Origin: a virus
Taxonomy: Duplodnaviria > Caudoviricetes
Virus record (IMG/VR): IMGVR_UViG_3300042321_002898
Span: 1 to 52,400 of that record
Strand: one strand, 5' to 3'
Length of the DNA: 52,400 nucleotides
Positions within the stretch are counted from its first letter, which is position 1, and each line of letters begins with the position of its first letter. Below the pieces are notes generated by a model. That model made no database searches, was not told where the DNA came from, and was given only the letters and a program-made list of their open reading frames with translations. Positions 1-52,400 of this stretch are shown here, one piece after another. A program made the translations under genes and the position numbers.

Positions 1-827
1 TTCCAGGCGCTGACCAGGCCGATGCCGGGAATGTGCTTGGGCTTGAAGCTCGCCCGGTGGGTGTCGAAGTAGCAGATGTTGCCGCCGGCCTTGGCCAGGG
101 CCACGTCGGCCGCGTCCTTCGAGTTGCTGATCTTGTGCACGTAGAACATCTTGTCGAGCTTCACCCAGCCCGGCGTGTCGCAGCCCTCGTGGAGGTGGCC
201 CTGCCGGTAGTAGCGGATGCCACGTTCCCTGAGGCGCAGAACGTGCTCAGCACAGAAGGTCTTGCGCAGCAGCTCGACGTCCTTGTGGTGGGCGAGTCGC
301 TGCGTGAGGGCCCAGCGCTCGACGCGCCACTCATGGTTGCCCTCGAGGTAGTGGATGTCCGGGCAGGAGCTTGACTCCATGATCGCGTCGAGCAGCCCGT
401 TTGCCACGGCCATGTCGTCCTCGTAGCTGTCGTCGGCCTCGGACACGTAGCCCAGGACGTGGTGCTCGGCCAGGAATCCGCCGCAGTTGATGAAGTCGCC
501 TCCGATGAAGATCCGGTCGGGGCGCAGGATCTTGAGATCACCGAGCAGCGCCGAGAAGGCCGCGGGGTCGACCTGGTTGCCGTGCACGTCGGAGAAGATG
601 ACCTCGACGATGTCGCCCTTGCCGGCCCTGGGGCTCGAGGGCCTCGGCACCTGGACGGCTTTCTTCCCGGCCGTGCGGGCGCGTTCGAGGGTCTTGACAG
701 TCTCGGCATGGGCCTTCCGCTCGGCCTCGAGCTGGGCCTGGGTCTCGGCCAGCCTGGTCTGGTGATCCGCGGCATGGGCCGCCTGCGCGACCTTGCCCCA
801 GTTGGTGTCAGTGGTTTCTTTTTTCAT
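1..827 (-). CDS. Calcineurin-like metallophosphoesterase (3' end runs off the window)
   Basis: Not in the ORF track; translated by hand from ATG 827 (GGAGG upstream): MKKETTDTNWGK...IFSDVHG...IGGDFIN...YLEGNHE...FYVH...FDTH. These match the DxH, GD and GNHE metallophosphoesterase motifs. Confidence 0.85.
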   Translation of the reverse strand, partial: MKKETTDTNWGKVAQAAHAADHQTRLAETQAQLEAERKAHAETVKTLERARTAGKKAVQVPRPSSPRAGKGDIVEVIFSDVHGNQVDPAAFSALLGDLKILRPDRIFIGGDFINCGGFLAEHHVLGYVSEADDSYEDDMAVANGLLDAIMESSSCPDIHYLEGNHEWRVERWALTQRLAHHKDVELLRKTFCAEHVLRLRERGIRYYRQGHLHEGCDTPGWVKLDKMFYVHKISNSKDAADVALAKAGGNICYFDTHRASFKPKHIPGIGLVSAW

Positions 828-839
828 GGATGTCTCCTC

Positions 840-1421
840 CTATTGTGTTGCCTGAAAGTGCATCGCGTCTCTCGACCAGAAGGCTCCCGCGGAGAGCCAG
901 CCCTCACGGGCAAAGATCTCCATCACGTCGAGCGGCATGTGGGCCCTGGTCGGCCAGTGCGCGTGGAGGCCATTCCGGCTCGCGTCGAGATCAATCGCGG
1001 CGGCCCGGGCATGCAGACTCGGGAGGGTTCCGCCTCGCATGTTGCGGTTGGCGTAGATTCCAAAATAGCGGTTGACCCCGGCCTCGGTCCTGGCCTCGTC
1101 GGTCCGATAGCGCTTCCCGAGCTCGTTGAGAATTCGAGAAAGACTGGGAGCGAGCCTCTCGTGGACGGCCAGCGTCCGGATGGTCTCCGGCCCGTTGTAG
1201 AGAAACATCCTGTAGGGGACCGAGATCCGGGCGGTCGAGACCGAGCCCGCCGGGCCGTAGAACGCCGTGAGACTCTTCTGATCCTGCTTTGGCCACGGAT
1301 TCGGCCTCGGCATGAGGGCCCGAAGATGGCGCTGACAGGCCAGGATGGACTTCGGTCCCCAGAAGCCGTCGGGTTCGACCCCGACCGACTCCTGGAGGAT
1401 CTGGATCTGCGTCTTTTTCAT
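840..1421 (-). CDS. Endolysin, M15-family (L-Ala-D-Glu-type) peptidase with an N-terminal peptidoglycan-binding motif
   Basis: N-terminal DGFWGPKS; SLHARAAAIDL (SxHxxxxAxD) and DAMHFQ zinc-peptidase motifs; directly follows holin and lipoprotein genes. Confidence 0.85.
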   Translation of the reverse strand: MKKTQIQILQESVGVEPDGFWGPKSILACQRHLRALMPRPNPWPKQDQKSLTAFYGPAGSVSTARISVPYRMFLYNGPETIRTLAVHERLAPSLSRILNELGKRYRTDEARTEAGVNRYFGIYANRNMRGGTLPSLHARAAAIDLDASRNGLHAHWPTRAHMPLDVMEIFAREGWLSAGAFWSRDAMHFQATQ

Positions 1422-1579
1422 CGCTCGGGCTTCACGACCTGCTTGCCGCCGGGCTCGACCGAGACGGTGACTCTCTGGTTGAGAAAGTCATAGCCGAACC
1501 CGATCCTCGGGGTGGCACAGCCCGAGAGCAGGGCTGCCACGATGAAGGCCAGGATGATGACCACGAGCGCCGTCTTCAT
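1418..1579 (-). CDS. Small lipoprotein, spanin-like (53 aa)
   Basis: MKTALVVIILAFIVAALLSGC is a signal peptide II with an LSGC lipobox; ATGA overlaps with both neighbours. Confidence 0.7.
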   Translation of the reverse strand: MKTALVVIILAFIVAALLSGCATPRIGFGYDFLNQRVTVSVEPGGKQVVKPER

Positions 1580-1752
1580 TTGCGCGAGAAGCGGCCGACG
1601 AAGGCCGCGATCGCCCGCAGCGTCTTCTCGGGCTGTTCTCCCGGAATGAGCGCGAAGATCGCGATCAGGGCCACGATGAGGCCGTTGAGGGCCACGATGA
1701 CCTCGAGCCAATTGAGCCGGGTCAGGGTCTGGATGATGTCGTTGATGTTCAT
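1576..1752 (-). CDS. Putative holin (58 aa)
   Basis: Hand translation MNINDIIQTLTRLNWLEVIVALNGLIVALIAIFALIPGEQPEKTLRAIAAFVGRFSRK: one hydrophobic helix and a basic C-terminus; AGAGGAG RBS; first gene of the lysis cassette. Confidence 0.65.
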   Translation of the reverse strand: MNINDIIQTLTRLNWLEVIVALNGLIVALIAIFALIPGEQPEKTLRAIAAFVGRFSRK

Positions 1753-1799
1753 TGTTGTTTCTCCTCTGTTGGTTGTTGACTAAAAAATATGCTTCCGGA

Positions 1800-2222
1800 T
1801 CAGGGTTGCTGCAAATCCTGCACAGCCTCCGCACTCGCCTCCGCAAAGGTCGCCTGCGGAACGCCGAAAGACTCCGCTGGTGCGGGTGTCGGGGATGCGG
1901 CCCATGAAAGCATCACGCCTTCCAACCATTGCTTGCAGGCGGTCATCTGCGGGCCGAGGGGTTTGCCTGCTTGGAGCAGGGCCATCTCAAGTCGCGTCAA
2001 TGCTTGGATCTGATAAGGCGAAAAGTAAGCCGCCGCCGCTTCTTCGGCAGTGATGGGGTCTGATTCAATTACTTCTGGTTCCGCTTGCTCCCAGTTGGCC
2101 GGAAGGTCGGTGTCGGGAATGGCGCGGGTGCCTGCGGGCGGTTTCCAGCCCTGCGGCTGGTCGGGGCGAACAAAGGTCACAACCTTGCCGTCTGATTCGC
2201 GGATGATGGCGAGTGAGTTCAT
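1800..2222 (-). CDS. Tail-fibre-associated protein (assembly chaperone-like)
   Basis: Likely start MNSLAIIRESDGKVV, 1 nt after the stop of the Gly-rich fibre gene; position is typical of fibre chaperones. Confidence 0.45.
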   Translation of the reverse strand: MNSLAIIRESDGKVVTFVRPDQPQGWKPPAGTRAIPDTDLPANWEQAEPEVIESDPITAEEAAAAYFSPYQIQALTRLEMALLQAGKPLGPQMTACKQWLEGVMLSWAASPTPAPAESFGVPQATFAEASAEAVQDLQQP

Positions 2223-2223
2223 A

Positions 2224-3561
2224 TCAAAAACAGTTGATGCGGACAAAGGCATCGCCACCGTTGCCGCCAGCGCCACTTAAAAATCCAGTAAGCGCAGCAC
2301 CGCCACCGCCGCCACCACCGCCTAATCCGCCAGCGTTGTCTCCCGCTTGTGCGTTGGCGGTTGTGGAAGCGTTTCCGCCCTTTGCGCCTGTGCCGATTTT
2401 TGGTGAAAGGTTGGGCAAAAGAAAAGATTCACGAATGTCTGTAAAAGAACTGCCCAACAACGCCCCGCCATTATATGCCGTTGGTGTCGCGTCGATGGAG
2501 CCGCCTGCTCGTCCGCCTTGAGTTGAGTTATTGTTTGAGCCGCCACCAGCGTTGCCAGTTACGCTTCCTGCAACTCCTGCACCGCCAGCGCCGCCAGAGC
2601 CAAGTATGGTTGATGCGACTCCTGCTCCAGCAATTCCAGCGGTTCCAAAGGTTGCGGTTCCGCCGCCGCCACCGCCTCCAGCACCAAAACCTGTGCTTTG
2701 CCGCAGCGTAATGTTTGGCGTAACCCAGCGAACAGATGTATTTCCGCCTGCCGTTCCGCTTAACCCGTTGCCGTTGCCCGTGCCAGCCGCCGCACCGCCT
2801 GCTCCGCCTGCGCCGACGAGAACCTCAATCTGATCTCCTCCCGTAATGCGCGTTATGAACGTGCCAAATGCACCAGCACCGCCTGCTCCGCCACCGCCGC
2901 AAACAGTGCCAGAAGCACCTACGCGCCCACTGCCGCCGCCTCCGCCCGCGCCGATCATTGTGATGACTTGCATCGTAGACCATGACGGAATGTTCCAGAC
3001 CCATGCGGAGCCAGAGCCGCCTGTGGCTCCAGACGGGGCTGTGGCGTAGTAGAAGTCGTAGGCTTCGCTTTGCAGGGCGATTTTACCGGAGGCATCGGGG
3101 ACGGTCAGCGTGCGGGTCGTCGCCGCAGACACTCCAGAGACATCGAAGGCAAGTTCCTTCGTGGGATCTGCAGAATCGTAGATCCTGAAATACTGGCTGT
3201 CATTGACCGAGGGGAACTCTCCGGCATAGTCCCAGTCGGCCAGGGTCCCGTTGTTGAAGAGCCTGACGTAGATGCCGGCGGGCTTCCGGTTGATGAACCA
3301 GACGCCGGAGTCCTCGCGAACGAGGTAGGCGGTGTTGACGGGCGGGGTCCCGACGGTGACCGGGAGATCGGCGTAGAACTGGACAGACCCGTTGACGTAG
3401 CCGCCACCTCCGCCACCTCCTCCCTCTGAGATGGCCACGAGGGCCGCGATCATGAGACGGCGCCAGGTGGCGGTGTCGAGGATGGCCGGAATCTGAGACG
3501 GGTCGACCCCGGCCGCCAGGAGTGCCAGGCGGCGGTATTCGGCGGTGTCGAGGATGCTCAC
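2224..3561 (-). CDS. Glycine-rich tail fibre / receptor-binding protein
   Basis: 445 aa; TTRTLTVPDASG fibre-type segment, then a GAGGGGG-rich C-terminal domain ending GGNGGDAFVRI; N-terminal duplicated ILDTAxxRRL. Confidence 0.7.
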   Translation of the reverse strand: MSILDTAEYRRLALLAAGVDPSQIPAILDTATWRRLMIAALVAISEGGGGGGGGYVNGSVQFYADLPVTVGTPPVNTAYLVREDSGVWFINRKPAGIYVRLFNNGTLADWDYAGEFPSVNDSQYFRIYDSADPTKELAFDVSGVSAATTRTLTVPDASGKIALQSEAYDFYYATAPSGATGGSGSAWVWNIPSWSTMQVITMIGAGGGGGSGRVGASGTVCGGGGAGGAGAFGTFITRITGGDQIEVLVGAGGAGGAAAGTGNGNGLSGTAGGNTSVRWVTPNITLRQSTGFGAGGGGGGGTATFGTAGIAGAGVASTILGSGGAGGAGVAGSVTGNAGGGSNNNSTQGGRAGGSIDATPTAYNGGALLGSSFTDIRESFLLPNLSPKIGTGAKGGNASTTANAQAGDNAGGLGGGGGGGGAALTGFLSGAGGNGGDAFVRINCF

Positions 3562-3896
3562 GTCTTCTGTTGGTTCACCGATCTCTCGAGAGACTGGATC
3601 GACCTGTCTATATCGTGGAGATTCTGAGTGAGAACATCAAAATTCTTCTGGCGCATCTGTCGTTCTTCGCGGAGTTCTACAAGGAAGGCGTCTCTGGCCT
3701 TGTCGAGGTGGCGGATGAATTCCGGGGCGACCCGGATGAGGACGTAGACGGCCGCGAAGGCGATGATCCCGAAACTGCCGAGCTCGACGAGCGGCCTGAG
3801 CCAGCCAAGATCGACCGGAGTGACGCTTCCCGTGGCAAAGATGCCCGTAACGCCCGCCAGGATTCCCCCGGCCGCGAGTTTTGCCTCGAAGATCAT
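3558..3896 (-). CDS. Membrane protein with C-terminal coiled coil (holin- or i-spanin-like)
   Basis: Two hydrophobic segments followed by a heptad-like charged tail; 112 aa. Confidence 0.45.
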   Translation of the reverse strand: MIFEAKLAAGGILAGVTGIFATGSVTPVDLGWLRPLVELGSFGIIAFAAVYVLIRVAPEFIRHLDKARDAFLVELREERQMRQKNFDVLTQNLHDIDRSIQSLERSVNQQKT

Positions 3897-3900
3897 GACG

Positions 3901-4056
3901 TTATTCCTGGGTCTCTAAAATCTCCTTCGGCACCGCCACTTCGATGGCGGCCATTAGTCCATTCAGCTTTCCGGCGGCAAATTCCATGAGCATCCGGTTG
4001 CCGCTCACGCGGGCGGCGGCATAGGCTTCGATCAGTTCGGCGAGCTGCTGTTTCAT
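3901..4056 (-). CDS. Small hypothetical protein (51 aa)
   Basis: Hand translation MKQQLAELIEAYAAARVSGNRMLMEFAAGKLNGLMAAIEVAVPKEILETQE; ATGA overlap with the upstream fibre gene. Confidence 0.6.
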   Translation of the reverse strand: MKQQLAELIEAYAAARVSGNRMLMEFAAGKLNGLMAAIEVAVPKEILETQE

Positions 4057-5594
4057 TGTGCGGCCTCCAGTGCCTCAACTTTTGCCGCCAGCTCCTGCAC
4101 GGCCTTGATAAGAATAGGAACCAACACGCTGTATTTGATCGACTTTATGCCGTCTTGGTCTTGCGAGACGAGCTTGGGCCAAATCAGCTCAAGCTCTTGG
4201 GCGACCATGCCGATCTGCTTGTTATCGGGATCGCCAATGCGGTTAAAGTTGACCACTCGGACCTGCTTCAGCGCGTTGAGTTTCGGCGTTGCGTCTACAA
4301 TGTTTTCCTTAATGGAAGCGTCCGACAACGCGCCATAACTGTTGTTGTAGTTGAGAGCGTTGCCGTCCGCCTGCACGCGGAACACATTGCGTTTCGTCGC
4401 GTCCCAATCTGAGTAATAGTCAAGAATGCCGCTTGCGGCTAATGTCGCGTTACTATAAAGCACATGGTATCCGGTGCTTGTCCAAGATGCGCCGCCCACA
4501 GTTGTGCTGGTGCTAACTGCGGTTGAGTTAAATGACACGTCTCCGGTAGAGCTGACGCGGAGGCGCTCGCTTCCGGCGGTTTCTACTGTGACGGTATCCG
4601 CCGAAGGGAAGCGGATAACTGTGTTGGTGTCGCCGCTGTGGATGATTTTGTCGGTTATCGTAACGTCTCCGGTAAGACTAATGCCCCCAGACGAGCCATC
4701 CATGACGATTGCATCAAAGACAGCTCCAACGGTGTCGGATGGCAGTAACGCCAAGTCAGTCGAGCCATCTGACTGTTTTCGCGCGTGAATCGCCGCAGCC
4801 GAAACATCCGCGCCAAGACCGAAATCAATAAAGCACGCAGTGCTGGCGCCGGTATTGTCGTTGTGGATTCTTAGTCCTGCCCCGTAGCTGCTTGAGTCTC
4901 CAAGGACAAGCGGCATGGTGAACCCTGTGCCGTCTCCCACTTGAAAAAGTTCACTCGGATTAGCCGCGCCAATGCCGACGCGACCGGCGCTCGTAATCCG
5001 CATGCGCTCCGTCACGGCGCTCGCACCATCGGCCGTGGTGCTGAAAACAATTCGACCTGGCATGTCGGCAGTTCCAGGAGAGCCATCGACCTCGATGGTC
5101 ATTCTTCCGGCAACGACCCAGTTGAGCGCGGCATCGCGCCCATCGGCCACAATGTTGGCCAGCAGATCGTTGTTTTGCACAACAGCCGGAAAAGACGCTG
5201 TTCCCCTGCCGCGGCGCAATCTTAAATAAGCAGGATCAGTCGCCGTCGCCGAATATGTATCGGAAAAATAATTCCTCGCGCTGACAGTCCCTGTGGTTGT
5301 CAATGATCCACTGGTGGAAATTGCCGTGCTTCCACCAATAGTTCCGTCAGTGATGGCGCCGCCACCGACCTGTCCGGGAGTCACAAGCTTGTTAAGAGAC
5401 GGATTGGGATATGTTCCGCCAAGAACTCCTCCAGCTGCAGTTCCCTCGCGAATAGACGGAAATCCTCCAGAAGTTAATCCATCATGCACGACCACTGTTT
5501 TTTTGTCAGTGTCAACGGTGACCTCGGCCGGAGCTCCAACGAATGGCGCATGCTGAGCCGTGGTGCCTCGTCTGAGTTGTAGTTGACTTGCCAT
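4053..5594 (-). CDS. Tail fibre with Mtd_N-like N-terminus and C-terminal peptidase S74-like intramolecular chaperone
   Basis: N-terminal LQLRRGT...GAPAEVTVDTD...VVHDG; internal ERMRITSAGRVGIG and ERLRVSSTGDV repeats; C-terminal SDASIKENI...IGMVAQEL...LIKAVQEL. Confidence 0.85.
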   Translation of the reverse strand: MASQLQLRRGTTAQHAPFVGAPAEVTVDTDKKTVVVHDGLTSGGFPSIREGTAAGGVLGGTYPNPSLNKLVTPGQVGGGAITDGTIGGSTAISTSGSLTTTGTVSARNYFSDTYSATATDPAYLRLRRGRGTASFPAVVQNNDLLANIVADGRDAALNWVVAGRMTIEVDGSPGTADMPGRIVFSTTADGASAVTERMRITSAGRVGIGAANPSELFQVGDGTGFTMPLVLGDSSSYGAGLRIHNDNTGASTACFIDFGLGADVSAAAIHARKQSDGSTDLALLPSDTVGAVFDAIVMDGSSGGISLTGDVTITDKIIHSGDTNTVIRFPSADTVTVETAGSERLRVSSTGDVSFNSTAVSTSTTVGGASWTSTGYHVLYSNATLAASGILDYYSDWDATKRNVFRVQADGNALNYNNSYGALSDASIKENIVDATPKLNALKQVRVVNFNRIGDPDNKQIGMVAQELELIWPKLVSQDQDGIKSIKYSVLVPILIKAVQELAAKVEALEAAQ

Positions 5595-5599
5595 GGACT

Positions 5600-5755
5600 C
5601 TATTGTTGATCAAAGTCTGGAAAAATGCGAATCTCAGTCATCTTGACAGATCTGATGTCTTCGCGTCCTCCAGTTGGAATGATCGGGGTTTTCAAAAAAT
5701 CATTGAGGACTATTCCGTTTTCATCCAGACATTCACTGTATTCATTATTATTCAT
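5600..5755 (-). CDS. Small hypothetical protein (51 aa)
   Basis: MNNNEYSECLDENGIVLNDFLKTPIIPTGG...; fills the gap and has an ATGA overlap with the GH43 gene. Confidence 0.4.
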   Translation of the reverse strand: MNNNEYSECLDENGIVLNDFLKTPIIPTGGREDIRSVKMTEIRIFPDFDQQ

Positions 5756-7155
5756 ACTTTTTTCCCCCACACGCAGGTGCCAGTTGCGCTCATGCCGGTG
5801 TAAACAATGGCGCTCGTCTCAAGCTCCCAGTCCCACGCGCTGAACACTTGGCACTCAAAAGTCACGCCTGAGAGAACCAGCGTCATGTTGTTTGTTCCCG
5901 ATAGGGACCATGTTCCCGCATTGGCGTTCCCAGGAATGCTGACATTTCCGCCATCCTCTAGGGCAACGGCTGACGAGGTTGCCTGCGTGTCTGAGGTTGT
6001 TGTGTGCTCAATGTGCGCATAGTTTCCGGCAACCTTCGCACTTATGATTTTTTGCGTAAATTCCCCGGCATATCGCTGCGGCATAAACATTGGCCATCCG
6101 TTGCTTGCCCATAGCACTCGGCGAACATGCAGATAGTTCCAATTAAAATCGTTGTCCAGCCGGGCATGGTGAACGGTAAAATAGTCTTTGCCCTTTTGGA
6201 AGATGGCATTATGGCCAGGAGCCACCCATCCAATTGAAGCTCCGAATTTATAGCCGCCCATGAGCTTGGTGCCTATGGCATTGGACGGACTTGAAACAGT
6301 GTCCGTCAATGATTGCCCATCCACATCAACATAGGGCCCGGTTATGGAGGCGGATCGTCCGACTCTTACATTGTAAAGTGGCTCCGGCGGTGTCAGGTCG
6401 TTAAAGCAACACTGCCCGAATGAAATAAAGAGATAATAGTAGTCAAAATCTGCATTATAGATGATATAAGCACCTTCCACCGCTTTGAATCCCGACGCGT
6501 CGCGCCGACAGATATTGGTTTTTGGGGCCCCGCTCAGAATCTTGCCCGTGCTGTCGTCAACGCGAATGACATAGATGCCATTTGCATAGGAGCCGTAAAC
6601 CATCCACCGATTGTTGTCTTTATCTTTGACAATGTTTGGATCAATGGCGTTTTCCGAGGCTCCAAAATTTGTCTTGTATACTTCTCCAAGATTTGTCCAG
6701 GGGCCATTGATTGAGTTGCTTGAAAGGACGCCAATGAACGAGTTCGTCGTGCCAAAGGTTGACGCAGAATAATACAAATAAAATGTGCTCCCGATTTTTT
6801 CGACATGCGGCGCCCACGCCCTCACAACCGAAGGTCCGCAATGCGCAGTGGCATCAGATGGAAGCGCGGAAAGGGCGTTTCCAACCCACTCCCACCTTAT
6901 TAAGTCAGGCGAGCGGCGAATCTGTATGGACAAAGGAATTGTTCCATAAACGGCTTGGTTTCCCGTCATAAAATCTGTCGAAAACGCATAATAGTAATTG
7001 TCGACAAAAATGATGAAGGGATCGCTCACATTATGAATGCGCCACTTTGAGAGGTCTGACGTGAATAGATCGTCGGGATCTCCAAGCGTATACGATGGCG
7101 CCCCGGATATTGTAAACCTTGACGAAGAAACTGCTGAAAGTGCTGGTAAAATCAT
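5752..7155 (-). CDS. GH43 endo-alpha-1,5-L-arabinanase-like glycoside hydrolase with C-terminal beta domain
   Basis: VSDP (catalytic base), WAPH, YLYYS, NAIDP (pKa modulator), EGAYI (acid), GRSASITGPYVD and PGHN motifs; C-terminal GTWSL...WDWE...VYTG...WGKK domain resembles that of Bacillus Abn2-type enzymes. Confidence 0.88.
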   Translation of the reverse strand: MILPALSAVSSSRFTISGAPSYTLGDPDDLFTSDLSKWRIHNVSDPFIIFVDNYYYAFSTDFMTGNQAVYGTIPLSIQIRRSPDLIRWEWVGNALSALPSDATAHCGPSVVRAWAPHVEKIGSTFYLYYSASTFGTTNSFIGVLSSNSINGPWTNLGEVYKTNFGASENAIDPNIVKDKDNNRWMVYGSYANGIYVIRVDDSTGKILSGAPKTNICRRDASGFKAVEGAYIIYNADFDYYYLFISFGQCCFNDLTPPEPLYNVRVGRSASITGPYVDVDGQSLTDTVSSPSNAIGTKLMGGYKFGASIGWVAPGHNAIFQKGKDYFTVHHARLDNDFNWNYLHVRRVLWASNGWPMFMPQRYAGEFTQKIISAKVAGNYAHIEHTTTSDTQATSSAVALEDGGNVSIPGNANAGTWSLSGTNNMTLVLSGVTFECQVFSAWDWELETSAIVYTGMSATGTCVWGKKV

Positions 7156-7601
7156 CAGACAAGACGCCCCGTGGCGAAGATGGTTCCGTTCAAGGCGTAG
7201 ACAAACGCACTTGCGTATTGCTCGCTAACCGCCGTGCCAATCGAATTTAGTCCTTCTGGCGCCGCAATGACAACTGCGTTGAGACCGGTATTGACGACGG
7301 TCACATTGAAACCGTTGGACAAACCAGATCCAGTGAATGTCGCGTTCAACGATCCGCTTGTCGTGTCAAAATGAAATATTTTTCCAGTATCGTCGTTTGT
7401 GAACGAGCGGCTCTGCGAGACTTCGACAATGGGCACAAGACGCAGCACGCTAACGGGAACAATTTCTTTGCCGCCTGGAATAACGCCATCGTGGACACGG
7501 ATAGAAGAACGGTCGGTGTCAACCGTTATTTCAGCGATGGCTCCGGTAAAAATGTCGTTTTCCGCGGTTGTGCCGCGCCTGAGTTGTAGAACTTGTGCCA
7601 T
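7155..7601 (-). CDS. Short tail protein with Mtd_N-like N-terminus (possible adaptor)
   Basis: MAQVLQLRRGTTAENDIFTGAIAEITVDTD...VHDG, paralogous to the N-terminus of 4053..5594. Confidence 0.7.
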   Translation of the reverse strand: MAQVLQLRRGTTAENDIFTGAIAEITVDTDRSSIRVHDGVIPGGKEIVPVSVLRLVPIVEVSQSRSFTNDDTGKIFHFDTTSGSLNATFTGSGLSNGFNVTVVNTGLNAVVIAAPEGLNSIGTAVSEQYASAFVYALNGTIFATGRLV

Positions 7602-7603
7602 GG

Positions 7604-7957
7604 CTATGTCAAATTTCCGAGATCATAAATGAAAAAAATGATTGTGTCATTGACGAATCCCATGTCAAAGGGAAACGTGAGAGGCACGATACCAGACGCA
7701 AAAACAGCCCACCGAGCATCGCCTGGGGTTGAATCCATGCACATGTAGACGACCTGTGTTTGCTGATAATCCTGAAGCCAGACAGAACCTCGACGATAAC
7801 CGCGATCGGCATCATCGAACTGGGTGGGTGGACTTACGGACCTTAGATTGCTGCGCCGAACAAACGACGTTCGTCCCTCCAGGCCAACTGCATAATCACG
7901 AAGCGTGGTGGCACCGGGAAGATAGACGGCCGGATCTAGGCTGGAGTCCTTGAACAT
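7604..7957 (-). CDS. Virion or tail-attachment protein (hypothetical)
   Basis: 117 aa directly downstream of the capsid gene; PTQFDD..GY..GSVW...VYMCMD...ARW pattern resembles fibre anchor domains. Confidence 0.45.
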   Translation of the reverse strand: MFKDSSLDPAVYLPGATTLRDYAVGLEGRTSFVRRSNLRSVSPPTQFDDADRGYRRGSVWLQDYQQTQVVYMCMDSTPGDARWAVFASGIVPLTFPFDMGFVNDTIIFFIYDLGNLT

Positions 7958-7985
7958 GTCTCAGGTTTTCTTTTCTGGGTCGATT

Positions 7986-8033
7986 ATCGGAGAGGGGGCT
8001 TCCCACTGCTTGCCCGCTGGCCCCCTCCCCGAT
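7986..8033 (-). terminator. GC-rich stem-loop downstream of the major capsid gene
   Basis: ATCGGAGAGGGGGC ... GCCCCCTCCCCGAT, a 14-bp stem with one G-U pair on the minus-strand RNA. There is no U-tract, so it may be a stabiliser or attenuator. Confidence 0.5.
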
Positions 8034-8046
8034 GTATCGAACCAGA

Positions 8047-9255
8047 TTAGAGTCCCGTTGAACTGGTCAGGCAGGTCTCGAGGCCGGTGTCGAAGGTGCA
8101 GCGCTTGTAGGCGAAGGGCACCACGGCATGCGGCCGGATCGGCTGGTATGCCCGGCTGATCTGGTAGATGTGCTGCCCGTAGTCGAGGAACAGGTTGCAG
8201 TCGTTGTCACGCTGCGCGACCCATTCGAGCTCGCCCATGTGGAGCTGAGGCGCGAACTTGAACGATCCCTCGCCGGTGTAGCGCTCGGGCGTGAGCCGCG
8301 AGAAGCTGTCGCCGGCAACGAGGAAGCCAATCTCATACTGCGCCGAGACCCACGCGGGGTTGCGACGAGAACCCTTGCCGTTGGTGACGGACACGCCAAT
8401 CTCAGGCTCGATCAGGATGGGCTGACCAGAACCGTTGAGGGCGTTGAAGCGGAGAGGCTGACTGTCGACGCCGAGGGCGAATCCGCGATACCCCTGGAAC
8501 GAGTAACCCGTGAGGGCCTCATTGCCGAGGCGGAACGAACCGGCTGTGACGTAGAGCAGGTCTTCTTTGACGTCTGCATCGTTGCGGAAGGCTTCGATCT
8601 GGTCGATCGAGGCGATCACCATGAAGAAGTCACCGCGCTCGGTGCCGAAGGGCTCCGCGAGGAGATCCTCACGCAGGAGAGTTCCGAGCTTGTAGAGCGT
8701 GCGGAAGTTCATCTGCGCGTCGGGCAGCGAGTTGTAGAACGGAGTGTCGATCTGCTGGGAATCGCCGGTGACAAGATTGTCAAAGGAGACGCCCTTCTTG
8801 GCGACGAACTTGACACCGGAGCGACGCAGGAGCGTGGCACGGATGTCGGAGTTCATGATCTGCAGGATTCCTTTTTCCAGGGCCATCTGGGCCTGGAGAT
8901 AGGCGCCCTTGAACGCGGTGCGGCTGGTCTTCACGCAGACGCGAGGACCGCGGCCACGAAGGGACTGCAGCTGATATTGGTATTCGGTCGAGCCGACTTC
9001 ATCCGGGTCGGCGCCGACACCGCAGAGTTCGACGTCGTTGGTGAACGAGGGCTCTGAGAGCGATGCGTTCATCACGGCGCGTTCCTGCACGACTGAGCGG
9101 ACGACATCCGAGACGTTCGGAATGGTTCCGCCCTTGAGGACGTTCATATACGGACTCTTGCGAGCCAGGACCTTTGCGATCTGGCCGACAATACGGTTGA
9201 CGTCCTTGGCCGCGAAATTCTGTACGGCCGACAGATCAATACAATCATTAGGCAT
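8047..9255 (-). CDS. Major capsid protein (putative)
   Basis: 402 aa from MPNDCIDLS; strongly biased codon usage; own upstream leader and downstream hairpin; lies downstream of portal and scaffold. Called on context, not on a recognised motif. Confidence 0.7.
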   Translation of the reverse strand: MPNDCIDLSAVQNFAAKDVNRIVGQIAKVLARKSPYMNVLKGGTIPNVSDVVRSVVQERAVMNASLSEPSFTNDVELCGVGADPDEVGSTEYQYQLQSLRGRGPRVCVKTSRTAFKGAYLQAQMALEKGILQIMNSDIRATLLRRSGVKFVAKKGVSFDNLVTGDSQQIDTPFYNSLPDAQMNFRTLYKLGTLLREDLLAEPFGTERGDFFMVIASIDQIEAFRNDADVKEDLLYVTAGSFRLGNEALTGYSFQGYRGFALGVDSQPLRFNALNGSGQPILIEPEIGVSVTNGKGSRRNPAWVSAQYEIGFLVAGDSFSRLTPERYTGEGSFKFAPQLHMGELEWVAQRDNDCNLFLDYGQHIYQISRAYQPIRPHAVVPFAYKRCTFDTGLETCLTSSTGL

Positions 9256-9418
9256 ATTGCTTGTGCTTTCTAACTGAGGTTTAGGTTTGAATGGCAACGT
9301 GTCTTCAGACGCGTCGTCGTTCTCTCTGTCCTCGGCACGTTAGGACTGTGTGCGGCCTGTTTGCAGCGGCTGGACCGCGGCTCCCCGATCGCTTTCGGCG
9401 ATCAATCGCAAGAGCAAG

Positions 9419-10171
9419 CTATCCCTGCTGAGAGAGAATGGAAAAGCTTTTTTTCTGCGAAGAAACCAGGCGTCGCCTCGCCCAGTCGCGCGCGGTTGAG
9501 TCCTTCACGCCATGGAGCCAGACGCAGCCGTCTCTCAGCAGATGCTCGAAGACAAACGGCTCGACGTTTCTTGCCCTATAGAGATTTCTGATCTCTGGGA
9601 TGTCCTCCCACCCGAGCTGATGAAAGACGTTGGCAAGATACGTGTCCCAGCAGACTCCTGTCGCGCACCCGGCGAGGCGCGGATCAAGCGTGACCGTGAG
9701 GGGATCAAACAGGGCATTTCCATTGATGTGCCCGACCTCGTGCTCGCCGCTCGGATGCCAACATCCGGCCACCATGGACTCGGCCCGGTCCCATGCGGCA
9801 AGCAGTCTCTGCGGCCAGTCGCGGACGAGCGGGATCGCGTCTGCCTCGGTCGTCAGGACGCAGTCATACTTCCACTCCTTCGACCGGTGCATCGCGGCCA
9901 CGTGCTGCATCGTGTCGCACCACACGCCGTTGGGACCCGCAGGAAATCCGGTCTCATGGCGCCTTGAGCGGTAGGATCTCACGACTGAAAAAGATCCGCC
10001 CAGCAGTTCCTCGAGCTCTCTGGGTCTCGGACAGTCGCGGCGGTAGACGAGCATGGCGTCGACGTCCTGATACGGAGTCTTGTCGGTGATCTCGGCGTGG
10101 AGTCTTGCCACCTCGGTCGCCATGTCGACGTCGCCGTGCCAGACCTGAAGAACGTAAAGGAGGCGGCTCAT
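9419..10171 (-). CDS. GT-A-fold glycosyltransferase-like protein (paralogue of 11801..12553)
   Basis: TEAD (DxD-like) after a beta strand, HINGNA, WD and C-terminal LHGVKD; adjacent to the GDP-fucose synthase. Confidence 0.55.
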   Translation of the reverse strand: MSRLLYVLQVWHGDVDMATEVARLHAEITDKTPYQDVDAMLVYRRDCPRPRELEELLGGSFSVVRSYRSRRHETGFPAGPNGVWCDTMQHVAAMHRSKEWKYDCVLTTEADAIPLVRDWPQRLLAAWDRAESMVAGCWHPSGEHEVGHINGNALFDPLTVTLDPRLAGCATGVCWDTYLANVFHQLGWEDIPEIRNLYRARNVEPFVFEHLLRDGCVWLHGVKDSTARDWARRRLVSSQKKSFSILSQQG

Positions 10172-11079
10172 AGACCACGGGGAGGGACGGAATGAAAGTC
10201 ATTCCAGGCAAGAGACAGGCCCTCATGCAGCGAGACTCTCGGGCTCCAGCCGAGGCTCTTGAGTTTTGACACATCAAACGTCTTGCGAGGAATTCCCACG
10301 GGCTGGCTGGTGTCCCACTTTACCTCCAGGTCAAGGCCAGACACCTCTGCCAGCGCCGACACCAGCTCACGGATGCTGTGGCTCAGCCCTGTCCCGATCG
10401 ATATGACCTCTGGCGATTCCCATCCCTGGATCACCGCGTCGATCGCGGAGGCCACGTCGTCAGAATAGATGAATTCACGCACCGCCGAGCCGTCGCCCCA
10501 CACGACGGGCGAACTCGACGTCGCCCGAGCCTCGCTGAACTTGCGGATCAGTGATGGAATGACATGCGCATTGACGCCATAGTTGTCGTTCGTGCCATAG
10601 ATGTTCGAGGGATTCACCGTGATGAAACGTCTGCCAAACTCTTCCCAGTATGCCTTGCACAGTCTCCAGCCGGCTATCTTTGCGATCGCGTAGGCCTCGA
10701 CGGAATCATCCAGTCGTCCGGTCAACAGGGACTCCTCGGGAACTGGCAGGGCGGCGTCTCGCGGAAACATGCACGATGTTCCGATGAAGATCAGGGTCTC
10801 CACGCCGTGGCGCGCGCACGACGAAATCACGTTGTTCTGCATCTGCAGATTGTCGAGCAAAAAAGTCACGGGATGGCGCTTGTTGGCATGCACTCCTCCC
10901 ACTCGGGCCGCACAATGAATGACCTCGTCGGGCCCATGCTGTTCAAAAAATTGCTGAACGTCTCTCTCAATCAGGCAGTCTCCCTGAAAGAGCACAATGT
11001 CGCGCGACTCAGAAAAGTGTCTCACGCACGCAGAACCGAGCAGTCCCCGGTGTCCAGTGATGGCCATCGTTTTTTTCAT
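10168..11079 (-). CDS. fcl: GDP-L-fucose synthase (GDP-4-keto-6-deoxymannose epimerase/reductase)
   Basis: ITGHRGLLGS, AARVGG, GTSC, YAIAK (YxxxK), NIYG, HVIP, VWGDG and REFIYSDD form the full Fcl/WcaG motif set. Confidence 0.9.
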   Translation of the reverse strand: MKKTMAITGHRGLLGSACVRHFSESRDIVLFQGDCLIERDVQQFFEQHGPDEVIHCAARVGGVHANKRHPVTFLLDNLQMQNNVISSCARHGVETLIFIGTSCMFPRDAALPVPEESLLTGRLDDSVEAYAIAKIAGWRLCKAYWEEFGRRFITVNPSNIYGTNDNYGVNAHVIPSLIRKFSEARATSSSPVVWGDGSAVREFIYSDDVASAIDAVIQGWESPEVISIGTGLSHSIRELVSALAEVSGLDLEVKWDTSQPVGIPRKTFDVSKLKSLGWSPRVSLHEGLSLAWNDFHSVPPRGL

Positions 11080-11804
11080 GATCTGGTCAGGGTCGCGGCA
11101 TACAGCCGCATCAGCTCGTCCTTGACGCGGGCTGACTTCACGGAGTGCAGGCAGACTGCCCCATGATTGAGCACTCGGTCAGACAAGACCGCGAGCCCGA
11201 GTGGCGTCACCGTCTCGCAGCTCGCGCCATGAGTGAACGGGAGATGCTTCACGCCCGCCGCGGCACAGGCCACAACAAACCACCAGTCGATGAAAGGAGT
11301 GATCGGACAGGCCTGCAGTCCGAACGTGGCCTCGACAATCTTCTCAAGACAGCGGCGAGACATGAAATATGGCGGCTGCATGGCAATGAGAGGAAAACCC
11401 CTGTGGTAATCCATGCTCCACGTGGTTCCTTCGTATGTCTCTCCGGGAATCCGGAAATCTGCGACCTCGTTGCTGTAGACGACTCCCTGATCTGCAAAGA
11501 GATATTCAGGAAGCTGCGCGCTGCACACGAACGAGTCAGAATCATTCATGAGATACCAGTCAAAGTCGTATTCGAGAAGCAGTTTCAACTGCAGCCACTG
11601 GCGATCCCACGAGTCCTGACCGACATATGCCCGTTTTCCGGCAAACCTGCAGATGTGAGGCCCGACTCCAGAGATCGGAGAATCTTCAGGAGAGACGATG
11701 ACCAGCGGACACTGGTGATGCTCAAACACCGGAAGCAGATCAAAGACCTGAGCAGCATCGCCCGCGTAGCCATGCACGGACACCAGTGTCTTGCGGTTGT
11801 TCAT
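11076..11804 (-). CDS. GT-A-fold glycosyltransferase-like protein
   Basis: YDFDWYLMNDSDSF (DxD), PYFMSR, C-terminal LHSVK; distant relative of the two flanking paralogues. Confidence 0.55.
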   Translation of the reverse strand: MNNRKTLVSVHGYAGDAAQVFDLLPVFEHHQCPLVIVSPEDSPISGVGPHICRFAGKRAYVGQDSWDRQWLQLKLLLEYDFDWYLMNDSDSFVCSAQLPEYLFADQGVVYSNEVADFRIPGETYEGTTWSMDYHRGFPLIAMQPPYFMSRRCLEKIVEATFGLQACPITPFIDWWFVVACAAAGVKHLPFTHGASCETVTPLGLAVLSDRVLNHGAVCLHSVKSARVKDELMRLYAATLTRS

Positions 11805-12553
11805 ATCCCGAATCTTTCTCTCACGGCCCTTATGGCCGAGTCATCCTTGACTCCATGATAGAGCACTGGAACTTTTTTTTCCTTTCTGGGAGAAAATAAT
11901 TCTTCAGGAGTTATGCTCTTTCTGCGGTAGTCCAGGTGGATGAGAGGGGTGTCGCGCGCCACGGGATGCAGCCGCACGCCGTGATACCAGTCCCATCCGA
12001 CAGTTCCGGGAGATCCAACCAATGCCGGAACATGCTTAAGGATGTCCCAGCGGTATATCGCGGCCGCGTTGATGTGAAACTTGCCGCCGTTGAAACTTCC
12101 TGGAATGAAACTTCCGCACACGAGTTTTCCCGCGGTCTGGGCGCGGCGCCACTCGTCGATGAATTCATGATTCCAGGTGCGGCTCAGCATGACGCAGTCG
12201 GCCTCGATCAACAGCACACCATCGATGTGCAAAAAATCGTGCCGGTTGCAGAACATGAAATCAAACAGATCGAACGCGAGCTCGTTGCATCCCATGGGAA
12301 AACCCACTCCCTTGCGGCGCGAACGGCGCACATGGACTCTTGCAAATTTTTCTTCGCAGTGGTGCACGATGCCCGTGTCGGGCTTCTCACAGTCGAACCG
12401 TCTCTGAAAAAGAAGCTCGACGTTTGACTGCCGCGACGGAAGCAGGTCGCTCAGCAGCCTGGCCACCTCGCGCGCCATCTCCCAGTCGCCCTGCCAGTAT
12501 GCCAGACAGACCAACAGCGAACTCTTGTCGGAGTCTGACTCTGTCTCGGTCAT
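11801..12553 (-). CDS. GT-A-fold glycosyltransferase-like protein (paralogue of 9419..10171)
   Basis: VLLIEADC, HINAAAIY, GWDW, YHGVKD. Confidence 0.55.
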   Translation of the reverse strand: MTETESDSDKSSLLVCLAYWQGDWEMAREVARLLSDLLPSRQSNVELLFQRRFDCEKPDTGIVHHCEEKFARVHVRRSRRKGVGFPMGCNELAFDLFDFMFCNRHDFLHIDGVLLIEADCVMLSRTWNHEFIDEWRRAQTAGKLVCGSFIPGSFNGGKFHINAAAIYRWDILKHVPALVGSPGTVGWDWYHGVRLHPVARDTPLIHLDYRRKSITPEELFSPRKEKKVPVLYHGVKDDSAIRAVRERFGI

Positions 12554-13377
12554 AGAACCTCGTCAAGGGCTGAAGTGTGCATGCCATAGACCCCATGACC
12601 GACATGGAGTGCGTGAAGCATCGTGTCGACATGCGGCTGGAATCCGCATTCTTTTGCCCTGGCACAGAAGGCGATGTCCTCTCCTCGGCCATCATTCTCT
12701 GGCTGGAAAAAGTTGAATGGCATCTCGGGATTGGTCGGATTGAGCTCTGGAAACTTGGTCTGCATCGTCTCGAGCACCCGGCGGTGGATGAGCAGACAGC
12801 CGGTCCCGATCCAGTCGCAGGGCATGGTCCCGTCGTGGAACGAGGCCGCCCTCGCCCGGTAGGTCTGGTCGAGCGCCAGACTGTTGACCGCGCGTCCCCT
12901 GGGATGCCTGGTGAAGTAGGTGGCTCCGACGATGTCAGCACCATGGCCGATGAGCCGGTGCGCGACGTGCAGCGCCGTGGGAGCCGTGGGATACGAATCT
13001 GGCAGTCGGCACATCGCACGAAGGAAATCTGGGCGTCCGATCGGAGGAATCATGTCATCGTCGAGAAACAGGATCCACTGGGCCTGGGTCGCAAGAAACT
13101 TCATTGCCAGCTCGTTGCGGGCATGGTAGATCATCGCGTCGCCGACCTGCATGTCAAACCGGACCTTCTCCTTGCCGAGATCGAGCGCGATCGCGAGAAG
13201 ACACCAGGCCGTGGCCGGGTTGGTCTGCTTGTAGCAGGGAAAGCCGACAAACAGGTCACGCCCCAGCCACTCGGCCTCCTGCTTCCAGCCCAGCGGAGCC
13301 TGGGTCTGAATGACAGTCGTGGGCCCGAGATCGAGATCGTCGGGGTCGATCCCGTCGATTCGTCCGGTGTGGCTCAT
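12550..13377 (-). CDS. GT2-like glycosyltransferase
   Basis: VGFPCY, HARNEL, ILFLDDDM, IGTGCLLIHR, GEDIAFC and terminal H: the canonical GT-A/GT2 pattern. Confidence 0.8.
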   Translation of the reverse strand: MSHTGRIDGIDPDDLDLGPTTVIQTQAPLGWKQEAEWLGRDLFVGFPCYKQTNPATAWCLLAIALDLGKEKVRFDMQVGDAMIYHARNELAMKFLATQAQWILFLDDDMIPPIGRPDFLRAMCRLPDSYPTAPTALHVAHRLIGHGADIVGATYFTRHPRGRAVNSLALDQTYRARAASFHDGTMPCDWIGTGCLLIHRRVLETMQTKFPELNPTNPEMPFNFFQPENDGRGEDIAFCARAKECGFQPHVDTMLHALHVGHGVYGMHTSALDEVL

Positions 13378-14666
13378 GACATGGCAGACTCGGCGGCCAT
13401 GAGGCCGACCTCGATGGCATCCTCGTCAGAGAGCTTGTTGGGATCGGCCGACTCGGTGGCGGGCTTGCGTCCGCCCTGACGGGCAGATGGCGCCTTGCCG
13501 GCGTTCTTCACGGCCTCGAGCGCCTTTTCTGCCTTCTCGGCGCGCTCGTTGGCGGTCTGAAGACGCGCACCCAGATCGGTGACGGACTCGGCAAGCTTGA
13601 CGCTCGCGACGGCGGCGGCCGCGACCTCGGCGCGCGCCTGCGGGGTCTGCGGATACAGGGCCTCGCGGAAGCGCGTCTCGAGTTCCTCGACAGTCTTGTT
13701 GTGCTCAGTGATTCTCTTTGCCTCGTCTGGCTTGGCGCCAGGAGGAACTTCCTGATACCGCGCCCACGGGACCTTCTCGGTCATCTGGTCGACGTGCGTG
13801 AATATCTCCTGTTCGAACTGCTGCAACTGAGCCTGCTGCTGTTGCTCGCGGTATTGGGCATAGGAATCCCGGTAAGACTTGAATTCTTCAAGCGCCTTGA
13901 ATCGACTCTCTGAGACATCTGCGCGTTCGGCCAGCCGCTTGCGGATGCGCTCCTTGTCGACAAATGAGAGCTTGTCAAGAACAGACTCCTCCCACCACTT
14001 GGGAGACACCTTGTCAATGCCAATTTGCCTGAGCTGTTTTTCTGTGTCCTCAGGAAGGCCGTTTTTGCGCAGTATGGAAAAAACGTCTTCTTCGATGCCC
14101 TGAAGCTTGGCATCAAACATTTCCCTGAATTCCGGATCGTTTTCAGTGTCATAAAGAGCCCTGAAGGCACGAAGTTCTGTGAGTTCGTTGATCACCTCGT
14201 CGGGAACCCGCACCGGACTTTTTTGGACCTCGGCGAGCTGCTGCTCCATCTCCGCGGCGCGGGATGCCTGGGCCTTGAAATGACGGGCGACGTCACGCAG
14301 TTTGTCAAAATTGACGAGATTGCGGGGACTGATGTCCGCGGGCGGCTGGATCGCGTCGAGATCGATCTGCTCGAATTCTCTGGCGACGTCCTCCGGAGAC
14401 GGCTCTGGGGCCTTTTCTTCGGCTGGCTTCTCGCCGTCTGGCTGACTGTCGGGCGGCTGCTCGTCGGCAGGCGGCTGATCTGCCGGCTTCTCATCGGACA
14501 GAGGAGCCGCTGAGGTCTCGGGCATCTCTTCTCCCGGATCAAGAATTCCGGCAGCTCGCATCGCCTCGTCGAGACTGTTCATGTTGTCCTGTGTGGGTGG
14601 TTCGACATGCCCGAGGTCAAGTTCCTGGGGCACGCCCTCGCTGGTCACTGGTTTTTCTGCTGACAT
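13374..14666 (-). CDS. Capsid scaffolding protein (putative)
   Basis: Acidic, Pro-rich N-terminus and long coiled-coil region; located between portal and capsid genes. Confidence 0.6.
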   Translation of the reverse strand: MSAEKPVTSEGVPQELDLGHVEPPTQDNMNSLDEAMRAAGILDPGEEMPETSAAPLSDEKPADQPPADEQPPDSQPDGEKPAEEKAPEPSPEDVAREFEQIDLDAIQPPADISPRNLVNFDKLRDVARHFKAQASRAAEMEQQLAEVQKSPVRVPDEVINELTELRAFRALYDTENDPEFREMFDAKLQGIEEDVFSILRKNGLPEDTEKQLRQIGIDKVSPKWWEESVLDKLSFVDKERIRKRLAERADVSESRFKALEEFKSYRDSYAQYREQQQQAQLQQFEQEIFTHVDQMTEKVPWARYQEVPPGAKPDEAKRITEHNKTVEELETRFREALYPQTPQARAEVAAAAVASVKLAESVTDLGARLQTANERAEKAEKALEAVKNAGKAPSARQGGRKPATESADPNKLSDEDAIEVGLMAAESAMS

Positions 14667-14671
14667 AGTCT

Positions 14672-14845
14672 TTATTTCTTTTTGGCCGTCCTGGCCGAGT
14701 CACGAAAATCCTTGGCAGAGGGAGCCTTTTTTGATCCTGGCTTTCTCATTCGCTCGCCAGAGCCCGCCTTGATCCGGCGGCGCTTGGCATGGATGTTTGC
14801 GTAGAGGCCCGCGGCGGCGCTTTTTACCTTGTCTGCGTCCTTCAT
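14672..14845 (-). CDS. Small basic phage protein (57 aa)
   Basis: Hand translation MKDADKVKSAAAGLYANIHAKRRRIKAGSGERMRKPGSKKAPSAKDFRDSARTAKKK; ATGA overlap upstream. I recall the GLYANIHAKR motif from aquatic phage hypothetical proteins. Confidence 0.7.
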   Translation of the reverse strand: MKDADKVKSAAAGLYANIHAKRRRIKAGSGERMRKPGSKKAPSAKDFRDSARTAKKK

Positions 14846-15108
14846 GTCATGTCTCGGTATTCAGGGTTGACCTGCTCGCGGCGCTGAACGTCGGCGAGCG
14901 CGAAGAAATTTCTCTCGTAGTCGTCCCAGCCGGCGCGCATCGCGGCCACTCGGGCGACGGCCTCGGCGTCATTCTTGAGAACTGTCTCGGCATCAACGAC
15001 GGCCGGACACATGTCTCGCATCACCTCGGCGATTCGTTCACGCGGGACACGCCGAAAGAACTCGCGCAGGGACGTCGAATCTTCTGAAGACCATGGAACA
15101 GAGCTCAT
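14842..15108 (-). CDS. Hypothetical head-module protein (88 aa)
   Basis: Tightly packed after the portal gene, in the slot where small portal-downstream genes usually sit. Confidence 0.6.
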   Translation of the reverse strand: MSSVPWSSEDSTSLREFFRRVPRERIAEVMRDMCPAVVDAETVLKNDAEAVARVAAMRAGWDDYERNFFALADVQRREQVNPEYRDMT

Positions 15109-15113
15109 TCAGT

Positions 15114-17402
15114 TCATCCTCCTGCGGGCGGGGTGGGACGCGCGGGCGACGCGACAGAAGCGACGGCAGATTGAATTCCTCCGGCCACGCCGGAGGGCGT
15201 GGTCTCCGCGGGCGCGGCAGAAGACGGAGAGACGGAGGTCACCGGGGCCGCACCCGGAGAGGTCGCGGGCGCGACGGCAGCGGCGGCACGTCCCTCGGTC
15301 GTGGGACCCTGGATCAGGGCCCGTGCCTCCTCGAGGATTTCAGTGATCTCTGAGAGCATGGCGGGCTTGATTCCCTTCTGGAGGGCAGACTGGACGTGCT
15401 GATCGGCATGCTGCAGGGAAATCTCAAGAAGCTGCGCGCTCGATCCGAGCGGAATCTCAGAGGAGAGCAGCGGGGCAATCCGGCTGATGATTGCGTTGAG
15501 ATGGACCATGTCGTCGTCGGTGGTGTCGACTGGCACGGGAGTCCCGTTGAGAAGAGTGGTCAGCTCAATGAGCTGCTGGCGATGCTGTTTGAGGGCAGAC
15601 AAGGGACTGAGATCCACGTTGAGCAGACGCTCCGCGGCCGCTCCTCCGAGCTTGGAGGCGATGTCACGGCGCTTGAGCTCGACCGTGTCGATGGTCGGGT
15701 CTGCGGAATAGCGGCTCACGATCATTTCGAGGACACCGGACTGAGAGGCAATGGCATCCTCGACGCTCGCACGGCTCGACGAGTTGGCAAGAATCGCGAT
15801 CTGCGAGACGGTCATTCCCTTTTCCAGCATCTCGAGGACTGCCTCGACGGCATCGGTGTCGAGCGACCGTGGAATCTCGACAAAGAAATACATGGCAGAC
15901 TCTCCGACGGACTCGAGAGACGTCCAGGTCTCGATGTCAAAGATTGGGGTCAGACCGGTCTGTTTTGACTCGATCATGACCTGGTTTGAAAACTGAAGAA
16001 TGTCGGCACGGCAGATGCGGCGCTGCAGCTGGTCGATGAGGGCAAACATCTGGTCGGCGAAGCGAGACAGCATCCCGGCGCGGATCTGCGCGTCGATCGA
16101 GGCCGTGTAGTTCACCTCTGACGCCGTGCGGCGCTGTCCCTGCTGGTCAAGAATCTGTCCGGGCATGAAGGCGCCGACCGCGATCTCGGCCTGCATCGTC
16201 GCGTGGCGGTCGAGCGCAAAGAACGCCTCTGAGTTGATCTCAAAGGAAACCTTCTCGAGAACCTCGTAGCCCTCGCCGACGATCGCAAACGGATGGTTGA
16301 CGGTGAGGCTCGGGGTCTCCACGGAACCGGCGCCGGCTCTGCTCGTGCGGCGCAGGACCATCAGGCCAGAAAGGTGAAGAGCATCCTGGATGAGGTTGCG
16401 CGCCTGCTCGACCGAGACGTGCGTGTTGTAGAGTGCGCGGCCCGCTCCGCGAGAACCATGGAGCGTGCGGTCACCGACCTCGGCAGAGAAGAGACTCAGA
16501 CACTGCTCCATCTTGTCGTAGCGGGCACGGCGGAAGAACAGCGGGACGCCGTCCTCGCGGTCAAAGATGTAGTGATCGACGCCGCCGGCCGGGTTGGTCG
16601 CAAAGATGTGACCCGCCTTGACAACGCGGATCGACGAGGTGAAGCTGCTGGCAAGGTTGTTTTCGCGGATCAGGTCCTCGTAGACTCGCTCGTTCTCGGT
16701 GTTGGCCCGGTCCTCGAACTGCTTGGTCGACGTGTTGAGCTTCTTGACAAGATTCTCGACGCGCCAGCCGGCAAGAGAGGCAACCTCGGGATCACGGATC
16801 GTGTCAACGATGTCGTCAACAAAGAAGTCTTCCTTGAGGCCCCAGATCTTCACTCGGTTCGATTCCTGGGGACAGCCTACGTAGAACAGGGCCTCGTCAG
16901 ACCGATACATCTTCGGCTTCCAGGTGAACTCGTCCTCACGACCGACTGCGGCATAGCCGTAGGTCAGGTTCTCGTCGATGAGCTGAGAGAGAAAATCAGG
17001 CCAGCCCGTCCACTTACGAATGCAGTCCGTGATTGCCGTTCGGAAAGTATCCTCCAAGGCTTCGGTGCCGGAAGCTTCGTTCGGAAAGCGGCTGTAAGTC
17101 AAGAGGGGGAGCTGGTCGACCACCTGCCGGTATGGAGGAGTCAGGCGCTTGATCAGGGATGACATGAATCCCGTGGGCCGATTGCTCCGCCATGATTGCC
17201 CCGCGCCTCGCAGCTTTCGCGGATTCCACGGCTGCTCGCCGTTGATTTTGCGAGCGATCGCCGCGTTCTTGTTGTTGCGCTCCCGGTTGTCCTGCGTGAA
17301 GTTTTTGTAGGTCTGATAGGCCTGATCGAAGGTCAGGACTGCCGGAAGCACGGACCCCGTCTGCGGGTCGACTATATCGGCTGTTGAGGCGTCGTTTGGC
17401 AT
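15114..17402 (-). CDS. Portal protein (putative)
   Basis: 762 aa; follows the terminase; RTASEV motif (TATEV-like, seen in podoviral portals); low-complexity C-terminal tail. Confidence 0.65.
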   Translation of the reverse strand: MPNDASTADIVDPQTGSVLPAVLTFDQAYQTYKNFTQDNRERNNKNAAIARKINGEQPWNPRKLRGAGQSWRSNRPTGFMSSLIKRLTPPYRQVVDQLPLLTYSRFPNEASGTEALEDTFRTAITDCIRKWTGWPDFLSQLIDENLTYGYAAVGREDEFTWKPKMYRSDEALFYVGCPQESNRVKIWGLKEDFFVDDIVDTIRDPEVASLAGWRVENLVKKLNTSTKQFEDRANTENERVYEDLIRENNLASSFTSSIRVVKAGHIFATNPAGGVDHYIFDREDGVPLFFRRARYDKMEQCLSLFSAEVGDRTLHGSRGAGRALYNTHVSVEQARNLIQDALHLSGLMVLRRTSRAGAGSVETPSLTVNHPFAIVGEGYEVLEKVSFEINSEAFFALDRHATMQAEIAVGAFMPGQILDQQGQRRTASEVNYTASIDAQIRAGMLSRFADQMFALIDQLQRRICRADILQFSNQVMIESKQTGLTPIFDIETWTSLESVGESAMYFFVEIPRSLDTDAVEAVLEMLEKGMTVSQIAILANSSSRASVEDAIASQSGVLEMIVSRYSADPTIDTVELKRRDIASKLGGAAAERLLNVDLSPLSALKQHRQQLIELTTLLNGTPVPVDTTDDDMVHLNAIISRIAPLLSSEIPLGSSAQLLEISLQHADQHVQSALQKGIKPAMLSEITEILEEARALIQGPTTEGRAAAAVAPATSPGAAPVTSVSPSSAAPAETTPSGVAGGIQSAVASVASPARPTPPAGG

Positions 17403-17405
17403 TGT

Positions 17406-17657
17406 TCACCATTTTCCCTTCGGGCAGGATTCAGAAGCTAGCATGGTCTTGGCAAGGATAAAACACTCGCAGACCGAGCATTGCATGTCCGATCGATACT
17501 CGCACTCATCGCAGACAGACAGCCTTTTTTTCTTCGTAGAACTATCGACAAGCAGGACCTCCCTGCGAGCGACACGCTCGGCGGCTCTCCCGACGGCACC
17601 GGCAAAGTTCTTGATTCCCTTGGTCGTGATTTCCATGCGGCACCTCTCGCAACTCAT
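17406..17657 (-). CDS. Small Cys-rich (zinc-binding) protein, DUF6171-like
   Basis: RLSVCDECE...CSVCECFILAKT...SCPKGKW; ATGA overlap. Confidence 0.6.
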   Translation of the reverse strand: MSCERCRMEITTKGIKNFAGAVGRAAERVARREVLLVDSSTKKKRLSVCDECEYRSDMQCSVCECFILAKTMLASESCPKGKW

Positions 17658-18253
17658 CGCCTCGCCCAGCAGTATCCAGGAAGATCTGGACTCGTGCCGA
17701 TCTTGTCCATGCGCAGCCACACGGCAGACCTGTTCTCGTGATGCAGGATCTGGCAGGCGCGAAGTTCTCGCTCATGGTGGACTGTCTGACCCGCTCGCAG
17801 GATCGCCGACATGCGGTTCACGGCCTCGACGCAGGATCCGCAGTTGCTGTTCCACCTGACGTTGAACCTGCAGCCCGCACAGACATCGGCGCGTCTCTGC
17901 GCCTCCTGCTTCAGCTCGAGATTCTCGGTCGAGTGATCCTGGATCTGCCTGTCCATCGTCTGGATCATCTCGTCTGTGAGAGTGCGGATCGGCGACACGG
18001 AGTGCGCGACCTCGATCCGGGCCACTCCCTCGAACTGGTGGCACATGCGCGGGAAATTCTTGCAAATGTATTCATCGACCTCAGCCCTGACGTCGCCGAT
18101 CGGGATGACGTTGTCGGCCCTGAACTTGATCACGGCATCGATGAGGGCTCGATAGGTCGGGGCACGGATGGGCTCAGGCATGTCGCGGCCGAGACGATCC
18201 TTCTCGGGCTTGTGCCATCCTCCGGGCATCACCATGGATTCGATCACATTCAT
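17654..18253 (-). CDS. Cys-rich hypothetical protein
   Basis: 199 aa with CAGC, CGSC and other Cys; located between terL and portal. Confidence 0.6.
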   Translation of the reverse strand: MNVIESMVMPGGWHKPEKDRLGRDMPEPIRAPTYRALIDAVIKFRADNVIPIGDVRAEVDEYICKNFPRMCHQFEGVARIEVAHSVSPIRTLTDEMIQTMDRQIQDHSTENLELKQEAQRRADVCAGCRFNVRWNSNCGSCVEAVNRMSAILRAGQTVHHERELRACQILHHENRSAVWLRMDKIGTSPDLPGYCWARR

Positions 18254-18254
18254 G

Positions 18255-20195
18255 TCAGTCAGTCATGTCGATGAAGTCGAGCTGGTCGACGATTCCGTGC
18301 TCGACGCGCTCTGGTCTCGGTGCCGGCACACGCGCCTCCTCGACCATGCGGCCAGAGATGCCGCCGTTCATGCGGATCGCATGGACTGCGACAAGCAGGC
18401 TGTCGAAGCGGTCAGGCGAGACGTCGTTGTGGCGCTTCTTGAATTCCTTCTTGGGCTCGAGTCTGAGGACACCACGGCCGACCTGCATGTAGCGACGAGT
18501 GACCGTCTCGCGGCCGAGCTGGTTCCAGTTGATTCCCGGGTTGAGCTTGAGAAGGTCTGTCTCGATGAACTTGCGGACACTGAACGCCATCTCGGTCACG
18601 ACGTCATTGTAGCGCTCGGCGCAGGTCTCTGAGTCGTCATCGAGGATGCGAGTGTCTGAGGCAGCCCAGCTGAACATGACCCCAAAGACATCTGGTCCAA
18701 ACATCGACTTGAGAGCATCGTGGACTCCGGTGCCGTTGCCGGTTCGATCGACCGCGAGCCACCTGGGCTTCACTCCCATGTCGTTGCTCAGGCGGATGAT
18801 CGCCCTGGTCTGCTCGATCGTGTCTCTCTTGTCGAGACTGATCTGCTGCTCGACCTGGATGACACGCCGCTCGGACTTGAAGCGCTGGAACGAACCCTGC
18901 ATGTCTGTCCATCCGATCGCCTGGCCGAATCTTGCGGCCGTGAAGAAGGCAAGGTCATTGCCCTCGAAGGCGAGGTCGATCCCGGCTGCCATGACTGTCG
19001 GGCCTGAGAAGGTATAGAGACCCTTGGCCCTCTCGAACATCGACTCGTTGACGATGACGACCGAGGCAGACGACTCGGGGAACCATCCCCTTGCCATCGT
19101 GAAATACTCTGGGTTGTCAGACCCGAGCTTGAGGAGTCGCTCGAATCCCTCCCAGGTCTGCAGGCCAGGATAGACGACCTTTTTCTCGGTGACGTTCTCG
19201 CACTTGGCGCCGTCGAGTCGGATGACGTTGTATCCCCTGCCAGACTCCCAGGTCTCGTCGACATCGATGTCGATCGACGCCCACCCTCTCTTGGGCTCTG
19301 CCAGGACTCCAAACTTGCTGTTGCGGTCCTTGGGGTTCGTGGCCGCAAACACCCTGACGTGGCTGTTGTCGGCTTCTTCTGTCAGCAGCACGTTGTTGAC
19401 GTCCTCCCACACGCCCTCTGGAATCTCTTCGGCCTCGTCAAGGATCAGGGCGATGCGACTGAGCTTGCCAAACCGCGGATGCGGAACTGGGCGGGGAACC
19501 GGGTGAAAGCCACGAAGTCGTCCCTTGCCGTCGTCTCCCATCGGGATCGAGGTGAGGTGGATTCCCTGCTTGTCGTCGTTGTTGACCCTGACTGACTCGG
19601 CCTTGATCGAGAGATTCGGGACAGGCACGAGGACATTGGCGAGCAGGTTCTTGATGTGCGCGAAAACGTTGGTGACCGCATGCTGCCGAGTGACAGACAT
19701 GACCTTGATGCAGGTCCACTCGGGATCGCGAAGAAAATCGAGGCCAAAGAACACGGCACCGGAATACGACTTGGAGAGCGATCCTCCTCCCATGATCAGG
19801 TTCTTGGCATGGTCTCTGAGTCCGTTCCACACCAGCTTCGTGCAGTGCGGCTCTGGCGTGAAGAGCTCTGGCCCCCAGCAGACGATGGCCGCCGCCTGAT
19901 ACTGGTCGAGATCAAGAAGTTTCTGGATGTATCTCCAGATGAGATACTCGCACTCGTGGCTGGCGAGGCGGATCTGTTCCTTCGGCGGGTTCTTCACGCA
20001 GTAGCGAAGCAGATACTCGGTCGGTCCAAACAGGTCTCCGGTCTTCTGGTGAGCCTCTCTCATCGCATAGGCATGCTCGAGATACTGCCGTCCGTCGAGT
20101 GCCTGCTCGATCGATGCCGACTCCTCTGGCGTCACCTCGGGGCGCTTCTTCTTTCGCACCCCGGTCTTGGCGTAGCGGGTGCGGACGACGCTCAT
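18255..20195 (-). CDS. terL: Terminase large subunit
   Basis: Walker A-like GGGSLSKS, Walker B LILDEAEE, ATNP coupling motif, nuclease AGIDLA and SPDRFDS. Confidence 0.85.
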   Translation of the reverse strand: MSVVRTRYAKTGVRKKKRPEVTPEESASIEQALDGRQYLEHAYAMREAHQKTGDLFGPTEYLLRYCVKNPPKEQIRLASHECEYLIWRYIQKLLDLDQYQAAAIVCWGPELFTPEPHCTKLVWNGLRDHAKNLIMGGGSLSKSYSGAVFFGLDFLRDPEWTCIKVMSVTRQHAVTNVFAHIKNLLANVLVPVPNLSIKAESVRVNNDDKQGIHLTSIPMGDDGKGRLRGFHPVPRPVPHPRFGKLSRIALILDEAEEIPEGVWEDVNNVLLTEEADNSHVRVFAATNPKDRNSKFGVLAEPKRGWASIDIDVDETWESGRGYNVIRLDGAKCENVTEKKVVYPGLQTWEGFERLLKLGSDNPEYFTMARGWFPESSASVVIVNESMFERAKGLYTFSGPTVMAAGIDLAFEGNDLAFFTAARFGQAIGWTDMQGSFQRFKSERRVIQVEQQISLDKRDTIEQTRAIIRLSNDMGVKPRWLAVDRTGNGTGVHDALKSMFGPDVFGVMFSWAASDTRILDDDSETCAERYNDVVTEMAFSVRKFIETDLLKLNPGINWNQLGRETVTRRYMQVGRGVLRLEPKKEFKKRHNDVSPDRFDSLLVAVHAIRMNGGISGRMVEEARVPAPRPERVEHGIVDQLDFIDMTD

Positions 20196-20689
20196 GCGAA
20201 GCTCTCTGCGAGATTGAGCACTTTCTCAGACACGTCGAGTCTGACCGAGTCCTTGAATTCTCCCATGATGCGGGCATCGAGCTCGAGCGCCTTGAGCTTG
20301 GAGGGAATCTTCACCGACGTCGTGCCGTCAGTGGAGGTTCGCACCTCCTCGGCCAGCTCGGACTCCTCGTCGATGTCTCCGATCGGAGTTCGAACGAGCC
20401 TGGCAAGAAATTCGCGCTTCTCATCGAGACTCAGGAAGCGCTTCTGCTGGGCACGCTCGGCCACGCGGGCCTTGAGTTCCTCGACGTAGGTCTTGGCATG
20501 TTCCTTCTGGAGAATGATTCCACCGGCCCGGCAGGCAGAACCCGCCGTGATCTTGCCGTTGTATTTAGCCGCGATGACGTCATCGAAGGCGAGGAGATAG
20601 GCCCGATACATCGGGAGCCCGTCGAGCACGTGGAGCTCAATGAACTCTCGCTGCTGAGGGGTGAGTCGTCTTGCTGCTCTGCTCGCCAT
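20192..20689 (-). CDS. terS: Terminase small subunit
   Basis: LTPQQREF..AY HTH-like start and KLKALEL; overlaps the terL start. Confidence 0.75.
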   Translation of the reverse strand: MASRAARRLTPQQREFIELHVLDGLPMYRAYLLAFDDVIAAKYNGKITAGSACRAGGIILQKEHAKTYVEELKARVAERAQQKRFLSLDEKREFLARLVRTPIGDIDEESELAEEVRTSTDGTTSVKIPSKLKALELDARIMGEFKDSVRLDVSEKVLNLAESFA

Positions 20690-20707
20690 GGTCAGAAGAT
20701 GGCCGTG

Positions 20708-21190
20708 TCACTCCTTCGAAGTAAACGCATCTCTGCTGAGAAGAATCCCGGCCCTCGCGATGAGCGGGGCGTCGCAGGTCTGCAGGGTCAGTCGGGTCCT
20801 GGGCCAGATCTTCTTCGCGGCATCCAGAAGTTGCCGCTTCCTCGCAGAACGCTCACGCTCCCTTCGTGACTGCTCGATGGTCAGATTCATCCACTTCAGA
20901 AGCGAGAGCTCGACCAGCTCAGACCCGCCGTGCATGAGAGCCGCCCCGCACACCAGCTTGTAGTTGCCGTAAAGAACCGCCATGAATGCCGCGGATCGGT
21001 TCTCGCCCGCAAACTTCGGGATCTGCTCGATGAAGAGATGGGATGCCTTGTTCATTTTTTCTCGAACAAGCTCTACCACCTCCCGGTCTGTCTCGGGCAT
21101 CTGGTGCAGACTCACGATTGCCATCGACTCTGGATCGAGGACTGCGATTGCCCCGTGCCTGCCCGGATCTACCCCGATCACGTGTTTCAT
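20708..21190 (-). CDS. RuvC-like Holliday junction resolvase
   Basis: VIGVDPGRHGAIA, FIEQ and DAPLIA RNase H-fold acidic motifs. Confidence 0.75.
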   Translation of the reverse strand: MKHVIGVDPGRHGAIAVLDPESMAIVSLHQMPETDREVVELVREKMNKASHLFIEQIPKFAGENRSAAFMAVLYGNYKLVCGAALMHGGSELVELSLLKWMNLTIEQSRRERERSARKRQLLDAAKKIWPRTRLTLQTCDAPLIARAGILLSRDAFTSKE

Positions 21191-21239
21191 GGCTCGGATG
21201 CTACATCGGGACCGTTTTTGAGCAAATATCAGACTTCGG

Positions 21240-21560
21240 CGCAGTAGATATTCAGATAAGTAGTTAGAATACAGACTACAGACTAAGAGTAAGAATATAT
21301 TCGAGGAATAAAGTAGAAGATACCATAGTATAAGTAGTTAATAAAGAATAGGTTATATAGAGTTCTCCCTTAATTCGAATGCTTTTCCCATTTTTTAGAT
21401 TTCAACCACTTTTTTTGCATGCCTGAAAAATTGCCCCGCTATAGCTTTTCCCATTTTGTTCGAATTAGGGGAGAACTTGTCTCAAGTTGTTGATCTGCAA
21501 CATCCTTATGCCGTGCTCGACCACTTTCATGACAAAAACAGTTCACGCACCCGCCGTTTC
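21240..21560. promoter_or_regulatory. AT-rich divergent control region with inverted and direct repeats (possible origin or promoter hub)
   Basis: Sharp AT enrichment where the coding strand switches; 19-bp inverted repeat 21361-21379 / 21459-21477; 14-bp direct repeat 21381-21394 / 21444-21457. Confidence 0.6.
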
Positions 21561-21583
21561 GTGCCATGATGGCCTCCCGCACC

Positions 21584-22345
21584 ATGAAACCGCCATCCGA
21601 CCACATCACCGTCCACTTCCCCATGACCTCCTCTGTCCGCCGGCACACCGCCGCCGTCTGGCGCCGCGCCCGACCTTCTCGCTGCATGGCCTTCATGGTC
21701 CTCGTCTTTCTGTCGTATTCCGACTCGCCCGAGCGCCGCTTTGCCGCCAGGTGGCTCATTGAGTTCGGCGCCGCGTCCCGGCTCAACTTCATGGCCACGA
21801 TGGCCGCCATGTTCGGATCAAACTGGCTCCAGTCCCAGAACCACCGAGTCCTCGCCATCCGCAGTCTGAGCGCATCCGACTGCCTCGACGTTGATCCGAG
21901 AGAGGCCGGCATGTGGATGCCCTTCATGCTGTGCATGGTCGGACAGGTGAGAGTAGAGGCGCTGGTCGAGCTCATCCGCGACAACCCAGAACTGTGGGAA
22001 TTTGACCTCCCAAGGGTGAGAGCGATTCCCGGCTCCGATCGCCTCCTCGCCGACATCCAGGCCATCCTCGAGAGCCGCCACGACGAGGTCTCCTGGATCA
22101 GATCTCTGCCGTCTCGCCATGCGAGTCCAGTCCGCGGCGTGACCGACCGCTCTGTCCGCTCGATGCGTCCGGGCGACGCGTTCATCCTTGATCCGGCGTC
22201 GCGAGGCATGTCACTCGCCCTGCTCGTCAAGAAGGTCAACGCGATCGCCCTGCGCTGCTCGGATGACCGCCGTCTCTTCACCGTCGAGACCGTCGAGTTT
22301 CCCGAACCTGACAAGTTCTGCGTGGCAATTCATCGCAGAAGTTAG
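21584..22345 (+). CDS. Hypothetical protein
   Basis: First plus-strand ORF; preceded by a TTCACG-17-CATGAT promoter-like sequence; start could also be 21566. Confidence 0.6.
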   Translation: MKPPSDHITVHFPMTSSVRRHTAAVWRRARPSRCMAFMVLVFLSYSDSPERRFAARWLIEFGAASRLNFMATMAAMFGSNWLQSQNHRVLAIRSLSASDCLDVDPREAGMWMPFMLCMVGQVRVEALVELIRDNPELWEFDLPRVRAIPGSDRLLADIQAILESRHDEVSWIRSLPSRHASPVRGVTDRSVRSMRPGDAFILDPASRGMSLALLVKKVNAIALRCSDDRRLFTVETVEFPEPDKFCVAIHRRS

Positions 22346-22356
22346 CAGTCTTCTTG

Positions 22357-22395
22357 TTTACATCGTGGCAGCCACAGATTAAATGGCAGCCTGTC
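22357..22395 (+). promoter_or_regulatory. Repeated phage promoter (weaker copy)
   Basis: TTTACA, spacer with TGGCAGCCA, imperfect -10, then GTC-ATG at 22396. Confidence 0.5.
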
Positions 22396-22686
22396 ATGAA
22401 AAAGACACAACCACAGAAGGGCCCAGTGACGGCCGACCAGATTCCCGACGCTCCCCCAGTCGATCGCGGAGTCATGAAGTCTCCCTACAATCACCGGACA
22501 CGCAGTCTCGTTCGGACATTCATCGACACCTTCGAGGACGAGGCGGCAAAGCGCCGTCTCCGTTCTCAGATGCGTGACCTCACCACATTCACCCAGATCC
22601 GCGACTACATGCTGCTTCTCGTCTCTGCCGAGACCATCGACAGCCTCATCGTCAGGTGGTTCGACGACGGAATGAAGGAAGACTGA
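22396..22686 (+). CDS. Hypothetical protein (96 aa)
   Basis: Starts MKKTQPQKG directly after the promoter motif. Confidence 0.6.
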   Translation: MKKTQPQKGPVTADQIPDAPPVDRGVMKSPYNHRTRSLVRTFIDTFEDEAAKRRLRSQMRDLTTFTQIRDYMLLLVSAETIDSLIVRWFDDGMKED

Positions 22687-22687
22687 C

Positions 22688-22795
22688 ATGCACGTTCTCG
22701 CGATGATTGGTCTCGTCATTTCCTGGACAGGACTCCTGTTCTTTGGCGGCTGGCTTGCATTCACTGAAAGGAACAACCATGACCGCCATGACTGA
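22688..22795 (+). CDS. Small membrane peptide (35 aa)
   Basis: MHVLAMIGLVISWTGLLFFGGWLAFTERNNHDRHD; begins 1 nt after the previous stop. Confidence 0.45.
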   Translation: MHVLAMIGLVISWTGLLFFGGWLAFTERNNHDRHD

Positions 22796-23027
22796 CAGGG
22801 AAAGAAAACAGGAGATCGAGCGACTTCGCGAGGTCCTGCGGAAGGGAAAATTTACCGTCGTCGAGATGGCATCAATTCGAGGCCGCATCGGAGGATTGGT
22901 CGGCGCAGGACATCCCGGACGCCGACTCGGAGGAATACGCGGGGCCGAGGCTCGCTGGGGAAAGACTCGCAAGAGCTCGGACCGGCGAAAGGACCCCGCG
23001 TCACCGAGAGACAAGAGGAAGAAGTGA
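22779..23027 (+). CDS. Small basic Gly/Arg-rich protein
   Basis: AAAGGA RBS; MTAMTDRERK...GGIRGAEARWGK. Confidence 0.55.
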   Translation: MTAMTDRERKQEIERLREVLRKGKFTVVEMASIRGRIGGLVGAGHPGRRLGGIRGAEARWGKTRKSSDRRKDPASPRDKRKK

Positions 23028-23039
23028 GGCCGACCCGTG

Positions 23040-23102
23040 CCGGGCGAGGGAGCTCCGATCGTCGTGGGTTTCGATCCCTCCCTCCCCGGCCAAAACTTTT
23101 TT
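23040..23102 (+). terminator. Stem-loop followed by T-tract
   Basis: GCCGGGCGAGGGAG ... CTCCCTCCCCGGC, then AAACTTTTTT. Confidence 0.5.
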
Positions 23103-23113
23103 GAAAAAAAAGA

Positions 23114-23152
23114 TTCGCATATGGCTGGCAGCTTGGTAGTATTCTCTCTGTC
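23114..23152 (+). promoter_or_regulatory. Repeated phage promoter
   Basis: TTCGCA-17(tatggctggcagcttgg)-TAGTAT-10 nt-ATG; A/T tract upstream. Confidence 0.7.
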
Positions 23153-23656
23153 ATGAGTCAAAAACCCGCAATAGCCACAGGCTCTCCGTGTGCAGTCAAG
23201 ATCAACGGAGAATTCACGCCAGCGACCTACGTCGACTGGTCAGAGAAATACAATCTGCCGATCGTCATGATCGGCGGACGCCGCATGTATCGTCGCATCT
23301 TCGATGTCGATGCCACCGCCGTTCTCAGGGCAAGACCTGCCGACAGGTCCGTGCCGCCGATCGACAGGCTGCCTCCTCCGCCGGAGCCGTCCGAGTCAGA
23401 CCGCCCGAGTCTGCTCGCGATGAACCGCGTCCGAGTCGTGCCACTCAACACGCGACTCCGCGAGGGCGACATCATCGACCACTACGGGGCCCGCGCCACT
23501 GTCGTCCGCGTCAGCGACTGCTCGGCAGACGTCGAGCTGCCTCGTCAGGCGCGCGAGATCACGACCAGAGACGGCGACAGCCGGACGGTGATCGGCAGCC
23601 CGCGCGTCATCCGCATCAGCCCCAACTCCGAACTTCCGATCCTCGGACGCCGATGA
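23153..23656 (+). CDS. Hypothetical protein
   Basis: 167-aa ORF after the promoter. Confidence 0.65.
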   Translation: MSQKPAIATGSPCAVKINGEFTPATYVDWSEKYNLPIVMIGGRRMYRRIFDVDATAVLRARPADRSVPPIDRLPPPPEPSESDRPSLLAMNRVRVVPLNTRLREGDIIDHYGARATVVRVSDCSADVELPRQAREITTRDGDSRTVIGSPRVIRISPNSELPILGRR

Positions 23657-23898
23657 AGATCACCGACACCACGCCCTGCCTCGAGGTCTATCTCGACGAG
23701 GAGACCGGCCATGCGGCTCGCCTGATCGTCGACCGCGAGGGAGAACTGTTCGGCGAGCCAGGGAGATACTGGATCGCCTACCGGCTCGGCCACGGCAACG
23801 GCCAGGACATCACCGAGTTCTCGGCGCACAGGACTCGCAAGAGTGTTAAGGCGTTTCTTCGCGGCATCCGCCAGGCCAGAATGAGGAAGGCAGCATGA
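23653..23898 (+). CDS. Hypothetical protein (81 aa)
   Basis: MKITDTTPCLEVYL...; ATGA overlaps on both sides. Confidence 0.65.
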   Translation: MKITDTTPCLEVYLDEETGHAARLIVDREGELFGEPGRYWIAYRLGHGNGQDITEFSAHRTRKSVKAFLRGIRQARMRKAA

Positions 23899-24149
23899 GC
23901 GATTCCAAGCCACATCCCAAGTTCATCGGCACGTTTGCTCTCACGCCCACCGAGGCGTGGGAGCAGTATCGTGACACGCTGTTCGCGCACCACATCGAGG
24001 ACATGCCTGACCACATGGACTCGGCGCTTCATCTGGCCTTCATGGTCGGATTGTCGCATGGCGCGATGCTGCAGGGCGAGCTCGCCCGCGGCTGCGTTGA
24101 GTTTGTCAATGACCGCATCCACGAGATGCTTGATCCCACGAAACAATGA
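23895..24149 (+). CDS. Hypothetical protein (84 aa)
   Basis: ATGA overlaps on both sides. Confidence 0.65.
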   Translation: MSDSKPHPKFIGTFALTPTEAWEQYRDTLFAHHIEDMPDHMDSALHLAFMVGLSHGAMLQGELARGCVEFVNDRIHEMLDPTKQ

Positions 24150-24304
24150 GCACATCCGAAGACACCCAGAGACCGCCAGACGAGATCCCATGCCGTGGCA
24201 GCCGCCCGCGACGCACGCCAGAGGAGGACGCCGAGTGGGAGGCAGAAAAGCGCCTCGAGCACGACGCCGACCGCTGCTGCGGCCACGACTGGAGCAACAC
24301 CTGA
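24146..24304 (+). CDS. Hypothetical protein (52 aa)
   Basis: MSTSEDTQRPPDEIPC...CCGHDWSNT; fills the gap before the helicase. Confidence 0.5.
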   Translation: MSTSEDTQRPPDEIPCRGSRPRRTPEEDAEWEAEKRLEHDADRCCGHDWSNT

Positions 24305-24306
24305 CC

Positions 24307-25668
24307 ATGGCCGAGTTCCGCCCATACCAGCAGGAGGCTGCCCGCCGACTCTCGGAGATTCTCTCTGAGAGGGGTTTTGCCCTTGATGCCTCTGACACCG
24401 GCATCGGCAAGACCTTCACGGCCATTGCCACGGCACTCGAGTTCGAAGACCAGGACGGGCACATTCCGCGGATCGCCGTGATCTGCCGCGCCCGCGCCAT
24501 CACAAAGTGGAAGGTCGCCCTCGGGCAATTCGGCATCGTGCCAGAGTTTGTCATGAGCTGGGAAAAGGCCCGCGGCGGCCGCAACGAGGACTTCATCCCG
24601 ATCCGCAACCGACTCGGCCGCGTCCGCGCCTTCAATTTTGTCATGCCCCATCCGATGATCCTCATCATCGACGAGATCCACGCCGGCGGAGGTCTCAAGA
24701 GCCAGAACGCCGAGCTCGTCATCGCGGCGCAGCGAAATCCGAATGTCCTCGTGCTCGGCCTCTCTGCGACTCCGGCAGACTCGCCCCTCAAGATGCGAGC
24801 CCTCGGCTTCTGCACCGGCATGCATCGTCTCGACAACGACTTCTGGAACTGGTGCCGCAGGAACGGCTGCGTGCGCAGTCCGTTCGGTGGTCTCTACTTT
24901 CGCAAGGGAGACCGTGACCGAGTGCTCGGCGACATCCACCGAACCCTCTTTGACGGCCCCGACTGCTGGGGACTCCGTCTCCGCAAGAAAGATCTCTTTG
25001 AGGCCGGACAGTTCCCCGAGGCCCAGACCACGGTCGAGCTGTGGGATCTTCCAGATTCCCCACCGTCCTGGCTCGGACCCTGGCTCAGTCTGGTCGACGA
25101 CGACGAGCAGGCCGACGTGGAGCGACACGAGGGAAATCCCAGTCCCGGCATTCTCGCGATCCGAGATCGGCAGCGCGCCGAGCTCTTCAAGGTCCCGGCC
25201 CTGATCGAGGAGATTGAGGACCGGTTCGAGGAGGGTGAGTCCGTCATCGTGTTTGTCCAGTTCACCAGGACGATCCAGGTCATCTCCGAGCGTCTCGGCA
25301 CGATTGACCACAGGGTGCTCGACGGCAAGAGGTCTCGGCGCGACCAGGAGGCGGCCGTGCATGATTTCCAGTCTGGCCTAGTCAGGGTCCTGGTCTGCCA
25401 GGTCGACGCGGGATCCGAGTCGATCGACCTGCACGACACGCACGGGTCGAGACCTCGCCACGTGATCGTGTTTCCGACCTACAAGGCCGTGACCCTCATC
25501 CAGGTCCTTGGTCGGGCGGTTCGGTCTGGCGCAAAGAGTCCCGTCGTTCAGCGCATCGTCTACTCGTCGACCGGCATCGAGTCGAAGATAGCCAGGGCCG
25601 TGGAGCGCCGACTCGAGAATCTTTCCTTGCTGACAGACGGTGAACTCAACATGGAGGGAATGATATGA
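24307..25668 (+). CDS. Superfamily 2 (SNF2/DEXH-like) helicase
   Basis: FRPYQ (Q motif), DTGIGKT, IIDEIH, LSATP and QVLGRAVRSG; true start is MAEFRPYQ. Confidence 0.9.
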   Translation: MAEFRPYQQEAARRLSEILSERGFALDASDTGIGKTFTAIATALEFEDQDGHIPRIAVICRARAITKWKVALGQFGIVPEFVMSWEKARGGRNEDFIPIRNRLGRVRAFNFVMPHPMILIIDEIHAGGGLKSQNAELVIAAQRNPNVLVLGLSATPADSPLKMRALGFCTGMHRLDNDFWNWCRRNGCVRSPFGGLYFRKGDRDRVLGDIHRTLFDGPDCWGLRLRKKDLFEAGQFPEAQTTVELWDLPDSPPSWLGPWLSLVDDDEQADVERHEGNPSPGILAIRDRQRAELFKVPALIEEIEDRFEEGESVIVFVQFTRTIQVISERLGTIDHRVLDGKRSRRDQEAAVHDFQSGLVRVLVCQVDAGSESIDLHDTHGSRPRHVIVFPTYKAVTLIQVLGRAVRSGAKSPVVQRIVYSSTGIESKIARAVERRLENLSLLTDGELNMEGMI

Positions 25669-25865
25669 AACAAATGATCGATCGAATCGTCGGCTGGCTC
25701 GGCAGGGCCAGTGAGAGTCCGAGACTGCATGCCGCGGGATTCCGCTTCTGCCATGAGCAGTCTCGGTGGATGCTGGAAGACCGGGTCTTTCCGACTCGCC
25801 ACTCGGCCATGGAACACCTGCGTGACCTCACGGTCAGGCAGGCACTGCGGAGGATGGTGTCATGA
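25665..25865 (+). CDS. Hypothetical protein
   Basis: GGAGG RBS and ATGA overlaps. Confidence 0.55.
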   Translation: MKQMIDRIVGWLGRASESPRLHAAGFRFCHEQSRWMLEDRVFPTRHSAMEHLRDLTVRQALRRMVS

Positions 25866-26053
25866 TGCGGGGATTCAGTCTCAACGCCGTGCTCGCGGCC
25901 CTCTGCCTGTTCTGGGCGGCCGCCGTGTCAATCGCGATCCTGCATCTCGGATCTCGCCACCGTCCAGAACCCGATCTCAGTCTCTGTCCGCTGTGCAGCA
26001 GGCCTGTGCCTCCGTCGCAGACAGAGTGGCAGCTTCATCCAGAGACTCCATGA
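25862..26053 (+). CDS. Small membrane protein with CxxC
   Basis: N-terminal hydrophobic helix and CPLC. Confidence 0.55.
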   Translation: MMRGFSLNAVLAALCLFWAAAVSIAILHLGSRHRPEPDLSLCPLCSRPVPPSQTEWQLHPETP

Positions 26054-26595
26054 ACTGCCAGATCGGATCACTGCCTCGGCACCAGTATGTCTGGGTCGAC
26101 TCGAAGTTCACCCACGAGAATCCGTGCGGCTTCGTGCCCGCCGTGTGGTTTGGTCTCGTCTCGATCCCGGGTCGCATGTGGGGCTGCAACGTCATGTTCG
26201 AGTCTGGTGCCGTCTACCGGTCGGTGCCTCCCCATGCCCTGGCATTTTCTTCGACCCCGCATCTGGACTGGCGTCCTGATGACGCGCAGCTGTGGGACTG
26301 CTACGGATACGACTGGCACGCGACCGAGTATACCTATCTCCGCGGAATGCAGTGTGATGCTCTCATCAAGAACAGCGAGCATCTCGGCGCCTATCTCTTC
26401 ACGGCGGCGCCGATCGGAGACGGATTCTCCGATGCTCCTGAGCAGGCAAAGGAGTTCATGTTCATCCGACTCTACAACAACAGACTCACGATCCAGCCCA
26501 CGAACCGGGTGCTGTTTGAGGATCGCAGTTTCACCGATGCGTCAAACGGAGTTCCGCGACTTCGTCTGCAGACAGAGACCTATTCCTGTGAGTGA
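26050..26595 (+). CDS. Hypothetical phage protein (181 aa)
   Basis: MNCQIGSLPRHQYVWV...SGAVYRSVP...QLWDC...QPTNRV; ATGA overlap. Confidence 0.65.
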   Translation: MNCQIGSLPRHQYVWVDSKFTHENPCGFVPAVWFGLVSIPGRMWGCNVMFESGAVYRSVPPHALAFSSTPHLDWRPDDAQLWDCYGYDWHATEYTYLRGMQCDALIKNSEHLGAYLFTAAPIGDGFSDAPEQAKEFMFIRLYNNRLTIQPTNRVLFEDRSFTDASNGVPRLRLQTETYSCE

Positions 26596-26785
26596 CTTTC
26601 ATCCACGTCTTGCCGCGGCCCTTGAGTCGGCAGTCCGGCTGCACGACTTCATCAGGTCGAACACCGGAGAGAACTCCGACTGGCCACTGCGGATCAGTTC
26701 AGACACTCCGGGCGCGGTTGAGAGACTCGACACGCTGCTGCGCGAGTTCAGGGATCTTGCTGTTGCGGCTATCTCAGAGAGATAA
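26588..26785 (+). CDS. Hypothetical protein (65 aa, GTG start)
   Basis: SDFHPRLAAALESAVRL...; overlaps the previous stop. Confidence 0.5.
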   Translation: MSDFHPRLAAALESAVRLHDFIRSNTGENSDWPLRISSDTPGAVERLDTLLREFRDLAVAAISER

Positions 26786-26813
26786 AAAAGTTTTTCTGCG
26801 CAGAAAATATGCA

Positions 26814-26851
26814 TTTACTTGGCAGCCAGCCACGATAATCTTCACACCGTC
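26814..26851 (+). promoter_or_regulatory. Repeated phage promoter
   Basis: TTTACT-16(tggcagccagccacga)-TAATCT-10 nt-ATG. Confidence 0.7.
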
Positions 26852-27328
26852 ATGAGCCCACATCTTAGACCCACCATCGACGAATACGCGATGCTCCTTG
26901 CCTCCGCCGCTGCCCTCCGTTCCGAGGATCCCAGTCGCAAGGTCGGAGCCGTTGCGCTCGACCATGAGAACCGCGTCATTGCCACAGCCTACAACGGACT
27001 CCCATCTGGATGGGACGTCGCCGACGACTGGTGGCAGAACAACGAGCAGCGCCGCAAGTTTGTCGTGCACGCCGAGTCCAATCTTTGCAGCCTGACTCAC
27101 CGAGGCGCAGTCAGGACCGTTGCCTGCACGACGATCCCGTGCGGTCCCTGCGCGCTCAATCTCATCGCGCACGGCGTGAAGCGCGTCGTCTACGGTCTGA
27201 CCTATCCGCGCGACGTCGCCGGCATGGAGATCCTCGACGAATACGGCGTCGAACTGATCCACATGCCACTCATTCACATCAAGAGCTACATTGCTCGCCT
27301 CGCCGATTCCCATGAACTCCCAGGTTGA
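26852..27328 (+). CDS. dCMP deaminase
   Basis: RSEDPSRKVGA, AYNGLPSG, VHAESN and PCGPC zinc-deaminase motifs. Confidence 0.9.
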   Translation: MSPHLRPTIDEYAMLLASAAALRSEDPSRKVGAVALDHENRVIATAYNGLPSGWDVADDWWQNNEQRRKFVVHAESNLCSLTHRGAVRTVACTTIPCGPCALNLIAHGVKRVVYGLTYPRDVAGMEILDEYGVELIHMPLIHIKSYIARLADSHELPG

Positions 27329-28475
27329 TCACACGTCACGAGGCCACTCGCGCATCAGTCCGTCAAGGCTGAAGCCGCTGCAGATCTGCCCCGGCTACGA
27401 GTCCGACGACACGCCGTCTGCGGCAGCCGCTCGCGGAACCACGCTGCACGAGGTCATGGACACCGGCAAGATTCCTGCCACGCTGCCAGACGAAGACCGC
27501 GAGGTCGCAGAACAGACGCTCGCCCTGCTTGCCGATGCCGAGAGTCAGTCACCCTATGAGCCCCTCAAGGAGGTCGAGCTCGACTTTCGACCCCTCAAGT
27601 TCCGTGACTTCGACAAGGGGCACGCCGACCGCGTGATCGTGCTCGAGGCCGATGCCGACCATGAGCCCGTGTCCGTCGAGCTGATCGACTTCAAATTTGG
27701 AAGATGGGAAGTCGACCACGTGTCTGAGAACATCCAGTTTCGCGCCTACGCCCTCGGTCTGTTCATCTTGTTTCCGACCATCGAGAAGATCCGAGTCCGC
27801 CTGATTCAGCCGGCCCTGAAGGTCGACGACACGCATCTCTTCACCCGCAAGAAGGACTACGAGGTCATCGTGTCGCAGGTCGGAGCAATTGTTCGTCGCC
27901 GCCACCGGTGGCTGGAGACACAGGACGAGTCGATGCTCCGTCCGCATCCAGACATCTGCGGCTTCTGTGCCCGCCAGGCCAGCTGCTCGGCGTGGCAGAG
28001 CTATATGGTCAAGCTCGCCAACGACGCAGACCTGTTTGGCCACGAGATCGCGCCTCTCACGAGTCTCGAGTCGCCAGAGACCGCAGATCCTGAGGAGGTC
28101 GTCAGGGCGTTTCGCTGGGTCAAGCCCATGGAGGACTATCTCAAGAAGTTCAAGCGCTTTGTGCTCGCAGTCCACGACGCGGGTCGTCTCTCCGAGGGAG
28201 TCACGATCGTCGAGAAATCTGGCGACACCTCGATCGTCGATCCCATTGCCGCGGCAAAACTCTTGGAGTCTGAATTTGGCGTCACGTTTGACGAGTTCTT
28301 GTCGGCATGTGATGTCTCGGTCACAAAGATCAAGCAGCTTGTCGGCCAACACGCAAAGACCGGAGAAAAGGGCGGCATGCAGTCGCTCGCGGTCGACCGG
28401 CTCCACGAGACCGGACTAATCCAGCACGGCGCCAGAGTGCGCTATGCACAACTCAGCAGGGGGAAAAAATCATGA
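27312..28475 (+). CDS. PD-(D/E)XK exonuclease (Cas4/DUF2800-like)
   Basis: HSRISPS..CPG, GTTLHE, GHAD, IDFKFG, QFRAYALG and CGFC...C. Confidence 0.85.
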   Translation: MNSQVDHTSRGHSRISPSRLKPLQICPGYESDDTPSAAAARGTTLHEVMDTGKIPATLPDEDREVAEQTLALLADAESQSPYEPLKEVELDFRPLKFRDFDKGHADRVIVLEADADHEPVSVELIDFKFGRWEVDHVSENIQFRAYALGLFILFPTIEKIRVRLIQPALKVDDTHLFTRKKDYEVIVSQVGAIVRRRHRWLETQDESMLRPHPDICGFCARQASCSAWQSYMVKLANDADLFGHEIAPLTSLESPETADPEEVVRAFRWVKPMEDYLKKFKRFVLAVHDAGRLSEGVTIVEKSGDTSIVDPIAAAKLLESEFGVTFDEFLSACDVSVTKIKQLVGQHAKTGEKGGMQSLAVDRLHETGLIQHGARVRYAQLSRGKKS

Positions 28476-28753
28476 GCAGAGAAGAGGCAATGCAAAAATT
28501 TCACGAGGTGCTGCACGAGATGCTGCCAGAACTGGGAGTCATCACCGAGGACACCGACATGCTCGACGACCTCGGTCTGCTCGATCTCGACCTCATCGAG
28601 GTGCAGCTCATGCTCGAGGAAAAATTTTCGATCCAGCTCGACGACGCGGACACTGATGCCATTGGCATCGGCAACTACCGAGTCGGCGACTGGCTCGACA
28701 GGATCATGACGATCCGAACACAGCAAGAACAACAAACCAAGAAAACCAAATAA
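28472..28753 (+). CDS. Acyl-carrier-protein-like protein lacking the phosphopantetheine serine
   Basis: Acidic 93 aa; ITEDTDMLDDLGLLDLDLIEVQLMLEEKFSIQLDD aligns with ACP [20 protein letters not shown]. Confidence 0.75.
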   Translation: MSREEAMQKFHEVLHEMLPELGVITEDTDMLDDLGLLDLDLIEVQLMLEEKFSIQLDDADTDAIGIGNYRVGDWLDRIMTIRTQQEQQTKKTK

Positions 28754-28754
28754 A

Positions 28755-29714
28755 ATGGCACTGATACAGAAACTGTCTCTCCGTCGCAAGACGGCCGAGA
28801 CTCCCAAGACATCCGACGCGCCCGTCGCCGAGGAAACACCAGTCGAGACACCCGAGGTGTCCGAAACACCGCAGCCCGCTGCACAGCCCGCGAAGCGCCT
28901 GATCACCAAGAAGGCACTTGCCCCGGAACCCGATGAAGACATCATCGAGGCCGAGGTCGAGCCGGCTCCCGCGCCATCGAAGAAACTGGCGACTCGCCAG
29001 CCCATCATCGAGGCAGACGAGGACGATGTCGCATCCGAGACGGCCGTCGTGTCCTACCGCCCCATGGCGATGGGTCAGATCGACGGAGCCATCTCCGAGC
29101 GCGATCTCATGCGCCCGCGCGTCAACATGGTGCAGTCCAACAGCTCGGATCTCGAGTCGAAGGGTTTCACCGTCGGACAGATCGTCGTCAATGGCGAGGT
29201 CCTCGTGTGGGACAAGGGCTACGACCCGCTCAACCTGATCCTCATGACCGGGCGCAAGAAGTTCATCCAGCGCCTGACCGATGAAGAATACAAGGATGGC
29301 GTCACCCCGATGATCTTCGACTCGCCAAAGGACGCGGAGAGCGCCGGATTCTCGACCAACTGGGACGGCAAGGAACCTCCCACGGCCGACCCGGGACTGT
29401 TCTGCCTCTTCCTGCTCGAGCAGCCCGAATACATCGAGCCAGACCCGATCTTCAGCCTCGAGCACGCGGAGCGCAAGTTCTGTCTGGCCGAGATGAAGTT
29501 CACCGGCGTCAACTATCGTGCGGCCACGGCGGCGCGCTGGCTGATGACTCAGTCGCAGACCAGCCTGATCCCCGATACCCGCATGTTCATGCTCGGACTC
29601 ACCTGCAGCCGTGAGAAGCAGAAGTCCGGCAACATCGTGACCGTGGCCAACTTCAAGAATCTCGGACGCCACAAGGATCCGGGCTTCGCCGAGTGGGTCC
29701 TCAGTCTGGGATAA
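28755..29714 (+). CDS. Putative ssDNA-binding / recombination protein
   Basis: Acidic Pro-rich N-terminus, then PRVNMVQSNS; sits between the nuclease and PolA, the usual SSB slot. Confidence 0.5.
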   Translation: MALIQKLSLRRKTAETPKTSDAPVAEETPVETPEVSETPQPAAQPAKRLITKKALAPEPDEDIIEAEVEPAPAPSKKLATRQPIIEADEDDVASETAVVSYRPMAMGQIDGAISERDLMRPRVNMVQSNSSDLESKGFTVGQIVVNGEVLVWDKGYDPLNLILMTGRKKFIQRLTDEEYKDGVTPMIFDSPKDAESAGFSTNWDGKEPPTADPGLFCLFLLEQPEYIEPDPIFSLEHAERKFCLAEMKFTGVNYRAATAARWLMTQSQTSLIPDTRMFMLGLTCSREKQKSGNIVTVANFKNLGRHKDPGFAEWVLSLG

Positions 29715-29763
29715 ACATTTGGGTGACCGGGCGTCCTCTTTGCAGTGGCGCGCCCGGCAGCTC

Positions 29764-30477
29764 ATGACACCCGCGCTGGCAGACCGCGGCCAAAACGTCT
29801 GCCCCACTTTCATGCTTCTTCCGCATCTTCCATTTCATGTCCACCGTGTCCTCGTGACCGACTGCGAGTTCAAGAAGAACCGCCAGCCGATCGGGGTCAT
29901 CTACAGGTTCCTCGCGAACCTCACCGACGTCGCGACGATTCCCCGTCTCGACGTCACCAATGTCATCATCGGGGGACCGACGACCAGGTCTGAGCCATGG
30001 ATCTGGCGGGCCGCCGCCGAGAATCCGGCCGTCTGCGTCTCTGTCGAGGAGACCTCCGACGCCGGCGCGACTTCTCTCGAGGCCGAGGCCCGCAAGGCCT
30101 GGCAGTCGATGGCCGAAGAGTTTCAGCGCCGCGGACACTGGATGTCGCTCATTGGACTCCATGAGGACATCGTCATGCGGGCCGCCGAGCCGTTCCATCT
30201 GCGCGCCATCGAGATCCGCACGATGCATGACGACATGCTTGCTCGCATGTTCGCGACCGGCTCTGCCGAGATCGCCAGAGTCGCGTCGATGCTGCACTCG
30301 ATCGAAGAAAAACAGCAGGACCGCGAGCCAGAATTCAAGAGCACGCTTCAGCGCTTCATGTGGCCCATCGAGGACGAGATTCCAGACTGGGCCCAGAGCA
30401 GATATGACGAGGCACTTGCCGGAGGCTACACCGTCCTGCAGAGCCGCTTCGCGCCACAGGAGGAGATGAGCGAATGA
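29764..30477 (+). CDS. Hypothetical protein, possibly a degenerate 5'-3' exonuclease domain
   Basis: QPIGVIYRFLANL resembles Pol I/FEN 'P.navyGF..mL'; overlaps the PolA start; start codon uncertain. Confidence 0.45.
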   Translation: MTPALADRGQNVCPTFMLLPHLPFHVHRVLVTDCEFKKNRQPIGVIYRFLANLTDVATIPRLDVTNVIIGGPTTRSEPWIWRAAAENPAVCVSVEETSDAGATSLEAEARKAWQSMAEEFQRRGHWMSLIGLHEDIVMRAAEPFHLRAIEIRTMHDDMLARMFATGSAEIARVASMLHSIEEKQQDREPEFKSTLQRFMWPIEDEIPDWAQSRYDEALAGGYTVLQSRFAPQEEMSE

Positions 30478-32243
30478 CTCGAGACCACGTCGCCGTCGAC
30501 TTTGAGAGCAGCTTCTTTCCCAAGAAGAGGATCGGGCTGCGCGACATGGGTGTCGACCAGTATCTCCGGCATCCCGACGTCGAGATCTATCTCGTGGCAG
30601 TCCATGCTGAGGAGGGCTCGTTTGTCGGCCATCCATCAGAGTTTGACTGGGAGTCGATCAATGACCGAACCTGGGTCAGCCACAACGCCGCATTCGACTG
30701 GCGCGTCTGGCGACGCCATCAGGAACTCCACCCAGAGGTCGGAAATGTTCGTCCCGCGGAATGGCACTGCACGGCAAATCTGTCCTGCTGGCTCGGTCAT
30801 CCCAGAGATCTCAAGAAGGCCTGCATGGCGATGTTCAACGTCGACGTGTCGAAGGATGCCCGCAAGAAGATGGAGAACAAGACCTACCGAGAACTGCGGG
30901 CGAGTCCCGACTGGCGAGAGGTTGTCGAGTATGCCGAGCGCGACGCCGAGTGGTGCTGGAAGATCTGGGAGTCCCACGCGCATCTGTGGCCAGACGCCGA
31001 GAAGAAGATCAGCCTTATGACCACCCTGCAGTGCCTGCGTGGACTTCCCGCCGATCGCGAGTATCTCGACCGGTCGATCCAGACGCTCGACCGCGCCTGC
31101 TGGGAGGCCCGTAACCTTCTGCCCTGGGCCAACGGAAAGGCCGAGGAGCGTGCCGTTCTCTCTCCGATTGCCGTCGCCGAGGAGTGTCGCAAGCTCGGAA
31201 TCACGCCACCCAAGTCGCTCGCTGAGGACTCGACCGACTGTCAGCGATGGGAGGACGAGCATCCCGAGATCCCGTGGGTGCGCGAGATGCGCCGGTATCG
31301 CAAGGCCAATCTTCTCATGACCAAGCTCATGACGATGCGTGACCGCATCCGCCCAGACGGCCGGATCGACTTCAGTCAGAAATACTGCGGAGCCCACACC
31401 AAGCGCACCAGCGGAGACCAGGGTTTCAATGTCCAGGGATTTCAGCGAGATCCGTTCGAGGGAGTCGACATGCGCCGCGCCATCCACGCGATGCACGGCG
31501 GCCAGATCGTGATTGCCGACCTGGCACAGATCGAACCGCGGACCCTTGCCTGGCTCGTCAACGATGAGCGCAAGATCGAGATGATCAACCGTGGCATCTC
31601 GGTCTACCAGGTCCACGCGATTCAGACACTCAACTGGAAGGGCGCCAGCCTGAAGAAGGAGGATCCCAACCTCTATGCGATGTGCAAGATGCGTGTCCTT
31701 GGTCTTTCTTACGGCTGCGGCGCCGAGCGCTTTGTCGATTACTGCTGGAACCAGTATGGCCACCGAATCTCTCTCAGAGACGCCAAGCTGCAGGTCGGCG
31801 ACTTCCGCCGCAAGGAGCGACTCATCGTGGATTTCTGGAACCGCATCCAGCGCCGGTTCGAGACGTCCGTTGGCCAGGACCTCGAGATCGACCTGCCGTC
31901 ATGGAACACGATGCGCTACCGCGACGTCCGCCGCGACAAGGGGCAGCTCACCGCCACCCTGGCGACCGGCCGGGTCAACCGCATGTGGGGAAGTCTTGGA
32001 GTGGAAAACATCATCCAGGCGACGGCCCGCGACTGCTTTTATGAGAAGCTTCTCAAGATCGAGGAGGCCGGAATCCCGACTCTCTTCGCCGTGCACGACG
32101 AGGTCGTGACCGACGAGATTCCCGCCGACCAAGTCGACGACGCCCTCGAGACAGTCAGAGAGATCATGGCCCAGGAATGTGAATGGATGCCAGGAATCGC
32201 TCTCGATTCGGAGGCCCACGCGAGCCCGCACTATCTCAAATGA
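30474..32243 (+). CDS. polA: DNA polymerase family A with 3'-5' exonuclease
   Basis: ExoI VDFES, ExoII HNAAFD, ExoIII YAERD; motif A ADLAQIEPR, motif B KMRVLGLSYG, motif C VHDEVV. Confidence 0.93.
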   Translation: MTRDHVAVDFESSFFPKKRIGLRDMGVDQYLRHPDVEIYLVAVHAEEGSFVGHPSEFDWESINDRTWVSHNAAFDWRVWRRHQELHPEVGNVRPAEWHCTANLSCWLGHPRDLKKACMAMFNVDVSKDARKKMENKTYRELRASPDWREVVEYAERDAEWCWKIWESHAHLWPDAEKKISLMTTLQCLRGLPADREYLDRSIQTLDRACWEARNLLPWANGKAEERAVLSPIAVAEECRKLGITPPKSLAEDSTDCQRWEDEHPEIPWVREMRRYRKANLLMTKLMTMRDRIRPDGRIDFSQKYCGAHTKRTSGDQGFNVQGFQRDPFEGVDMRRAIHAMHGGQIVIADLAQIEPRTLAWLVNDERKIEMINRGISVYQVHAIQTLNWKGASLKKEDPNLYAMCKMRVLGLSYGCGAERFVDYCWNQYGHRISLRDAKLQVGDFRRKERLIVDFWNRIQRRFETSVGQDLEIDLPSWNTMRYRDVRRDKGQLTATLATGRVNRMWGSLGVENIIQATARDCFYEKLLKIEEAGIPTLFAVHDEVVTDEIPADQVDDALETVREIMAQECEWMPGIALDSEAHASPHYLK

Positions 32244-32422
32244 ACCCAAACCACAACACCAAGAAGTCACCCGACATCGATGAGGTCAACATGCGCGACA
32301 TGCTTGTCATGTTCTGCGCCGCCGGAATCCTGTCGGGCAAGATCAGCGTCAACCCAACCAAGGCCATTGATCTCGCGATCGAGGCGGCCGACCACTACCT
32401 GGAAAAAAGGGCCCAGTCATGA
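32240..32422 (+). CDS. Hypothetical protein (60 aa)
   Basis: MRDMLVMFCAAGILS...AIEAADHYLEKR, a common small phage-protein pattern; ATGA overlaps. Confidence 0.6.
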   Translation: MNPNHNTKKSPDIDEVNMRDMLVMFCAAGILSGKISVNPTKAIDLAIEAADHYLEKRAQS

Positions 32423-32910
32423 CCGAACCAAGATCACTCCCAGATCCGCTGCCGCACTTCACCGTCATGGCCGTGCCCTATGATCCGATCACCCGAATGG
32501 TCGCGATGATGTGGCGCGGCGACCGCGTCCGCTCTGCCAAGAACTGCCTGTCGACCCCGGCGGGACTTCTTGAGCACGGCGAACCGTTCGAGGAGGGTCT
32601 TCTTCGTGAGCTCCGCGAGGAGATGGCGATCGAGCCAGACAACTGCTTCCGTGTCGAGTTTCAGACGATCTATCGCAATGACAATGGAGATGGCCTGGAC
32701 TGGGTGATCGGCATATGGTCAGTCGCCGTCCGTGATCTCCGGCTCGTCGCCCGCAACGTCGAGCCAGACAAGCACGACTACCTGGTCTTCATGCATCTCG
32801 ACGATCTCGCCTCACCCAATCCCATGCTTGACGGAAAGCCGGCGATGTTCGCGAGCTCTCTTCAGCCAGTTCTCAGGACCGTCGCCAAGCGCCTGATCCA
32901 GACCCTATGA
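32419..32910 (+). CDS. Nudix hydrolase
   Basis: Nudix box AGLLEHGEPFEEGLLRELREEMAI and EPDKH. Confidence 0.88.
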   Translation: MTEPRSLPDPLPHFTVMAVPYDPITRMVAMMWRGDRVRSAKNCLSTPAGLLEHGEPFEEGLLRELREEMAIEPDNCFRVEFQTIYRNDNGDGLDWVIGIWSVAVRDLRLVARNVEPDKHDYLVFMHLDDLASPNPMLDGKPAMFASSLQPVLRTVAKRLIQTL

Positions 32911-33593
32911 AGCGCCACCCGATCATTGTCCTCGAGGGACCCGATGCCGTCGGTAAGACGACGTGGGGACGCGAATACATGCGTCAGACCGGGGCCCGCT
33001 ACCTGCACCTGCCGCTGCGCAAGAGAATGTATGAGCACCAGGCGATGTCCCTTGCCCTGGCAGTCCACTGGTCAATCGAGAAGCCCGTCCTGATCGACAG
33101 ACACTGGCCTTCGGAGCAGCTGTATGCGGCCGCCTACCGTGGCGGATCTCCGCTCGTTGCCGAGGCGGCCGTGCTCGACCAGATCATGTCGTGCCTCGGG
33201 GTCACTTACGTCGTCTGCCTGCTCTCGAGCCCCGAACGGATGTTCGAGTCGCTGCGCCGTTCTCGAAAAGAGCGTCATGAGATGTATGAGCCAGACGACC
33301 GCTACCGCGACCTGGTCTGCGGCTATTTCGACTGGTGGCACGGAACCGACCACACCGCGACCAATCTCGGCCACTGCGAGACACTACGTGGATTCGGCAA
33401 CGCCCGTCCCCTGATGGCGCACCTCTATGACTACGAACAGATGGGACAGACGTCTCATGACATGTCCATGCACGTCCAGGACGTTCAGGACATCGCTTCT
33501 GCCATGCTCGAGGCCACCGACTTCAACGTGCAGGCCGAGGACCTGGTCCGCGACCGCATGCTTCTTCTCAACGAACTGAATCTCATCAAATGA
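32907..33593 (+). CDS. dNMP (thymidylate-like) kinase
   Basis: IVLEGPDAVGKTT P-loop and LIDRHWPSEQLY. Confidence 0.85.
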   Translation: MKRHPIIVLEGPDAVGKTTWGREYMRQTGARYLHLPLRKRMYEHQAMSLALAVHWSIEKPVLIDRHWPSEQLYAAAYRGGSPLVAEAAVLDQIMSCLGVTYVVCLLSSPERMFESLRRSRKERHEMYEPDDRYRDLVCGYFDWWHGTDHTATNLGHCETLRGFGNARPLMAHLYDYEQMGQTSHDMSMHVQDVQDIASAMLEATDFNVQAEDLVRDRMLLLNELNLIK

Positions 33594-34447
33594 ACAACGA
33601 CAAGATCCCAAAGACCGCCACCGAGGCGTGGCTTCAGCTCATCGCAGACGTGTCTCTCAACGGCCGTCGATACAGTCCACGCGGCATGCCGGTCCGCGAG
33701 ATCATCAACAACACGGTGGCAGTCGACATGGCCTTTCCGGTCGTTTTGACAAAGAAGCGCCGGCTGAGCTACCGCTTCATGGCGGCCGAGGCCTGGTGGA
33801 TTCTTGCCGGCCGCCGCGACGTCGAATCGATCGGACGATACTGCTCGGCGATCAAGAAGTTTTCCGACGACGGGGAGACATTCTTTGGGGCCTACGGACC
33901 CAAGATCGCGCGGCAGGTCGAATACATCGTGAACACGCTCAAGAGAGACCGCGACACGCGCCAGGCAGTTCTCACGATATGGAGAGAGAATCCGCCGCAC
34001 ACGAAGGACGTGCCCTGCACGGTGGCAGTCCAGTGGCTGATCCGCGACGGACTGCTCCACTGCGTCGACACGATGCGTTCAAGTGACGTCTGGCTCGGGT
34101 TTCCGTATGATGTCTTCAACTTCTCGATGCTGTCGTGGCACATTCTCGAGGCGCTGCGCGACGAGGGCATGGACCTCCAGCTCGGCACCCTGCATCTCAA
34201 CGCCGGATCTCATCACATCTATGAGAAGGATCTCGAGACCCTTTCCGGTTGGCACAACCACGACTGGTCAGAGGGACATGACTTTGATGCCGTCGCCGGC
34301 CACCGGATCGAGCATGGCTTTGTTTACGGCTACCTCGCCGCGATTATCGGTGAGTATTCTGTCACCCCAAATCTCAACGAGCCTCATGGATTTTTCAAGT
34401 CTTTTGAGGATCGTCTCCTGAACACAAACAACCAACCCACAAAATAA
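33590..34447 (+). CDS. Thymidylate-synthase-family enzyme, probably dCMP hydroxymethylase/methylase
   Basis: GAYGP, DTRQAV, catalytic PCT, MRSSDVWLGFPYDVFNF and GSHHIYE; Asp at the site that is Asn in dUMP-specific thymidylate synthases. Confidence 0.8.
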   Translation: MNNDKIPKTATEAWLQLIADVSLNGRRYSPRGMPVREIINNTVAVDMAFPVVLTKKRRLSYRFMAAEAWWILAGRRDVESIGRYCSAIKKFSDDGETFFGAYGPKIARQVEYIVNTLKRDRDTRQAVLTIWRENPPHTKDVPCTVAVQWLIRDGLLHCVDTMRSSDVWLGFPYDVFNFSMLSWHILEALRDEGMDLQLGTLHLNAGSHHIYEKDLETLSGWHNHDWSEGHDFDAVAGHRIEHGFVYGYLAAIIGEYSVTPNLNEPHGFFKSFEDRLLNTNNQPTK

Positions 34448-34453
34448 AACGTC

Positions 34454-35311
34454 ATGGCAAACAAAAGAGGAAAAACCGTAGACACGACATTCTTGTCGCT
34501 CGACACCGCCGAGAAACGCGGATTTCTGCACCGAGATTACATCGCCCACTGTCTGAGGTGGAGCCACATCATGCGCCGCCTGTCCGAGGGCAAGGCGTAT
34601 GCCGAGGCGACCATTCTCGACGTCGGCTGCGGCCGTGAGCTCCCGATGGCAAAGACGCTCTACAGCTCTCGCTACATCCCGAAGCGCTACATTGGGATCG
34701 ATGTCGGACCGATCCTCGACGAGGCCATCCAGGTGTTCCACTCGGGCAAGTTCCCGCTCGAGGTCTACGAGAAGACTGACATCTGCGAGGCGACCGACGA
34801 GTTCGCGAACCAGGTCGACATCATTGTGTGCCTCGAGGTCCTTGAGCATGTCGAACCAAGCCACATGCTCCGCATGCTCGACTCGTTCAGAGAGATGCTG
34901 AAGAAGGGCGGCCGGGCGTTCATCTCGACCCCCTGCTGGGACGTCAAGACCTGCGCCGACAACCACGTCAACGAGATGCGCCACGAGACTCTCGGGGCCG
35001 TCTTCGAGCGCGAGGGCTGGATGATCCAGGCCGTCCACGGCACCTTCGCCTCAATCAAGGACTACAAGGAAGAATTCACGCCCGCCCAGCGCGAAATCTT
35101 CGAGCGTCTTCGTGGCTACTACGACACCAACTACCTGGCCACGATCTTTGCCCCGATGTTTCCGCGGCAGTCTCGCAACTGCATCTGGGAGATTGTCGAC
35201 TCTGGGAAGAATCCCGAGCTCGTGGAGTCCTACGAGTGCCAGTATCCCGAGATCGCGGAGGTCCCGGAGCCCTGGGGGTCGTCAGAAAACTGGAAAGAAC
35301 TCGCTCGGTGA
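34454..35311 (+). CDS. Class I SAM-dependent methyltransferase (small-molecule type, not a DNA MTase)
   Basis: ILDVGCG, YIGIDV, DIIVCLEVLEHV and LKKGGRAFISTP; no DPPY/NPPY or C5-MTase motif set. Confidence 0.85.
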   Translation: MANKRGKTVDTTFLSLDTAEKRGFLHRDYIAHCLRWSHIMRRLSEGKAYAEATILDVGCGRELPMAKTLYSSRYIPKRYIGIDVGPILDEAIQVFHSGKFPLEVYEKTDICEATDEFANQVDIIVCLEVLEHVEPSHMLRMLDSFREMLKKGGRAFISTPCWDVKTCADNHVNEMRHETLGAVFEREGWMIQAVHGTFASIKDYKEEFTPAQREIFERLRGYYDTNYLATIFAPMFPRQSRNCIWEIVDSGKNPELVESYECQYPEIAEVPEPWGSSENWKELAR

Positions 35312-35320
35312 AGTCGGCAT

Positions 35321-35359
35321 TTCACAGCGACAGCCAGCCAACCTACAATCGAGCACGTC
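35321..35359 (+). promoter_or_regulatory. Repeated phage promoter
   Basis: TTCACA-17(gcgacagccagccaacc)-TACAAT-10 nt-ATG. Confidence 0.7.
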
Positions 35360-35845
35360 ATGAGCCTCGCCCACACCACCGTCATCTTCCTGCAGAACCC
35401 ATGGTTTCCGCCTGAGACAGACCCCGCGATCCTGCAGTCCTACATGCACGACGTCCAATTCCGCCGCGAGCTTCTCGCGACGACGATGACCGGACGCCGT
35501 CTCCTGAGTCTGTTTGGTCCGATGTATCACGACATCTGGTGGGACAACGCCCACCCCAGGCCAGTCCTCGGCGACCACCGCGGAGTCGGAGATCCCGACC
35601 ATGAGCACATGCTGCACGTGATTCTCGAGAGGCGCCCGAAGACCATCGGGCTTCTTGGGAGGCGCGCGGCCGCCGGTATGGACCGGCTGTCTCGGGAGGT
35701 GCCGCTGTTCTTTCAGGGCGACCGCATGCTCGGGGCTCGGATTGTCACGGCCCGTCATCCCAACGCCATGGGCTGCACGACAGAGGAGCTCGAGAGGTTC
35801 AGCAACATCGTCATCAACCGTGCCATCGGCTGTGTCGGCGTATGA
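35360..35845 (+). CDS. Uracil-DNA-glycosylase-superfamily protein (divergent)
   Basis: IFLQNP, TGRRL, WDNA, RPKTIGLLGRRA and RHPNA follow UDG-fold motif order. Confidence 0.6.
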   Translation: MSLAHTTVIFLQNPWFPPETDPAILQSYMHDVQFRRELLATTMTGRRLLSLFGPMYHDIWWDNAHPRPVLGDHRGVGDPDHEHMLHVILERRPKTIGLLGRRAAAGMDRLSREVPLFFQGDRMLGARIVTARHPNAMGCTTEELERFSNIVINRAIGCVGV

Positions 35846-37956
35846 AGTTTCCGTGCATCACGAATCTCGTCACGCAGGACGTGGAGATGCTCAGGCCGTG
35901 GGAGTTTGTTCCCGAGGTGCCAAAGTTCAAGACCAAGCGGCTCTACAAGGAATGGCTCGCGCAGGACACGACCGAGCACTGCCTCTATTGCGGCTTCACG
36001 GGGCTCATCCCGAGCCTGCGACTGCACAAGGACGCAAATCCGGTCCATTCCATCCACGCCCTGGTGGCCGACTACGATTCCGAGATTGACATCTCCGACC
36101 TCGAGTCGATGCTGGGCAGGTGCGATGCCACTCCGCCGACCTGGGCCCACAGGACACCATCCGGGGGAGCCAGACTGGTGTGGATCCTGGACCGCCCGGT
36201 TCTTGTCGCGTCGGGATCTGTCCTGATCAAGACGCTCAGGGCGGCGGCCAAGTCGCTCGACCTGCGTGGCCTCCTGCCCGGCTTCGACTTTGACTCGGCC
36301 TTTCTCAACCCGACCATCTATTACGACGTCGGTCGCGACTGGATGGAGATCGATGGGGCCCCTCCTCTCGATGCCGCGGTCGTCGAGGGCTGGATGCTGA
36401 AGTCGTCTGAGTCTGTCAAGTGGACCGGCGACATGATTCCGCTCGACGTGATCGAGAACGAGCTCCATCAGCGCTTTCCTGGCCGCTGGAACGGACCGTT
36501 TGTCGAGGGATCTCGAGGAGTGCGGTTCTGGGACCCGATGGCAGACAACCCGACTGCCGCGATCGTCAGGCCGACTGGGATGCAGTGCTTCACCGGCTCA
36601 TCTGGCTTCGTGCCGTGGTCAAAGATCTTTGGAAGCCGCTTCGTCGAACAGTTCACGTCGAGCAGACTCAGCGAGGTGATCGACGGGGTCTGGTATGACG
36701 GCAAGAACTACTGGTATCAGTCGGCAGACGGCAAGTGGGAGGCGCGCGCCGAGAGGGAGATGGGCCGGTGGCTCAAGGTCGAGCAGGGACTGGCGGCTGA
36801 AAAAGAAAAGAACGCGACCTTCTCCGAGGTCGAGCACGCGCTCTACACGGTCGACCAGCACAGGCGCGTCGTGGGAGCGGCCCCGTTCGTCTACCTGCCG
36901 CCGGGCATGATCGAATTCATGGGCAAGCGAGTCCTCAACACGGCCAGGGTCATGCCGCTCAGGCCGACCGAATCGGTCGCCGACTGGGGAGACCGCTTTC
37001 CGTGGCTCAGTGGATTTCTTGAGAAGTTCTTTGACAACGACGAGCAGCTGCTCTATTTTCTGTCGTGGCTCAAGAGGTTCTACTGCTCGGCGCTCGACGG
37101 GGCCCCGAAGCAGGGACAGGCCCTGTTCATCGCCGGTGAGCCCGGGCAGGGCAAGACCCTGCTGTCCAACAGGATCGTCTCTGGTCTGGTCGGAGGTCAC
37201 CAGGACGCGACCCAGTTTCTTCTGGGAGCATCCTCGTTCAACAAGGAGCTGTTCCATCACGGCCTGTGGTCAGTCGACGACGCGACGCCCGGCGACAGCT
37301 CGGCAGACCACAAAAAGTTCTCGAGCCTGCTCAAGAAGGTCACGGCCAACACGACCTTTGAATACCATGCCAAGTTCCAGGATTCGGTCATGGTCGAGTG
37401 GACTGGCCGCGTGATCATCACCGGAAACCTTGACGCCGAGTCGCTCCGCATCCTGCCTGATCTCGACACGTCGATCCTCGACAAGATCATGCTCTTCAGG
37501 GCCGCCACCGTCGACAAGATGTTTCCAGAGAGGCACATCCTCCAGGACACGATCACGAGAGAGCTTCCATATCTCGCGGCGTGGCTGGTCGAGTTTGACG
37601 TGCCCGAGGAATGCATCTCTGACCAGGCGCGCTACGGGATCAGGGGATACCACCATCCAGAGCTGCGGCTCGCGGCCGGTGAGAGCACGGACGCGGCAGT
37701 CCTCGACGAGGTGCTGTCGGCCTTCATGCTCGAGAGATCTCGCAACGGCGAGACCGACGCCTGGTCTGGAACCGCGACAGCTCTCATGCAGGACATCTTT
37801 CTCTATGACAGTCTGCGCAATATCGTCGGTCGCAACTCGGCGAGGTGGTTCGGCATCCAGCTCGGCAAGCTCGAGGCCCAGGGCCGCGGGGTGGTCTCGG
37901 TTCGAATCGGGGGCAAGAAGTCCTACACGATCTTCCCCGAGGGGGCCAAAAAGTAG
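35842..37956 (+). CDS. Primase-helicase (N-terminal prim-pol-like, C-terminal SF3 helicase)
   Basis: VADYD and TPSGGAR primase-like motifs; GEPGQGKT, SVDD and IITGN SF3 motifs A/B/C. Confidence 0.8.
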   Translation: MKFPCITNLVTQDVEMLRPWEFVPEVPKFKTKRLYKEWLAQDTTEHCLYCGFTGLIPSLRLHKDANPVHSIHALVADYDSEIDISDLESMLGRCDATPPTWAHRTPSGGARLVWILDRPVLVASGSVLIKTLRAAAKSLDLRGLLPGFDFDSAFLNPTIYYDVGRDWMEIDGAPPLDAAVVEGWMLKSSESVKWTGDMIPLDVIENELHQRFPGRWNGPFVEGSRGVRFWDPMADNPTAAIVRPTGMQCFTGSSGFVPWSKIFGSRFVEQFTSSRLSEVIDGVWYDGKNYWYQSADGKWEARAEREMGRWLKVEQGLAAEKEKNATFSEVEHALYTVDQHRRVVGAAPFVYLPPGMIEFMGKRVLNTARVMPLRPTESVADWGDRFPWLSGFLEKFFDNDEQLLYFLSWLKRFYCSALDGAPKQGQALFIAGEPGQGKTLLSNRIVSGLVGGHQDATQFLLGASSFNKELFHHGLWSVDDATPGDSSADHKKFSSLLKKVTANTTFEYHAKFQDSVMVEWTGRVIITGNLDAESLRILPDLDTSILDKIMLFRAATVDKMFPERHILQDTITRELPYLAAWLVEFDVPEECISDQARYGIRGYHHPELRLAAGESTDAAVLDEVLSAFMLERSRNGETDAWSGTATALMQDIFLYDSLRNIVGRNSARWFGIQLGKLEAQGRGVVSVRIGGKKSYTIFPEGAKK

Positions 37957-38003
37957 CCCTCGGAGGGCCCCGAAAAAAAGTTGAAAAAAGTTTCATTCTG
38001 GGG

Positions 38004-38042
38004 TTTACACGTGCCTGGCAGCCAGCTATATTAGCCCTCGTT
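38004..38042 (+). promoter_or_regulatory. Repeated phage promoter
   Basis: TTTACA-17(cgtgcctggcagccagc)-TATATT-10 nt-ATG; A-tracts upstream. Confidence 0.75.
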
Positions 38043-38897
38043 ATGAGCAATACTGCAAACACAACTACGGCCCAGGTCCTCCTGGGAGAACTGAACGACA
38101 CCCGCCTCCGTGAGCTCGCCCCGGCGATCTTCGCGAAGAAACCCGCCCCCGACGTCTCCGAGCGCTACACGTTCGTGAGCACGTCCGAGGTCCTTCCGGT
38201 CCTGCGCGACCACGGCTTCGTGCCGGTCAATGCGCGCCAGCGCCGCGAGGCCGGGATCACTGGGCAGCACCGCGTGGAGCTGTTTCACCGCAACCACCTC
38301 GAGAAGCTGCAGTCGGGCAAGCTGGAGTCCGCCCCGCGCGTCATCCTCGAGAACAGCCACGACCGCACTCGCCGTCTGTCGGCCATGGCCGGTTTCTACC
38401 GCCTGGTCTGCAGCAATGGCATGGTCGTCGCCTCGGGCATGGCCTCGAGCTTCGTCGCGACCCACGTGTCGCTCGATTCCGAGGCCGTCCGCTCGATGAT
38501 CGCCAACATGGCCAAGCTGCTCGATGAGTCCGAGGGCCGCGTCGAGGCCTTCCGCGAGCGGAAGCTGAACAAGATCGAGCAGAGCATGTATGCGCGCTTC
38601 GCGATCGAGGCCCGCTACAAGGGCTATGCCGACATGCCCATCGAGGCCAAGGATGTCCTCGTCGCCCGTCGCGACGTCGACAAGCATGACGACCTCTGGA
38701 CCGTGTTCAACCGCGTCCAGGAGAACGTCATCAAGGGCGGCATCGAGACTCGCCTGGGTCGTCGCAGCCGCGGGGTCACGTCCTTCCACATGGACACCCT
38801 CGTCAATCGCCGCCTCTGGGCCGGTGCCGAGGCCCTGCTCGCCGGCGGGACCCACGGCCTGCAGAAGTTCCGCAAGGAGATGCTGGCCGCCGAATAA
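38043..38897 (+). CDS. DUF932-family protein
   Basis: APAIFA...SERYTFVST, ILENSHD, GFYRLVCSNGMV and DLWTVFNRVQEN. Confidence 0.85.
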   Translation: MSNTANTTTAQVLLGELNDTRLRELAPAIFAKKPAPDVSERYTFVSTSEVLPVLRDHGFVPVNARQRREAGITGQHRVELFHRNHLEKLQSGKLESAPRVILENSHDRTRRLSAMAGFYRLVCSNGMVVASGMASSFVATHVSLDSEAVRSMIANMAKLLDESEGRVEAFRERKLNKIEQSMYARFAIEARYKGYADMPIEAKDVLVARRDVDKHDDLWTVFNRVQENVIKGGIETRLGRRSRGVTSFHMDTLVNRRLWAGAEALLAGGTHGLQKFRKEMLAAE

Positions 38898-38917
38898 TCC
38901 ACGAAAGCCTCAGCCAA

Positions 38918-38951
38918 GGGGGCCCTCCGGGGCCCCCCCCTATTTTTTTTT
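38918..38951 (+). terminator. Rho-independent terminator
   Basis: GGGGGCCC-TCCG-GGGCCCCC followed by a long T-tract. Confidence 0.8.
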
Positions 38952-38971
38952 CATTTTTTTGCTTTTTGGGG

Positions 38972-39009
38972 TTTACTTGGCTGCCAGCCATGGTAGAGTG
39001 GTCCTTGTC
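38972..39009 (+). promoter_or_regulatory. Repeated phage promoter
   Basis: TTTACT-16(tggctgccagccatgg)-TAGAGT-10 nt-ATG. Confidence 0.75.
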
Positions 39010-39336
39010 ATGAGCACACAAAACACCCAAACGGGCACGGGGATTTCCGCCGTGCGTTCTATCACCATCACTCGCGAATCCTCCGACATATTTACCGCTG
39101 AAAGCAATTTTGGCTTTTGGGGTGACTCATCCTGTCTTCGCGAACGTCTTGCTTTTGATGACCGCGGGAATCTGTCAGCCGTCAAAGCGCAAACCATAGA
39201 CAGGGCGCAAGGCTTGGAGTATATCCTTATTTCGCCCATGTCATTCCGCGAGGGCGGGAAATACGCTCCCATCATCGCCGCTGCAAGCGGGTTGCAGGTC
39301 GGCGACTCCGCCGTTGTCCCCGTCCATCACGTTTGA
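39010..39336 (+). CDS. Hypothetical protein (108 aa)
   Basis: MSTQNTQTG...; starts at the promoter-linked ATG; looks lower in GC than its neighbours. Confidence 0.6.
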   Translation: MSTQNTQTGTGISAVRSITITRESSDIFTAESNFGFWGDSSCLRERLAFDDRGNLSAVKAQTIDRAQGLEYILISPMSFREGGKYAPIIAAASGLQVGDSAVVPVHHV

Positions 39337-39348
39337 TTGTTTCTAGCA

Positions 39349-40071
39349 ATGAACACATCCAACATCATCGAAAAAATCCGCAACCTCTTCAAGATGGCCG
39401 ATCCCTCGAGCGGGGCCACGGCCAACGAGATGGAGGTCGCTCTCCGCAAGGCACGCGAGCTGATGACGCGCCACGGCATCGAACAGATGCAGGTGGGCGA
39501 GGCACGCGAGGCCGAGACCATCAACAAGGTGTCCGTCAACACCGGCCGCAAGAAGCGCGACGAGGATCGCTGGATCCCTGCCGTCATCCACCAGGTCTTC
39601 GACGTCAAGGTCGTCTACTCGGCGCAGTGGGACTCGACCGTCGGCCGCTCTGGCGGCTACCGGCACGTCTACATCTTCGTCGGGGAGTCGCTCGACATCG
39701 AGGCCGCCCGCATGGCGCTGCCACTCGTCTATGACGCGATGAAGACCGGCCTCAACCACCACCTCAAGATGACTGGCAAGGCGTGGAACACGACGACTGC
39801 CAACTCGTTTTTCCGCGGAGTCGCCGATGGATTCATCAACGAGTCGACCCACGGCCGCCAGGCCGCGATGCGCCGCTTCAAGAAGGAGGAGCAGGACCGC
39901 TTCGCGATCGTGATCGCCGATAAAAAGAAACGCATCAAGGACTGGGTCGACCAGAACATGGACCTCCGCTCGAGCCGCAGCCGCAGCCGCGCGAGCCACG
40001 ACGCCGGCGCCCACGAGCACGGCAAGCAGGTCGGGGCCTCGATCGACTTCACCTCCAAGATCGCCGCCTGA
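39349..40071 (+). CDS. DUF2786-family protein
   Basis: IIEKIRNLFKMA...ATANEMEVALRKARELMTRHGI N-terminal pattern. Confidence 0.8.
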   Translation: MNTSNIIEKIRNLFKMADPSSGATANEMEVALRKARELMTRHGIEQMQVGEAREAETINKVSVNTGRKKRDEDRWIPAVIHQVFDVKVVYSAQWDSTVGRSGGYRHVYIFVGESLDIEAARMALPLVYDAMKTGLNHHLKMTGKAWNTTTANSFFRGVADGFINESTHGRQAAMRRFKKEEQDRFAIVIADKKKRIKDWVDQNMDLRSSRSRSRASHDAGAHEHGKQVGASIDFTSKIAA

Positions 40072-40073
40072 CC

Positions 40074-40274
40074 ATGACCGCCCTCCGCGTCATCAACTCG
40101 GTCGAGCCCCTGCTCGAGGCCCACGTCAAGATGGCCCGCCGCCACGGATTCGAAGAAATTCGGATCCCGGTCGGCCGGGCGGTCTCGGTCATGAACGAAC
40201 TGCGCCGTCTGAAAGAGACCATCCGCCGCGAACAGCGACCGCGTCCCTTCATGCGCGACATCCACCCCGTCTGA
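40074..40274 (+). CDS. Hypothetical protein
   Basis: 66 aa, tightly packed. Confidence 0.6.
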   Translation: MTALRVINSVEPLLEAHVKMARRHGFEEIRIPVGRAVSVMNELRRLKETIRREQRPRPFMRDIHPV

Positions 40275-40276
40275 CC

Positions 40277-40405
40277 ATGGACCCCGACATCCTCATCATC
40301 CTGCGAGGCCTCATCCAGATCGCCTGGAACTTCTGGCCAGCCCTGGTCTTCATCGTCCTGGGGCTGGTCGTGGTCCTGGCCTGGGAACGGGCAGACCGAG
40401 ACTAG
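40277..40405 (+). CDS. Small membrane protein (42 aa)
   Basis: MDPDILIILRGLIQIAWNFWPALVFIVLGLVVVLAWERADRD; its stop overlaps the stop of the convergent giant gene. Confidence 0.6.
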   Translation: MDPDILIILRGLIQIAWNFWPALVFIVLGLVVVLAWERADRD

Positions 40406-43400
40406 CCGCCGCGGATCACATCGCGCATCGTCTCGCGGATGGTCTGCTTCCACTCGTCCTCGGTCGAGAAGTCCTTCCTGGTGATGCCCATGCGATCTCG
40501 CAGATAGGCGATGGTCTTGCGCTTGTCCTCGGAATAGAGACTGAAGTCAAAGTTGCCGTCGTCATCGGTGTAGCGAGGGTTGTAGCCGGGCATGAATCTG
40601 GCCCCAGACAGAGGACCCTGGTCAGTGTCTGGTCCCGTGACTCCGGCAAGACTCTGGTCATCCTGGGATGATCCGGGCATGAATCGAGCGTTTGGTCGGG
40701 CACTCGAGGGTGCCACAAAGACTTCGCCTTCTCCAAAAGCTCCCTCCATGTGCTTTCCGGGCATGTGGGGTTGCTCGGATCGATTGATCCCGAGTTCCTC
40801 GGCAATGTCGTCGATGGCCCCGTCCTCGATCACAGGAAACTTGCCCACCGGACTGATCCTGAGCACCTCGGGTTCAAGACCTCGGCGACTCTCGGCGTTG
40901 GCATAGGCGACCATGTCGGCCATGTCGTAAAACTGCGTGAATGACTTTGCCTGTCGAGTCAACTGAGATCTTTTTTCATCTAGTCCGACTCCTCGATAGA
41001 GTTCGTCCATGCCGCGTTCTTGCAGATTTTCTTGAGACATTGCCAGGAGTCTCTTGAAATACGGGTTGTCTTTCAGCGTCACAAAGACAGACGACAGGGC
41101 CTTGCGGCTATCGACTCCCTTGGAGTGCATGGCAAGTCTCTGCAGACCCGCGATCATCGCGGCCGCGTCGGCATCAGGTTCTTTTGAGGTGACGACATCG
41201 CCGACACGCCACCGGTTCTTGCCAATCTTGACGGGTCTTGGAATCTTGAACGGACGGACTCCCTCGATGTCGATCAGACGGCTGGTATCCGCCGGCATGA
41301 ACTTGGCCCCCGGTCCCGTGCCGCCCGTGCCCTCCTCAGAGTCGGGATTGTTTTCTAGAAACTCACTGATCTTGTCGTAGAACGCATCGAGCATGTCCGA
41401 GGGCTCGCGATACTCGCCCGGGTCGAGCATGAAATAGCCGACTGAGTCCTCCATGCCGGGCTCGACGTAGATGTTGACCCTGGTTCCTCCAAGACCAGAG
41501 GCGATCGGCTCAAACGTGTATTTGCCGAGCGACGTCGTCTCGTCGTTCATCAGGGCCTCGGCGGCCTCGTTGATCATGGCCGTCGTGATCGGCTTGGTCT
41601 TGGTCCCAGGTGCCGTCGGGGCAGACGTGGCTCCAAGAGTCGACAGGGCCTCGTAGATGGCCGCCTCGAGATCCATGGGTTCCATGTTCTGCGATCCCTG
41701 GATCGGGATGATGCCGAACACGTTGCCGTCCTTGTCGTAGCCGGTGATCGCGACAGACCCGACCTCGGTGACGCCCTTTGCAAACTTCTTGCCGCCGACC
41801 TCGACGACCTCGATGTCCGGGTCCATGAGCTGGGCGGCCGCCTGCATCGTGAAGTCTTCCTGTTCTGTTAAGAGCGGCTTTTCATTCTTTGCCGTCGGCT
41901 TGTTCAGAAACTTTGCGGCCTCTCGGATGACGTATGCAAACGGTCCGATCGCGAAATTCTTGTCGTCCTTGATGAACTGATACATTCCGTCCTCCGCGAC
42001 CTGCTTGACAATCTTGACCTCGTCTCCCTGGCCGTTCGTGAGAACCACGGACTTCCATTTGCCATCCTTGGTGGCCTGCGCGTCGTCAAGAGTCACTCCC
42101 AGATTGTCGACAAATTTCATCAGTGCGTCGGAGTCGGCAAGAATCACGGGATCCGCCTCATTCTCCGAGGGTTTCAGATACGGGTGGCTGGGATTCGCGG
42201 CATCGAAGATCGCCAGGGCCGTCTCAGAGACAGACGGAAGGACTCCGTTGTCGGCCCAGTATTGCATGATGGCCGTCTTGTTGCCGGGCGCCCACTCGGT
42301 CACAAACGGATCGCCCTGCTCGTCCTCGTATGGATTTGTCACGGCCGTGCCCGAGTTTGTCGTGAAATACACGTGGTTGGTCCCGCCGATCTCGCCCTCT
42401 TCAAACGGTCCGACCATGGCGGCCGCCTCGGCGACGGTCATGAGGGTGTCGTCTGCCTTGGCATATCCGACTGCCGGAGAATCCAGGGTCAGCCCCTCTT
42501 CCTCGACTTCTTCGACCATGTCGGCCGCCTTGCGCTTCTCAAGCTTGTCGGATGCCCACTTGCCGACGTCGTAGAGATACTTGCCGAGGGCCTCGACGTC
42601 GTTGGGGCTAAGTGCGTCAATGATCTTTGCCTTGGCGAGGCCCTCAGAATTTCCGAGAAGAAGCGACTCCACGAACTCAGCCGAGGCGTCGATGTCGGAC
42701 GGCGGAAGATTCACGAGGTTGGTGTCAACCCACTCCTGATCCTGCAGATTCTCAAGCAGTTGATTGACTCTGTTTCTCGCGGCCCACGGAAGATTCTCAA
42801 GAAGATTGCTGATTCCCTCACTCTGCGCGGGCATCTGCGGCTTCATCTCGGTCTTCAGATTCTGCTGCATCCAGTCCATGACGTTGCCGTAGCCGGCCTG
42901 TTTGGCGCGCATCATCGCGTAGTCGGACAGCCAGTCAACGGCGTCGCGCTTCTTGCCGCCAGGAATCTGGGCCGTGGTGAGAAGATTGCCCTCAGACACT
43001 GAGTCTCCGGCATAGACCTTGAGAGTCGCGACCTTGCCAGATCCACCGGCATTGAGAACCGTGACATCGCCGAGCTTCAGGCCGTTGAATCCGGCGGTCA
43101 TGAGAGTCTCAACAAACTTGTTGAGGTTCGTCGGAGTCGAAACATTGGTCTTTGGCTTGAATGTGCTGCCCATGAACCAGTTCTGGTCTGCAATGGGCTT
43201 TGGCTTCGGAAGCTTGATCTCGACATTCGGGACATTAGACAAAGACGGCTTCTTGCCGGTCACCCGCGGATCCTTGCCCTCGTTCAGGAGCATGCGAAAG
43301 AGTTTCGTGGCGTCTGTCTGCGCGATTCCGATGTCTCCAAAGTGGTCCTGCAGGATCAGACCGATGTGGGCATTCTGGTCCTTCTTGATGGCCTTCCAGG

Positions 43401-46400
43401 CGTCACTGCCCCGTCCCAGATTTCGGTGGATTCCCTCGGCCGCGTTGGCAATGTTCTCATACGGGTTCTCTCGACGGACGCCGCTTGATGACTTGCGATA
43501 ATAACTGCCAACGAGATCCTTGAGCACCTCAATGAACTGATCGGGATCAAGGGCCACGTCCTTGAAGTTCTCTGGCAGCTGTGCCTTGACGCTCTCTTCA
43601 AGATCCTGGGTGAGAGGCGCGTCGGCTCGCATGTCGGCAAACCAGGCGTCGGCCAGTTTTCCCATGGTGCCACTGACGAGCCCGCGCAGTTCACGGGGAT
43701 TTCCCACGTTGGCCTTGAAGTCGAGCATCTTGGCGATCCAGCCGTATCCCTCGGCTCCCATGTAGTATTTCTTGAGCTTGTTGAAGACCGTGTTGGTGTT
43801 GTGCTGCAGGTCGTAGGCACGGTCGATCTCCTGGAACATGGCGCTGTAGGCACCCGGGTCGCGAAACTCGTTGGTCTCAATGACCTGCATGCGGCCGGTC
43901 TCTGGATCGGTCGCGACGGCGCGGACTCGCTCGGTGGAATATGTCGGATCTGACATCTGGGCGAGATGGGCCGCGATGTCGCCCCATGGGTTTCCGCCGT
44001 AGCTCGACGACCAGTCGCCGCGACGATACAGCTGCTCGGCAAAGCGCGCCACGTCGGCGATGCCCATGCCCAGTTTCTTGCGGGCATTCTCCATCGCGAC
44101 AAAAGAAGCCTTATAGCCCTCGCTCTCTCCCTTGTAGCGGCGTGGCCCCTTTTCTTTCTTGAGATCTGGCATGCCCGCTCCCTGGATCGCATACTGGCGC
44201 ATGTATTCCTGATAGAATTCAGACTCGGCCAGGTCGGTCGGCTGTCTGCGCGGAATGGCATGGCGAAGTTCGGCCGCGATCGCAAAATGCAGTGCCTTCT
44301 GGATCTTGCTGTGGAGAGACGGGATGAGCGTCTGCTTGGCCTCATCGAGGGCGTCCTGGTATTTCTCGGCGCGGACTCCGGCATAGCGCCCGGTCGGGTC
44401 TGCCGAGGGAGCATACATGGTGGCCTCGCCACCGAACTTGCCCATGCTCCATCCAGTCGGCGGCGTCGTGATCATGGCGTTGAGCATGTAGAAGTCGGCC
44501 ATGGTCTTCTTGGGATCGTCGGGAAGCGACGTGTAGCGGATGCCGGGAAGGAACCGAGGCATGGCGCCGCCGACAATGTCGTTTTCCACCTCGAGGTCCT
44601 GCGACTGGTCGAGACGGAGCGCGCCATCGGGTCTCTCTGGGAAGAAATTGATTTTCATCCTGCCGTAGTCGATCGGCATCTTGGCGGCGTTGCTGATCTG
44701 CATCTGGTTGATGCGGTCCATGCGCGCCGACATGATGATCCGGTCGGCAGACTCTTTTCCGCGCTGGGCCGGGAGCTTGGTTCTTGACGGATTGGAGGCC
44801 TCGGTCTCCTTTGAGAACATGTTGAAGAAGTCGTTGATGCGGTTCTTCTTTTGCATTGCGATGTCGGGGTCGATGTCGAGGTTGGTCTGCCCGGCGAGTC
44901 CGCGATTGTGATTGTCGAGCACCTTCATGACGTCGGCCCAGAACTTAGAGGTGCTGCGTCCCCAAAGATTGAGGTTCTCGGGCTTCTTCTGGGCCCACAG
45001 GTTCATTTTGTCAAACATGCGGCTGACCGATGCCGTGACGGCGAGCCAGTTGCCCTGCTTGGTGAATCGAAACCCAATCGGCACAACGTCGCGAATCTTT
45101 GGGGCGAGGGCCCGATATCTTCCCTTCTTGAGGGAGGGCTGGTATTCCATAAGGATGCGAGTCCCGTCACGACGCTGCAAGACCTCGCTGAACGCAATCA
45201 GATTTTTCTTGACATACGGGGTGACCAGCGTGTTGGGCAGCGCCATGATGGCCTCGACCTGGGACGGACTGAGCGTCCCGGTATAGTTGCCATTCTCGTC
45301 GCCCCTCATCCGGCCCTCGAAGCCGTCCTCTGGCGCGTTGTCGATCGCGTCCTTGATCATCTGGTCGCGCTGGCGAGCCCGCGCCTGGATCTCTTTGTTC
45401 TGGAGAATCTTGGGACTGCCGTCGGGGTTGCGGGCGATGCGGTTGTCAATGGACGCGCTCGATCCCTCCGGAAATGCCGAGAGATCAATGGCCGGGTCGA
45501 TCGGCGGGAGCACGTTGCCATTCTCGTCGACAAGCTGCCCGTTGACGAGGCGGTATTCCCCGATCGCGGCCGAGTTGGCCACGGGGCTGTCCGGTATCAC
45601 GATCTGTGACAGCGCGTTTCCGTCCTTGTCGCGAATGTCGAGCACCGTTTCCTTGTCCCAGATGACGTCATCCTTGTAGACCTCCTGCAGGGCCCGGTTG
45701 GTCATGAGCTCGGTGAGGCTGATCTCGATGTCATCCTGCAGCGAGTCGCCCACAAACGTCATCGTGTCGGTATATTCAAGAAGCTGCCGCTTGTATTGAC
45801 GCATCATTGCAAGAACTTCAGGAATCGCGACGTTGCTTCCAAAGATTACTGAGCGGACATCGCCCTGCGAGTCAAGCTCGACTCCGACGGCCTCCAGGGC
45901 CTGGCGAAGTCGCCCGAGCATCGAGTTCTGGTTCGCGACCAGCAGCCGGTCGACGACGGCCTGTCCGGGCGAATCCAGGCCCTCGCGCATCGTCTGGTAG
46001 CCACCCTCCGAGATCGCCGCAATTTCTGACATGATTTCTTCACGAATGTATTCGCGCATCTTGTCAGTGTCTGGAAATCCTCTCTTGAATCCTTCCACTC
46101 CACCGACTGTCCGACTGCCATACAGCGGCACAAACACGGAATCGAGCACTTCATCGGTGATCACTCCAGGTGTCACGGGCATCTTGCGGACAGTCCCGTC
46201 GGGCATGAACTGATCGGCATATCTTCCAAATAAAAACTGCCGTGCCGGCTGCTGCATGTCCTGAACTTCTTTGAACTTCGACAGCGCGTGGTTCATCTCG
46301 TGCGACAGGGCATGCCTCAGTCCCGCGGGATTGTTCATGACATAGCCCGCGTTGATCATGACCGTCGGAGACGTGACGTTGGCCGGCCTAAGGTGCGGCG

Positions 46401-48723
46401 GCGTTAGAGTTTCTCCCTCGCGCTCCGTTTCCGGCGCAAGCGCGACATGCGACTGAACGGCCTGTTCAAGTTCCTTGTTGAATTTTTCGATCGTGTTTCT
46501 GGCCCGATTCAGTGTCTCGGCTTCAGATCCGCCGAGTTGTTTTCCGTCGAGCTGACTCACGATGGCCTCGGCCCGCTCAAGAGTGGCTCCCCATTTTTCA
46601 CGAAGCCACGCCGACACCTGGTCGGTATCCACGATCTGAACCTCGATGTTGTTCAGCCCCGCAGAGGCACCTGTCGCCCGGGCCTGATCGAGAACATCGA
46701 TCATGATCAGCTCCACGGCGCGCCGGCGCTCATCGCGCTGCTCCTGGGTCATGTTCTTGGCAGTCTCCTGAAGAGCGGCAAGCTCGTCGGCCCTCTGCGT
46801 GATCTCCATGTCCAGGTCTGTCGTGTCCTGCTCGGCATAGTCGGCCTCGGCCTTGCGCTGAAAAAGCGCGTCAAGTTCCCTCGCGCGCGACTCGATCTGC
46901 ACGTCCGGGTCGGCCATTCTTTCGGCCTGGCGAATCAGCTTCGGATCAGTGGTCACGCGGTAGCGCTTGCGATCGGCGTCCTCGTCCAGCCTGCGATCGA
47001 GCGGGTCGATCTCGGTGACTCTGTTGATTCGGGTGCGAAGATCTGTCGTCGGATCAAGGGCTGCCCCGATGCGCTCGGGCACGCGACCGGCCATGTAGGA
47101 GCCGATGCCAAAGCCCACGCCGGTGGAGCGGCCAAATTCTTCTGCGGTCTCGATGTCGGCCGCCCCAATGATCCCGTTGAGCGCGGCTCCCGAGACACCC
47201 GACTTGGTGAGACTGTTCGCGAGACGCAGACCATAGTCGGCGGTGCGGGCCCGCATGACCCCGCCGCGTCCGGGCTTGATCTCGGGTTTGCCCTCGGCGA
47301 CGCGCTGCTTGTTCTTGCGCTCCATCTTCTCGAGTCGCTTCTGGGCGCCGGGTCCAAAGAGGTCGCGGATCCAGTCGGCCGAGGCGGGGTCTCTTCCGAG
47401 GCGCTCGACGATGCCGGTCCGTCCGCGAATCCCGCCCTCGTCGATCTGGCGGCCGACATCGCGAAGCGTGCGGCCGACTCCCTCGACCAGCTGACCGGGT
47501 CTCTTTGTGAATGCCGAGACGATCGTGCCAGGTGCCGCCAGGAAGGTGTCGGGGCGTCCCGTGATCGCCTGACTGACTCCGGCTCCGACCTTCTCGGCTC
47601 CCTCGCCGACTTTTCGGATTCCGATGCCGACTCCCTCGAGAGGGTTGACGCCTCGGATCGTGGGTCTGGTCACTCCGCGAACTGCGAGTCCGCCCGCGGC
47701 CTCCATGGTTCCGCCAAGGGCACTCGTGACGGGCTTCACCAGTCTGGCCGGAAGACCGACCGGAGACAGGACCTCGCCGAGCATCGAGATGTCCTCGTCT
47801 GGTCGAAATTTTGCTTCAGCGAGAAGAGATTCTTCATAGCCCCTGAGAGCCGCCTGTTTTTCTTCTGGCGTCGTGAATCCAGGTCCCGGAATTGTTCGAG
47901 GCATCCATGGCGAGGAGGGGCGGTATGGCAACTCGATGGGATTGGACATGGCGGCCGCTCCCTCGATCACGGTCCCGGCGAGCGGGTTTCTGGCCAGCAG
48001 GGTCGCGGCGCGATCAGGATTCTCCTGGATGTCCTCGGCCTCGCCGCGGCGCATGTCCTCGCGTGCGAGATAGTTGTTGAAAGATTGTTCTGGCGTGACG
48101 AGCCCGAGCTTCTCGGCGGCGCGGTCGGTGATGCTGGTCCCGAACATTGCGGCCCTCGTTGCGGCGTTGGCCGTTTCTTCCATGTCCTGCGCGACCCCGG
48201 AGGCCAGCGAGCGAACGGCCCGGTTTGCGCCGCCATACGTCTGTGACAGGGCCCGCTCATACTCGTCCGATCCGGGTTCATACTGCAGCCCGGCAAGCAC
48301 GGTCTGACCGATGGGCTTGAGAGCTCCCTCATAGGCAAATTTGCCTGTTCCCCTGACGAGCTGCCCGACGGTTTCCGGGACGGCCTGAATGAAGGCACCC
48401 GCGGCCCCAAGTGCAACATCGGTCAGTGGCCTCGCCCGCTCTGCCTCGAAGGCGATGCGCTGTTGATCGGTCGTGAGACGCTGTCCCTCGGTCCGCATGC
48501 GGCGAACCGTCTCTGGATCTGTCTCGGTCTCGCGCATGACCTGCGCGAGCGTCTCCTCGGGGGTCGGCTCCTTTGAGACCTCCTCGGTGACCTCGTCAAG
48601 AATCGATGCGGGCTTCTTCTTGCGGCGACGCCCGACGGCGCCGCGCGAGACTCCGCCGACCACGCCAGATTTTGGCCTGGTCTCAGACGTGACCTCGTCG
48701 GTGACTTCCTTGAGAACGGCCAT
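40402..48723 (-). CDS. Giant internal virion / polyvalent protein (2773 aa) with zincin HExxH and C-terminal ADP-ribosyltransferase-like motifs
   Basis: Uninterrupted ORF; ALSHEMNHAL at about 46288-46302; LYRG...SFT...GEGEVFV near the C-terminus; follows ejection-type genes. Confidence 0.75.
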   Translation of the reverse strand: MAVLKEVTDEVTSETRPKSGVVGGVSRGAVGRRRKKKPASILDEVTEEVSKEPTPEETLAQVMRETETDPETVRRMRTEGQRLTTDQQRIAFEAERARPLTDVALGAAGAFIQAVPETVGQLVRGTGKFAYEGALKPIGQTVLAGLQYEPGSDEYERALSQTYGGANRAVRSLASGVAQDMEETANAATRAAMFGTSITDRAAEKLGLVTPEQSFNNYLAREDMRRGEAEDIQENPDRAATLLARNPLAGTVIEGAAAMSNPIELPYRPSSPWMPRTIPGPGFTTPEEKQAALRGYEESLLAEAKFRPDEDISMLGEVLSPVGLPARLVKPVTSALGGTMEAAGGLAVRGVTRPTIRGVNPLEGVGIGIRKVGEGAEKVGAGVSQAITGRPDTFLAAPGTIVSAFTKRPGQLVEGVGRTLRDVGRQIDEGGIRGRTGIVERLGRDPASADWIRDLFGPGAQKRLEKMERKNKQRVAEGKPEIKPGRGGVMRARTADYGLRLANSLTKSGVSGAALNGIIGAADIETAEEFGRSTGVGFGIGSYMAGRVPERIGAALDPTTDLRTRINRVTEIDPLDRRLDEDADRKRYRVTTDPKLIRQAERMADPDVQIESRARELDALFQRKAEADYAEQDTTDLDMEITQRADELAALQETAKNMTQEQRDERRRAVELIMIDVLDQARATGASAGLNNIEVQIVDTDQVSAWLREKWGATLERAEAIVSQLDGKQLGGSEAETLNRARNTIEKFNKELEQAVQSHVALAPETEREGETLTPPHLRPANVTSPTVMINAGYVMNNPAGLRHALSHEMNHALSKFKEVQDMQQPARQFLFGRYADQFMPDGTVRKMPVTPGVITDEVLDSVFVPLYGSRTVGGVEGFKRGFPDTDKMREYIREEIMSEIAAISEGGYQTMREGLDSPGQAVVDRLLVANQNSMLGRLRQALEAVGVELDSQGDVRSVIFGSNVAIPEVLAMMRQYKRQLLEYTDTMTFVGDSLQDDIEISLTELMTNRALQEVYKDDVIWDKETVLDIRDKDGNALSQIVIPDSPVANSAAIGEYRLVNGQLVDENGNVLPPIDPAIDLSAFPEGSSASIDNRIARNPDGSPKILQNKEIQARARQRDQMIKDAIDNAPEDGFEGRMRGDENGNYTGTLSPSQVEAIMALPNTLVTPYVKKNLIAFSEVLQRRDGTRILMEYQPSLKKGRYRALAPKIRDVVPIGFRFTKQGNWLAVTASVSRMFDKMNLWAQKKPENLNLWGRSTSKFWADVMKVLDNHNRGLAGQTNLDIDPDIAMQKKNRINDFFNMFSKETEASNPSRTKLPAQRGKESADRIIMSARMDRINQMQISNAAKMPIDYGRMKINFFPERPDGALRLDQSQDLEVENDIVGGAMPRFLPGIRYTSLPDDPKKTMADFYMLNAMITTPPTGWSMGKFGGEATMYAPSADPTGRYAGVRAEKYQDALDEAKQTLIPSLHSKIQKALHFAIAAELRHAIPRRQPTDLAESEFYQEYMRQYAIQGAGMPDLKKEKGPRRYKGESEGYKASFVAMENARKKLGMGIADVARFAEQLYRRGDWSSSYGGNPWGDIAAHLAQMSDPTYSTERVRAVATDPETGRMQVIETNEFRDPGAYSAMFQEIDRAYDLQHNTNTVFNKLKKYYMGAEGYGWIAKMLDFKANVGNPRELRGLVSGTMGKLADAWFADMRADAPLTQDLEESVKAQLPENFKDVALDPDQFIEVLKDLVGSYYRKSSSGVRRENPYENIANAAEGIHRNLGRGSDAWKAIKKDQNAHIGLILQDHFGDIGIAQTDATKLFRMLLNEGKDPRVTGKKPSLSNVPNVEIKLPKPKPIADQNWFMGSTFKPKTNVSTPTNLNKFVETLMTAGFNGLKLGDVTVLNAGGSGKVATLKVYAGDSVSEGNLLTTAQIPGGKKRDAVDWLSDYAMMRAKQAGYGNVMDWMQQNLKTEMKPQMPAQSEGISNLLENLPWAARNRVNQLLENLQDQEWVDTNLVNLPPSDIDASAEFVESLLLGNSEGLAKAKIIDALSPNDVEALGKYLYDVGKWASDKLEKRKAADMVEEVEEEGLTLDSPAVGYAKADDTLMTVAEAAAMVGPFEEGEIGGTNHVYFTTNSGTAVTNPYEDEQGDPFVTEWAPGNKTAIMQYWADNGVLPSVSETALAIFDAANPSHPYLKPSENEADPVILADSDALMKFVDNLGVTLDDAQATKDGKWKSVVLTNGQGDEVKIVKQVAEDGMYQFIKDDKNFAIGPFAYVIREAAKFLNKPTAKNEKPLLTEQEDFTMQAAAQLMDPDIEVVEVGGKKFAKGVTEVGSVAITGYDKDGNVFGIIPIQGSQNMEPMDLEAAIYEALSTLGATSAPTAPGTKTKPITTAMINEAAEALMNDETTSLGKYTFEPIASGLGGTRVNIYVEPGMEDSVGYFMLDPGEYREPSDMLDAFYDKISEFLENNPDSEEGTGGTGPGAKFMPADTSRLIDIEGVRPFKIPRPVKIGKNRWRVGDVVTSKEPDADAAAMIAGLQRLAMHSKGVDSRKALSSVFVTLKDNPYFKRLLAMSQENLQERGMDELYRGVGLDEKRSQLTRQAKSFTQFYDMADMVAYANAESRRGLEPEVLRISPVGKFPVIEDGAIDDIAEELGINRSEQPHMPGKHMEGAFGEGEVFVAPSSARPNARFMPGSSQDDQSLAGVTGPDTDQGPLSGARFMPGYNPRYTDDDGNFDFSLYSEDKRKTIAYLRDRMGITRKDFSTEDEWKQTIRETMRDVIRGG

Positions 48724-48726
48724 GGG

Positions 48727-50139
48727 TCATTGTCCTCTCTGGCGACGAACCAGCTCCTTGAGCCGTTCTCTCCCGGCGCGATATTCCTCAGAATTCCTGT
48801 CGGGCATGTCATCGAGCTGCTCGGCGAGACTGTTGATCTCGGCAGTCAGATCGAACTGTGACGTGCCGGCTCCCATCGAGGCAAGCTTGCCGCCCCACAT
48901 CTTGATCAGCTCCTTGCGCGCCTTGCTGATGTCCTGCAGATTGCGCTTGAAGATCGGCCAGCTGAGAGACGGGTTGATCGAGCCCTCGGCGGCAGCCAGG
49001 AGGGCAAGTTCTCGGTCAGAGATCGCGCCCAGGGCGCCACCCGTCTTGCTGTTGCGCCGCATGTCGGCCAGCGTCTTGAAGGCCACGTCTGCCTCGATGT
49101 TCTTGATGAGGGCTCGGACGTCACTCGCTCCGGTGGTGACGGGCAGCGTGGCAATCCAGTCAGAAAATTTTCCAGTCGCCGGGAGTCTGGCTCCCTGCGC
49201 CGTGTCGACGATCGTGTCGATGTCTCGCACGACGCGGTTGGCCTGCTCGATGCTCGACTGCATCGTGCTGATCTCCTTCTCCTGGTCCGCGTCGGCCGTG
49301 CTCGGCTCGTAGGTGGTCGAGACCTCTCCCTTGGCGTTGACGGTCACGCCCTTGAGACGGAGTTCATCCTTGAGTTCCTCGGGAAGTCCAGAGGCCGTGG
49401 TCTCGGTCCGTCCGCCGGCTCCCTTGTCGATCGTCGTGGCGCCGGTGGCCCGATTGATGATCATGCGACCCCCGCCAGATTCCTCAGGAATCGGGACCAC
49501 AAGAAGCATTCCTCCTGGACCGGCCGTCGTGTAGCCCTCTGGGGCGGCGCCGGGCGCGGGTTCCTCGCCGGGAGGACGGGCTCCCTGAAGAGGCGGGAGC
49601 GGAACGTCGCCCGACGGGAGTCCTGGCTCGACGTTCTCGGGCGCATTCGGGTCGAATGGCTCAAGAGGCAGATCCTCGGGTCTCAGACCAAGATTTGGGT
49701 CAGGAATGTCGCCGAGTGGCGATGGGCCCTTTTCACCGAGAAACTCGGCATAGGGATCCTCAAGTTTGCGAATCTGCTCGATGTTCTGCAGACGCTGCCC
49801 GAGCAGGCGCTCGCGGTCGAGCGGGCTGAGAATGTTGCCAAGAACGTTGCGCTCGCGGGCAATCTCAAGAGCACGCTGATGAGCGAGCTCGTCTTCCTCG
49901 CGCTTCTGTTTTCGTTCAAGAAGCCCGATTCCGGCTCCGAGCACACTCTCGAGGGCCACGTTGACCCCGGAGAGAAGACTGGCTGTCGCCTGGCGTGATC
50001 CCTCGGTGATGGCATTGATCCCGAGATCTCCCGGGGCAAGCGACGCGCCAGACACAAACGACAATGGTGTCGGGGTGGCGGGCTGAAATTGTGCCCCTCC
50101 TCCCCGTGCCACCGTGAAGCCGCCGGTCTGGATTGCCAT
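48727..50139 (-). CDS. DNA ejection / internal virion protein
   Basis: Likely start MAIQTGG; C-terminal TGGALGAISDRELALL resembles podoviral DNA-transfer proteins. Confidence 0.6.
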   Translation of the reverse strand: MAIQTGGFTVARGGGAQFQPATPTPLSFVSGASLAPGDLGINAITEGSRQATASLLSGVNVALESVLGAGIGLLERKQKREEDELAHQRALEIARERNVLGNILSPLDRERLLGQRLQNIEQIRKLEDPYAEFLGEKGPSPLGDIPDPNLGLRPEDLPLEPFDPNAPENVEPGLPSGDVPLPPLQGARPPGEEPAPGAAPEGYTTAGPGGMLLVVPIPEESGGGRMIINRATGATTIDKGAGGRTETTASGLPEELKDELRLKGVTVNAKGEVSTTYEPSTADADQEKEISTMQSSIEQANRVVRDIDTIVDTAQGARLPATGKFSDWIATLPVTTGASDVRALIKNIEADVAFKTLADMRRNSKTGGALGAISDRELALLAAAEGSINPSLSWPIFKRNLQDISKARKELIKMWGGKLASMGAGTSQFDLTAEINSLAEQLDDMPDRNSEEYRAGRERLKELVRRQRGQ

Positions 50140-50158
50140 TTGTCGGAGATTTCTCTTA

Positions 50159-50716
50159 TCAGGCTGAACCGTAAAGTGCGCGCAGCCAATCGAGACCGGA
50201 TCCACCGCCGAGATTCACGTTGCCGGGTGCGGCCATCATGTTTCCATATTCGGGTGCCACGGGACTGATCGTTGGTGGAGAATACACGGAGGCCGATCTC
50301 CTGGATCTCGAACCTGGGACTGGCGAGAGACCCGGAGCCGCGCCGGCTGACGAGCCGGGCGTGATGGGCGAGATTCCCCCCACGGCCTGCGCGGCGGCAG
50401 CCTGCTGCATTTTTTCATAATTCGTGAGCGCGGCCTGGTCGGCCGTGCGCTGTCTCACGTTATGCTCTTCCTGCGTCCGGCGAGCTTCTTCCTCACGCTG
50501 TCTTTGTTCCTCCGCATTTCGGGCATTTTCTGCTTCCAGACGCATCTGATTGATTATGTTTTCGTTTGCGGCACGCTCTGCCGCAAAGATCGCGGCCCAG
50601 TCTGTCTGTGGCGCGGCGGGTGCAGGCGCCGCTCCGCCCCCGCCCTTGCTCGGCGGCTTTAGAGATCTTGCCGCTCCTTTAATGTCTCCCTTCAAAACCG
50701 ATTTGACGAATCCCAT
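50159..50716 (-). CDS. Putative internal virion protein (coiled coil, low complexity)
   Basis: 185 aa; AAGGA RBS. Confidence 0.55.
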   Translation of the reverse strand: MGFVKSVLKGDIKGAARSLKPPSKGGGGAAPAPAAPQTDWAAIFAAERAANENIINQMRLEAENARNAEEQRQREEEARRTQEEHNVRQRTADQAALTNYEKMQQAAAAQAVGGISPITPGSSAGAAPGLSPVPGSRSRRSASVYSPPTISPVAPEYGNMMAAPGNVNLGGGSGLDWLRALYGSA

Positions 50717-50738
50717 GGTATGTGTTCCTTTCTTTTTG

Positions 50739-51023
50739 TTACAGCGCCAGCGCGCCCGCTCTCATTGAGCTATTCATATTGTCGGCCATTCCCGGTTGTG
50801 CCTGTTGTGCCTGTTGTGCCTGTTGTGCCTGTTGTGCCGGCGGTCTCGCGGATCCAAAAAAGTTTTCCACGGGAGGCCGAGCCGGCGGTCTGCCGGCACT
50901 CTCGCCGTTTCCGCTCATGCTAAATACGCCGCCCAGTCTGGGCCGCGATCTGTCTGCGCCGCCGCCAATTGGCAATATGCCAGGCTGAATTATTCCTCTC
51001 CCAAGTCTGCTTGCTCCGCCCAT
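50739..51023 (-). CDS. Small MGGA-starting protein with (AQQ)n repeat
   Basis: 94 aa; GGAG RBS. Confidence 0.55.
   Translation of the reverse strand: MGGASRLGRGIIQPGILPIGGGADRSRPRLGGVFSMSGNGESAGRPPARPPVENFFGSARPPAQQAQQAQQAQQAQPGMADNMNSSMRAGALAL
50795..50838. repeat. 9-bp tandem repeat (GTTGTGCCT) x about 4.9
   Basis: Directly visible; encodes AQQ repeats on the minus strand. Confidence 0.95.
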
Positions 51024-51056
51024 GGTTTTATTCTCCCTATAGTGTTTGGTTGTTTG

Positions 51057-51443
51057 TCAGATGGAATATCCTCCCTGGGATGTCCCAAAAATTGCAGAAC
51101 CCTGTCTTGCTCCCGAAAACTTGGGAAAATTTCCGGCCGGCCCGGTGAATGAAAACGGAGCAGCTGGGCTATAGAACGCTGAAGAATCCACCGAAAAATC
51201 TGGAATCTGCTGTCCGGCAATTGATTTGGCAATCTGGCCGGAGGCGTCTCTGACGGCGCCGCCAAAAAATCGCGCGATCTGAGAATAATCTGGTGCCCCG
51301 CCGGTCGGCTGTGCCCGTGGCACCCATCCCATTCCAGAGATGTTGCTGCCGGTGATTCCGCCGATTGTGGAACGGGCCATTGAGGCCGGACTCGAGTATC
51401 CGCCAGATGCCGCGGCCGCCGGTGCTGAAGAGGCTCCTCCCAT
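51057..51443 (-). CDS. Small MGGA-starting Gly/Ser/Ala-rich protein
   Basis: 128 aa; GAGGTG RBS. Confidence 0.55.
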   Translation of the reverse strand: MGGASSAPAAAASGGYSSPASMARSTIGGITGSNISGMGWVPRAQPTGGAPDYSQIARFFGGAVRDASGQIAKSIAGQQIPDFSVDSSAFYSPAAPFSFTGPAGNFPKFSGARQGSAIFGTSQGGYSI

Positions 51444-51449
51444 GGTCTG

Positions 51450-51728
51450 TCACCTCACGCCCATCGGGGCGGATCGCATTGGAACTGTCGGAGGCGGAAC
51501 GACGCTCACGCTGGGGCTGGGTCCTCCGGTCGAACGAAACAGGGGCAGGCGCTGCAGTGCCATCATTTCCTGATCTGAGATCATGCCATACGGCTGCCGG
51601 AGGGCCGTCTGCGACATCTCGGTTGCGCCCTCGCTCATCGGATCCATGAGGGCATATTCTTCACGTGGAGGCAGAGGACGAGTGATCCTCTCCATCTTGG
51701 CCATTGTCTGTCTGTTAGCGCCTCCCAT
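51450..51728 (-). CDS. Small MGGA-starting protein
   Basis: 92 aa, Pro/Met-rich. Confidence 0.55.
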   Translation of the reverse strand: MGGANRQTMAKMERITRPLPPREEYALMDPMSEGATEMSQTALRQPYGMISDQEMMALQRLPLFRSTGGPSPSVSVVPPPTVPMRSAPMGVR

Positions 51729-51777
51729 GTCTCTAAGAATCTAATCCATTTCTGCCAGGACTCAGAATCAGAAAATT

Positions 51778-52400
51778 CTATGCAGAATCCTCACGTCCGA
51801 GCCCGCAGTAGGCAAAATCTGGCCTGACCCACGGAACCAGATGTGACACGTTGTTCACGTCGATGCCATACTTGGGACACCTGACAAAGGACGCCGAGGT
51901 CGGGTCGCAGCACTTTGTGCAGGTATGGAAATAATCGGGATTTGTCGAGTCCTTCCCAAGGACTCTTCGATTCTTCACGTCGTAGCGCGTCTCGTCGTGC
52001 GGCACCGAGTGTCTCTCATGGTATTCAAAGACGTCGCCGTCGGTCCACTCGCGAATCGGATAAAGGATCGTCCCGGCGTTCTCGAGCTGGAGCCGGTCGA
52101 CTCGCAGGGGAACCTTTCCAACGGTCGGGTCGTCGTCAGAGGACTTGTGGCCCATGACCATGCAGTCCCATGGAAAGTTGAATGTCCCAAGGGGACGGGC
52201 AAGAAACGTCTCGAGTGCACAGAGAAACGGCCGCCCTTCTTCTGGAACAATTGTCCCGCGCGCCACCATGAGAGGCTGCGAGTTGGACATTGCCATGGAG
52301 TTGACCTGGTAGCATTCCATGATGTCGACTCTGCCCTCTTTTCCTCGACAGAGACTGACGGCCGAAGGAGCATAGTCGTGCGCCTCAAGATTCCACTCGT
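51778..52400 (-). CDS. PAPS-reductase-family (adenine nucleotide alpha hydrolase) protein, 5' end outside the window
   Basis: Frame is open to the window edge; MGHKSSD and LYPIREWTDGDVFEYHERHSVP match the G.R..E and P...W...D.W.Y.....P pattern; Cys-rich C-terminus (CTKCC...C). Confidence 0.65.
   Translation of the reverse strand, partial: EWNLEAHDYAPSAVSLCRGKEGRVDIMECYQVNSMAMSNSQPLMVARGTIVPEEGRPFLCALETFLARPLGTFNFPWDCMVMGHKSSDDDPTVGKVPLRVDRLQLENAGTILYPIREWTDGDVFEYHERHSVPHDETRYDVKNRRVLGKDSTNPDYFHTCTKCCDPTSASFVRCPKYGIDVNNVSHLVPWVRPDFAYCGLGREDSA

Follow-up and report, generated by a model that had tools for sequence, protein, structure and literature searches.

A lake-water phage probably carries genes for replacing DNA cytosine with hydroxymethylcytosine and for capping the added group with methyl

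Gene content and order of the cluster

We report that the window, i.e. the whole stretch of 52,400 nucleotides analysed (Caudoviricetes; IMG/VR record IMGVR_UViG_3300042321_002898), which comes from a lake-water phage, carries five genes in the same orientation on the + strand between those of PolA and the primase (Table 1). All open reading frames, and the 6 nt gap between the thymidylate synthase (TS) homologue and the methyltransferase (MTase) gene, are where the sequence-only reading had put them. As judged from the coordinates, genes overlap by 4 nt at three of the five junctions (Nudix/kinase, kinase/TS and UDG-like/primase), and 48 nt separate the MTase and UDG-like genes. The identical five-gene order recurs in seven further viral contigs (MTase identity 74-99%); hence the arrangement is not due to chance. 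The deaminase gene is located 6 kb upstream here, while in most relatives it lies directly 3' of the TS homologue.

Table 1. Genes and motifs of the cluster and its surroundings (positions refer to the window)
Feature	Position	Length	Strand	Basis
dCMP/dCTP-family deaminase	26819..27328		+	PF00383 5.8e-15, phrog_174 2.4e-36; in-frame ATG at 26852
Family-A DNA polymerase (PolA), context	30474..32243		+	PF00476 3.6e-16, phrog_17 3.8e-59
Nudix hydrolase, proposed dCTP/dCDP pyrophosphatase	32419..32910	163 aa	+	PF00293 1e-8, phrog_1198 8.5e-10
P-loop kinase, proposed (modified) dNMP kinase	32907..33593	228 aa	+	AAA_33, phrog_761
Asp-type TS homologue, proposed dCMP hydroxymethylase	33590..34447	285 aa	+	PF00303 7.8e-21
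D140-V-P-C143 of TS homologue, water-activating Asp and catalytic Cys	34007..34018		+	Alignment to T4 gp42/E. coli
P-Y-D174 of TS homologue, cytosine-specificity Asp	34103..34111		+	Alignment, E. coli N177/T4 D179 position
Phage-specific class-I SAM MTase, proposed 5-hydroxymethyl O-methyltransferase	34454..35311	285 aa	+	Methyltransf_23 3e-15, UbiG TIGR01983 6e-12
E128-x-x-E131-H132 motif of MTase, HEN1/UbiG-type	34835..34849		+	Invariant in 36 family members
Minimal UDG-superfamily protein	35360..35845	161 aa	+	Family-level PF03167 matches, Foldseek, VIA
Primase DUF5906, context, downstream boundary of cluster	35842..37956		+	DUF5906 1.8e-7, phrog_1829 2.4e-8

The Nudix box G-x5-E-x7-R-E-x2-E-E is visible in the translation of the first gene. 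Its slot, directly upstream of kinase-TS, is taken in relatives by a MazG/PRA-PH-like NTP pyrophosphatase, and some relatives instead have a dUTPase-fold gene adjoining the TS homologue; by analogy, this fits the dCTP removal already suggested for the Nudix protein, with dCTP as its presumed substrate. The kinase matches AAA_33 with 25.9 bits, just below the cut-off of 27, and phrog_761 ('thymidylate kinase') at 4.3e-7; it is homologous to gp29 of the cultured phage AXL3 (2e-12 to 5e-14 for clade members), and comparison with PDB sequences gave no informative match. Concerning the deaminase, the frame and the start codon at 26852 were as proposed, and its substrate may be modified dCTP instead of the surplus dCMP assumed there. 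PolA would have to accept a modified dNTP if the pathway operates as outlined below.

The 161-aa protein had been put forward as a UDG-fold member of the pathway. Direct comparison with Pfam, PHROG and NCBIfam gave no match, and 16 of 51 members of its family (243 representatives) match PF03167. Foldseek with the AF2 model (pLDDT 94) returned UdgX, family-4 UDG, TDG and MUG at the top, and the comparison with UdgX (VIA) gave Z 11.4 and rmsd 3.2 over 130 residues; at the level of the predicted model, the UDG fold is thus shown. Motif A is of the Asn type (L-Q-N-P-W), which we take to be MUG/TDG-like, and motif B reads R-H-P-N-A. Within the clade this gene and the MTase gene are present or absent together; it was seen only in this clade and in locus L045, and is accessory and not a general pathway member. 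The phage UDGs that act in trans or are fused to PolA in modified-pyrimidine phages (NAR 2026, PMC13697223) share the fold (Z 10.5 for the UDG domain of phiLo PolA) and, likewise, adjoin replication genes. The window protein differs in being only 161 aa long, in the Asn of motif A (Q-N-P) as opposed to the Glu of L-L-V-G-E in phiLo, and in that its gene was gained together with the MTase gene within the clade.

The Asp-type TS homologue

Residue 174 of the TS homologue, the last of the P-Y-D motif that had drawn attention to it, is Asp (codon 34109-34111) and corresponds in the alignment to N177 of E. coli and D179 of T4 gp42; D140 and C143 align with D145 and C148 of T4 gp42 and with E. coli L143 and C146. 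In the T4 dCMP hydroxymethylase, Asp145 holds the substrate water for the hydroxylation step, according to PMC6841964. Asp occupies the N177 position in the window protein and 71/71 MTase-linked viral TS homologues, and the T4 Asp145 position in the window protein and 69 of these 71. At E. coli positions 143/147/165 the window family and T4 gp42 both read D/T/M; E. coli ThyA reads L/H/Q, and PaMx74 and Bosa (of the Xp12 genus), whose enzymes make 5mC, read N/P/L. Among solved relatives, the CMP 5-hydroxymethylase MilA matches best (4e-23; true TSs 4e-12). In the phylogeny, a split with support 100/98 (97 in another tree) places T4 gp42, SPO1 gp29, an M6-like enzyme and the window family on one side, and E. 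coli ThyA, two canonical TSs, PaMx74 and Bosa on the other; the window protein is nearer to the 5hmU synthases and belongs to a lineage other than that of T4 gp42. By residues and tree, the TS homologue groups with the hydroxymethylases and not with the reductive, 5mC-making methylases; this agrees with the synthesis of a modified dCMP postulated before, and a hydroxymethylase activity is predicted.

The same residues bear on an ordinary dTMP supply (dCMP deaminase, thymidylate synthase and thymidylate kinase) with an unrelated MTase, which we consider extremely improbable. The Pfam and NCBIfam names ('thymidylate synthase') agree with it, as does the published annotation of gp27-gp31 in AXL3 as dTMP supply genes (PMC7504290); AXL3 has a homologous module (TS 51% identical, MTase 1e-32). 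However, position 177 is Asp and not Asn, position 143 is Asp and not Leu, and the NCBIfam TS equivalog scores are all far under the cut-offs (e.g. 60.9 vs 174.55). Moreover, the same paper states that AXL3 also encodes ThyX, and that of 37 restriction enzymes just two, whose sites consist of A/T alone, cut its DNA, which resists all 35 tested enzymes having G/C in their sites.

An Xp12-like 5-methyl-dC genome would require the TS homologue to be a dCMP methylase and the deaminase to convert 5m-dCTP to dTTP, with the MTase adding nothing at C5 or modifying a second position. The Xp12/PaMx74 pathway (dCMP methylase and 5mC-selective deaminase), as described in bioRxiv 10.1101/2024.12.05.627091, has an Asp177 TS, an upstream pyrophosphatase and a downstream deaminase in common with the window type. 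The same paper reports that five of seven Asp-type TS homologues in cis with deaminases made 5m-dCMP (some of the seven could be window-type) and that in-cis deaminases can be 5mC-selective; Asp177 by itself is enough for TS to methylate dCMP (Liu and Santi 1992, cited in later papers), and AXL3 and PW916 share Xanthomonadaceae-type hosts with Xp12. Yet the PaMx74/Bosa enzymes form a separate clade from the window family, resemble true TSs over most of their length and lack D/T/M, the water-activating Asp included. PaMx74 has DHFR near thyA, whereas the window, which is 84% complete, showed neither DHFR nor ThyX. In addition, window-type TS homologues adjoin carbamoyltransferases (L116/L182 and L185), enzymes that require a hydroxymethyl group. 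Taken together, a 5-methyl-dC genome appears quite unlikely, and hydroxymethylation remains our preferred reading of the TS homologue.

The methyltransferase and its genomic linkage

The AF2 model of the MTase (pLDDT 90) has the class-I fold with small-molecule and tRNA MTases as structural neighbours, whose Z values (15-19) are too even to point to a substrate. The proteins of known function that it resembles in sequence are PKMT2, Hen1/HEN1 and UbiG; the top PDB profile match is PKMT2, a protein lysine N-methyltransferase (7.6e-6). Together with the O-methyltransferases UbiG and bacterial Hen1, the MTase has E-x-x-E-H after strand 4, with which its own motif aligns, and weak but significant sequence similarity; its scores are far under the family cut-offs (Hen1 23.8 vs 340; UbiG 45.3 vs 102.95), and it differs from HEN1/UbiG in invariant motifs at the N- and C-termini that are peculiar to its family, and in lying among genes of nucleotide metabolism and not of RNA repair or quinone synthesis. 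In HEN1 the E-x-x-E-H residues are ligands of the metal by which the substrate hydroxyls are held (PMC10781085), and H171 would be the fourth ligand in the MTase. By sequence it is a member of a phage-specific family (95-100% viral); a search at 1e-10 matched only five phage records, with neither PaMx74 nor a Xanthomonas phage among them. The translation is without the (D/N/S)-P-P-(Y/F/W) amino-MTase motif, and DNA-MTase Pfam families gave no match at E <= 0.01. These profile and fold matches support a small-molecule/O-methyltransferase, as the sequence-only reading had it, and not a DNA amino- or C5-MTase. The family is acidic, and a free nucleotide is therefore a more likely substrate than DNA.

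Among 80 MTase-seeded viral loci, 71 have an Asp-type TS homologue near the MTase; two others have a TS fragment at the locus edge, six of the remaining seven are truncated shortly past the gene for the MTase, MazG or the kinase, and L076 has no TS homologue within the 1.2 kb left past its kinase. The partner TS homologues represent three lineages, in different genome architectures, and the dCTPase-like partner is of three kinds (MazG/PRA-PH, Nudix or dUTPase-fold). The 5hmC carbamoyltransferase, which acts on 5hmC (Yang et al. 2021, eLife, PMC8670742), accompanies the same three TS lineages. The MTase is present in 52/80 TS-seeded loci and absent from all carbamoyltransferase loci (0/79); in L116 (carbamoyltransferase-MazG-kinase-TS-deaminase) the carbamoyltransferase is exactly in the usual slot of the MTase. 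This exclusivity is best explained by competition for one hydroxyl, and these gene neighbourhoods support the suggestion that, in an hmC pathway, the MTase behaves as the decorating enzyme that varies. It is dispensable, since the sister clade (L099-L104) and HTVC200P are without it, and shared ancestry of syntenic replication modules may be the source of part of the linkage.

We regard it as unlikely that the genome contains plain 5hm-dC, made via 5hm-dCTP as in T4, with the MTase in the module by synteny only and acting outside the pathway, e.g. on RNA 3' ends (Hen1-like 2'-O), tRNA, protein or a metabolite. The similarity to Hen1 and to a tRNA MTase (CmoM, phrog_4752), the protein lysine MTase as best profile match, a fold search that is not substrate-specific and a sister clade that manages without the MTase all speak for this. 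Against it stand the linkage to three TS lineages across genome architectures and the strict exclusivity; a weaker point is that no RNA-repair partner (Pnkp-like kinase/ligase) was seen among 10 neighbouring proteins at two loci. Alternatively, the MTase could target a different atom in the nucleotide or its base (e.g. N4 or N3), giving a methylated hmC and not a methyl ether. The linkage evidence is the same for this as for O-methylation, and N-methyltransferases are among the class-I fold neighbours; however, the missing amino-MTase motif and DNA-MTase matches, the O-methyltransferase relatives with E-x-x-E-H, and the exclusivity with an enzyme using the same hydroxyl make it highly improbable.

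A proposed route to 5-methoxymethyl-dC

Our tentative, if quite possible, scheme is pre-replicative synthesis of 5hm-dC followed by O-methylation, such that 5-methoxymethyl-dC would replace dC. The restriction pattern of AXL3, a phage with the homologous module whose DNA withstands every tested enzyme with G/C in its site, speaks for a replaced dC. From its position, the Nudix hydrolase would convert dCTP/dCDP to dCMP, keeping dCTP from the pool and feeding the next step, in which the TS homologue is predicted to make 5-hydroxymethyl-dCMP from dCMP, methylene-tetrahydrofolate and water. The P-loop kinase would phosphorylate the modified dNMP, host enzymes would finish the triphosphate and PolA would incorporate it. 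The HEN1/UbiG-like MTase, probably metal-assisted, would methylate the oxygen of 5-CH2OH. The deaminase may supply dUMP or dTTP precursors, and the UDG-fold protein is most likely a replisome-associated glycosylase removing uracil or the deaminated new base.

The T4 5hmC pathway (gp56 dCTPase, gp42, gp1 dNMP kinase and alpha/beta-glucosyltransferases) follows the same logic of dCTP removal, hydroxymethylation, phosphorylation, incorporation and decoration, and equivalents of Asp179 and Asp145 are found in both gp42 and the window TS homologue. The dCTPase is dUTPase-fold in T4 and Nudix in the window, and a glycosyltransferase decorates where the window cluster has the SAM MTase. The 5hmC carbamoyltransferase system (PMC8670742) shares the Asp-type TS lineages, the MazG/PRA-PH, kinase and deaminase neighbours and the decorating slot, but the enzymes are unrelated and the group added is carbamoyl from carbamoyl phosphate and ATP, as opposed to the proposed methyl from SAM.

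The MetaGPA papers have already described the core of TS(Asp), pyrophosphatase and deaminase; what is new here is the branch with the MTase. Literature searches gave no report of methoxymethyl-cytosine in phage DNA, consistent with the sequence-only reading, which knew of none. SAM-dependent O-methylation of 5hmC has, to our knowledge, no precedent. The phage probably carries the genes to replace its DNA cytosine with hydroxymethylcytosine, with the MTase capping that group with methyl; if true, 5-methoxymethyl-dC would be a DNA base not yet described.

The five-gene cluster and its surroundings

We report that METHYLTRANSFERASE is coupled to predicted dCMP hydroxymethylases; for the window, residues, tree position and gene linkage support the prediction of an Asp-type enzyme of hydroxymethylase lineage with an O-methyltransferase-like enzyme tied to it. 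The 52.4-kb IMG/VR record is 84% complete (CheckV), and the presence of a terminase and a tail fibre identifies a tailed phage. Near-identical sequence was found in 24 metagenome runs (Logan contigs), whose label is lake water metagenome in 23 cases and metagenome in the remaining one; none of the 24 runs listed is an RNA run. ORF calling reproduced exactly the coordinates that the sequence-only reading had assigned to five plus-strand ORFs between the polymerase and primase genes, as well as the 6-nt gap between the TS and MTase genes. Moreover, 4-nt overlaps are present at the Nudix/kinase, kinase/TS and UDG-like/primase junctions.

Table. Selected genes and ORFs of the window with their positions and the matches that describe them
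Feature	Coordinates	Strand	Matches and remarks
ORF just upstream of the deaminase gene	25711-26595	+	C-terminal 175 aa match phrog_3704 ('ferredoxin', 1e-25); no Pfam family
dCMP-deaminase-family gene	26819-27328
93-aa ORF, replication module	28472-28753	+	Weak acyl-carrier-protein PHROG match (phrog_5934, 3.8e-6); no Pfam hit
Family-A DNA polymerase	30474-32243	+	Upstream flank of the five ORFs
Nudix hydrolase		+	PF00293, 1e-8, 35.7 bits (cut-off 21.1); intact box G-x5-E-x7-R-E-x2-E-E in the translation; substrate putative
Kinase		+	P-loop G-P-D-A-V-G-K-T; AAA_33, 25.9 bits, below the cut-off of 27; phrog_761 'thymidylate kinase', 4.3e-7
TS homologue		+	PF00303, 8e-21, 74.8 bits (gathering cut-off 24.3)
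DUF5906 primase	35842-37956	+	Downstream flank of the five ORFs
Giant ORF, 2,772 aa	40402-48723	-	Single short PHROG match, phrog_20946 (unknown function), 4e-8

The kinase matched no NCBIfam model, and its PDB matches were to the P-loop only and uninformative. A 5-HMUDK-like DNA kinase of thymidine hypermodification, a subject on which Lee et al. have reportedly worked, was considered for this P-loop protein and is disfavoured, since its TS partner is of the Asp type.

Lineage of the TS homologue

The TS homologue was placed in an alignment of 83 rows that included E. coli ThyA, T4 gp42, which makes 5hmC, SPO1 gp29 and an M6-like enzyme, which make 5hmU, and the 5mC enzymes of PaMx74 (ThyA) and Bosa, a phage of the Xp12 genus. 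In this alignment C143 is the catalytic Cys (E. coli C146), and the equivalents of Arg166/Ser167/Asp169, Tyr94 and Glu58 are all kept. D174 occupies the position of E. coli Asn177 and T4 Asp179, which bears out the Asp-type assignment first made from the sequence. D140 aligns with T4 D145, a position that is Leu in E. coli and Asn in PaMx74 and Bosa; according to the available text of PMC6841964, it is Asp145 of T4 dCMP hydroxymethylase that keeps in place the water used to hydroxylate the exocyclic methylene intermediate. The residues at E. coli positions 143/147/165 are D/T/M in the window and T4 gp42, N/P/L in PaMx74 and Bosa, and L/H/Q in E. coli.

The sequence-only reading had proposed a phylogeny with gp42, Xp12, SPO1 and ThyA as a check; with Bosa for the Xp12 genus, such a phylogeny places the window with the hydroxymethylases. 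Specifically, a maximum likelihood tree of 36 rows has one split, with support of 100/98, that separates E. coli ThyA, two canonical TSs, PaMx74 and Bosa from all proven hydroxymethylases and the window family, and a quick tree of the 83 rows gave a support of 97 for the split between hydroxymethylases and the ThyA/5mC-maker side. The closest solved structure is the MilA CMP 5-hydroxymethylase (4e-23; true TSs, 4e-12). For a canonical ThyA, the best score against the NCBIfam equivalogs was 60.9 with a cut-off of 174.55, and six other models also stayed below their cut-offs. A dCMP methylase of the Xp12/PaMx74 type is disfavoured by the D/T/M instead of N/P/L residues and by the position on the other side of the 100/98 split. 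PaMx74 encodes a DHFR near thyA, unlike the window, in which neither DHFR nor ThyX was found, a weak result as the record is only 84% complete. Judged by its sequence, the TS homologue of the window belongs to the hydroxymethylase lineage and is predicted to act on cytosine. According to the accessible part of bioRxiv 10.1101/2024.12.05.627091, 5m-dCMP was made by five of seven deaminase-linked Asp-type TS homologues, which, as far as that part goes, counts against the mechanism proposed below; in the same source a deaminase linked to an Asp-type TS homologue preferred 5m-dCTP.

A missing TS C-terminus was also tried as a hydroxymethylase marker and was rejected: the gp42-like TS of locus L054, which also carries the MTase, aligns to position 262 of 266 of the Pfam profile.

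The methyltransferase, its counterpart and the UDG-fold protein

Among 1,982 candidates, 1,450 MTase homologues were recovered at E ≤ 0.001, that is at least 1,450 in public data. The nearest ESM Atlas clusters are 95-100% viral, and in the collection of cultured and deposited phages just five records carry the gene. When viral loci were seeded with the MTase, a TS homologue was found in the flank of 71 of 80, with Asp177 in all 71 and Asp143 in 69 of them; the TS(Asp)-MTase linkage that had been suggested as a search is present. In the reverse search, with the TS homologue of the window as the seed, the MTase occurs in 52 of 80 loci. Shared ancestry inflates such co-occurrence counts, a point that weighs against the mechanism proposed below. 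Two more of the MTase-seeded loci have a TS fragment at the edge (L072, 4e-16; L020, weak, 0.013), six further ones break off directly behind the gene for the MTase, MazG or kinase, and one (L076) lacks a TS homologue in its remaining 1.2 kb. Among the MTase-linked TS homologues three lineages can be told apart, one of the window/AXL3 type, one that is sister to T4 gp42, and a type named after locus L037. The putative dCTP-removing gene varies with the architecture: it is mostly MazG/PRA-PH; the window's clade has a Nudix gene instead, and the gp42-like group one of dUTPase fold.

Some loci differ in their surroundings. L054 (549-8692), L068 and L072 represent a different phage type, in which the gp42-like TS, the dUTPase-fold gene and the MTase share one plus-strand block with a DnaB-like helicase, an Enc34-type SSB and a class-II-like ribonucleotide reductase. 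Two loci with the window-type TS(Asp) module, L111 (1733-4992) and L112 (1852-5030), have three extra ORFs that separate the MazG-like gene from the kinase, in the place taken elsewhere by the MTase or a carbamoyltransferase; no Pfam family matches two of these, the third encodes a PLP-dependent enzyme (PALP, 1.7e-9), and they may represent a different hmC hypermodification. In L114 (3007-4902) a ThyX ORF (PF02511) adjoins an Asp-type TS homologue and contains a LAGLIDADG domain, which makes an intein or a homing-endonuclease insertion likely.

The MTase is of the class-I SAM type (Methyltransf_23, 3e-15, 56.8 with a cut-off of 27), and motif I, D-V-G-C-G, is invariant in the family. Its translation has neither a (D/N/S)-P-P-(Y/F/W) nor a P-C-Q motif, as looked for in DNA amino- and C5-MTases, and no DNA-MTase Pfam family matched at E ≤ 0.01. 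The structural neighbours of the AF2 model (pLDDT 90) are class-I MTases that act on small molecules or modify tRNA; they form a flat list with Z 15-19 (ChlM 18.9, CmoM 18.5, UbiG 16.5, HEN1 16.5), and none of them is substrate-specific, which counts against the proposed mechanism. Searched with the family profile, the PDB gave only PKMT2 (7.6e-6), bacterial Hen1 (1.8e-4), UbiG (3e-4) and plant HEN1 (3.5e-4). After strand 4 the family has an invariant E128-x-x-E131-H132 that aligns with E-x-x-E-H of Hen1 and UbiG; in HEN1, as described in the available part of PMC10781085, the metal ligands are Glu796, Glu799, His800 and His860, and through this metal the hydroxyls of the nucleotide are held for O-methylation. 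An invariant N170-H171 follows strand 5 and may provide the fourth metal ligand; the alignment to Hen1 and UbiG ends at residue 169, short of a comparison with HEN1 His860. The curated cut-offs were missed for Hen1 (23.8, cut-off 340) and for UbiG, the best NCBIfam match (6e-12; 45.3, cut-off 102.95), and the MTase is at most an enzyme that works like HEN1/UbiG, not a member of either family. The median pI of the family is 5.9 (8.6 for the UDG-fold family), and this acidic character mildly favours a free nucleotide as the substrate. Complex prediction for the MTase and the UDG-fold protein gave a score of 0.01, uninformative either way.

The MTase and the 5hmC carbamoyltransferase are ALTERNATIVES. 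According to the available text of Yang et al. 2021 (PMC8670742), a phage carbamoyltransferase turns 5hmC into 5-carbamoyloxymethyl-C, and TS, PRA-PH and deaminase domains co-occur with it in modified contigs. In locus L116 a carbamoyltransferase (PF16861 and PF02543) lies upstream of a MazG-kinase-TS-deaminase module, exactly in the usual place of the MTase, and the TS homologue of this locus shares 56% identity with that of the window. A scan with a single carbamoyltransferase as the query recovered only itself, and repeated with an alignment it gave 79 loci. A TS homologue is present in 69 of these, 67 of the 69 having both Asp143 and Asp177, and the MTase in none of the 79. In the 36-row tree, TS homologues linked to the MTase and to the carbamoyltransferase interleave across all three lineages. 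This is most simply read as competition between two unrelated enzymes for one hydroxymethyl group. Two carbamoyltransferase-seeded loci, L193 and L259, have a canonical TS neighbour (L/H/Q/N signature) and are exceptions to the carbamoyltransferase-hydroxymethylase pairing.

The 161-aa product of the fifth gene has no direct family match, and single-sequence and profile searches of the PDB gave chance-level matches alone (adenylate kinase, MepR). A profile search gathered a family of 243 representatives of about 150 aa, and 16 of the 51 aligned members matched PF03167. Foldseek with the model (pLDDT 94) found UdgX (3e-4, probability 1.00), family-4 UDG, TDG and MUG, and the VIA comparison gave Z 11.4 for UdgX, 11.3 for T. 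maritima UDG and 10.5 for the UDG domain of phiLo PolA. The Asn of motif A (Q-N-P) and the His of motif B are conserved, and the glycosylase role is putative. The motif of MUG/TDG is G-I-N-P-G. Phages with modified pyrimidines often have a UDG for the repair of uracil, encoded in trans or as a fusion to PolA, according to the available part of PMC13697223.

A sister clade, loci L099-L104, has the order polA-Nudix-kinase-TS-primase with a TS homologue that is 54-60% identical to the window's and lies around 5960-6830 in every locus. Both the MTase and the UDG-fold gene are absent from these loci, indicating that the two genes form one insertion in the window lineage. The clade is a natural 'minus MTase' comparison set, presumably with plain 5hmC; that the MTase is dispensable in close relatives counts against the proposed mechanism. 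In L045 a member of the UDG-fold family is directly upstream of the MTase, and three further members occur elsewhere on MTase-bearing contigs.

Proposed pathway and its consequences

In the pathway that we propose, 5hm-dC would be made before replication, the Nudix hydrolase would act as the dCTPase and the kinase on the modified dNMP. The MTase would O-methylate the 5-CH2OH group, probably at the nucleotide level, to give 5-methoxymethyl-dC, the UDG-fold protein would serve as a repair or replisome accessory, and the deaminase may supply dU or dT precursors. T4 gp1 is a dNMP kinase and gp56 a dCTPase. In our judgement there is roughly an even chance that the hmC nucleotide or base is the target of the MTase, whichever atom is modified. 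The full mechanism, 5hm-dC synthesis followed by O-methylation to 5-methoxymethyl-dC, is put forward on sequence grounds as a tentative reading that falls somewhat short of this.

A core module made up of TS(Asp), pyrophosphatase and deaminase is already known, as is the idea of decorating 5hmC. To the sequence-only reading, 5-methoxymethyl-C was a base not known from characterised phages, and the literature searched agrees: methoxymethyl combined with cytosine, phage or hypermodification returned unrelated papers only. The searched literature likewise holds no report of the MTase branch (dCMP hydroxymethylase with methyltransferase; MetaGPA), and the supplements of PMC8670742, bioRxiv 10.1101/2024.12.05.627091 and PMC13229309 may list the family. 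A 2026 paper, in its available part, notes that genes next to phage 5mYOX genes include some with O-methyltransferase domains, and reports no product.

Two cultured phages, AXL3 (Stenotrophomonas) and PW916 (Pseudoxanthomonas), have the gene order MTase, MazG-like NTP pyrophosphatase, kinase, TS homologue and dCMP deaminase, and their being in culture makes the claim cheap to test. The AXL3 TS homologue is 51% identical to that of the window and also has P-Y-D, and the MTases of the two are homologous (1e-32). According to the available text of PMC7504290, the AXL3 module genes were annotated as ordinary dTMP synthesis, and AXL3 DNA was cut by just two of 37 restriction enzymes, both with A/T-only sites. 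The published canonical dCMP to dTMP to dTDP annotation of AXL3 gp27-gp31 is probably wrong. AXL3 (MT536174.2) gp28 is an Asp-type enzyme of the hydroxymethylase lineage, and the phage also encodes ThyX (gp50). The cultured Pelagibacter phage HTVC200P encodes a window-type Asp TS homologue (gp14), and its annotated 10.6-kb neighbourhood has no MTase, MazG, kinase or deaminase; its DNA may have 5hmC that is produced with the help of host enzymes.

Complete base replacement is a major route by which phages escape restriction and CRISPR. To our knowledge, every new base chemistry has yielded enzymes for epigenome sequencing, such as glucosyltransferases, the 5hmC carbamoyltransferase and 5mC-selective deaminases. 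Our broadest proposal, slightly more doubtful than the mechanism itself, is that 5-methoxymethylcytosine is a natural base that fully replaces C in widespread aquatic and soil phages. It would be made by a pre-replicative dCMP hydroxymethylase and a phage-specific O-methyltransferase, a mechanistic relative of HEN1/UbiG and the methyl counterpart of glucosyl-, arabinosyl- and carbamoyl-transferases, and in the window's clade a minimal UDG-fold enzyme of the Asn type would have been acquired along with it, for repair where the new base has been deaminated. If true, a SAM enzyme that converts 5hmC to a stable methyl ether would provide both a new DNA base and a new reagent for 5hmC tagging, and genes now called 'thymidylate synthase/kinase' and 'UbiG-like methylase' would need re-annotation in thousands of viral contigs. 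Finally, it would explain the restriction resistance of AXL3 DNA and probably that of many uncultured aquatic phages of ~40 kb.
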